DNA of 39,311 nt from Elusimicrobiota bacterium. Lineage in GTDB: Bacteria; Elusimicrobiota; Elusimicrobia; 2-01-FULL-59-12. The stretch spans positions 1-39,311 of the forward strand of contig JBBSDO010000003.1 in the NCBI GenBank assembly GCA_038241515.1, written 5' to 3'. Of this stretch, positions 1 to 39,311 are shown piece after piece. Each line of letters begins with the position of its first letter. Within the stretch, counting starts at the first letter, position 1. The position numbers and the translations under genes were made by a program. The notes beneath the pieces were generated by a model that was not told the DNA's origin, searched no databases, and saw only the letters and a program-made list of their open reading frames with translations.

Positions 1-1
1 G

Positions 2-1936
2 GCGCTCGTCGAGGAGCTGCAGAAACAAACAAAGGATATTGAGACGACACCCCTTTTTGCGGAAAAAATTCAGCGAAAAGGCGAAGTGCTCGAGGTTTCG
101 GTCAAAGGAAAGCCCCCGCTCCAAGCCCGCTCTGTGATTGTGGCCATCGGCCGCAGCGGGAACTTCCGGAAATTGAATGTCCCCGGGGAAAATCTCGACA
201 AGGTGTACAACCGACTGCACGATCCAAAGGATTTTGTCGGGAAAAGGGTTCTTGTCGTGGGCGGCGGAGACAGCGCGATGGAGACAGCAATCGCCCTCAC
301 CTTTTCGGGCGCGGAAGTGACGCTCAGCTACCGTCAAAAAGAATTTTCGCGCTGCAAGCCCGAGAATAAGGAACAAGTCGAAGAATTGGCGCGGAACCCG
401 ATGGCGCCCGTTCGGGTCGAGGAACCCTCCTCCGAGCGCATGACCACATCGGTGAATGGTTTTATGGCCGGGGATCGTAAAAAGGGCAGTTTAAGGGTGA
501 TTCTCGGGTCGCAGGTGAAAGGAATTGGACCTGCCTCCGTCGTGCTGAACATCACGGCTCCCCCCTCACTTACCCTCCCCCCCCCAGGGGGGCCAGGAAT
601 AGAAAAAGAAATTCCTCTCCCCGGTGGGGAGACGTTAGGTGAGGGGTCCGTCTCGATTCCCAACGACGTGGTCTTTACCATGATCGGCCGGGACGCACCG
701 CTGGACTTCTTTCGCCGATCCGGCATTCGGATTTCAAATGAGTGGACGCCGGCGCGCGTGGCTTCCTGCATGGGCTTCGTACTCTTTTGCTATTTCCTCT
801 ACAGCTGGAAGTCAGGCGGCTGGCTTTCCGATGTATTTCAACACCACCATTGGTTCCCGTTTAATCTGACATCGCCTCACCCTGCCCGAAGGGCGGGTGA
901 GGCGACGTTCTTGAGGATCCTTTCAATATCCGCTTCTGGGCCTGCCTTCTGGTACACCTTGGTCTACAGCTCCATCGTTACGATCTTCGGTGTCCGCCGA
1001 ATCCGCCGTCGAAAAACGCCATATGTGAAGCTGCAGACGTTAATACTGATCGGATTTCAGGTACTTCCCTTGTTCCTTCTGCCCGAGATTATTCTTCCTT
1101 GGCTGGGGGCTCATCATCTCATTCCGCTTACGCTCGCCAATTCTCTGTTTCCTGTCGTGACTTACGGGCACGGCCGTGAATATTGGAGAGCCTACGGGCT
1201 CGTGCTGGCTTGGCCTTTGATGATCTACAACGTGTTCACCCATCGACCGCTGACGGCGTGGCTCGTGATCAGCGTCGTTCAAACCTTCGTATTGATTCCG
1301 GGGCTTATTTATTTCTTTGGAAAAGGCGCCTATTGCGGATGGATCTGTTCTTGTGGCGCTTTAGCCGAAACACTCGGAGATCAACAAAGAACCAAGATGC
1401 CACATGGACCGAAATGGAATCGCCTGAATATGGCCGGGCAGGTCATTCTCGCGTTGGCCTTTGTGATGCTGGGGTTTCGCATTGTGGGATGGTTTATGCC
1501 CGATGGGGCGTGGGTCAACCGGGCGTTCGACGTCATGGAACTTCGCTACAAGTGGACGGTCGACGTAGGATTGGCGGGCATCTTAGGCGTGGGACTTTAT
1601 TTTTGGTACAGCGGTCGGGTTTGGTGCCGCTTCTTCTGCCCCTTGGCGGCTCTGATGCACATTTATTCGCGCTTCAGCCGCTTCCGCATTTTGGCTGAAA
1701 AAAAGAAGTGCATCTCCTGCAATGTCTGCACGTCGGTGTGCCATCAGGGAATCGATGTCATGAACTTTGCCAACAAAGGCCTGCCGATGAACGATCCTCA
1801 ATGTGTCCGCTGCTCGGCCTGTGTCCAAATGTGCCCCACCGGGGTCTTGAGCTTCGGTCAGGTCAGTGCAGACGGACAAATTCTTTCCCAAGACTCGCTT
1901 CCTGCGAGTCTCATACGCTCCAAAGAACACATTTAG
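2..1936 (+). CDS. FAD/NAD(P)-dependent thioredoxin-reductase-like domain fused to a NapH/MauN-type membrane polyferredoxin (5' truncated by window edge)
   Basis: Frame open from base 2. VxxAIGRSG and VVGGGDSA (NADPH-binding) motifs, several TM helices, CGWICSCG and WCRFFCP motifs, two CxxCxxCxxxC ferredoxin motifs at the C-terminus. Confidence 0.85.
   Translation, partial: ALVEELQKQTKDIETTPLFAEKIQRKGEVLEVSVKGKPPLQARSVIVAIGRSGNFRKLNVPGENLDKVYNRLHDPKDFVGKRVLVVGGGDSAMETAIALTFSGAEVTLSYRQKEFSRCKPENKEQVEELARNPMAPVRVEEPSSERMTTSVNGFMAGDRKKGSLRVILGSQVKGIGPASVVLNITAPPSLTLPPPGGPGIEKEIPLPGGETLGEGSVSIPNDVVFTMIGRDAPLDFFRRSGIRISNEWTPARVASCMGFVLFCYFLYSWKSGGWLSDVFQHHHWFPFNLTSPHPARRAGEATFLRILSISASGPAFWYTLVYSSIVTIFGVRRIRRRKTPYVKLQTLILIGFQVLPLFLLPEIILPWLGAHHLIPLTLANSLFPVVTYGHGREYWRAYGLVLAWPLMIYNVFTHRPLTAWLVISVVQTFVLIPGLIYFFGKGAYCGWICSCGALAETLGDQQRTKMPHGPKWNRLNMAGQVILALAFVMLGFRIVGWFMPDGAWVNRAFDVMELRYKWTVDVGLAGILGVGLYFWYSGRVWCRFFCPLAALMHIYSRFSRFRILAEKKKCISCNVCTSVCHQGIDVMNFANKGLPMNDPQCVRCSACVQMCPTGVLSFGQVSADGQILSQDSLPASLIRSKEHI
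562..646. repeat. REP-like inverted pair (CCCCTCACCTA..CTCCCC..GGGAGAGGAAT family), in frame within the CDS
   Basis: cccctcacttacc...ggaat / attcct...ttaggtgagggg are inverted arms. The same family occurs at 24696-24768. Confidence 0.75.
872..905. repeat. Short palindrome in frame within the CDS
   Basis: tcgcctcaccc-t-gccc-gaa-gggc-gggtgaggcga: 11-bp stem, bulge, 4-bp stem. Encodes SPHPARRAGEA. Confidence 0.65.
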
Positions 1937-1966
1937 ATAACAAACGAGAGATCGATAGCGTGGGGC

Positions 1967-2392
1967 TTAGTGGAGGATGGCGAGTTTGCCTTTGCTCTGG
2001 CCACCTTGTGGATCGGTGACCAAATAAAGGTAAATACCAGAAGCGACCGAATCCCCGGAATCATTGGTTCGATCCCAGTTGGCGGCGCCCGAAGCGGCTG
2101 AAAGAGTTCGAACCAAGTGTCCCGAGAGGGTGAAAATCTGAACGCTCGAAGAAAAAGGAAGGTGGTCAAAATTAATCGTGCTGTTGGCGTGAATCTCGGC
2201 CCGCCACGGATTTGGATATACGCGAATCCCTTCGATGGGACTAACAACCGTCGACGCTTTAGCCGAAGATGGCGCTAGGGCTGTTCCCGTCCTTGGCATT
2301 TCCATAACGGGAGGAACCGCGGACGACCCGAATGAGACCCAGGGAAGCGCAAAAAAGACGGCGAGAAGAGTGGGCGTCGCGAGTAATTTCAT
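1967..2392 (-). CDS. Small exported protein consisting of a T9SS type A sorting (CTD/FlgD-Ig-like) domain
   Basis: Signal peptide, then VYPNP...IFTLSGHLVRTL...WD...VASGIYLY...KGKLAILH. Confidence 0.8.
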   Translation of the reverse strand: MKLLATPTLLAVFFALPWVSFGSSAVPPVMEMPRTGTALAPSSAKASTVVSPIEGIRVYPNPWRAEIHANSTINFDHLPFSSSVQIFTLSGHLVRTLSAASGAANWDRTNDSGDSVASGIYLYLVTDPQGGQSKGKLAILH

Positions 2393-2397
2393 GTTCG

Positions 2398-3564
2398 TTA
2401 CTTGGTGTAAGAACTGCCGGAGCGGCCGGCTTGTGCCACGTGCGAATCATCATCCGAGAGAAGCTGCATCAGCTGCATGTATTCTGGCTCCGAGAGGGTC
2501 TCGGCGCCCTTAGCCGTCCGATGCTTTTTGATTGTTTGGTAGTGGATCAGGTTGCGGCGTTCCTCTTCGCGGGCGCCGAAGCGTGCGAGTACCGAGAAAT
2601 ATTGGGTGTTGCCTAGTTCCCCATAGGGAACCCACGCGTACGCCAACTCTTGTCCTAAGATGTGAATGCCGATACCCGTGCTGAAACCAGCGAGCGGGCT
2701 CAAGCCCTTTAACGTATCCGTTCGATAGCCGGCGCGAAGCGATATGGCCTCTAGCGGACGCCATTGACCGCCGATATGAAAGCTGCCAAGTCCGTTTCGC
2801 GCGTAAACGGCTTCGGTCGTCAACAAATAGTGGGACGTCGGCTCGTAAGCGGCGCCGGCGTGAAAGGTCATGGGGAGCGGATCCCCGTCGCTCAAAAATT
2901 TCAGCTGCGTTCCGACATTCGTCAGGGTTCCGGCAAGCGACAATTTCTCCGTCACTTTGTACAACGAACCGAAATCGAGCGCGTAAGCATTGGCGCTGAC
3001 GTCGTCAATTTTGGCGTTTATCCATTTGCCCGTTACACCCAAAGCGAGCTTGTCGCCAACGGTCTGTCCATACGCCACATTGTAGGCTCCATAGTGGCTG
3101 TTAAAGGATCCAATGGACGTGCCGGAAATATCTGTGCTTGGAATGTCGCCGGACGCTAAATACTGCGCCGATACCCCGATGCTGCGGTGTGTCGGGTTTG
3201 ATCCGTGCGCATCGCCCAGCGGGTGAGAGAAGCTCAAATATTCGTAATGGATGGATTCCAGATAGGAGAGGTGCTGAGCCGCCATTTCGTTCGCGTCATT
3301 AAAGCCGAGACCGGCGGGGTTCCAAGTCGGCGCGTAAGCATTTGTGGCCAAAGCGGTGTAAGCCGAACCTAAGGAAGCGGGACCTGCACCTACCGGAATA
3401 TCCAGAAACGAAGCGCCTTCCGTACCCGAAGACGCCCACGCGGACGCCGCCATAAAACCGACAAACAGATTGGCCAAAAGGTAAAGGCCGAAGATTTTGT
3501 GGCTTAGCCGGGAAGGTACTCTCATTTTCATAGGGTAAGTATGCTGTCTCAATGTTACGCTCAT
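2398..3564 (-). CDS. PorV/PorQ family outer-membrane beta-barrel protein
   Basis: Signal peptide; ASFLDIPVGAGPASLGSAYTA and WNPAGL motifs; beta-strand pattern. The true start may be a few codons downstream. Confidence 0.85.
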   Translation of the reverse strand: MSVTLRQHTYPMKMRVPSRLSHKIFGLYLLANLFVGFMAASAWASSGTEGASFLDIPVGAGPASLGSAYTALATNAYAPTWNPAGLGFNDANEMAAQHLSYLESIHYEYLSFSHPLGDAHGSNPTHRSIGVSAQYLASGDIPSTDISGTSIGSFNSHYGAYNVAYGQTVGDKLALGVTGKWINAKIDDVSANAYALDFGSLYKVTEKLSLAGTLTNVGTQLKFLSDGDPLPMTFHAGAAYEPTSHYLLTTEAVYARNGLGSFHIGGQWRPLEAISLRAGYRTDTLKGLSPLAGFSTGIGIHILGQELAYAWVPYGELGNTQYFSVLARFGAREEERRNLIHYQTIKKHRTAKGAETLSEPEYMQLMQLLSDDDSHVAQAGRSGSSYTK

Positions 3565-3723
3565 GTGTCAGTTACGTTAATTTTCTGTTACGGGCCTTTC
3601 TTAGCCCCGCGCGGCGGGTTTGTAAAGGGAAAAGTTAACGTGTGTTAACAGGTGAGAATTGCTTCCGACGGAGAGTAGAGGAAAGTTTTACAACTTAGTG
3701 AGAATGCAGACTTTTCGGCAGGT

Positions 3724-4023
3724 CTAAGAATGGATCGAAAATTCCGAAAAAAGGCCTTTCGATTCATGGCGCTCAATGAGAACATCATCGACGCAGGCCA
3801 TCGCAGGTCCTTGACGAAGCTTTCGGAGCCAATCCTCAAGGCAAGCTTTGTCGCCTTCGGCCTCACACACAACGTCTCCGTCGGGAGTATTGCGAACCCA
3901 CCCAACGATGTTCGCTTGGACAGCGGATTGATGAACGAAGTAGCGGAAACCAACACCTTGCACACGGCCTTTCACGCGAATAGACATTCCAATCCAGTTC
4001 TTCGCAAGCTTAGCCTTTGGCAT
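3724..4023 (-). CDS. acyP: Acylphosphatase
   Basis: VKGRVQGVGFRY and GWVRNTPDGDV motifs. Start moved to ATG 4023 (alternative 3987) because the longer ORF overlaps the Sel1 gene. Confidence 0.92.
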   Translation of the reverse strand: MPKAKLAKNWIGMSIRVKGRVQGVGFRYFVHQSAVQANIVGWVRNTPDGDVVCEAEGDKACLEDWLRKLRQGPAMACVDDVLIERHESKGLFSEFSIHS

Positions 4024-6268
4024 GCCTCGCCTTCGAACGCCACTTTTGCGCCTCCGTCGGGCTGACTGCCAGTCCCAGCCAACCGTTTTCGTAACTCTGC
4101 GCCAAAATATCCATGGCCTTTTTGTTGCCTCCGTCGGCCGCCTTGCGGATCCACTCGAGAGCGCGGCGATTGCTTTTTTTGACCCCTTCCCCGCGTGCGT
4201 AGAGTTCTCCGAGGCTGAGTTGAGCGGCCGGAATACCCTGAGGATCTTGGCCTGCCTTCGTATACCACTCAACCGCTTTGGCGGTATCCGTAGCCACACC
4301 GACTCCGCTTTCATACATCAAGCCCAGGCGATACTGGGCGTCGCGCGCTCCCTGGTTGGCGGCGAGTTCATACCAGTGGGCTGTTTGCGCAGGGTCTTTG
4401 GGGACTCCTTGACCGAGGTAGTACATGACGCCGAGCTTTATTTGCGCCTCAGGATTTCCTTGGTCCGCCGCTTTCTTTAACCACACCTGGCTTTGAGCCA
4501 AATCCTTAGGAACTCCAACGCCCGCCTCATAGAGAGCCGCTAATTGCATTTGCGCGGTCACATTTCCTTGTTCAGCGACCTTGCGATACCACCCCACCGC
4601 TTGAGCGGGATCCTTGTCTACGCCCACTCCATCCAAATAGAGACCGGCGAGCTGGAGCTGAGCCTCCACGCTCCCTTTGTCGGCGGCCTTTCGAAGCCAT
4701 TCTGCGGCGTGTACGGGACTTTTCGCGATGCCATCGCCATTCAGGAGCATCACGCCAAAGTAGAGCTCCGCCTCAGGATTTCCTTGTTCAGCGGCCTTTT
4801 TCAACCAATTCACGGCTTGAGCGGAATCTTTGGTCACCCCTGTGCCGTTGGCGAGCATGGCGCCGACATACACCTGGGCGTCGGCAACGCCTTTATCCGC
4901 CGCCTTCCTATACCAGTTCATGGCTTGGGCAGGATCTTTCGCGACGCCATCGCCTGTAGCATATAGGACAGCCAAGTTGTATTGGGCTTCGCCTATGCCT
5001 TGGTCGGCTGCTTTTCGGTAATAGAGAGCGGCCTGCGCGGGATTTTTGGCTACGCCGTCACCCGTGGCATACATGACGGCCAAGTTATATTGGGCTTCAG
5101 CCACACCTTGATCAGCGGCTTTTTTGTACCAGCTCAAGGCCTGGGCAGGATCTTTCGGGCCGCCCTGTCCATTTTGGTGCATCACCGCCAGCCGATACTG
5201 CGACTGGGCATTGCCTTGCTCAGCCGACTTGCGAAACCAATCCCCGGCGGCCGCCTCCTGTTTAGTCACCCCGATGCCACCGGCCGAGAAAATGCCTAGC
5301 CGATATTGAGCGTCCGCCTGTCCTTGAGCGGCAGCTTTCCGGTACCAGTCCAGAGCTTCCGGAAAACTCTTGGCGACCCCTTGCCCAGAAGCAAGCATCT
5401 CGGCAACGCGATATTGGGCGTTGGCATTCCCTTGCTGGGCGGCCTTGGCATACCATTCGACTGCCTGGCGGAGATCCTTCGTCATATTTTCTCCCCGTTC
5501 AAGAAACCCTGCAAACTCGTTTTCGGCATTGGCTAATCCCGCTTCTGCGGCATGTTGGATCCATTCAGCTCCGTGGGTCGCATCCTTGGAAACTCCCTCC
5601 CCGGAAATCATCATTTTGCCGAGACTGTATTCTGCTTCTGCGTAGCCCTGGTCGGCCGCTTTCTTGTACCAGGCCGCCGCATGCGTCAAATCCTTCGGGA
5701 CTCCTTGGCCGGTTTGAAATTGGCTGCCTAAACGAAATTGTGCTCCGGGGTGTCCTTGATGGCCGGCCTTATCCAGTAAACTCACGCCCTGCGTCGGATT
5801 TTTTTCCACCCCTGTGCCTTCGAGATACTGTACTCCCAGAGCATATTGAGCGTCCGCATCCCCCTGGTCAGCCGCTTTTTGATACCACGCAGCCGCTTGG
5901 GCCGGGTCCTTTTGGACTCCCGTGCCTTCGGTATAAAACCGGGCAAGATGCAGCTGAGCAATGGAAAGACCTTTATCCGCTGCCTTTCGGATATAGTTCA
6001 ACCCTTTCGCGGGGTCCTTAGGAATTCCTTCGCCAAAGGCATACATTTTACCGATGGTGAATTGGGCGAAGGTATTGCCTTCTTCGGCCATCGGGAGCAA
6101 GAGCTTCATCGCCGTCTTGTAGTCATGTTTTGTATAGGCACCCAAAGCGTCCGTACCGCTGGGAATGGGCTCCGCAGCTAAAACGACTCTAAAAACGAAG
6201 ACAATGAGAGGTAAAGCCAATCGATAATTACTATTCAAGGGAACCCCTTTATGTGATTGTGAGACCAC
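4010..6268 (-). CDS. Exported Sel1-like repeat protein (about 19 repeats)
   Basis: Signal peptide, then tandem 36-aa AQYxLGxMYxxGxGVxKDxxxAxxWYxKAAxQG units. Confidence 0.93.
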   Translation of the reverse strand: MVSQSHKGVPLNSNYRLALPLIVFVFRVVLAAEPIPSGTDALGAYTKHDYKTAMKLLLPMAEEGNTFAQFTIGKMYAFGEGIPKDPAKGLNYIRKAADKGLSIAQLHLARFYTEGTGVQKDPAQAAAWYQKAADQGDADAQYALGVQYLEGTGVEKNPTQGVSLLDKAGHQGHPGAQFRLGSQFQTGQGVPKDLTHAAAWYKKAADQGYAEAEYSLGKMMISGEGVSKDATHGAEWIQHAAEAGLANAENEFAGFLERGENMTKDLRQAVEWYAKAAQQGNANAQYRVAEMLASGQGVAKSFPEALDWYRKAAAQGQADAQYRLGIFSAGGIGVTKQEAAAGDWFRKSAEQGNAQSQYRLAVMHQNGQGGPKDPAQALSWYKKAADQGVAEAQYNLAVMYATGDGVAKNPAQAALYYRKAADQGIGEAQYNLAVLYATGDGVAKDPAQAMNWYRKAADKGVADAQVYVGAMLANGTGVTKDSAQAVNWLKKAAEQGNPEAELYFGVMLLNGDGIAKSPVHAAEWLRKAADKGSVEAQLQLAGLYLDGVGVDKDPAQAVGWYRKVAEQGNVTAQMQLAALYEAGVGVPKDLAQSQVWLKKAADQGNPEAQIKLGVMYYLGQGVPKDPAQTAHWYELAANQGARDAQYRLGLMYESGVGVATDTAKAVEWYTKAGQDPQGIPAAQLSLGELYARGEGVKKSNRRALEWIRKAADGGNKKAMDILAQSYENGWLGLAVSPTEAQKWRSKARHAKG

Positions 6269-6429
6269 TTGATCGTCATGCTATGATGGCCCGATCGACA
6301 AAGTGGCCTGCGACCTAATTTTTCTGGGAGCAACGCCCCCGTCCGTTAAAGCTTTGGCACGGTGTTACGTTTTCGTCTTTCAGAAGTTTAACAGATGCAG
6401 ATCCATCATTAAAGGGGCCTCCGATTCAG

Positions 6430-8127
6430 GTGCAATCGTCGTTCCCTCCATTTCGCCAAGCCTCGTCTTTCATCTTGGGAGTTTTAATCCTCCTGGGTCC
6501 CATACCGGAAGCGCATGCCCGAAAACGCAAACCGCAAAAAGTGGTCCGAATTCGAAGCATTAATGTAGAAGTCAAAAATATCTTTGACCCTTCTGTACGA
6601 GGTGAAAATTATTGGCCTTACCGTGTGGCCAATGCCGTTCATATTCGCACGCGTCCTTCCGTCATTTTGAAACAATTACTCGTCCGCCCGGGGGATGTCG
6701 TGAATCCCACCCTCCTCGAAGAATCAGAACGAAACCTGCGCGCCCTGCCCTTTGTAAAAGACGCAAAGATCGTCCAAGTTCCCACGCCTAACGGCGATGT
6801 CGACTTGCTAGTTCATACCCAAGACACCTGGACGACCCAACCCCAACTTAATTTCGGCAGCGAAGGCGGCCAAAATCATTCGTCGGCGGGGATACAAGAA
6901 GAGAATGTCTTAGGCTATGGCAAAAGTCTGGACTATTTTTACCGAAAAAACCCGGAGGGCATTTCCAACGAATTCGGTTACGGGGATCCCCAGATTCTCA
7001 ATACCCGCCTTCAGCTGAACTCGGCTTTCTTAGACACTCCCACAGGTAACGAAGAACACGTGAACATCGCACAACCCTTCTATTCACTCGAAACGCGAGC
7101 CGCTTCGGGACTCGCCGTGGATCGGGTTTTAGGTCTTCAAAAAGTGTATGAGAATGGAAATCAAACCACGGCCTACAATCAAGATCACTTAAATGTGGAC
7201 GGATTCGCCGGGCTGCGCTTGAATGACGACGCGATCAATGTGCATCGCACTCAACTTCGCTATCACTATATTCAAGATACGTACAGGAACGATGCGGCCA
7301 CAACCCCCGGTACACTTCCGAAACGAAAAGCGCTTTCGGGTCCTCTTCTCAAATGGTCGCTTCAGCAATCTGACTTTATCAAAGAAACTTTCGTGGATCG
7401 AGCCGAGAGAATTGAGGATGTGAATCTCGGGCACCAGACGTCTTTTGAAGGAGGCTATTCAGACCGTTGGCTCGGGGCGACAGAAAGCGCCCTTCCCTTT
7501 ACGGCTCTAGACCAATTCGGATTTGGGGGCGACGGGCCCTGGTTCGGGCTTGTTTCTTACGGAGCTTCAGGCCGCTACAACCTCTACGCCAGCGACCAGC
7601 TGGGTGGCCGTTTAGTCAATTCTCTCTACTTTGCTAACCTCACTTACTACCGCCATTTATTGCCCGAATTCCCGTTGACGGGTGTTCTCCATTTTGAGGC
7701 CGCCCATTTGCAAAACGGGGACACCACCAATCTTCTTTCACTCGGAGGCAATACCGGCCTGCGCGGATTCAAGGTCAACGCCTTTACGGGCAACAAAACC
7801 GGGCTATTCAACGCCGAGACGCGCTTTTTCTATCCTTATGAAGTGCTCCATCTCGCCTTTCTCGGAGGAGCCGCTTTTTTTGACGCCGGAGAAGCGCAGC
7901 CTCAAGGGAATGCATTTAGGTCTCAAGACATCCACGCGGACGTTGGGGCAGGCCTGCGGATAGGCTTGACTCGTTCCACCGAAGGCAGCGTGGTTCGGAT
8001 CGATCTCGCCTACGCCATTGGACCCATCCAACAGGACAATCGTTGGATTCTCTCTATCTCGACTGGCCAAGGGTTTAAACGCGCTTCCAATAGCTATGCG
8101 AAGTTCGCGGATGTGCCGAACCAGTAA
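6430..8127 (+). CDS. Omp85 (BamA/TamA)-family outer-membrane protein with POTRA domain
   Basis: Signal peptide; POTRA (HIRTRPSVI...LEESERNLRAL); EENVLGYGK; LGGNTGLRGF; FFDAG; DVGAGLR; RIDLAY. Confidence 0.85.
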   Translation: MQSSFPPFRQASSFILGVLILLGPIPEAHARKRKPQKVVRIRSINVEVKNIFDPSVRGENYWPYRVANAVHIRTRPSVILKQLLVRPGDVVNPTLLEESERNLRALPFVKDAKIVQVPTPNGDVDLLVHTQDTWTTQPQLNFGSEGGQNHSSAGIQEENVLGYGKSLDYFYRKNPEGISNEFGYGDPQILNTRLQLNSAFLDTPTGNEEHVNIAQPFYSLETRAASGLAVDRVLGLQKVYENGNQTTAYNQDHLNVDGFAGLRLNDDAINVHRTQLRYHYIQDTYRNDAATTPGTLPKRKALSGPLLKWSLQQSDFIKETFVDRAERIEDVNLGHQTSFEGGYSDRWLGATESALPFTALDQFGFGGDGPWFGLVSYGASGRYNLYASDQLGGRLVNSLYFANLTYYRHLLPEFPLTGVLHFEAAHLQNGDTTNLLSLGGNTGLRGFKVNAFTGNKTGLFNAETRFFYPYEVLHLAFLGGAAFFDAGEAQPQGNAFRSQDIHADVGAGLRIGLTRSTEGSVVRIDLAYAIGPIQQDNRWILSISTGQGFKRASNSYAKFADVPNQ

Positions 8128-8136
8128 CAGCTAACG

Positions 8137-8230
8137 GCAAGGCAAAATGCAAAAGGCATAGGGCAAAAGGCAAAACTCTTGGGGTACTTTAATTTGAGAC
8201 TTCGAAGGAGATTTGCAATTTTTCGATTTT
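8137..8230. repeat. Degenerate (GGCAAAA)n heptamer palindromic element between convergent genes
   Basis: ggcaaaa-tgcaaaa-ggcatag-ggcaaaa-ggcaaaa-ctctt ... ggagatttgcaatttttcgattttc. Matches 22857-22967. Confidence 0.7.
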
Positions 8231-8234
8231 CTGT

Positions 8235-9041
8235 TCAGCGATCGGGGCAGACGTTTAGCGGTTGAAATCCGGGGTGGCTAAGGAAAGCTTCGAGCCCTTT
8301 GTCCGTGACTTCCGTGCAGCTCGTGTTGAGCATCTGAAGATTGGGCAGCCCGCGCAGCACGACGATCCCCTGGTTCCCGATACTCGTGTTATTGATATGC
8401 AGCGTTTGCAGATTTTCGAGGGAGCGAAGCGGCATCAGACAGAGACCCCTCAACTTGGTATTACCCAAATCCAGGATTTCCAATTCAGACAGCCCCTTCA
8501 AATGGACTAAACCGGCGCCCGTGATTTCAGTGCTGTTGAGCTCCAACTCCTTTAGCTTTTTGAGCGGCTCCAAATGCGCTAAGGCAGCGTCGCTGATGCT
8601 TGTAGCGCGCAAGCGAAGTTTTTTCAGGTGGGTGAGTCCTGCCAGCGCGGCGATCCCTTCGTCGGTCACCAGAGTTTCGCTCAAGTCCAGGGCTTCCAGC
8701 CCTTTCAATCCCCGCAGATGGGCTATTCCTTCGTCATGGAGTCCGGTCGCGTGCAGGTCCAGCTCTTTCAGCTGAGCCTGATTTTCCATCGCCGCCAAGC
8801 TGTCATCAGTAATTTCGCGATGGCCCGCTAGGGATAAACTTTTAATTCCGTGCTTGGGGAGGTCAGCGGCTAAGAGCTGGAGTTGAGCGTCGCTCACGCG
8901 CAGATCGGGCGGTAAGCTAAAGCTTTCGCTGACTATGGCGGAGAGGGTAATCGGTTGCGCCGCCGGAGGATCCTTCTCTTCGGCAGACAAGGGTAGGACG
9001 ACGAGCGCCAAAAGGGCCAATAGGGTCCATCCGATTTTCAT
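8235..9041 (-). CDS. Exported leucine-rich repeat protein
   Basis: Signal peptide; about 8 repeats of 24 aa, LxxLxLxxTxITDxGLxxLxxL. Confidence 0.9.
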   Translation of the reverse strand: MKIGWTLLALLALVVLPLSAEEKDPPAAQPITLSAIVSESFSLPPDLRVSDAQLQLLAADLPKHGIKSLSLAGHREITDDSLAAMENQAQLKELDLHATGLHDEGIAHLRGLKGLEALDLSETLVTDEGIAALAGLTHLKKLRLRATSISDAALAHLEPLKKLKELELNSTEITGAGLVHLKGLSELEILDLGNTKLRGLCLMPLRSLENLQTLHINNTSIGNQGIVVLRGLPNLQMLNTSCTEVTDKGLEAFLSHPGFQPLNVCPDR

Positions 9042-9454
9042 TTCACTTCGATCAGTTGGTATTTCGATTCGTCACTTTGTTCGAGCACCGCCCGATGCCT
9101 CTCGGCAGCAATCTTCTTTTGCACCTTTTTGTCTAATTTTTCAACACCTTTTATGCTTTCCACCCGCACCGATTTCTCTTTGAATAGCCCGCCCTGACCT
9201 GGCGGGATATACCACACGCGCTCGTAGTAGTCGTCATAACTTATAAAAAGACCTTCAACCGACTTCCCCTTGGCCAAGCGGATTTGGACGTAGTCACCTC
9301 GCGAAAGTCCCTGTAAAAACTGAACCATCGCATCTTTGGAACCCGTCGCTTCAATTTTTAGTGACTTGGTGGAGGAGAAGGCGCATTGAACAAGGAATAC
9401 GACAGAGAGTAAAACCGTCGACGTCAAACGCCCGCAAAAGTGATGGCCCCGCAT
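9038..9454 (-). CDS. Hypothetical exported protein
   Basis: Hydrophobic N-terminus; ATGA overlap with the LRR gene. Confidence 0.7.
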   Translation of the reverse strand: MRGHHFCGRLTSTVLLSVVFLVQCAFSSTKSLKIEATGSKDAMVQFLQGLSRGDYVQIRLAKGKSVEGLFISYDDYYERVWYIPPGQGGLFKEKSVRVESIKGVEKLDKKVQKKIAAERHRAVLEQSDESKYQLIEVK

Positions 9455-9477
9455 AGGATTCCGTCACAAAGTCTAGC

Positions 9478-9720
9478 ATGAAGAATAAAACGAACGGAAG
9501 TCCCTCTAAGAGTTGTATGGAGATCAATCTGATCCGCGATCTGCCAATGGTGGAGCGACCTCGAGAACGGCTGGCGCGCGTCGGGGCCGAAGGTCTCAAA
9601 GCCGAAGAGCTATTGGCGATCGTGCTGCGAACCGGGGACATGGGGCTCTAGAGGTCGCTTGCGCTCTCCTCGCTAGTCACAGCATGGGACAACTCCTTGC
9701 TATGCCGCTCACGGGGATCA
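9478..9720 (+). pseudogene. radC: Truncated, frameshifted 5' copy of radC
   Basis: Near-identical to 10539-10788 with a 7-bp deletion (accgg[ctaccgg]ggac). Similarity ends at about 9720. Confidence 0.9.
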
Positions 9721-9764
9721 CAGTTCATGAATGAGGGACGGGCGGTGCTTGGATAAGCTGGCGA

Positions 9765-10394
9765 TTACTGCACCTTCCCTAGCTTAAACCCTGAAGAAAA
9801 AACATTTGCAAAACTAAATCCAGCCACCTGCCAAAACCAAACACTGGTGACTAGAAAGCCAATGCCAAATACAATTAATCCAAGCAAGGAAAGAACCAGG
9901 GCCATCAATGCAATCCCCCAAGCGTGCCAATAGGCGGAGCCACCTTGCAGGCAACGTCGGAGCGCTTTAACTGGGTTATAGATTTCTGAGACGTCATACC
10001 GAACACAGTAATGAGACATATAACCGGGAATAGCTAGCGTAGCGGCAATAAGAAACAAGCCTCCCGCGATCGTCGCCGCGGGTAGTTGCATTTTTAAACC
10101 GAGCCAAATAAGAGCTGCCCCGGGTGAACAGTAATACACCATACCTAGCCAGGTGACGATGCCTAGCTTGAGCAATTTCCCATAGTCATTCCATGCCGGC
10201 CATGCAGATTCTCCCTGCTGCATTTGGTGAACCATTTGAATTCGATGCCCCATGTTTAGCAGCCAACCAATCCCCGGCAGAAGCACGAGCAGCACCGCTC
10301 CCCATAGGACTTCTCGAACAGATTCCCGATTTTGTATGGGGAATCGGAAAGCAGCCCGAAGGCTCAATCGTGTTTGAAGAGAAATCTCTTTCAT
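9765..10394 (-). CDS. DUF4013-like membrane protein
   Basis: AFRFP...GWLLNMGH...WPAWNDYGKLLKLG pattern, 4-5 TM helices. Visibly more AT-rich than its neighbours. Confidence 0.75.
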   Translation of the reverse strand: MKEISLQTRLSLRAAFRFPIQNRESVREVLWGAVLLVLLPGIGWLLNMGHRIQMVHQMQQGESAWPAWNDYGKLLKLGIVTWLGMVYYCSPGAALIWLGLKMQLPAATIAGGLFLIAATLAIPGYMSHYCVRYDVSEIYNPVKALRRCLQGGSAYWHAWGIALMALVLSLLGLIVFGIGFLVTSVWFWQVAGFSFANVFSSGFKLGKVQ

Positions 10395-10538
10395 TGGAAA
10401 AATTGATGTTTTTACACTAAGAAGAGCGTATCAAAAAGACTTAGATTTTTTGGGGGGGAACAGCGGTGCCTTGAGCGATACCTTATCGGCTCTTATATTG
10501 ATTTGTAGTTCCTCAGTGTCAGACGCCTAACTTTTAGC

Positions 10539-11255
10539 ATGAAGAATAAAACGAACGGAAGTCCCTCTAAGAGTGGTATGGAGATCAATCTGATACGCGA
10601 TCTGCCAATGGTGGAGCGACCTCGCGAACGACTGGCGCGCGTCGGGGCCGAAGGACTCAAGGCCGAAGAGCTTTTGGCGATCGTGCTGCGAACCGGCTAC
10701 CGGGGACATGGCGCCCTAGAGGTCGCTCGCACTCTCCTCGCTAGTCACAGCATGGGACAACTCCTGGCGATGCCGCTCACGCGGCTCAGCGGCTTGCGAG
10801 GCATGGGTCCCAGTCGCGCCTCAAGCTTGCTGGCGGCCGCGGAACTCGTTCGGAGAGGCGAGAAAGGGACGGATCTTGCTTTTCCCACTATCCAGTCCGT
10901 CAACGATGTAGTGGCCCAGGCCCTCGAGATCCGCGACAAGAAGAAAGAATATCTGCTTGCCTTTTTCCTAAACGCTCGCCACCAGCTCATCGCCAAGGAA
11001 ACGATCTCGATAGGGACCCTAACGGCGTCTCTCGCGCATCCCCGCGAAATCTTCGCGCCGGCGATCGGCAAAGCGGCCGCCGGAGTCATTCTGGTGCACA
11101 ATCATCCCTCCGGCGATCCTTCCCCCAGCGACGAAGACATTCGCCTGACGAAGCGCATCGCCCAAGCCGGCCACATCATGGGGATCGACCTGCTCGACCA
11201 TTTGATCGTGGCCGAGAGCGGAAGCTACAGCTTCAAAACGGCGGGGGGCCTATGA
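10539..11255 (+). CDS. radC: RadC / UPF0758 JAB-domain protein
   Basis: ERPRERL, ELLAIVLRTG, HPREIF, LVHNHPSGDPSPSDED and LLDHLIV motifs. Confidence 0.96.
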   Translation: MKNKTNGSPSKSGMEINLIRDLPMVERPRERLARVGAEGLKAEELLAIVLRTGYRGHGALEVARTLLASHSMGQLLAMPLTRLSGLRGMGPSRASSLLAAAELVRRGEKGTDLAFPTIQSVNDVVAQALEIRDKKKEYLLAFFLNARHQLIAKETISIGTLTASLAHPREIFAPAIGKAAAGVILVHNHPSGDPSPSDEDIRLTKRIAQAGHIMGIDLLDHLIVAESGSYSFKTAGGL

Positions 11256-11277
11256 TCAACTGCAACGATCTGTGCCC

Positions 11278-11394
11278 GTGTCGTCTTTCAGTTTTCAGTT
11301 CTCGGTTCTCCGGTCTCGGTTTTCTGGTCTCATGTTTTTCAACGCAAGAGATCCGAGACCAGAAACCGGAAAACTGAGAACTGAGAGACGGCAC
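11278..11394. repeat. Heptamer-built palindromic element (TTCTCAG/CTGAGAA family), copy 1
   Basis: gtgtcgtctttcagttttcagttctc... / ...gaaaactgagaactgagagacggcac inverted arms. Confidence 0.9.
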
Positions 11395-11411
11395 AAGAAA
11401 GGAGACGACGG

Positions 11412-11780
11412 GTGGCAATATCGTTTCATGATCGATGTCTCTGGCTTGGCGTGGGGGTCTACAAAGCTTTTGCGACGGCGCGACGAACTCGCGCTTCGCG
11501 GGATATCCTTGATCAGCTCATCCGAAGCGGAGCTTCCATCGGCGCCAATGCCAGCGAGGCGCGCGGCTCAGAATCGCGCGCCGATTTCGTGCACAAAATG
11601 GGCATCGCTTTGAAAGAAGCCCGCGAGACCGGATACTGGCTTGCCTTTGTTGAGCTCGCTGAGATTGCTACCGATCCTAGCCTACCGGCATTGAGGGCCG
11701 AATGCGACGAACTCATCGCTATTCTGGTGAAGTCAATCACGACAGCCAGGCGGAATGCCGCTCAAGCAAATTCCGACTGA
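11412..11780 (+). CDS. Four-helix-bundle protein (TIGR02436 / 23S rRNA intervening-sequence protein family)
   Basis: QLIRSGASIGANASEA...SRADFVHKMGIALKEARETGYWL signature; AAGGAG RBS before the GTG start. Confidence 0.92.
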   Translation: MAISFHDRCLWLGVGVYKAFATARRTRASRDILDQLIRSGASIGANASEARGSESRADFVHKMGIALKEARETGYWLAFVELAEIATDPSLPALRAECDELIAILVKSITTARRNAAQANSD

Positions 11781-11796
11781 AAATTATCTATGGTTA

Positions 11797-11899
11797 GTGC
11801 CGTCTTTCAGTTCTCAGTTCTCCGGTCTCGGTTTTCTGATCTCGCTTTTCAGAGCCAGAAATCCCAGAGTAGAAACCGGAAAACTGAAAACTGAGAGCG
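11797..11899. repeat. TTCTCAG-family palindromic element, copy 2
   Basis: gtgccgtctttcagttctcagttctccggtctcgg ... agaaaccggaaaactgaaaactgagag. Confidence 0.9.
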
Positions 11900-11922
11900 A
11901 TCCGCCGCTATGAACCACGCCC

Positions 11923-12031
11923 GTGTTGTCTCTCAGTTCTCAGTTCTCCGGTCTCGGTTTTCTGGTCTCGCCTTTCAGAGCAAGAAATCCGAGACCAAAA
12001 ACCGGAAAACTGAGAACTGAAAGACGGATAC
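11923..12031. repeat. TTCTCAG-family palindromic element, copy 3
   Basis: gtctctcagttctcagttctccggtctcgg ... ccgagaccaaaaaccggaaaactgagaactgaaagac. Confidence 0.9.
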
Positions 12032-12077
12032 TTAGAGGCGGAACACGTCCCCTAACTGTGATATTCTGTCGGAAGGA

Positions 12078-13958
12078 ATGAACACTGTGGAATCAAGCGT
12101 GCTTAAATCGATCTTTGGCCATGAAGACTTCCGGCCGGGGCAGGAAGAACTCATTGACGCCTTGCGGCAGGGCCGCGATTTGTTGGGCGTGATGGCCACC
12201 GGGAGCGGCAAGTCCTTGTGCTACCAGTACCCGGCCGTCGTGGAAAACAGTCGCTGCCTGGTTGTTTCGCCTCTGATCAGCTTGATCAATGACCAAGTCA
12301 AAAAGTTGGATCTCTCCGGCGTGCCGGCAGCCGGCCTCCATAGCCACGCGACACCGCGGGACCGGCACCGTGCCATAGAACGCTGGCACGCCGGGGAGTT
12401 ACGTTTTCTGTATGTCGCGCCGGAGCGCTTCTCCGATCCCTTATTTATCGCCTCCTTGGAAAAGGCGCGGCCGGACTATATGGTGATCGATGAGGCCCAC
12501 TGCATTTCCCAATGGGGACACGATTTCCGTCCGGAATATCAGACCTTGGGTCTGCTCAAAGAGCGATTGGGCGTGCCGTTTGCCGCCTTTACCGCCACGG
12601 CGACTCCGCTTGTCCAGAAAGAGATCGTCGCGAATTTGCGGCTTCAAAAACCACTCGTCCGCGTGCATGGATTTTATCGCCAGAATCTCTCATTTTCCGG
12701 GATCCTAGAAGGCCGTGAGCGAGCACGCCTAGAGCGAATTCGCGATGAAGTGGCGCTCGAGGGAGCGGCCATTGTCTATTGTTCCTCGCGTCAGCGCGTG
12801 GACGATTTGACGGAAGAACTCAAGAGCATGGACCTGCCCGCCTATGCGTATCACGCCGGCCTAGATGCGAAAGTACGCGAGCAGACGCACCAGCATTTTC
12901 AGAATGATGCGCGCGTCGTCATCATCGCGACAAATGCCTTTGGAATGGGTGTCGATCGGCCGGACGTGCGCTGCGTCATTCATGCCCAAATGCCGGGAAC
13001 GGTCGAAGCCTACTACCAGGAAGCCGGAAGGGCCGGCCGGGACGGTCTCCCAGCGAAATGTCTGCTTCTGCATAGCCCGGGCGATGTCGCCATCCAACAA
13101 TTTTTTATTCGCCATTCGGTGGAATCGGTCCCGGCGGAGAAGCGGGAGACATGGGAACGGCATAAGCAGGAACAGCTGGACCTCATGCGGCGCTATGCCT
13201 ATGGCGCCGGCTGTCGCCAGCAGTCCATCATGGATTATTTCGGAGATGTGGAGACCTTGCCCAAAGGATGCGGTCGGTGCGATAACTGCACCACCCCCGA
13301 TGCCGCGCCGGTACAAGACGACACTCAGGAGACCATTCGCGTCCTTCTTTCGGGAGCGGTGAGGCTCCAAGGGCGCTTCGGCAATACGCAGCTCACGGAT
13401 CTCGTGACAGGAAGCGATACCGCCCAGATCCGGCGGTGGTCCCACGATAAACTTCCTACTTACGGGCGCTTAAGGGAGATGCCCAAACGCCACGTGCAGG
13501 GGATGATTCAAGCTCTTGTACGGCAAGGCTATTTGCGCCAAGAAGGACTTCGCTACCCCGTTCTGGCAATTACCGATGAAGGCCGTGAAGTGATGCACAA
13601 CCGTGCTCAGGCCCGCCTGGGTCCCTGGCAGCCACCGCCGGGTCAAAAGAAAAAGCGCGGCTCAAAGAATTTCTCACCCGTGCCACCAGCGCCTTCAATG
13701 CGGCCCGAAGCCCCGGAGATTCCTGGCCTCCGAGAAGCCCTTCGCGCTTGGCGATTGAATAAAGCGCGAGAGATGGACATGCCGCCCTACACGCTTTTTT
13801 GGGACCGCACGCTTGAGGAGCTCTGTGCACTCCGACCGCAAAGCCTCGACGACCTGTTGGGGATCTGGGGCATCGGCGAACAAAAGCGCCGAGTGTTCGG
13901 CCAGGAACTCCTTGAAGTCATTGCAACCCACGGTGCCTCGGGTCCCACCCGTGGATAG
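12078..13958 (+). CDS. recQ: ATP-dependent DNA helicase RecQ (helicase, Zn, RQC and HRDC domains)
   Basis: [55 protein letters not shown]-terminal HRDC. Confidence 0.96.
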
Positions 13959-14391
13959 CGGCTCGGCCCCGACCTTACAGACGGCAAAACAATGGCTGCG
14001 GGGCTATTATTACGCCACGCCGGTCTTTATGGCGGTAGACGCCATTTTCGGTGTCAGCCTGCGGGCGGCCGCGCTCGACGGACATCCCATCATCAAGTGG
14101 CTCTATTACGGATTCTGCCTTTTGTGCGCCTTCTTCATGTGGCGGGGCGTTCGCGCTTCGGGTTTGATCAGCTTGGGGGAAAGTATGGTGAATATCGTCA
14201 TGATATTTGTCAGTTTCCTTTATCCGTATTACCACTTGGTGGGAACCTACGAAGTCGGAATGGAGATGGTTAATCCATTCACGATCCAGCACATCACGAA
14301 TTTCATTCTAGTGGGCGGCGCAGCGCTCTTATCCTTCTATCAGACCGGGCTTGCATCGCTTACTGCGCCAACACCGACCGGACAGTACTGA
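13951..14391 (+). CDS. Hypothetical membrane protein (about 4 TM)
   Basis: Hydrophobic ORF; GTG start at 13951 overlaps the recQ stop. Start uncertain. Confidence 0.65.
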
Positions 14392-16504
14392 GAACTTGCT
14401 CCGCCGCTTCGCGAAAGCGTTCCTTTTCGACTGCCGAGTCTAGAATCCTTATAAAAATCCCTTTCGCATCGGCACCTTCAGCCGACCTCAGTTGGGTGAG
14501 CGCTTCGTAAGACGCTTCCGCGAAATAGTCCCGAAGCAAGTGCGGGCTCACACTGTTCAGATGTGCTTTTGCAAAACCGATCGCCGGCAGGCCGGGCAGC
14601 TCTTTTCCGGCTTCCGGCACAAAAGACACCATCATCGGCAGATATTTTTGGGGTTGGGCAAGGACCTGCTGGTAACTGATGTGCTGGTCGCCGGTGCCTT
14701 GCATAACCCATTCCACGCCCAACTTCACCAGCTGAAGACGCAAGTCCTGAAAGCCCGGTCGCTCCAGATAAATGAACGGGACCCATTTTCTGCCCGCTTT
14801 AGCGGCGTATTCAGCCACTCGCCGAATAAAATCACGCATGGCAGCGACGTCCGCGACATTTGAGCGATCGGCTATCTCGGGAATGTTCGTCATCACTTGG
14901 CATTGCCGGGCCAATTCTTGCGAGCGACGCATGGCCCTTGTGATGGCTCCTGCTGAAGCGCGTTCTTCCTCCTGTAGTTTCTTGAAGCGGTCATCCACGA
15001 GGCCTTTCCCAAGCTCCACGTAAGGCTGCCGCAAAAACAAGTTCTCTTGGAGGATTTTTGTGGCGGGGTTATTCAAATCGTTTAACGCGATGTCCTCCGC
15101 CGAATGCCCAGCGTGCAAGAGAGCTCGGGCGATTAACCGAGTGCCCACGGTGTTTGTTATGCCGTAAAAAGTGCTAAACAAATCGGCATACATTTGAACG
15201 AGGCTTTCCCGGCGTTTGCCGGTAGCGGTTTCCGGCCCCAGGCTTTCCACTTTGAATGATTGGGCATCCAAGGAACGGGCCGACAAATTGATGACGAGCC
15301 GAGTGGGGTGGTTCGAGTAGTTCTTGGCCTGACTCTCCCAAAGGCTTTCCGGGACCGCCACCAAGTTGGCAAATCCCTCTTGCCAAAGGCTCTCATTAAA
15401 ATTTTGTTCGTTCGATTTTCCAAACCAGAAAAGCTCGTCCGGTACGAGGAGCGCGATGTCCGTGATGTCCTCATCGAGGATTCGATTTCCAATTTGGTTG
15501 GCGCGGTGCTTCCCATCGCGGATCTTCGCGATGTGTCCTCGCCTCGCCGTCCAGTAGGCTTGCGCATCCAATTCAAAGTAAGCCAAGAATGTCATCATAT
15601 GGAGGTCGGCAGTCCAGCGTCCCCCCACGTTTTCGAACATCGCCCCGAATCCCGGCGCGTCCTCCCCTAAGGCTTTATCAAGTCCCGAATTGCGCATGAA
15701 AGCCGATAGGCGGCTTTGCGAGGGTTCATCCGTCGTCTCAAAAAACATCCTCCCAAGCACATCTTTAAAGAGGATCAGAACCCCTTCTTTGTCGAGACGC
15801 GCTTGGGCGGAGGCCAGCCGCTTGGCCAAATCATCCAGGCTGAACCCGTTAAACAGTTCGGCGCTCGTCTTATCCCTTGGCACATTCAAATCGCGGAAGT
15901 AGCTAAGCAGAATGTCTTTGGAACTCACGGCTTCCGTTTCGGAAAACCCTCGGGCCATCAGCGACCGCTTCAAAAGGATCCCAAAAATCTGCACAAAGAT
16001 TTCCATCGTTTCGTCCGTCGATCCCGATTTCGAACTGGGAATCACGGCGACTTGGTCCCAACCCGCTCCGAGTTCCTGAAGAGTTTCGCTCATCGTCTGC
16101 TCGAAATCTTTACCCAGCTCATATTCACCGGCAATCCGAACCGTCTTAGGATCATCGATGACTGCAAAGCCATCGGCAATCCCTTGGAAAGGCGTATGTT
16201 GGCCGCCGATACCGGTCTTGATCACGTAGCGGATTTCCTTTCCTTTCTGCCGATGCCGGTTAAAAAACCTTTTCATCGTATCCACGGTGCCCAGGAAAGC
16301 TTCTTGTCCCCCATCAGCGTAATAACCCTGATTCCCCTCAAAGGCAAAAGAACCATCGATCGCAGCGCCCACGGAAACGCCGTACCCCGGCTTTTTGTAT
16401 CCGCCTTCCGTGAATCGGTGATCGGTCTCCGGAACTCCGGTGGATTTTAAGGGCGTCCGCAATTTTTCAGCTATTCGGTTGGCTTCCTGTTTTTCATTTT
16501 CCAT
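14360..16504 (-). CDS. Divergent glucose-6-phosphate isomerase-like (SIS-domain) protein
   Basis: TGIGGQ, SSKSGSTDET, NVGGRW, EQNFNES and QPYVELGK correspond to the PGI motifs GIGGS, SKSG, GGRF/Y, QLxxES and QPGVExGK. Confidence 0.7.
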   Translation of the reverse strand: MENEKQEANRIAEKLRTPLKSTGVPETDHRFTEGGYKKPGYGVSVGAAIDGSFAFEGNQGYYADGGQEAFLGTVDTMKRFFNRHRQKGKEIRYVIKTGIGGQHTPFQGIADGFAVIDDPKTVRIAGEYELGKDFEQTMSETLQELGAGWDQVAVIPSSKSGSTDETMEIFVQIFGILLKRSLMARGFSETEAVSSKDILLSYFRDLNVPRDKTSAELFNGFSLDDLAKRLASAQARLDKEGVLILFKDVLGRMFFETTDEPSQSRLSAFMRNSGLDKALGEDAPGFGAMFENVGGRWTADLHMMTFLAYFELDAQAYWTARRGHIAKIRDGKHRANQIGNRILDEDITDIALLVPDELFWFGKSNEQNFNESLWQEGFANLVAVPESLWESQAKNYSNHPTRLVINLSARSLDAQSFKVESLGPETATGKRRESLVQMYADLFSTFYGITNTVGTRLIARALLHAGHSAEDIALNDLNNPATKILQENLFLRQPYVELGKGLVDDRFKKLQEEERASAGAITRAMRRSQELARQCQVMTNIPEIADRSNVADVAAMRDFIRRVAEYAAKAGRKWVPFIYLERPGFQDLRLQLVKLGVEWVMQGTGDQHISYQQVLAQPQKYLPMMVSFVPEAGKELPGLPAIGFAKAHLNSVSPHLLRDYFAEASYEALTQLRSAEGADAKGIFIRILDSAVEKERFREAAEQVLSTVRSVLAQ

Positions 16505-17167
16505 TTAAAATCCCTTCACAAGCTGCTTGGCTTTATCGACGAAGAACGTCTGCAAGTCTTTAGAAACAAACGGGACCATCATACGGGGCCACAGTGAAAT
16601 GTCTTTGACCTTGAGAAAAGACATCGCCACAGCATAGTTATCTAGGCCAGGATATTTGCGGCGGGCTTCTTTGAGAAGCTTCGGCAAAGAAAGATAGCCG
16701 GAATGAATGAAATAGATATCGACGAAGTCTTTGGGCTCGGAGCGTTCGCACAAAGCGGACAACTTGTTACAGGCAATGTCGAGGCGATTATCCATATACA
16801 GGCCAAACTCGGGCATGGGTTCAATCGGTTGGCGCCGGCCTGCCATGTCTAGGGCAAAATCCATCTCCACCCTAGCGTCCTCCCCACGGATGAGCGTGCA
16901 TTCAAACAGTGTTTCAAAACGGCGCCCGAAGGAGACCCGTGCGTTCAGCTTCTTAGCCACTTTCTCGATCATTCTTGAAATTCGCGCCACGGCGTTGGGA
17001 AGCTCTGTAAAAAAATCGAGATCTTCCGAGAGCCGGTGCCCCAGATAGAATGCCGCCAAGGCGGTGCCGCCCGTCAAGTAAAAGTCTTTAATGAGCGCTT
17101 CGCCGCGAAAGGCTTCGAGGACGGCGATCTGGAAGGCCGTTAGAACGTTGAAGGGGTTTCTTGCCAT
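16505..17167 (-). CDS. Nucleotidyltransferase, AbiEii/AbiGii toxin family
   Basis: FYLTGGTALAAFYLGHRLSEDLDFF, NKLSAL..R..PKDFVDIY. Start moved to ATG 17167. Confidence 0.88.
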   Translation of the reverse strand: MARNPFNVLTAFQIAVLEAFRGEALIKDFYLTGGTALAAFYLGHRLSEDLDFFTELPNAVARISRMIEKVAKKLNARVSFGRRFETLFECTLIRGEDARVEMDFALDMAGRRQPIEPMPEFGLYMDNRLDIACNKLSALCERSEPKDFVDIYFIHSGYLSLPKLLKEARRKYPGLDNYAVAMSFLKVKDISLWPRMMVPFVSKDLQTFFVDKAKQLVKGF

Positions 17168-17384
17168 AGCATTCCTTGAAATACCACTCCCAAAACGATC
17201 GGATCCGTTGGGGGATATTGAGATGGGGAAGGTGCCGCCGTATCGTTTGAGTCCCGATCGAGCGAATGTCCCGTGTGCCCCCCCGCATAAGTACCCGGCC
17301 AATATACCACCGTGTGAAGAAGAGATCGCGTTTAGATCTAGGGGGGATGTCGTAGTCCCAAATGAGGTCCTTGTTTAATCGCAT
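17088..17384 (-). CDS. DUF6922-like putative antitoxin
   Basis: LIWDYD...YIGRVLMRG...FW pattern, directly upstream of and overlapping the AbiEii-type gene. Confidence 0.7.
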   Translation of the reverse strand: MRLNKDLIWDYDIPPRSKRDLFFTRWYIGRVLMRGGTRDIRSIGTQTIRRHLPHLNIPQRIRSFWEWYFKECYGKKPLQRSNGLPDRRPRSLSRRSAH

Positions 17385-17440
17385 CGTTCATAGAATAGCC
17401 GAAAAAGATAGGGTTATCCAGCCCAAACCCGGCCTTTATG

Positions 17441-17475
17441 GATGGGTCCTCCGCCAGTGGCTGCGGAGGATGACG
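17441..17475. repeat. Half copy of REP-like element (GATGGGTCCTCCGCC..GCGGAGGATGACG)
   Basis: Two mismatches to 37011-37045. Confidence 0.8.
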
Positions 17476-17489
17476 AATTGAGGGTGAAC

Positions 17490-18860
17490 TTATTTTTGGA
17501 CGATGAGACGATCCGTTCCTAGGTAAGGGCGAAGCACTTCTGGGATGACCACGGAGCCGTCGGCTTGCTGAAAGTTTTCGAGGATTGCCGCAAAAGTACG
17601 ACCGATCGCGACTCCGGAGCCGTTTAGGGTGTGGACGAGTTCCCTCTTTCCGTCAGGTCGTTTGAATTTGATGTTCATGCGGCGGGCTTGGAAGTCGCTA
17701 AAAGTGGAACACGAGGAGATTTCGCGCCAACGACCAAGAGACCGGGTCGGCGGGTCGGCGGGTGGGCGGGTCGGTGAGGTTTTCTCCGATCCTCCGATCC
17801 CCCCATCCCCCGATCCGCCTTCCTCCGCCGCTTCCCCCGGCATCCACACTTCAAGGTCATAGGTCTTCGCCGAAGCAAAACCGAGGTCGCCCGTGCATAG
17901 CGCAACAACTCGGTAAGGAATCCGGAGTTTGTACAGGACTTTTTCGGCGCTCGCCGTGAGCAGTTCCAACGCTTCGAGGGACTCTTCAGGACGCACAAAT
18001 TGGACAAGCTCCACTTTGTTGAATTGGTGATTGCGAATTAAGCCTTTCGTATCCGCTCCATAGGACCCGGCCTCGCGGCGGAAGCACGCGGAGTAGCAGA
18101 CATATTTCCTGGGAAGAAGTTTCTCATCAACGACCTCGTCACGATGCATGTTCGTCACGGAAACTTCAGCCGTGGGAATGAGGTACAACGAATCGCGCTC
18201 CACTCGAAAAAGTTCTTCTTCAAATCGCGGAAGCTGGCCCGTGCCTTCCATGGTCTGAGCCGTAACTAAAAAGGGCGCAAAAATTTCCGTGTAGCCGTGC
18301 TCGTGGGTATGCAGGTCGAGCATGAAACTGATCAGGGCGCGCTCAAGGGCTGCCCCTTGTCCTTTCAACAACGCAAAACCCGAACCGGACAGCTTCGCGG
18401 CTGACTTGAAATCCAGAATCCCGAGGGCTTCGCCGATTTCTAAGTGGGATTTAGCCGGGAAAGATAGCGGCACGACGTTGCCGACTTCGCGAATGACTTT
18501 GTTATCAGCGGCGCTCGCGCCAATCGGAACGGAGGCGTCCGGAAGATTGTTGATGCGAAGCAAAAGATCTTTCAGCTTAGGCTCAATTTCCAAAAGCTTC
18601 GCTTCCAGGTTCTTGATCTCCCCTTTTTTGTTTTCGACCTCTCTGAGGAGCGGTGCCACGTCACCTTTTTGAGCCTTGACCCGACCGATTTGGTCGGCCG
18701 ACTTATTGCGTTCGGCCTGTAAGCGCTCAAGCTCCGCCAAAAGCCTTCGACGCTCGACATCGAGGGTAAAGAGGGGCGCCACGTCGAGCTTGGAGCGCCG
18801 ATGAACGAGCATCTGACGCAAGGCCTCGGGATTTTCCCGAATCCATTTGATATCAAGCAT
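17490..18860 (-). CDS. serS: Serine--tRNA ligase (with about 32-aa insertion)
   Basis: [43 protein letters not shown] and HTLNGSG motifs. Confidence 0.98.
17739..17834. repeat. Octamer-built palindromic insertion in frame in serS
   Basis: (cgggtcgg)x4 and (ccgatcc[c/t])x4 arms around a short spacer. Confidence 0.85.
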
Positions 18861-19197
18861 CAGGAGGTTTTTGAAGGCGCTCGGAAGCGCGTTCGAAGGC
18901 TTGTGCTAGTGCGAGGCTCATTTCGCGCACGAGGGCAGGAAGGTGTTTAGCTCCAAGGAGTTGTTCTTCGGTACAACGATGGTATACCGGCTGAAGATCG
19001 CTGGCTACTTCCGGACCCAGGTCAACCGTATCCAGAATACCCATCAACTCGCGAGCTCGATCGAAACACCCTTGCACAATAGACGGATATTCCGAGCGCG
19101 CCGAGGCTCTCAAGAATTCCGAAGCGACCATCAATGCGATTTTTTCGGGTGGATACTTTAAAACGTCAAGTCGCTGCAGTGATCGGTGGGCCTTCAT
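18853..19197 (-). CDS. Hypothetical helical protein, partner of DUF5674
   Basis: 114-aa ORF overlapping both neighbours; MVASEFLRA...FDRARELM pattern. Confidence 0.7.
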
Positions 19198-19550
19198 GAG
19201 CGAGACTCGAAAAAATAATTCGCCAGTTCGCGAACCCTTCTCCGAATCGGATCTAATTGAATTTCCTGTTTACGATTTCCGGCGGCAGGTCGGATATTGA
19301 TCATAGACTGGTATTCGAATCGTTCCTCTCCTTGGAGGTCCGGATAATAGTTCCCCCCCCAAAGATTTTCCTGAAGGCTTCCGTCGGCCAATAACAATTT
19401 CTCCTCATCCGCATGCAGACCTCCGCCAGCACAAATGACCTTTTCTTCAATATCAACGACGAATTTAATCATATCGCCGAACGTTTCATCCGCTAGCCTT
19501 AGCACGGTCGCCTTCGTTATCGGATCATGAAAAATTTCGGGGCTGCCCAT
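19194..19550 (-). CDS. DUF5674 family protein
   Basis: MIKFVVDIE...GGGLHADEEKLLLADGSLQENLWGGNYYP...YQSMINIRP. Start moved to ATG 19550, with a TATAAT 25 nt upstream (19575-19580). Confidence 0.8.
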   Translation of the reverse strand: MGSPEIFHDPITKATVLRLADETFGDMIKFVVDIEEKVICAGGGLHADEEKLLLADGSLQENLWGGNYYPDLQGEERFEYQSMINIRPAAGNRKQEIQLDPIRRRVRELANYFFESRS

Positions 19551-19596
19551 CGCGTTTTTCTCTCGTAAGGTGAGATTATAACCTGCGTCGCACCCG

Positions 19597-20205
19597 TTAT
19601 GGATAAAGCCTAGCGATATCCCAGCTCCCGTCAGGGCTCTTTGTAAATTGGAAGCGGTCGTGCAGCCGGTTTTGGCGTCCTTGCCAAAATTCGAATCGTG
19701 AAGGGTCCAGGCGATAACCCGTCCAATAGGGAGGACGAGGTATCTCTTTGTTTTCAAATTTTCGCGTCATCTCGGCAACGCGCGCGTCCAGAGTCTGGCG
19801 ATCCTTGAGAACAGAGCTTTGATGGGAAGCCCAGGCGCTGACTTGGCTTCCGCGCGGTCTGAGTCGAAAATAGGCGTCAGCTTCGGCCTCAGACACAAGG
19901 GTTGTCGTCCCTTGAATGCGGACCTGCCGCTCGAGAGTTCCCCAGAAAAAGGTGAGCGCCGCCTTGGCACAGGATTCTAGCTCAGCCCCTTTAGCCGATT
20001 GAGTATTGGTGTAGAAAACAAAGCCGCGATCGTTGAATTCCTTTAATAGCACCATACGAGCATCGGGAGACCCCTGCGCGTCTACTGTCGACAAACACAT
20101 CGCCTGGGCAAGTTCCATGCCCAATTCTACGGCGGCGGTCTCAAACCAAGCCGCAAACTGCGCCCTAGGATCCGGCAATAAATCTTTCTCGTCGAGGGAT
20201 CTCAT
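19597..20205 (-). CDS. pdxH: Pyridoxamine 5'-phosphate oxidase
   Basis: ARMVLLK, FYTN..S.KG, ERQVRIQG, SAWAS.QS, EFWQGR.NRLHDR, RLYP. Confidence 0.97.
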   Translation of the reverse strand: MRSLDEKDLLPDPRAQFAAWFETAAVELGMELAQAMCLSTVDAQGSPDARMVLLKEFNDRGFVFYTNTQSAKGAELESCAKAALTFFWGTLERQVRIQGTTTLVSEAEADAYFRLRPRGSQVSAWASHQSSVLKDRQTLDARVAEMTRKFENKEIPRPPYWTGYRLDPSRFEFWQGRQNRLHDRFQFTKSPDGSWDIARLYP

Positions 20206-20285
20206 ACAGTGCTTTAAGCGATTATATCAACCCTGTCCTTGGCCTGTTTTTAATGATTTCTGTCGGAAACGTCGTTCTAAGTGAC

Positions 20286-21116
20286 CTAAATGGATTCGAC
20301 GGAGGAGGTAGGAACCCAGCCTTTGAGGCCTTCTTGAGGGACGCCGATTTCTACCCAGCCAGTGACAGGTTCTTGCTCATCGAGGAACACGATTCGGCGG
20401 CCTTCAGGGATCGTAAAGTTGGCGGGATAGGTCAGGTTGGGGCCGCTGCGCACATCCGCCACGGGTGTGATAATGACCCCTTCGGATTTTTCCGCGACGT
20501 AAATCCGTCCAGCAAGCCAGATAGATACCAGTCCAAAAACCACTCCTAGCGCATAGGCCCGGTTCAGACGAAGGACGGGGCGACCCAAGAAATAGGCGAT
20601 ACTGGCCCCGCAAAGCACGATTAACATGAGCGACACGCTGATCGTGAGTGCGTTGAGCGAGACGAGAAAGAAAAATCGCCAGCCCACGGCAGCAATGCCG
20701 CTCGCCGGAACGAGCGGGTCGCCCGCTTTGGTCGTCGCTAAATTGAAGTTGTAAATCACATCCCCTTGCCCCGAGTTCAATCGGAATGCCCGCCCATAAT
20801 TCACGATTGCCTTCCCCAGCTGATTGGCCTTGTAATAGGCATTGCCCAAGTTAAATTCGACAGCCCAATGCCGCAGTCCTTTGGCGCGAGCCGACTCGTA
20901 GAGCGTGATGGCTTGGGAGAAATCCCCCTTCGTATACGCCGCGTTTCCTTGCTTGAAGATGTCTTGTGGCGTTTCCGCATGCGCAAAACAGAAACTGAGA
21001 ACGACGAACTGCAAACTGAGAATGACGCGCTTAAGAAGCCTCTTCAAGGAAATAGTGTTTGGTTCGCCGTTCACAGTTCCCAGTTCGCAGTTCATTGTTT
21101 CAGTTAATCTTTCCAT
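20286..21116 (-). CDS. batE: BatE-like TPR + TM + SH3 protein
   Basis: TPR (FNLGNAYYK..QLGKAIVNY), two TMs, VRSGP SH3-like C-terminus; last gene of the Bat cluster. Confidence 0.8.
   Translation of the reverse strand: MERLTETMNCELGTVNGEPNTISLKRLLKRVILSLQFVVLSFCFAHAETPQDIFKQGNAAYTKGDFSQAITLYESARAKGLRHWAVEFNLGNAYYKANQLGKAIVNYGRAFRLNSGQGDVIYNFNLATTKAGDPLVPASGIAAVGWRFFFLVSLNALTISVSLMLIVLCGASIAYFLGRPVLRLNRAYALGVVFGLVSIWLAGRIYVAEKSEGVIITPVADVRSGPNLTYPANFTIPEGRRIVFLDEQEPVTGWVEIGVPQEGLKGWVPTSSVESI
20991..21103. repeat. Degenerate heptamer (GAACTG.)n / (.CAGTTC)n palindrome in the batE 5' end
   Basis: aaactgagaacgacgaactgcaaactgagaa ... gttcgccgttcacagttcccagttcgcagttc. Confidence 0.7.
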
Positions 21117-22987
21117 AGGACGTCCTTTTCCACTACATCTAAAAGATGTCGGAAGGTCAAAATCGATTTTCGCACTTCCTCCGGTCGAACCTGCGTGGGG
21201 GCAAATTGAAAGAGATCAAAGGTTTCCCAAAGCGCGCGGACCTTTTCCGTATCGTGAGAATGCAGGCCGCGAGCGCGCAGTTTCTCAAGAGCCAGCTTAA
21301 GCGATAGCTCCGATTCCGGGGTGACTAATTTTGCAGCCAGATAGGCATGCAGCGCGTGGCCTAAGGTTTCTGACGATTTTTTTATGTCTGACCTCCCCAA
21401 ATCGCCGTCAGCGCTGAGCATGAGTTTCTCGGTTTCTTCGCGCGCTTGTTCGAAACGGGCAAGGGCGGTATTGGAAAGGAAGAATAGAGAATAGAGGCGG
21501 TAAAGGGCGGCCGCGATGACTCCGAACAAGAAAAGTGCGTTAAAAATTTGAAAAAGACGGCTCTTGTAAAGCGGCCCCCCCTGAGCGGAGAGTTGGGAAG
21601 GTGTGCGAATGTAACGAATATCTTCGCCGAGAAGCCGAATCCCAGGCGTTGACGATGGGGCAGAACTGTAGGGAGCGGCCGGGGCGGCTCCTCCGGGGCC
21701 GGCAGGGCTGACGTGGACAGTCAGCGGACGCGAAGCAATGGTTTTATACGCGTGTGCATCCGAATCAAAAAAGACAAAATAAACCGCCGGAATTTGCAGA
21801 TCCCCAGAAGCCGTTGGAATCAAGACGGTTTTAAAAACTTTCGAGCCTTGGACCTGGCCATCCTTCTTTTCAATGTTTGTGGCCGCATTGGGATCAAAAG
21901 TTCGCACGTTCGGAAGCGGCGGAAGGGGCAGATCCGGCAGCGATTTGATGTTTCCCCGTCCGGCCACCGTGATGCTCAGAGTCAGCGGCTGCCCGACCAT
22001 CGTATGATCCTTATCCAGATTGGCGACGATCGTATAGTGGCCCACCGCCCCTTTGAAGTTAGCCGGTTTGGGATCCGGTAGAGGTTTGACACGAATAGCG
22101 ACCGGGTCGGTCCGCAGCACTTTTTCTTCCCCTCGACCGAAAAAACTGGCAAAAAAGTCGTCGCTGAAGGGATCGGTTCCAATATTCTCGATACTGACAC
22201 TCAAAGTCGCGGGACCGATGGTCGCCTTGCCCTGCCCTGTGGGAAACAAGGCCGTCCTGACTTCCGTGACATTGTAGGGAACTCCTTTCACGGTGGTCTG
22301 ATAGTTGCGCTGCGGCGGGAGATCCTCGGCCCAAAATCCGGAGGTCTGCGGCGGCTGATAGTTGGGCTGGCGCAGCAGCCTTACCCGGTTGAATAGGCGA
22401 AACGAATAGGTTAAGGGTTCGCCCACATAAACCGAGGATTTATCAGCGCTGCCTGTAATAAAGAGTGCCGTCGACCCCCTGCCCGTCTGCGCGCGTTCCC
22501 CCGGCTGTTTTTGCGGAGCGGGTAAGGCATTCGCCTCGCCTTTAACCACGTCGAGCGATAAAGGTTGAGTCTCTGCCGCCTGTCCCGCAATTTTGATCGG
22601 AGGAATTGTAAAGTGCCCTTCTTTCAAAGCCAGGAGTGCGAAGTTATAGGTCACGCTCGCCGAAGCTTGCCCATTGACCCACGTAAAATTCTGCGACCGG
22701 CCGGCGTTGGAGATTTGAAAGTCCTGAAACGTCGGGAGTTGAGGTTCTGGCAAGTTTCCCGAACCCGAGATCGTCACACTCAGACTCGCTTGCTCGTTCA
22801 ACGCCACCTGCTGGCGGTCGAGGCTGGCTGAAATTTGAACGTCAGCGGCATACAGAAGGGCAAAAGGCAAAAGGCAAAAGGCAAAGGGCAAAACTCTTAC
22901 GGTGTTCTTAATGAATAAACCGCAGGAGCTTTGCCTTTTGCCCTTTGCCTTTTGCACTTTGATTTTCCGTAATCTACCAATCTTCAT
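21104..22987 (-). CDS. batD: BatD family protein
   Basis: Three BatD beta domains (YVGEPL, FKGAVG, G.GNI), C-terminal TM. Start set at ATG 22987, overlapping batC. Confidence 0.88.
   Translation of the reverse strand: MKIGRLRKIKVQKAKGKRQSSCGLFIKNTVRVLPFAFCLLPFALLYAADVQISASLDRQQVALNEQASLSVTISGSGNLPEPQLPTFQDFQISNAGRSQNFTWVNGQASASVTYNFALLALKEGHFTIPPIKIAGQAAETQPLSLDVVKGEANALPAPQKQPGERAQTGRGSTALFITGSADKSSVYVGEPLTYSFRLFNRVRLLRQPNYQPPQTSGFWAEDLPPQRNYQTTVKGVPYNVTEVRTALFPTGQGKATIGPATLSVSIENIGTDPFSDDFFASFFGRGEEKVLRTDPVAIRVKPLPDPKPANFKGAVGHYTIVANLDKDHTMVGQPLTLSITVAGRGNIKSLPDLPLPPLPNVRTFDPNAATNIEKKDGQVQGSKVFKTVLIPTASGDLQIPAVYFVFFDSDAHAYKTIASRPLTVHVSPAGPGGAAPAAPYSSAPSSTPGIRLLGEDIRYIRTPSQLSAQGGPLYKSRLFQIFNALFLFGVIAAALYRLYSLFFLSNTALARFEQAREETEKLMLSADGDLGRSDIKKSSETLGHALHAYLAAKLVTPESELSLKLALEKLRARGLHSHDTEKVRALWETFDLFQFAPTQVRPEEVRKSILTFRHLLDVVEKDVLWKD
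22857..22967. repeat. (GGCAAAA)n/(TTTTGCC)n heptamer palindrome in the batD 5' end
   Basis: ggcaaaa x5 ... ctttgcc-ttttgcc-ctttgcc-ttttgca. Confidence 0.88.
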
Positions 22988-23648
22988 CAGGATGGGGTAC
23001 ATCTGCCTTGGGATATTTTTGATTTGATTTTTTCAGCTCGCCGGACTTTGCCGCCGACAAAAGACGTTCGGCATCTTCTTTACTCATCTGTCCCGGTTTC
23101 GGCCCTTGCTGGCCCGCGCTCTCTTTTTGCTCGTCGGGTTTTCCTTTTCCTCCGCCATTTTTCTGTTTGTCGTCCTGGCCGCCCGACTTCGGTTTTGCTT
23201 TCGGGGGACTGGCTTTCATTCGCAGCGCAACGCTCAAATTATACTTTGCGTCTTCGTCGCTGGGGTTAACTCGGAGGCTTTCTTTATACGCTTCGATCGC
23301 ACCGTTCCAATCGTTTTGACGATAAATGGCGTTTCCCCGGTTATAGTGAGACGCGCTTTTTAGCTTTAGGTTTGCCGACTGCGCCGCTTCTTCGAACTCC
23401 TTCTGGGCCTTGGAGAAATCCCCCATTTGATAAGCGGCATCGCCCGCATTAAAGTGCAATCCGCTCGAATGCGGTTGATCGACTATGGCATCGTTGTAGT
23501 CTTTTAAAGCCTCTTCGTAATGGCCACCGTAAAACAGGCGGTTCGCTTTTTTAAGTTGGGAAAGAGAAGCCTGGGCGGGTGTGGTGATCACAACAACGAG
23601 GTACACCAGCCAAAAATTCCTCGCCCCCTTAAGGAGAAAACGACTCAT
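22974..23648 (-). CDS. batC: BatC-like TPR protein
   Basis: TPRs (YNRGNAIY...AIEAYKESLRVNP.DEDAKYNL), K/Q-rich linker, MSKEDAERLL, terminal DW. ATGA overlap with batB. Confidence 0.85.
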   Translation of the reverse strand: MSRFLLKGARNFWLVYLVVVITTPAQASLSQLKKANRLFYGGHYEEALKDYNDAIVDQPHSSGLHFNAGDAAYQMGDFSKAQKEFEEAAQSANLKLKSASHYNRGNAIYRQNDWNGAIEAYKESLRVNPSDEDAKYNLSVALRMKASPPKAKPKSGGQDDKQKNGGGKGKPDEQKESAGQQGPKPGQMSKEDAERLLSAAKSGELKKSNQKYPKADVPHPDEDW

Positions 23649-24655
23649 ATCTTCTTCCACCCCATTTCCGGGATCGCCAGACTGATGAGAAAGAGAACGA
23701 TCCCGGCGGCGAGTGGCCATTGAAAGCGGTTTTCATAGCGATTAAAGAGTTTGGCTTTCTGATCGCCTTGCTGGAGATTTTCGAGAGCCTTCCCGATAGA
23801 CTCCACTTCATCGCCGCTTACGCTTGCGGGGAAATACTCACCACCGGTATCATGAGCAATTTGAATAAGCGTTTGGGGGTCCATTCGGCTCATGACGATC
23901 TCCCCTTTTTTGTCCCTTTTAAAGCCCGTGCGATGTCCCTGTTCGTCAAAGGTAGGAATGGGCTCCCCCTGGGACGTTCCTATACCGATCGTATAGACCT
24001 TGAGGCCGACCTTCGCGGCCTCTTTGGCGGCTCCCGCAGGATCGCTGTGGTGGTCCTCACCGTCTGTGAGCAAGATGAGTACTCGCCCGCCGCCTTCGCC
24101 CGCATTCATCCGTTTCGCCGCCACGCGAATGGCTTCGCCAATCACCGTGCCCGGGATGGGAACAGATCCCACGTCGATAGATTCCAGGGTTTCCTTGGCG
24201 GCGTTTTGGTCGATGGTGAGCGGGCATTCCACATAGGCCTGACCGGCAAAGGCAATGATGCCAATTCGGCTTCCCGCCATCCTGTCGATGAGCTGTTGAA
24301 GGAGTAGTTTCGCATGGGCCATCCGGTTGGGTTTAAGATCTTCCGCCTGCATGGAAAGAGAGCAATCAATGGCGATGAAAACATCAAGACCGCGCTGCTT
24401 GAACTCTACGAGCTTCGATCCAATTAGCGGCCCCACTAAGGCGAGGACAAATAACACAGCCGCCATCACGCGAAGTTCAAAAATCCACCAGCGACGACGC
24501 GACAAGTGGACTGGGAGCATGCGGTTCACCGTGGAGTAATGTCCCAACTTGCTCAAAGCCTTGCGGCGCGCCTGAGCGGTGAGTAAGCCCAGCAGAAAGA
24601 TCGCTGCCGGCACGACGAGCCACCCCCACATTTCTGGATAAGCGAAGAAGGTCAT
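23645..24655 (-). CDS. batB: BatB-like VWA protein
   Basis: DCSLSM MIDAS, FAG.A...CPLT.D, LLTDGEDH. Confidence 0.88.
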   Translation of the reverse strand: MTFFAYPEMWGWLVVPAAIFLLGLLTAQARRKALSKLGHYSTVNRMLPVHLSRRRWWIFELRVMAAVLFVLALVGPLIGSKLVEFKQRGLDVFIAIDCSLSMQAEDLKPNRMAHAKLLLQQLIDRMAGSRIGIIAFAGQAYVECPLTIDQNAAKETLESIDVGSVPIPGTVIGEAIRVAAKRMNAGEGGGRVLILLTDGEDHHSDPAGAAKEAAKVGLKVYTIGIGTSQGEPIPTFDEQGHRTGFKRDKKGEIVMSRMDPQTLIQIAHDTGGEYFPASVSGDEVESIGKALENLQQGDQKAKLFNRYENRFQWPLAAGIVLFLISLAIPEMGWKKI

Positions 24656-24695
24656 AGGTGTTTTTTACGTCCTCATCCTTTTGGATTTAAAATTC

Positions 24696-24768
24696 ATTCC
24701 TCTACCACGGGGAGAGGATGTTCGTGAGGATAGGCCCCTCACCTAGCCTCTCCCTTTGGGAGAGGAAT
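24696..24768. repeat. REP-like inverted pair, same family as 562-646
   Basis: attcctctaccacggggagagg...tgagg / cccctcacctagcctctccctttgggagaggaat. Confidence 0.75.
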
Positions 24769-24772
24769 AAGA

Positions 24773-25762
24773 CTATGGCACCGTCCTCAACAGCGTCGTT
24801 TCTAAAAGCAGCCCCGCCGAGATCAGCGTCATCGCGGCGAGCAGCCAACCCAGATAGCGATCCTTGTATTCCTGGGGAGCGGGCCCTTTGAGTTCGGTTT
24901 TTTCTAAATGATCAATTTCCGCGTAAATCTGATCAAACTCCTTTGTGCTCGTGGCGCGGAAGTAGCGGCCGTTTGTGGAACGCGCTATTTCCTCAAGCGC
25001 CGGTTCGTCCAGATCCTCTTGTATCGGCACGAGCTGTTTGCCGAACACGGAGTCGACCGGGATGACGGATTGCCCTCTAATTCCCACGCCGATGGCGTAA
25101 ATCTTGATACTCAAGGCCTCAGCAGCTTTGGCGGCCGTCAAAGGATCAATTTCGCCGGAATTGTTGCGCCCGTCCGTGACGAGAATGATGACCTTGCTCT
25201 TCGCATTACTCTTCTTCAGATGGTTGACGGCGGCGGCGAGCGCCGTCCCAATGGCGGTATTCTCCGTGGTTGTAATCCCGACTTCCACTTGGTCCAGAAA
25301 ATCGAGCAGGGCCCCATAATCAAGCGTTAAGGGACACTGGAGAATGGCCACCCCCGCGAAAGCAATGAGTCCGATCCGATCGTATTGCCGGTGCGCGATG
25401 AAGGTCTTTGCCGCTTTTTTTGCGGCCGCCATGCGATCTAGCGGATTGAAGTCCAGTGCTCGCATGCTCCCGGAGGTATCGAGGGCGACCATAATGTCAA
25501 TACCGCGTGACTTGGCTTCCTCGCCTTTAAGGAGCGATCGTGGACGTGCCAAAGCAATGAAGGCAAGGGCTAACCCACTTAGGAGAAGCGCAAGGGGCAG
25601 CCAAGAGAACTCGCCGCGCCAGCTAACCGGCAACGAACTCAAGATCCGCTTATCCGGAAAAGGGAGTCGCGCGCGATAGCGCCGGTCGAAATAGTATCGG
25701 ACCCCCGCGAGAAGGGCCAGGAATGTGAGTAAGAACAGCGCCATGGGATCAGCAAAGTGCAT
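24773..25762 (-). CDS. batA: BatA-like VWA protein
   Basis: ALARP, DTSGSM MIDAS, DRIGLIAF, TAIG, VTDGRNNSG, GRYFRA, IDHLEKT. Confidence 0.9.
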   Translation of the reverse strand: MHFADPMALFLLTFLALLAGVRYYFDRRYRARLPFPDKRILSSLPVSWRGEFSWLPLALLLSGLALAFIALARPRSLLKGEEAKSRGIDIMVALDTSGSMRALDFNPLDRMAAAKKAAKTFIAHRQYDRIGLIAFAGVAILQCPLTLDYGALLDFLDQVEVGITTTENTAIGTALAAAVNHLKKSNAKSKVIILVTDGRNNSGEIDPLTAAKAAEALSIKIYAIGVGIRGQSVIPVDSVFGKQLVPIQEDLDEPALEEIARSTNGRYFRATSTKEFDQIYAEIDHLEKTELKGPAPQEYKDRYLGWLLAAMTLISAGLLLETTLLRTVP

Positions 25763-25773
25763 GGAAACTCTTC

Positions 25774-26718
25774 TCAATCAGCATTTTTGTTCTTTTCGTC
25801 TTCACTTTTAAACGCGCTTCGGGTCTGTTCAACAATTTGCACGGCCGTCTTATGAACCTGCAGCGCTTCGGCAGGTTCGGGACGAAATTTGGCGAACTTC
25901 ACGAGATCGCACTCCTCGAGCAGTTCTTTGATCACCGGCAGCTGGGCCTGATCCAGCTTGGCCACTTTGCGTAAATCGCGCATCAATTCGGTGGTCGTTC
26001 GCTCGAGGGCAGGGCAATTGAAACCCTTTTCGAGGTACTCCCTGACGGTATCGGAAATCCCGCTATAAAATTCCTTGAGCCGTCCCCCTTCAATCCAGCC
26101 CGTCGCCAAGAGCTGTTGCAATTTTTTCAAAGCTAATTCATCAGCGGGAACGGGCGGTGGGGGAGGCGGCCCATGAATCACTCTTTGACGTTTGGACCAC
26201 GCCGCGGCCGCCACTCCGGCCATTAAGACCGCCAGGAGCAACCACCACCAGGGAGAAAGCGCTACCGGTCCAATCACACCCTTGATGCCGCGAATATCCC
26301 CTTTGTCTTTGGGACCCGGGGGAATTTCTTGAAGAGTCACCTTAAGCTCAGGGGTTTTCACAACATGCGCCTTTCCCTGCAAATCCTTGTAATTGAGTTC
26401 TAGACCCGGCAGCACTTGTTGCCCGGTCGTAAAATTTTGGAGCTGCGCTTGGAAAACATCCGTCTGGTTTGGTCCCGCTACTTGCGTCGGAAGTCGAGTA
26501 CTCGCATACACTTCGAAAGTGCCTAAATTCTTTTGGAAACTGGGAGGCTGGATCGTATAAGCGTTGGGATGGGTGACCCGAATGGAGAGTGTGACCAAAT
26601 CTCCCAGCTTCGCCGTGCCGGGGTCTATTTGTGCCTGAACGCTGGGGGCAGCGTTAAAGTTTTCCTCCCCCCCGGCGGTGGAGGACTGAAGTGGGGGATT
26701 ACCGGGATCGTTTGACAC
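25774..26718 (-). CDS. Bat-operon membrane protein (beta domain + TM + helical domain)
   Basis: DIRGIKG, TM, REYLE...ALERTT.E...CDLVKFAK pattern typical of the gene between DUF58 and batA. Confidence 0.8.
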   Translation of the reverse strand: MSNDPGNPPLQSSTAGGEENFNAAPSVQAQIDPGTAKLGDLVTLSIRVTHPNAYTIQPPSFQKNLGTFEVYASTRLPTQVAGPNQTDVFQAQLQNFTTGQQVLPGLELNYKDLQGKAHVVKTPELKVTLQEIPPGPKDKGDIRGIKGVIGPVALSPWWWLLLAVLMAGVAAAAWSKRQRVIHGPPPPPPVPADELALKKLQQLLATGWIEGGRLKEFYSGISDTVREYLEKGFNCPALERTTTELMRDLRKVAKLDQAQLPVIKELLEECDLVKFAKFRPEPAEALQVHKTAVQIVEQTRSAFKSEDEKNKNAD

Positions 26719-27574
26719 GATTTTGGAAAAAATTCAGCAGAGGATAGACGAAGGACCGATCCGTGCGAAGTCGAATATGGTCAATGCCGTGGCGCCGCAG
26801 AAGCACCTCGAGTGCGCGCTGGCGGGCCTTTGCGTTTTCTTCGAAGGATTTGCGGACGGAGCTGCTGGACGTATCCACCTGGTTGACACTTTCACTTTCG
26901 GCATCAAAGAATTCAACGAGGCCGATTTGGGGGAGAACATATTCTCTGGGATCAATAATTTGAAGCGCGATGAGGTCGTGACGTCGATTGGTGATCGCCA
27001 AGAGTCTTTCGTTGGCGTCATAGAAATCAGAAAGCAGAAAGACGACGGCCTTTCGCTTGAGAACACGATTGAGATAACGCAAAGCCTCATCCATGTTCGT
27101 CGCGCGTCGTTCCGGCGAAAACTCCAGGACATCCCTGACGAGGCGCAGCGTATGGGTGCGTCCTTTTTGCGGCCGAATAAATTTTTCAACATGGTCGGAA
27201 AACAGACAAAGCCCGACTTTATCGCTGTTGCGAATGGCGGAAAAACCCAATACCGCGGCGACTTCGGCGGCGAGCTCCGATTTCCATTTTTGCGCCGTTC
27301 CGAAGCGCATTGAGGCGCTGCCATCGACGACGAGAACGACGGTCATCTCGCGCTCCGCCATAAATTTCTTTATGTACGGCGTCCCCATACGCGCCGTCAC
27401 ATTCCAGTCAATCGAGCGAACCTCGTCCCCCGGAACATATTCCCGGACTTCAGCGAATTCCATACCGAGGCCACGGAAGACGCTTCCGTATTGCCCGGAA
27501 AAGACCTCGTTCACAAGACGCCGCGTCTTGATTTCGAGGCGATGAACCTGCCCAATGAGTTCGCGAGTCAACAT
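26699..27574 (-). CDS. DUF58 family protein
   Basis: FRGLGMEFAEVREYVPGDEVRSIDWNVTAR, DGSASM, LLSDF. Start set at ATG 27574. Confidence 0.92.
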   Translation of the reverse strand: MLTRELIGQVHRLEIKTRRLVNEVFSGQYGSVFRGLGMEFAEVREYVPGDEVRSIDWNVTARMGTPYIKKFMAEREMTVVLVVDGSASMRFGTAQKWKSELAAEVAAVLGFSAIRNSDKVGLCLFSDHVEKFIRPQKGRTHTLRLVRDVLEFSPERRATNMDEALRYLNRVLKRKAVVFLLSDFYDANERLLAITNRRHDLIALQIIDPREYVLPQIGLVEFFDAESESVNQVDTSSSSVRKSFEENAKARQRALEVLLRRHGIDHIRLRTDRSFVYPLLNFFQNRVKRSR

Positions 27575-27607
27575 GAGTGGAGCCCCAACTGGCGGGGAGG
27601 CGGCGGG

Positions 27608-27752
27608 AACGGCGGCCATCGTGAAGGGCGGCCATCGTGAACTGCGGCCAACGGGAGCGGCGGCGAAAGGTAGTCTGTTTTAAAAAGATTACCACTTACC
27701 GCCGTTTCCGTTAGCCGATGTTCCCGATGGCCGCAGTTCACGATGGCCGCCC
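27608..27752. repeat. 16-mer-built (AACGGCGGCCATCGTG) palindromic element, copy 1
   Basis: Tandem 16-mers, AT-rich core ctgttttaaaaag, inverted arm gttcacgatggccgcc. Confidence 0.88.
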
Positions 27753-27766
27753 TTTATTATTCCCAG

Positions 27767-28756
27767 TCACGGAACTTCTACAGCCGCAAACAACTTGTTC
27801 ACAATATCCTCCGACGTCGTGTTTTCGGCTTCCGCTTCGTAGGTGAGGAGGAGCCTGTGCCGCAAGACGTCCGCGCCGATCGATTTGACGTCCTCGGGCG
27901 TCACATACCCGCGTCCCTGCAGAAAGGCGTAGGCCTTAGCCGCCTGAGTCATACAGATGGTCGCGCGGGGCGAGCCCCCATAGGCAATCAGAGGTTTGAG
28001 CGCCTCCAACCGGTACCGTTCGGGATATCGCGAAGCGAAAACAAGGTCAAGGATGTAATTCTTCAGTTTGTCGTCCACGTAAATTTCATTCACTATGGCC
28101 CGGGCGGAGAGGATTTCCTTGGGGGTGATGACAGGCCGGACTTGAATGGATTGGCCGGTGGTCATGCGGTCGAGAATAAGGCGCTCTTCCTCGCGCGTGG
28201 GGTAATTGACCTTCAGCTTCAACATGAACCGATCCACCTGCGCTTCCGGAAGAGGGTAGGTGCCCTCTTGCTCAATGGGGTTTTGCGTGGCTAACACGAG
28301 AAAGGGTTCGTGGAGAGGATAGGTCACATCCCCAATCGTGACTTGGTGTTCCTGCATGGCCTCAAGAAGCGCGCTTTGCACTTTGGACGGGGCCCGGTTG
28401 ATTTCATCCGCCAAGAGGAGATTCGTAAATATCGGACCTTTTTTAATCGTGAACTGGCTGTCTCGGGGGTTGTAAATCATCGTTCCTAGTAAGTCCGCCG
28501 GCAGTAAGTCCGGGGTAAATTGGATGCGCTGGAACTGGGTTTCAATGGAGCGGGCAAGCGTGCGAACCGCGAGGGTTTTCGCGAGTCCCGGCACCCCTTC
28601 CAGCAGCACATGGCCATCCGCTAAAAGACCGACCAGCAGACGTTCGATCAGATAGTCTTGACCAACTATCACTTTGCTGATCTCCTGCTTCAAGCCCTGC
28701 ACAAAAACGCTGGCTTGTTTTACTTTTTCATGAATGACTCGGATACTTTGGTCCAT
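27767..28756 (-). CDS. moxR: MoxR family AAA+ ATPase
   Basis: LEGVPGLAKT, RIQFTPDLLPAD, DEINRAP, ATQNPIEQEGTYPLPEAQ.DRF; AGGAGG RBS. Confidence 0.96.
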   Translation of the reverse strand: MDQSIRVIHEKVKQASVFVQGLKQEISKVIVGQDYLIERLLVGLLADGHVLLEGVPGLAKTLAVRTLARSIETQFQRIQFTPDLLPADLLGTMIYNPRDSQFTIKKGPIFTNLLLADEINRAPSKVQSALLEAMQEHQVTIGDVTYPLHEPFLVLATQNPIEQEGTYPLPEAQVDRFMLKLKVNYPTREEERLILDRMTTGQSIQVRPVITPKEILSARAIVNEIYVDDKLKNYILDLVFASRYPERYRLEALKPLIAYGGSPRATICMTQAAKAYAFLQGRGYVTPEDVKSIGADVLRHRLLLTYEAEAENTTSEDIVNKLFAAVEVP

Positions 28757-28793
28757 CGGTTCCTCCTACGGGCCCTAAGGCTGTTTATAAATT

Positions 28794-28821
28794 TTTATAA
28801 CCAAAAACGGAATTTTGTCAA
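28794..28821 (-). promoter_or_regulatory. Sigma70-type promoter of the moxR-bat operon
   Basis: TTGACA-N16-TATAAA on the minus strand, upstream of the RBS. Confidence 0.6.
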
Positions 28822-28857
28822 GTCTCTGCTTTTTGAGCAGTTTTATATAATGAGCGC

Positions 28858-30204
28858 ATGAAAAAATCAAAAAGCACTGTCACGGCAAGCCGTTCTAAAC
28901 CTCGCCCTATTGAGCCGGCCAAGGGCCGATTGGGCATCTTACTTCCCGGAATGGGAGCAGTCGCCAGCACTTTTATTGCCGGGGTCCTGGCTTCGCGCAA
29001 AGGGTTGGGAAAACCCATTGGATCCCTTACGCAACTCGGGACCGTGCGATTGGGAAAGCGCACCGATCACCGGATTCCGAAAATCAAAGATTTTGTCCCC
29101 TTGAGCGATCTCAATGACTTGGTTTTTGGAGGATGGGACATATTCCCCGACAACGCTTACCAGGCCGCGTGCAAATCGGGCGTGCTCGAGCACAGCCATC
29201 TGGCGCCTCTGCGCGCGGAGTTAGAAAAAATTAAGCCCATGTCCGCCGCTTTTGATCCGGCTTATGTGTCCCGCATTTCCGGCCCCAACGTGAAAAAGGG
29301 CAGCTCTAAGATGGACCTGGCCCAGCAACTGATGGCTGACATCGCCCGCTTTAAAAAAACCAAGAACTGCGCGCGGCTCGTCATGGTCTGGTGCGGATCG
29401 ACAGAGAAATACCAAGTCGCGGCCGAAGCGCATAAATCGATCGCGGCTTTTGAAAAGGGACTGGAAGAAAGCTCTCCGGACATTGCGCCTAGCCAAATTT
29501 ACGCCTACGCGGCCCTGATGTCGGGCGTTCCGTTTGCCAATGGCGCGCCGAATTTGACCGTCGACATCCCTGCGATGAGGGACTTGGCGCATCGCGAGCG
29601 TCTTCCGATTTGCGGTAAGGACTTTAAGACGGGCCAAACCTTTATGAAAACAGTCCTGGCGCCGGCATTTAAAGCGCGTCTTTTAGGCCTGAATGGCTGG
29701 TTTTCCACGAATATCCTCGGCAATCGCGATGGAGAAGTGCTCGAAGACCCAGAGGCCTTCAAAACCAAAGAAGAATCCAAACTTTCTGTTCTTGAATACA
29801 TTCTGCAGCCCGATCTCTACCCGGAATTGTACGGTAATTACGATCACCGCGTGCGAATTAACTACTATCCGCCTCGCGGGGACAACAAAGAAGGTTGGGA
29901 CAATATCGACATTTTCGGCTGGCTAGGCTACCCGATGCAGATTAAAGTGAACTTTCTCTGCCGGGACTCCATTCTCGCGGCACCCATCGTTTTGGATTTA
30001 GCGCTTTTTTTGGATCTCGCCCAGCGCAGCGGCATGTCTGGCATCCAAGAATGGCTCTCGTTTTATTTCAAAAGCCCGATGGCCGCTCCCGGCCTTTACC
30101 CCGAGCATGACCTCTTCATTCAATTGATGAAGCTGAAAAACACCCTGCGCTATCTCCGAGGAGAAGAGCTCATCACGCACCTCGGAATTGAATATTACGA
30201 CTAG
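28858..30204 (+). CDS. ino1: myo-Inositol-1-phosphate synthase
   Basis: GMGAVAST, VFGGWD, GKDFKTGQT, NILGNRDG, GDNKE.WD, CRDSILAAP..LDL. Confidence 0.95.
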   Translation: MKKSKSTVTASRSKPRPIEPAKGRLGILLPGMGAVASTFIAGVLASRKGLGKPIGSLTQLGTVRLGKRTDHRIPKIKDFVPLSDLNDLVFGGWDIFPDNAYQAACKSGVLEHSHLAPLRAELEKIKPMSAAFDPAYVSRISGPNVKKGSSKMDLAQQLMADIARFKKTKNCARLVMVWCGSTEKYQVAAEAHKSIAAFEKGLEESSPDIAPSQIYAYAALMSGVPFANGAPNLTVDIPAMRDLAHRERLPICGKDFKTGQTFMKTVLAPAFKARLLGLNGWFSTNILGNRDGEVLEDPEAFKTKEESKLSVLEYILQPDLYPELYGNYDHRVRINYYPPRGDNKEGWDNIDIFGWLGYPMQIKVNFLCRDSILAAPIVLDLALFLDLAQRSGMSGIQEWLSFYFKSPMAAPGLYPEHDLFIQLMKLKNTLRYLRGEELITHLGIEYYD

Positions 30205-31666
30205 AGCCTTTAGTCCATCCTTGGCCCTTCGTCTCTCGCGCTTTTTACTCCTAGTCGCTTTTTGCGCCTCGTTGGTGCGAGCCGAAGATCTTCCCTCTGG
30301 AACCACGCAACAGACCACGATTTACCGCCGGCCCAAACAGCACCGTATGCGTGCGGTAGGTCGAAGCATGCAAGGCGCGATTCAGCGATCCTCTCCGAAC
30401 CCCGAAGTTCAGGGTACCTCCCATCAAGCCATGCCGCCCCATGCGCCTCCCATACCGACTATGACGCCGGCCGCGCCTGCTGCGCCTCCCACGGCGGCCG
30501 ATCGCTTTTTTGCGGCGGCCGCGCGCGTGATGACGCGCAGTTGGGGTGGAAATATCTTTGTCTGGCTCCCCGCCATCAGTACGGACCCCAATACGGGGCC
30601 CACCTACGGCATCTTGCCTGTGGTGGTCTTGGCCGATCCGGTGTCCCATCACATCCGGCACTTACTGGCGCCGTCCTTAACCCACAACGATCTTTTCGGC
30701 GTCACGGCCACCGGCCGGTATTACTTTTATCCCACGGATGCGAGCCAACTCTACGCCACAGCCAGCGTTTCGCAACACGCCAATCATGAAATCAAGGCGC
30801 GGTATGAAAATACGGCGGCCGAGGAAGGGGTGCTCTATGTCCGCGGGGAGGCCTACTACAGCGTCGACGCTTCGCCGCGATTCTTCGGACTCGGAGCGGG
30901 GACTCATGAAGGGGATGAGACGGGATATACCGCCAAAGAATCGGTGGTCCGCGGTGCCGTCGGAATTAATTTCTTTAAAGCCTGGCGTGCAACGGTGGGC
31001 GCTCGCCTGCGTCGTTACACGACCGAACGCACGATCATTCCACGTACAACGGACTTAGCCGACCGCTTTCCGGACGTTCCCGGGGTCGGCACGAACAACA
31101 CCATTGCCAACGAATTTCGGTTGCTTTGGGATACTCGCGATTCTCCTGTGACGCCGTCTCGAGGAAGTACTGGCGAGGTGTTTATGGAGAAGACCAGCAT
31201 CGCGCTGGGGAGCGATGCCGATTATTTTCGTTATGGCCTGGAGGGCCGCCGATTATTCCCCTGGAAAAATCCCAAGCAGACGACCGTGATTCATGCCTTG
31301 TATGAGAAAGTGAACGGCTCGTTCATCCCTTTTTATGAAATGCCGGCGGTAGGCGGCCGCACGACACTGCGCGGCTACGGCGATGGCCGCTTAACGGATC
31401 GGGGACGGCTCGTTTTCAACGTCGAGCAACGCATGACCTTCGCCTCGCTTGCCATGATGGGAATTCAGACGAATTTTGAAGTGGCGCCCTTTTTCGATCT
31501 GGGAACCGTTTTCCCTACGCTCACAGAAGTCCAACTTAAAAACTTCCGTCCCGTATACGGCGGGGCCTTTCGCGCCGCCGTGAAACCTAACGTGGTAGGC
31601 GATGTTGAAGTCGGCATCGGCAAAGAGGGACCCGCCGTGTTCGTCGACATTAATTATCCATTCTAG
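30188..31666 (+). CDS. Omp85 (BamA/TamA)-family barrel protein without obvious POTRA
   Basis: Signal-like N-terminus, Pro/Ala linker, WDTRDS...P.RG, GG..TLRGY..GR, FFDLG, terminal YPF. Start uncertain. Confidence 0.82.
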   Translation: MNITTRAFSPSLALRLSRFLLLVAFCASLVRAEDLPSGTTQQTTIYRRPKQHRMRAVGRSMQGAIQRSSPNPEVQGTSHQAMPPHAPPIPTMTPAAPAAPPTAADRFFAAAARVMTRSWGGNIFVWLPAISTDPNTGPTYGILPVVVLADPVSHHIRHLLAPSLTHNDLFGVTATGRYYFYPTDASQLYATASVSQHANHEIKARYENTAAEEGVLYVRGEAYYSVDASPRFFGLGAGTHEGDETGYTAKESVVRGAVGINFFKAWRATVGARLRRYTTERTIIPRTTDLADRFPDVPGVGTNNTIANEFRLLWDTRDSPVTPSRGSTGEVFMEKTSIALGSDADYFRYGLEGRRLFPWKNPKQTTVIHALYEKVNGSFIPFYEMPAVGGRTTLRGYGDGRLTDRGRLVFNVEQRMTFASLAMMGIQTNFEVAPFFDLGTVFPTLTEVQLKNFRPVYGGAFRAAVKPNVVGDVEVGIGKEGPAVFVDINYPF

Positions 31667-31706
31667 AGCGGCGGAGAGAGCGGCACCGACGTGGGGCGGT
31701 GGAGAG

Positions 31707-31853
31707 AACGGCGGCCGTCGGGAGGGGCTGCCGTCGGGAACCGCGGCCAACGGGAGCGTCAGCGAGAGGAAAGTTTTTTTAAACAGCCTACCTATTACCG
31801 CCCCTTCCGTTGGCCGCAGTTCACGATGGCCGCCGTTCACGATGGCCGCCGTT
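31707..31853. repeat. 16-mer-built palindromic element, copy 2 (inverted relative to copy 1)
   Basis: Reverse complement of 31775-31853 aligns to 27608-27690 with scattered mismatches. Confidence 0.88.
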
Positions 31854-31858
31854 TGATG

Positions 31859-32509
31859 TCACCGGTTCAGGGCTTGGTGGTTGTTGGTGAGAGGGGCGCG
31901 ATCCCAGACGAAGCGAATCAATTTCTGGGAGTCGCCTTCCGGATTATCGATAAAGAGGTCGGCAATATCTTCGGTCGTTTCCCAATGGAATTTTCGCTCC
32001 TGGTGGGACGGCCGCCCAAATAAAGTCTGAAGCGTATGCCTCACGTCATGCAGCAGGCTTTCGTCCTTGCTGTTTACCCGAATATCGAGCCGCTGAAGCG
32101 TGCTGGAATCGCGCGATTCATTCGGATAGAAAAAATAAAAGCCATTGCCTTGCCCGGTGATCACCTCGCATTTATAGTTCCACCGATCCTCAGGCCGGTA
32201 AGTCGTTCGGCTCGACGGACCTTTCTCGCAGTCGGCCATACTCTTTCCCGACCACTTCTCATAGGCGGCCCTTTTCATCCCCAGGAACACGAGGCCTTTG
32301 AACTCTCCCAAAAGAGCGTGCCGCTCCTCGGGACTGAGCGCGCGGTAACTGTCTTCAGAAACCCCTTTTGAAATGTCGAGAGGCGCTCGCGGTTGGTCCG
32401 TGGCCGACACAACCTCGCTAATAGAAGCACCCAAACTGTTAGCCGTCGGAAGGGAAAGCCAGGCCAGGACAACGAGCCGGGCAGGATGACGAAAACCCCA
32501 GGAAACCAT
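31859..32509 (-). CDS. Hypothetical exported protein
   Basis: 216-aa ORF, GGAG RBS, hydrophobic N-terminus. No family recognised. Confidence 0.65.
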   Translation of the reverse strand: MVSWGFRHPARLVVLAWLSLPTANSLGASISEVVSATDQPRAPLDISKGVSEDSYRALSPEERHALLGEFKGLVFLGMKRAAYEKWSGKSMADCEKGPSSRTTYRPEDRWNYKCEVITGQGNGFYFFYPNESRDSSTLQRLDIRVNSKDESLLHDVRHTLQTLFGRPSHQERKFHWETTEDIADLFIDNPEGDSQKLIRFVWDRAPLTNNHQALNR

Positions 32510-32590
32510 ATCTCCAATTAATACCTTACGGCAGGGAAATCTTCAAGTCCAAAAAATCTGCACTAAAAGACCCACGCAAAAATAGGCCAA

Positions 32591-33865
32591 TTATAGCGCT
32601 GCTTCGATTAAGGCGCAGACCTGGGGCAAGGGTAGGGAGGCTCGTACTTTTTCCCGCATCGCCGCGCAATTTTTTTTCAGCTCAGGTTCCGACCACAACC
32701 GCTGCAGTGTTTGGACGATAATCGGGGCTCTGTAGTCGTGCGGCATGAGCGTTAACCCGCAACCGAGACGTTCCACGCGGGCGGCGTTGTCCGGCTGGTC
32801 GTGGGCAAACGGGGTTATCAGCTGAGGCACCCCGGCCGCCAAAGCCTGCGCAGTCGTACCAATTCCCCCATGGTGCACGAAAGCGGCGGCTCGCGAGAGC
32901 AGTTGGCTAAAGGGCACATAATCAACGCTGAGTATGGACGGCGGTAAATGGGGCGGAAGCTGTTCGGGAAAACGTGTAACGAAGACGCCTCGCCGACCCA
33001 GGATTTCGCAAGCCTGCAAAGACTCTTTGAAGAAGTCTTTCCCTTGACGCATGGCGGATCCCGGCGTGAAGACAAGGGGTGCGTCTCCCCTTTTTAGAAA
33101 TCCGTCGAGCGCGGTGGGAAAGGGTTCAAGTTCGCTCGCATCGAAAAGGGGAAAGCCGGTGAGCCGCGTCTGCGGCGGCCAATCCTTTTGGGGAGCGGCA
33201 AACCACTCGGGAAATAACCCGATCACCCGCTGAGAGGAGTGCCACCAGTCTCCGGCGAGCCGTCGAATGGGTGGAAGGCCAAGCTCCGCTCGAAAACCAT
33301 TCACGGATGGCCCCAGCACGCGGTCGATGGCTTTATGAACGAGGGTATAGAACGCGCGCCTCAGAACGAGAGGCCACCACCGCGGAATGGAAAAGCGCGG
33401 AAAGACGGGCGGATCGTAGACACTCTGGAAAACACTTGGTTGGAGGTGAACCGTCACAAATGGAATTCCCAACTTTTCCTGAGCAATCCGCGCCCCCACA
33501 GCCAAGACCGACCCGACAAAAATGCTCTTTTGGGCGTTCTGCAGCCTCTTTATGAGTTCATAGAGCGGTCGAATATGCGGCAAAACACCGAACTCGCAAA
33601 CAAATTCGAATCCATGAATAGGATCCCAAAGCCGCGGGTCGTCGAGAGCGGCTCGGAATTCGGCCGCTGTTCCCAGGGGAATAAAGTCCAGCCCCGCCTT
33701 TTCGATGAGAGCCTGGAAATAGTCATTGGTGATGACCGTTACGCAGTGGCCACGCTTTTTAAGCGCCAAGCCGATTCCGACGAAAGGATGGACGTCGCCC
33801 GCGCTGCCGATGGGGATCAGATATATCCGACGAGGAACTACTTGAGGGGAAACTTCAACAACCAC
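32591..33865 (-). CDS. Family 1 glycosyltransferase (RhlB / sterol-GT-like)
   Basis: GSAGDVHPF, FTPGSA, YVPFSQLL, HHGGIGTT, AHDQPDNA. Start uncertain; the ORF-track N-terminus is repeat-derived. Confidence 0.92.
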   Translation of the reverse strand: MVVEVSPQVVPRRIYLIPIGSAGDVHPFVGIGLALKKRGHCVTVITNDYFQALIEKAGLDFIPLGTAAEFRAALDDPRLWDPIHGFEFVCEFGVLPHIRPLYELIKRLQNAQKSIFVGSVLAVGARIAQEKLGIPFVTVHLQPSVFQSVYDPPVFPRFSIPRWWPLVLRRAFYTLVHKAIDRVLGPSVNGFRAELGLPPIRRLAGDWWHSSQRVIGLFPEWFAAPQKDWPPQTRLTGFPLFDASELEPFPTALDGFLKRGDAPLVFTPGSAMRQGKDFFKESLQACEILGRRGVFVTRFPEQLPPHLPPSILSVDYVPFSQLLSRAAAFVHHGGIGTTAQALAAGVPQLITPFAHDQPDNAARVERLGCGLTLMPHDYRAPIIVQTLQRLWSEPELKKNCAAMREKVRASLPLPQVCALIEAAL

Positions 33866-33981
33866 GGAATTTAACATTGAGCATTGAACAATTAGCATTG
33901 AATAGTGCGAGCGTAAGCGGCACGCGGTGCATCCGAAATGCTAAATATTAAATGCTGATTGTTAAATGTTAAATTCCGTGG
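33862..33981. repeat. AT-rich (CATTGAA)n heptamer palindrome
   Basis: Perfect 17-bp terminal inverted repeat ccacggaatttaacatt / aatgttaaattccgtgg with internal heptamer arms. Confidence 0.85.
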
Positions 33982-33989
33982 CCGTTCCG

Positions 33990-34358
33990 TTAGTCGCGGT
34001 CCTTCCCGAGAATCGCGCCCAATAACACGCCCAGAAGGACGGAGAGCCCCACGGCGCGGGTCGGATACTTGCGGACCATGCGCTCGGCATCTTTGAACGC
34101 TTCTTCCCCCCGCTCACGAACGTCTCCCAGCGCTTCGACGCCTTGCTCTTTGGCGTCTTCCCACTTTTCCATCCCGGCCGCTTTGGCATGCTGCCAGGCT
34201 TCACGTCCTTTAATCTGAGCGCTTTTCCATGTCTCCTCGCCCTTTTCTTTAGCGAGTTCGGCCGCCTGCGCCAATTCTTTCCACCCTTGATTAAAATGGT
34301 CTCGTGCTTTATCGATGGCCTCTGCCCAGTTTTCTTTTCCATTGCTAGTTTCGCGCAT
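33990..34358 (-). CDS. DUF883 / YqjD-ElaB family tail-anchored protein
   Basis: Helical A/E/K-rich body, VRKYPTRAVGLSVLLGVLLGAIL tail; GGAGG RBS. Confidence 0.85.
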   Translation of the reverse strand: MRETSNGKENWAEAIDKARDHFNQGWKELAQAAELAKEKGEETWKSAQIKGREAWQHAKAAGMEKWEDAKEQGVEALGDVRERGEEAFKDAERMVRKYPTRAVGLSVLLGVLLGAILGKDRD

Positions 34359-34451
34359 TGTGCACCTCCAATAGTTGTTTAGACACCTGAATTGTAACTT
34401 TTCTGACAGGTAGCTAAACGAGGGTTTCGCTACGGGGTGGGAATGTAAAGA

Positions 34452-34572
34452 CGTCTTTCAGTTCTCAGTTCTCCGGTCTCGGATTTCCGTTCTCCGCTCT
34501 CCGATGCCCTGTCGTACACGTCTTCAGAGCAAGAGATCCGCGACCAGAAACCGGAAAACTGAGAACTGAAAG
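34452..34572. repeat. TTCTCAG-family palindromic element, solo copy 4
   Basis: cgtctttcagttctcagttctccggtctcgg ... ttcagagcaagagatccgcgaccagaaaccggaaaactgagaactgaaag, matching copies 1-3. Confidence 0.9.
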
Positions 34573-34595
34573 TTTTTCCTCAACTTGGGATCATC

Positions 34596-36722
34596 CTACA
34601 GGGACACTCCCGCGTTCCTTTTCAGATAGCTCGTTTCGAAAGAGCGCAGTCCATGGGCGAGCGTGCGAAGGAAAGGCGTCCAATGACTTCGTTTGAGCCA
34701 CGCGAGAGCCAGCAGGAAGCCAAGTATCAGGAAATAGACGGTTTTCATGACGTAGAGGTGCACATAAGTCATCGTGACTTGGGGCTCGCTGCCGACCACC
34801 ATGACTTGACCGAAATGAAACAGCTGTCCGGATGTAGGGACGTTAAATGCGATGGGGAATACGCCGGCTACCATTTGCTGAACGTTCCCCGAAAGCATCT
34901 CACTTTCTAACCTCGCTTGCCTTTTCGCCGGGGCATCCGACTCCTCCCCTCCTACTCCAGCAGCCATTGACGAAACCATTTTCTTTAGGTCAGCGTGGAA
35001 GCGCCCCTCCTTTGATCTCACAGCATCGACCGGCATGGACTTTGGTCGCTCGTCCAGAACGGCCTGTCCGGAAAGACTCGATAAAGCTCTGGCCAAGCTC
35101 CCTTTCTCCATGTCACCGCCGAAATGCAGAAAACGGTAGCGCTCGGGCAGATACAGCGACCAGAATACCCGGCTGACGGGTGCGTCCGGGATGGGGAAGC
35201 TCGTGGTGCGATATCCGACGACTCCGAATTTCGGAACCGGCATGTAGTAAACAATTTCCACCGGAAAACCCTGTTGCCCTCCATTTTCAATTTGCGATTT
35301 GGCAAGCGGAATGCGATAGCTATGGCCGTTTTCGACTTGCGTGGGCTTTACGGGTACCCCAGCCACAAAAGCGCTCCAGAGCTGGGCATTGGGCGGCAGT
35401 CGCAGCGAGAGATACTGCTTGAGGTGATTGCGCACTTGATAATCGATGCGCGTCACCATCTGACCGCGTTCGGTCATGAGCGTCACCGCATTGGCGTCGT
35501 CCACCGTCGTCGTTAAGACGGCGACTTCCGGATGCCGTTTCATCGACACTGAGAGCGCGTAGGGCTTGGTATAGCGAAAGGCAAACAAGATCGGTTGAGT
35601 CGCCACTAGCCAAAGGCTGCCGGGCAGCTCCTGGGGATCAATCGCGTTGAGGCCGGACGATTCTTGCACTTGCAGCTCAAGCGCGCCTTTGGCTTCAATG
35701 CCGATCGTCCCCTGTTCACGTTCTACACCCAAGGGTTTCACGCGCGGCACTTCCAAAACCTCCTCTTTCTCACCGATGGCTTTTTCCGCTTCGATCGAAA
35801 CTTGAAGATTACCTTTTTTGGCGTAGGCGAGTTGTACAACGATCGCCGGCCCTTGCGGCGTTTCAATCGGTTTCCATTCTTGAATTCCGTCGCAGGCGAC
35901 CGAAAGGATATTCCAGGCTTCGGGTACTAGCACGCGAATTTCACGAATTCCCCGGTGCAGGATGGTGTAATTCAGGTTCCAATGGCCCCGCGCTGTTCCT
36001 TCCGTTAAGGTCAGCAAGTTCTCACTTTCTACATACAGCTTGGCAGGTTCGGTGGCTTCATCCGCCAAGGCTTTTTGCCAATGCAGGGAAATGGTCGAGG
36101 TTGGAGGAATCGCTGCGGTAATGCGCGTACGAGTTCCAGAGGTTTCCGTCTCGACGCCCTGGGATGGCTCGATCGCGATGTCGAGTTTGGGACGACCAAA
36201 TTCCATGGACAGCAAAGTCAGCGGCGTCTCGACCACATTCAGCTGCAGTTGGGGGGCTTGCTCTTGCTCGGGGGCCTTGAGAGAGAACTGAATATGCAGG
36301 ATATGCCGGCCGGGGTTTTTGATGACGAGATTGTGAAATCCCCCTTCCTGGACGATTCCCACGGGATTCCCATCCAGACGCGCCAGCGTGATCGCCATCG
36401 ATGAAGGAAGGAATGGGATCTTGACCCATTTCTTGGCTTCGAAAACGTCAATATCGAAGAGACCTGTCATTTCGACTTTCTTTGTTTTGACGACTCCCTG
36501 GTAGGCGGCCTTGGTGATCGTGAAGGGAACGGGCGGAAGGTTTTCGGGATGCCGAAACTCTTCGACTGTTTTCTCCAGTCCCTGCATTTTGGACCACATT
36601 TCGTCGAACTTCTGCCAATTCATCGTCACTTGGCCGGCCGAGCCGAGCGGCAAGGCCTCCTCGGCAAAGACGAAGGTATTAAAGGCGAGCAGAGCGCTGA
36701 GGCAGATCTCAATTCGTTTCAT
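34596..36722 (-). CDS. Uncharacterised exported beta-rich protein with C-terminal membrane anchor
   Basis: GGAGG RBS and ATG 36722, signal peptide, 708 aa, TM near the C-terminus. Confidence 0.8.
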   Translation of the reverse strand: MKRIEICLSALLAFNTFVFAEEALPLGSAGQVTMNWQKFDEMWSKMQGLEKTVEEFRHPENLPPVPFTITKAAYQGVVKTKKVEMTGLFDIDVFEAKKWVKIPFLPSSMAITLARLDGNPVGIVQEGGFHNLVIKNPGRHILHIQFSLKAPEQEQAPQLQLNVVETPLTLLSMEFGRPKLDIAIEPSQGVETETSGTRTRITAAIPPTSTISLHWQKALADEATEPAKLYVESENLLTLTEGTARGHWNLNYTILHRGIREIRVLVPEAWNILSVACDGIQEWKPIETPQGPAIVVQLAYAKKGNLQVSIEAEKAIGEKEEVLEVPRVKPLGVEREQGTIGIEAKGALELQVQESSGLNAIDPQELPGSLWLVATQPILFAFRYTKPYALSVSMKRHPEVAVLTTTVDDANAVTLMTERGQMVTRIDYQVRNHLKQYLSLRLPPNAQLWSAFVAGVPVKPTQVENGHSYRIPLAKSQIENGGQQGFPVEIVYYMPVPKFGVVGYRTTSFPIPDAPVSRVFWSLYLPERYRFLHFGGDMEKGSLARALSSLSGQAVLDERPKSMPVDAVRSKEGRFHADLKKMVSSMAAGVGGEESDAPAKRQARLESEMLSGNVQQMVAGVFPIAFNVPTSGQLFHFGQVMVVGSEPQVTMTYVHLYVMKTVYFLILGFLLALAWLKRSHWTPFLRTLAHGLRSFETSYLKRNAGVSL

Positions 36723-36759
36723 GGTGTCCTCCAAGAGTCAAAGTCGTGAAGCTTGACGG

Positions 36760-36787
36760 TTGGACACCAGGAGAGTGGAAAGGTTCC
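36760..36787 (-). promoter_or_regulatory. Putative ECF-sigma promoter
   Basis: GGAACC-N16-GTCCAA, 37 nt before the ATG. Confidence 0.6.
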
Positions 36788-36956
36788 ACCACTAAAACTA
36801 TCAGACCTGAGCTGCGGGCTATCGGAAGTGAGCTATGGCCGTTGACTCTGCCCTTACGAGCGCTTGAGTCCTTACCATCGGCAGCATATCCAGCGTTCGT
36901 AAGGAATTGAAGGTTATCGACGGTGAACAAATAAGCACCGGAGTGGTTTCCTCTTT

Positions 36957-37046
36957 CCGTCGTTCCCCGCGGTTTCTGGCGGGGAACCCATCCTACAATC
37001 GACTACAAATGATGGGTCCTCCGCCAGAGGCCGCGGAGGATGACGG
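36957..37046. repeat. REP-like inverted pair (CCGTCATCCTCCGCGG..GGCGGAGGACCCATC family)
   Basis: Two 36-bp inverted arms, each with an internal hairpin, around an 18-bp spacer. Confidence 0.85.
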
Positions 37047-37113
37047 TGGGCGTGTTACTTATGGGTAAGGAGAAGCCATGTGGGAGAGGTAATTGTTTAA
37101 GAGAGGACAAGCT

Positions 37114-38550
37114 TTACTGGATTTTAACGAACTGTACGGGCAGGCTTGTTTTGGGAATGAGACGGATGACAAAGGGGGCGGATAGAGCCTGGGCACTCAT
37201 CATCCCATGCGCTGGCGCCTGCTCGCGGTAGGTTACCGTGATCGTTTGTGGGCCGTCCTGGACGTCCACGATAGAGATGGAGTACCCCATGGTCGGCTTT
37301 TGTCCGGCAAAGATGGCGACCGCGGTGAACCGGCTGAAATCGACCTCTGGGGCGGGCGGAGGAGGGACCTCCGGGGAGGTGTGCTCCTTCCAGAGCTGCT
37401 TCCATTCCTCAACGCTTGTAACGATCGCCGTGCGGAACGCGGTGACGCCGCTGAGCGCGCCATTCCACTGGGTGGATCCCCGGTCCGAGAGCTGATCCGC
37501 CGCATGTATTTCCCGCTGTACGGGCGCCGCTGTCTTTATATCAGACGATCCGCTAACTCCTCCAATCGACTTCGGTCGTTGCCGGGTTCCCAGATCGACT
37601 TCATCCTTCCGGGCCGCTAGCTTTTTTTCATTTTGCATAAAGCTCCCTTGCGTCGCTTGGCCGCGGATATCTCGGGCTTCTTCATGACTATCAATTCCCT
37701 TCCCAAACGATTTTGTTTGCACCTGGGCTGGCGAGGAAGCAACGGCAGCATTTTCGGTTGTGGCCAAGGCCGCGTCCTCGCTAGTCGAGAAAGCCGAAGC
37801 GCGGCGCGCGGTCGCGAGCTTGTTTTTCAACGCCGGTTTCATTTCAGCTAAGACTGTCTCTTTTTCAGAGGCATCCCCCCTTTGAAAAAGGGGGGTCTGG
37901 GGGGAATTCGCCGTTCCGCCGGAAATAGATCCCACTCCATTCCCCATGCTTTCATTGCTGTCGCGGGCTATAACGCCGCTTCCAAAAGGAACAGGTCGCG
38001 GCCCGTCTTTCAAATGGGCAAGAGGTTCGAAAGGAGCCTGCACCCCTTCACCGGAGGAAATAGGGACGAGCTCCGCCTTCTTGGCGCTCTCGGCAGGCGC
38101 TGAAGTACCGGCTAGGGCTGCGGGCGTTTTTTGAAGTGAATCTAAGAGAGGCGCAGAATGGTTGGGAGCGGCAGCCTTATCTTCGCGTGCGGATTGAAGC
38201 GGAGCGAATAGCTCGGGTTGAGATCTCCGCGCCTCCCGCGTGACCATGACGATAACCACCAGAACTCCGAAAGTCGCGATCCACTTAGTCGTCACCGGCC
38301 AATCGAGAACGTACCAGGGACGCTGCTCTCGTTCAATCCGGTCCAGAACGCCGCGATATAGCCTCTCTGGCGGCGTGAGCGCCGGAGTCGTTTTCATCCA
38401 GCTCTTCAAAGCCTTCATCTCTTTATACGCGTCCGCGCATTCTTTGCACTGCTCGAGGTGTTTCTCTACGGTGCGCTTGTCGCTCGCGGCCAGCGCATTG
38501 TCCATATACTCTGAAAGAAGGGGTTTTATATGAGAGTTCGTATTGGCCAT
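37114..38550 (-). CDS. Zinc-finger (zf-HC2) anti-sigma factor with TM and C-terminal PrcB-like domain
   Basis: LSEYMD...HLEQCKEC, TM, low-complexity linker, PEVDF...IFAGQKPTMGYSISI...AQALSAPF. Confidence 0.85.
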   Translation of the reverse strand: MANTNSHIKPLLSEYMDNALAASDKRTVEKHLEQCKECADAYKEMKALKSWMKTTPALTPPERLYRGVLDRIEREQRPWYVLDWPVTTKWIATFGVLVVIVMVTREARRSQPELFAPLQSAREDKAAAPNHSAPLLDSLQKTPAALAGTSAPAESAKKAELVPISSGEGVQAPFEPLAHLKDGPRPVPFGSGVIARDSNESMGNGVGSISGGTANSPQTPLFQRGDASEKETVLAEMKPALKNKLATARRASAFSTSEDAALATTENAAVASSPAQVQTKSFGKGIDSHEEARDIRGQATQGSFMQNEKKLAARKDEVDLGTRQRPKSIGGVSGSSDIKTAAPVQREIHAADQLSDRGSTQWNGALSGVTAFRTAIVTSVEEWKQLWKEHTSPEVPPPPAPEVDFSRFTAVAIFAGQKPTMGYSISIVDVQDGPQTITVTYREQAPAHGMMSAQALSAPFVIRLIPKTSLPVQFVKIQ

Positions 38551-38551
38551 G

Positions 38552-39094
38552 TCATTCCTTCAGCGCGCTCTTAAGCAAATCTCGCAATTTATCCCGACTG
38601 CGGGCGAGGCGCGACTTGACCGTTCCAACAGGGACCTCGAGCAAGGCCGCGATTTCTTCATAACTGCGCTCTTCGATATCCCTCAAGACGACAATAGCAC
38701 GCTCTTGAGGTTCCAACTGCGCTAGAGCGGTGCGCAGCTGGGTTTGTCGATCCGTCGTTTCCAGCGTACGATCCAAAGGTGCTTCATGAGAGGGCAACTC
38801 GGGCGCCTGTTCGTCCTCTCTGCGGTTCCCGTCGAGCGAAAAGTGTTTCCAGAAAGAGCGGCGGGATTCGTAGCGTACGCGGTTCTTCCACGTGTTCACG
38901 CAAACCCTATAGAGCCACGTCGCGCTGTCGGAGTCGCCCCGAAAATTTTCCCAACTCTTATAAGCGCGAAGAAAGGTGTCCTGGGCGAGGTCTTGGCCGT
39001 CCGCCAAGTTTCCCGTGAGGCGCACGGCAAGGCTATACACGCGCGGACCGTTTTCCCGCATCATCGATTCGAAATTTTCGGACTTCTCAACCAT
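38552..39094 (-). CDS. ECF-subfamily RNA polymerase sigma factor
   Basis: DLAQDTFLRAY, TWLYRVCVN, SYEEIAALLEVPVGTVKSRLARSR. Start uncertain (39094 or 39064 more plausible than 39184). Confidence 0.95.
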   Translation of the reverse strand: MVEKSENFESMMRENGPRVYSLAVRLTGNLADGQDLAQDTFLRAYKSWENFRGDSDSATWLYRVCVNTWKNRVRYESRRSFWKHFSLDGNRREDEQAPELPSHEAPLDRTLETTDRQTQLRTALAQLEPQERAIVVLRDIEERSYEEIAALLEVPVGTVKSRLARSRDKLRDLLKSALKE

Positions 39095-39122
39095 TAGACA
39101 CCGGCTTTCAGGGGCTAGTTCC
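39094..39122 (-). promoter_or_regulatory. Putative autoregulatory ECF promoter
   Basis: GGAACT-N17-GTCTAA directly upstream of the sigma gene. Confidence 0.6.
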
Positions 39123-39174
39123 GCACTCTTTCTAGCATTTTTGCGTTCTGTTACCCACCGCAGAACCTTAGCTG

Positions 39175-39311
39175 GAAGTTCCATATGCTAGTGCAACACT
39201 GTGACGTGATGAAGGCCTGGCCTACAATAGGCAGGTATGACCTATATCCACATGACTGAGAAAGAGCGCGACAAACTAGCTGTTTATCGAAGCCGTGGAC
39301 TCAGCCTGCGA
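39175..39311 (+). mobile_element. Left end of a probable IS30-family element, transposase starting at ATG 39237 (truncated by window edge)
   Basis: MTYIHMTEKERDKLAVYRSRGLSLR resembles the IS30 N-terminal HTH (YxHLTxxER...GxSLR). The upstream ctagtgcaacac resembles IS30-family ends. Only 25 codons are visible. Confidence 0.65.

Follow-up and report, generated by a model that had tools for sequence, protein, structure and literature searches.

Inverted heptamer arrays enclose a four-helix-bundle gene between radC and recQ

Genes of the four-helix-bundle family (4HB; TIGR02436/PF05635) were found to be bracketed by inverted arrays of tandem heptamers, with a unit that is specific to the lineage and with the purine-rich arm upstream, and one locus in the window (the whole stretch of 39,311 nt that was analysed) is, with high confidence, a long-resident copy of such a cassette, of the type known from intervening sequences (IVS). 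From this observed architecture I infer a mechanism, in which the stems are of the RNase III type and the heptamer is probably read by the protein that the cassette encodes itself; the reading as a whole has a probability of roughly 0.5.

The locus comprises, all on the plus strand, radC (a RadC-like JAB domain protein; 10539..11255; PF04002, E 1.3e-40, and PF20582, E 3.6e-20), a hairpin P1 (11278..11395) at 23 nt from the radC stop codon, a Shine-Dalgarno-like AGGAG (11400..11404) 7 nt 5' of a GTG start, the 4HB gene of 122 aa (11412..11780), the hairpins P2 (11797..11901) and P3 (11923..12031), and the helicase gene recQ (12078..13958; DEAD, Helicase_C, RQC, HRDC, and RecQ_Zn_bind domains). 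P3 is a tandem duplicate of P2 (repeat pair D6; 88% alike, 126 nt apart), and a solo hairpin of the same repeat family, P4, lies at 34448..34576 on the same strand. The repeat search upheld the original observation of one heptamer-built palindrome upstream and two downstream of the gene, all in the same orientation: the copies P1 to P4 are 78-94% alike in their two halves (families D2 and D5), and all lie in direct orientation on the plus strand.

All four hairpins are imperfect palindromes; their arms, 40-47 nt long, show 76-85% complementarity (I7-I18) and repeat with a period of 7 nt (TTTCAGT TTTCAGT TCTCGGT TCTCCGG TCTCGGT). The predicted RNA folds reached -67.2 kcal/mol for P1 (z -10.2), -43.8 for P2 (z -5.4), -54.7 for P3 (z -7.9), and -52.2 for P4 (z -5.5), and in no case did any of 200 shuffles fold as well as the native sequence. 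The left arm of P1 is made of pyrimidine-rich heptamers (TTTCAGT/TCTCGGT) and its right arm (11348-11394) of purine-rich ones (GAGAACT/GAAAACC). This right arm, by function the cassette's upstream arm, pairs with the left arm of P2 (11797-11843) over 47 nt, with 85% complementarity and at a distance of 402 nt (I7), so that the left arm of P2 is the downstream arm of the cassette. A stem enclosing the ORF arises from the terminal inverted repeats, as in an IVS, and the element is located between radC and recQ instead of at helix 25/45 of 23S rRNA. Scanning the window with Rfam returned no rRNA or other family at gathering score, and the matches below threshold were eukaryotic miRNA precursor hairpins only.

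The fourth copy had been described as gene-less, and it is so in that no 4HB gene adjoins it, but P4 is not isolated: it adjoins two ORFs, one at 34596-36734 on the minus strand with its stop codon 20 nt from P4, and one of 122 aa at 33990-34358 that stands between two different hairpins. The latter was rejected as a 4HB candidate, since it is not a 4HB protein and has no Pfam match. Further full copies of the family were found in the window's own genome (G000; 87% complete) at C73:693-797, C118:7523-7643, and, as two copies, C170:6142-6410, together with half copies at C63:10213, C118:5902, C144:7216, and C146:2340.

Unitigs from two DNA runs were short over the window locus and broke at the hairpins; a joint in them from 11307 to 11799 (side 25) lay in repeat sequence and was not counted. 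A promoter-like motif, GAA[TC]A-N15-18-TCTAA, was lineage-specific and was not found at the window's 4HB gene.

The enclosed protein shares the fold of Avd

The predicted TIGR02436-type gene between radC and recQ was recovered with 81 bits against TIGR02436 (cut-off 24) and 59.3 bits against PF05635 (cut-off 33.8). The Pfam profile search gave no match other than PF05635, and the flanked gene is not a Y1 (IS200/IS605-like) transposase as it would be in a REP/RAYT system. The protein carries R38, S42, N46, and E49, and with them the motif RxxxSxxxNxxE, while the text seen of PMC3936711 gives the conserved motif as GxxRxxxSxxxNxxE, at whose G position the window protein has Q. Across 26 relatives Q35, R38, S42, E49, and E72 were invariant. 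The predicted model (pLDDT 92.4; helices 5-20, 27-51, 56-83, and 91-121) matched 2RLD (TM 0.71-0.85), 2GSC (TM 0.75-0.84), and Avd 4DWL (TM 0.72-0.81), in agreement with the shared Avd fold noted at the outset. The chain 2rld_A was matched by the subfamily profile (E 5.6e-30), and 2RLD, which forms a pentamer, contains 5 chains in its PDB entry. The family of small proteins is very common and has solved structures (2RLD, 2GSC), but neither a role nor a catalytic motif is known for it.

Avd forms pentamers and makes contact with structured RNA. The window protein has the same fold and the same size as the Avd of DGRs (PDB 4DWL; RNP entry 8UBB). Unlike Avd, it has no match to the Avd equivalog NF033474, and neither a reverse transcriptase nor a template repeat adjoins its gene, the neighbours being radC and recQ; an assignment as DGR accessory protein was consequently rejected. 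A cluster on contig C17 of G000 was likewise rejected as a DGR, as no reverse transcriptase was found among its ORFs.

Inverted arms flank most 4HB loci

For each 4HB gene the two flanks were compared with one another and scored by their best ungapped complementary match, with a threshold of at least 12. Pooled over three samples, 107/134 4HB loci reached this score as opposed to 6/304 shifted control windows, an association of gene family and repeat far stronger and wider than first noted. Eleven genomes in the window's family supplied 30 loci (19 at or above threshold), many phyla supplied 77 testable loci (69), and a phylum-wide HMM sample supplied 27 loci (19), with 5/252 and 1/52 shifted windows as the controls reaching 12; over 1500 random intervals drawn from G000 the score had its 99th percentile at 11. 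The 27 loci without clear arms include the four C17 copies, C37, and C81 of G000.

The best period of the arms was 7 or 14 in 61/69 loci, the tandem unit being of 7 nt and sometimes of 8 nt, and the purine-rich arm lay upstream in 32 loci versus 7. The downstream array begins at a median of 13 nt 3' of the stop codon, and the gap between the stop of a co-oriented upstream ORF and the arm has a median of 4.5 nt. Arrays hold ~3-5 units without a peak at five, so that the idea of a pentamer reading them gains no extra support from unit number. The palindrome-gene-palindrome layout of the window is an exception: a single inverted pair of arms enclosed the gene in 49/58 loci with a strong enclosing repeat, and complete palindromes on both sides were present at 3/77 loci only. 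Arms were also found at Nostoc punctiforme NPUN_RS34315, Anabaena cylindrica ANACY_RS28330, and a pTS1 gene of Treponema saccharophilum, and heptamer arrays are present at cyanobacterial 4HB loci. I found no description of the bracketing rule in the literature searched.

Protein identity and heptamer distance were correlated (Spearman -0.32, reached by 0/2000 permutations), and the unit was common to 45% of pairs with more than 60% protein identity versus 8% of pairs at 35-60%. The heptamer unit thus differs between 4HB lineages and is inherited along with the protein. Counted on the sense strand, the arms contained 1713 Watson-Crick pairs and, as mismatches, 31 G.U, 41 A.C, and 79 others; without an excess of G.U, selection on a sense-RNA stem alone is not visible. 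That the unit is conserved exactly points to more than base pairing.

The window copy is old and another 4HB cassette was cleanly inserted

The genome G002, from another genus, has the same order of radC, hairpin, 4HB gene, hairpin, and recQ with the same heptamers, at identities to the window of 75% for radC, 69-72% for the 4HB protein, and 72% for RecQ. A GGAGAT precedes its ATG and aligns with the AGGAG/GTG of the window, and P3 is absent, leaving a single downstream hairpin. The hairpins are 72-75% identical between the two, with outer arms that are nearly identical and an outer 23 nt of the P1 right arm that is fully identical, at a four-fold site identity of 0.41 for radC (n=91) and 0.27 for the 4HB gene (n=45). 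Seven further syntenic pairs gave 0.24-0.44 at four-fold sites and 0.72-0.88 in the arms. The unit is conserved even though four-fold degenerate sites have reached saturation. One solo hairpin of the window's repeat family likewise occupies an orthologous site across two genera. Judged from this synteny, the window's copy is old and has been in place since before the two genera split.

The comparison of radC-recQ in relatives, suggested originally, delivered the gene with its hairpins in G002 but no empty or solo-palindrome allele. Neither radC nor a 4HB gene was found upstream of recQ in G001, G009, and G018 within up to 1.5 kb, nor in the only ~200 nt available in G006, and the contig of G010 ends at recQ; with so little DNA upstream of recQ, these five genomes do not establish an empty site.

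An insertion was captured elsewhere. In G007 a cassette of 579 nt lies between gltB and gltD, beginning 1 nt after the TAA stop and leaving 6 nt up to the ATG that follows, while its congener G008 has 1 nt there and G000 has an unrelated 108 nt at the same junction. The filled G007 site reads ..AACTAA, cassette, ATGGG.. and the empty G008 site ..AACTAAGTGGG.., with no duplicated bases, and the target-site duplication expected of a MITE or transposon is hence lacking at this single filled/empty pair. The inserted unit thus has the arms as its ends, and this type of cassette is gained and lost over evolutionary time. Mobility, as originally suspected, is borne out by this one clean insertion, but not for the window copy, whose synteny with G002 shows that it has not moved recently. 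For three other G007 cassettes (L028, L036, and L044), the flanks were not found joined in G008-G010, where contigs break off close to the cassettes. Among 15 pairs of loci sharing a unit, 7 were syntenic orthologues and 8, several of them with short flanks, had no homologous flanks.

The IVS-type reading and its alternatives

In the text seen of PMC4990558, the 23S rRNA IVS of Coxiella has a 28-bp terminal inverted repeat around an S23p ORF, and the start codon is preceded by the heptamer GACAGAT in 3-4 tandem copies; its stem is cut internally by RNase III. The proposed family link to such stem-flanked elements was supported. Like the ORF-bearing IVS of Coxiella, Leptospira, and others (PMC4990558, same text), the window element has a PF05635-type ORF in the loop of a long stem, heptamers within that stem, the purine-rich arm upstream, and a presumed position within a host transcript. 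Unlike them, it lies between two protein genes outside rRNA, its arms are each completed to a hairpin of their own, and solo hairpins occur behind other genes; cutting by RNase III is shown for the IVS (PMC4990558, same text) and would be a prediction for the window locus.

By analogy, in RNA reading through from radC to recQ the arms, each completed in the window to a full hairpin, would pair into duplexes of at least 40 bp, either as local hairpins or between P1 right and P2 left, and these would be putative substrates of an RNase III-type enzyme. The cassette might then be excised from, or insulated within, the host transcript in the way that ORF-bearing IVS are from pre-23S rRNA, which would explain why insertions between cistrons are tolerated. 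I give this part a little less than an even chance. An RNase III domain (PF00636) was found in 9/10 relatives of the window's family and none was found in the 87% complete assembly of G000. The latter result weighs against the preferred reading, as do the arm mismatches with their lack of a G.U excess, the exactly conserved unit, the 27 loci without clear arms, the unit numbers that do not peak at five, the AAAAGGC solo family, and the reverse test on inverted arrays (both given below).

More tentative still is the part in which some factor with sequence specificity would recognise the heptamer word, the likeliest candidate being the predicted pentameric 4HB protein of the cassette itself, with the solo hairpins behind other genes inferred to be further sites for it. 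TRAP and HutP are ring proteins that bind tandem RNA repeats, and HutP sites have a 7-nt period. As an analogy only, each subunit of a homo-oligomeric ring might recognise a single short repeat, in competition with the hairpin; unlike TRAP and HutP, to which it has no sequence or fold relation, the 4HB protein faces arms whose unit number has no peak at five.

These parts can be joined into a wider reading, which I consider doubtful as a whole, in which 4HB proteins would be heptamer readers with self-contained cassettes, one pentamer per array and a 7-nt word for each protein lineage. Such cassettes would enter the gaps between cistrons, do no harm there since they are cut from host RNA, and seed or maintain dispersed hairpins and arrays, among them Xanthomonas-type inverted pairs and repeats of the STRR type, the heptameric simple repeats of cyanobacteria. 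This would amount to a RAYT/REP-like partnership without a nuclease.

A mobile element acting at the DNA level, which I regard as improbable, would have the arrays as terminal inverted repeats that the 4HB pentamer binds as duplex or hairpin DNA and joins, recruiting host enzymes to excise and insert, and the solo hairpins as non-autonomous relatives by analogy with RAYT/REP or MITE. The gltB-gltD indel of G007 and G008, bounded exactly by the arms, would be expected from it, as would arm mismatches without G.U bias, a unit kept in sequence and not in pairing alone, the 8/15 same-unit pairs without homologous flanks (several of them short), and the occurrence of 4HB genes within cas operons, reported in the text seen of PMC3936711. 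It is opposed by the family having no known catalytic motif and no recombinase beside the gene, by the missing target duplication at the single insertion, by the window's copy and one solo hairpin staying unmoved across two genera, and by the 7/15 same-unit pairs that are syntenic orthologues. The layout does resemble REP/RAYT and MITE/autonomous pairs, as first proposed, in that a gene-bearing copy and dispersed gene-less palindromes form a lineage-specific family associated with the gene. Unlike in those systems, the window's gene encodes a small four-helix bundle where they have a Y1 or DDE enzyme, the insertion lacked a target duplication, and copies are old, some of them at orthologous sites. 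Moreover, a solo hairpin of the window starts with its pyrimidine-rich arm and a cassette with its purine-rich arm, and this opposite order means that the solo hairpins are not simple MITE-like internal deletions of the cassette.

Even less probable is that the arrays are host hairpins, REP-like elements at 3' ends or between cistrons that are spread over the intergenic DNA of this lineage and serve as mRNA stabilisers or terminators, with the 4HB gene merely standing among them. All 9 palindromic elements of the window do lie at most 41 nt 3' of the stop codon of an ORF of at least 120 aa, some copies resemble terminators in having a T run behind a GC-rich stem, and solo heptamer palindromes numbered 24 in G000 and 34 in the 1.6 Mb of G007. 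Arrays were also mapped genome-wide, as had been suggested: inverted heptamer arrays at least 250 nt apart enclosed or adjoined a 4HB gene at 2/3 loci in G000. The assembly lacks a 4HB gene cognate to the largest solo family there, AAAAGGC (51 arrays). The same reverse test on 1.6 Mb of G007 found 2/5 inverted pairs enclosing or adjoining a 4HB gene, the remaining three flanking ordinary genes. Host hairpins would not account for arms at 107/134 4HB loci versus 6/304 control windows of the same DNA, for an association that holds across phyla and genomes of very different composition, for a unit that tracks the protein lineage, or for arms that in G007 belong to the inserted unit.

An integron-like cassette, in which the gene and one palindrome would form a circle recombining at a resident palindrome and the solo copies would be empty sites, would fit the window's hairpin-gene-hairpin(-hairpin) order, where all hairpins share an orientation and further copies stand alone elsewhere, as well as the C20 cassette of G000 with the same palindrome-gene-palindrome form, and the many solo copies of both these families, and is nevertheless very improbable given that complete palindromes on both sides are rare (3/77 loci), that the empty G008 site retains no palindrome, that radC and recQ are the immediate neighbours with no integrase beside the gene, and that the hairpin ends CCGTCT...AGACGG do not look like an attC core.

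Heptamer repeats and their possible readers

Under the bracketing rule, the flanks of any 4HB gene predict which nucleic acid its protein partners with, so that binding tests and RNase III mapping can be designed for any member, and Nostoc punctiforme and Bacteroides thetaiotaomicron are tractable organisms that bear 4HB genes. If true, the preferred IVS-type reading would join the role of a common protein family, the origin and logic of ORF-bearing 23S IVS, and the intergenic excess of heptamers. Should the doubtful wider reading hold as well, heptamer repeats of the STRR and Xanthomonas types would gain their first cognate protein.

Heptameric simple repeats include the GGGAATC pairs of Xanthomonas and GGGGAYT of Nostoc (PMC4692102), with 70 convergent inverted heptamer pairs in X. 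campestris (PMC4692102), and the repeat TAACTGA of Beggiatoaceae (PMC4679880); according to the text seen of PMC4692102, heptameric repeats have no detailed literature. The arrays described here resemble them in being intergenic tandem 7-nt units, often in convergent inverted pairs (PMC4692102 and PMC4679880, as far as their text was covered). In the searched text of the same two papers, the terms '23S', 'four-helix', and 'intervening' have 0 occurrences. In 1.6 Mb of G007, 6-13 arrays elsewhere share the unit of a cassette, a count without a control.

The rule also bears on assembly, in that heptamer arrays break contigs, and on annotation, in that 4HB genes occur inside cas loci (PMC3936711, in the text seen). 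Such genes were also met inside cas loci among the loci examined here.

Heptamer hairpins around a four-helix-bundle gene

The window is an entire contig (C3, 39,311 bases) of a draft genome (2.81 Mb in 302 contigs, 87% complete, 53% G+C). A repeat search of the window recovered four copies of an imperfect palindrome of ~110 nt, all in direct orientation on the + strand: P1 (11278-11395), P2 (11797-11901), P3 (11923-12031) and the solo hairpin P4 (34448-34576). Their arms are built from 7-nt units, with TTTCAGT, TCTCGGT and TCTCCGG on the left and their complements on the right, and their RNA folds reached -44 to -67 kcal/mol (z -5.4 to -10.2), which none of 200 shuffles equalled. An ORF between P1 and P2 (11412-11780, +), with a GTG start and AGGAG 7 nt upstream, matched the four-helix-bundle (4HB) profiles PF05635 (59.3 bits) and TIGR02436 (81 bits), and a protein model built on seven relatives (pLDDT 92.4) had four helices, its closest structural matches being 2RLD, 2GSC and Avd (4DWL). 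Both neighbours lie on the strand of this ORF: radC stops 23 nt short of P1, and recQ starts 47 nt past P3. Repeat search, folds and profile matches thus bear out the original prediction of hairpins caging a TIGR02436-type gene between radC and recQ.

Five further long palindromes in the window (8129-8221, 22851-22975, 27604-27754, 31707-31853 and 33857-33986) belong to other unit families (AAAAGGC twice, a ~13-nt unit GGCCATCGTGAAC twice and AACATTG once). All nine palindromes lie at most 41 nt past the stop codon of an ORF of at least 120 aa, several of them inside same-strand gene strings (bat/moxR operon). The radC 5' end and its upstream region (10535-10788) are duplicated 1.06 kb upstream (9474-9720, 91-94% identical), leaving a short radC-like ORF (9478-9651). 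In a 752-aa ORF (4010-6268, -), a 108-nt coding repeat recurs ~12 times as 36-aa units, and a 35-nt GC-rich hairpin-like repeat, GATGGGTCCTCCGCCAG..GGAGGATGACG, occurs at 17441-17475 and 37011-37045 (94% identical).

Heptamer arms at 4HB genes of many phyla

The window's genome has 11 PF05635 matches and is rich in tandem-heptamer hairpins of a few unit families: AAAAGGC (51 arrays), AACTGAG (19; the family of the window hairpins), AAATGTT (18) and AAACTGC (17). Contigs C73, C118 and C170 also carry full hairpins of the window family, a tandem pair in the case of C170, and half copies lie on C63, C118, C144 and C146. Arms were scored as the best complementary match between 260 nt either side of a 4HB gene, for which 1500 random intervals of this genome gave a median of 8 and a 99th percentile of 11, with at least 14 in two intervals. 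The 4HB genes on C20, C3, C57 and C105 scored 49, 26, 19 and 12, and six others 8-10. C57 and C105 have a heptamer array upstream and its complement downstream, without complete hairpins and with different units, while four copies on C17 carry other hairpins in place of heptamer arms.

In 11 genomes of the window's taxonomic family, 19 of 30 4HB loci scored at least 12, each with a locus-specific unit. When a profile of the subfamily represented in the window was run against a species-level collection of genomes, it picked up 80 loci (77 testable), which belong to WOR-3, Nitrospirota, Planctomycetota, Verrucomicrobiota, Bacteroidota, Cyanobacteria, Omnitrophota, Chloroflexota, Acidobacteriota and other phyla. 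Here, 69/77 loci scored at least 12 and 42/77 at least 18; of 252 control windows, displaced by 1.5 or 2.3 kb inside these loci, 5 reached at least 12. A Pfam model search of 81 genomes of the window's phylum found arms at 19/27 loci versus 1/52 controls, some with 8-nt units. Bracketing by arms is therefore a widespread architecture of 4HB genes, and clear arms were missing at 27 of the 134 loci of the three samples.

The best arm period was 7 or 14 at 61/69 loci. Arrays hold ~3-5 units, with no peak at five; the purine-rich array stands upstream on the sense strand at 32 loci versus 7 with the opposite order, and the downstream array starts a median of 13 nt past the stop codon. A single enclosing arm pair is the usual form (49/58 loci with a strong enclosing repeat), and the window's form, with a complete hairpin on either side, was found at 3/77. 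Annotated public examples of 4HB genes bracketed by arms are AGTCGGA units abutting NPUN_RS34315 on pNPUN01 of Nostoc punctiforme PCC 73102, GAAAGYG units at a gene on Treponema saccharophilum pTS1, and AAAAGTA units at ANACY_RS28330 of Anabaena cylindrica PCC 7122 (pANACY.01, NC_019772.1 154915-156530; locus L186). The last gene has cas2 and cas1 on either side and is encoded on the strand opposite to them, which fits the report of such genes inside cas loci in PMC3936711. At locus L021 (1480-2019) of the genome G007, the 4HB reading frame continues into a long downstream array of ~21 units, an extension that would give the protein a repetitive, DAGLETR-like tail of ~60 residues.

Insertion, age and inheritance of the cassette

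In one case, a cassette (4HB ORF plus flanking arms) was caught as an insertion. In G007, a 579-nt cassette separates a gltB-like gene from gltD, starting 1 nt past the TAA of the former and stopping 6 nt short of the ATG of the latter. In G008, a congener of G007 whose flanks are 78-79% identical, the two genes abut (..AACTAAGTGGG..), so that the inserted unit is bounded by the arms. No duplicated target bases were seen at this single insertion. The window's genome has an unrelated 108-nt spacer at this junction.

The window's own cassette is old. G002, from a different genus, has the order radC, hairpin, 4HB gene, hairpin, recQ, with the heptamers of the window and a single downstream hairpin; P3 arose later, by tandem copying of P2. 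RecQ is 72% and the 4HB protein 69-72% identical between the two, and four-fold site identity is 0.41 for radC (91 sites) and 0.27 for the 4HB gene (45 sites). The hairpins align at 72-75%, with near-identical outer arms (23/23 bases at the right end of P1). Besides the window's genome, hairpins of this family turned up in G002, where two belong to the cassette and two are solo, and weakly in G003; none were found in the remaining 8 genomes of the taxonomic family. A solo on C19 of G002 adjoins the orthologue of C63:8214-10205 of the window's genome, which retains a half copy there. The synteny and this shared solo site place the cassette and at least one solo before the split of the two genera. 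Of the mobile gene/repeat system proposed for the window, the partnership of gene and repeat was right; active mobility of this locus was not, as the synteny with G002 marks it as an old, stable member of its class.

For the 61 loci whose unit was clear, protein identity correlated with unit distance (Spearman -0.32, matched by 0/2000 permutations), and both members had the same unit in 45% of pairs above 60% protein identity, 8% at 35-60% and 0.3% below 25%. Seven of 15 same-unit locus pairs are orthologues, with homologous flanks on either side; the other eight lacked homologous flanks, several of their flanks being short. In the seven orthologous pairs, the 4HB gene was saturated at its four-fold degenerate sites (24-44% identical), while the arms were 72-88% identical. 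These comparisons show that the unit is tied to the protein lineage and that its sequence is constrained.

Precedents and a possible mechanism

In the accessible text of PMC4990558, the 23S rRNA intervening sequence (IVS) of Coxiella is a 28-bp terminal-inverted-repeat stem enclosing an S23p ORF, with three or four tandem GACAGAT heptamers directly before the start codon and RNase III cut sites within the stem; the Xanthomonas homologue forms a homopentameric ring. This design is identical to that of the 4HB cassettes, and in that text the heptamers are not generalised beyond the Coxiella IVS. PMC4692102 and PMC4679880 describe heptamer arrays in intergenic DNA that lack an explanation, among them 70 convergent inverted pairs in X. 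campestris, and '23S', 'four-helix' and 'intervening' are absent from their searched text. Searches of one literature library found no paper stating the broader rule of heptamer arms bracketing 4HB genes, which appears to be undescribed. With this rule, bacterial heptamer repeats and an uncharacterised protein family become partners whose link can be tested directly.

The cassette stems resemble in size and kind those that RNase III cuts in the IVS, and cutting would release the host's flanking RNA from the foreign insert. Such release would fit the positions of cassettes between cistrons. Upstream ORFs on the cassette's strand ended a median of 4.5 nt short of the upstream arm in the broad sample, and both neighbours share the cassette's strand at 31/51 loci. 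RNase III was present in 9/10 relatives and was not found in the window's 87% complete assembly. Arm mismatches (31 G.U, 41 A.C, 79 other) showed no G.U excess; since pairing alone also fails to account for the heptamer word being kept at neutral saturation, a sequence-specific reader is likely. The co-inherited, ring-forming 4HB protein is the obvious candidate. TRAP and HutP are ring proteins that read tandem RNA repeats, and serve here as an analogy only.

Several findings count against this reading: the 27 loci lacking clear arms, the C17 hairpins, the missing five-unit peak, and the largest solo family (AAAAGGC), for which the window's genome assembly holds no cognate 4HB gene. Also against it, inverted arrays at least 250 nt apart marked a 4HB gene at 2/3 loci in this genome and at 2/5 in 1.6 Mb of G007. 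Solo arm order also counts against it: the window solos have the pyrimidine-rich arm first, which rules them out as simple deletion products of a cassette.

Other hairpins and a motif upstream of 4HB genes

On C17 (1-16000, locus L156), four to five copies of a ~0.6-kb 4HB cassette variant (65-89% identical) with complex non-heptamer hairpins recur every 3.6-4.1 kb between unrelated genes, mostly without a Pfam match; one copy has two in-frame TAG codons. In some AAAAGGC-type hairpins (C1:3500-3581, C151:4852-4918, C160:34-119, C298:815-902), the inner stem is GC-rich and T runs come after it. These hairpins look like two-way intrinsic terminators in which the A and T tracts have expanded to heptamer arrays.

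A bipartite motif, GAA[TC]A-N15-18-TCTAA[GCT], lies between upstream arm and start codon at 5/11 4HB genes of the window's genome (C57:7911, C105:3762, C20:161, C37:15597, C17:7877), where 35 genome-wide matches compare with ~23 expected. It was not found at the window's 4HB gene or in the 80 loci of other phyla, and recurs in family relatives (loci L015, L016, L019, L020, L028, L029 and L036). It looks like the promoter of a special sigma factor and resembles ECF promoters.
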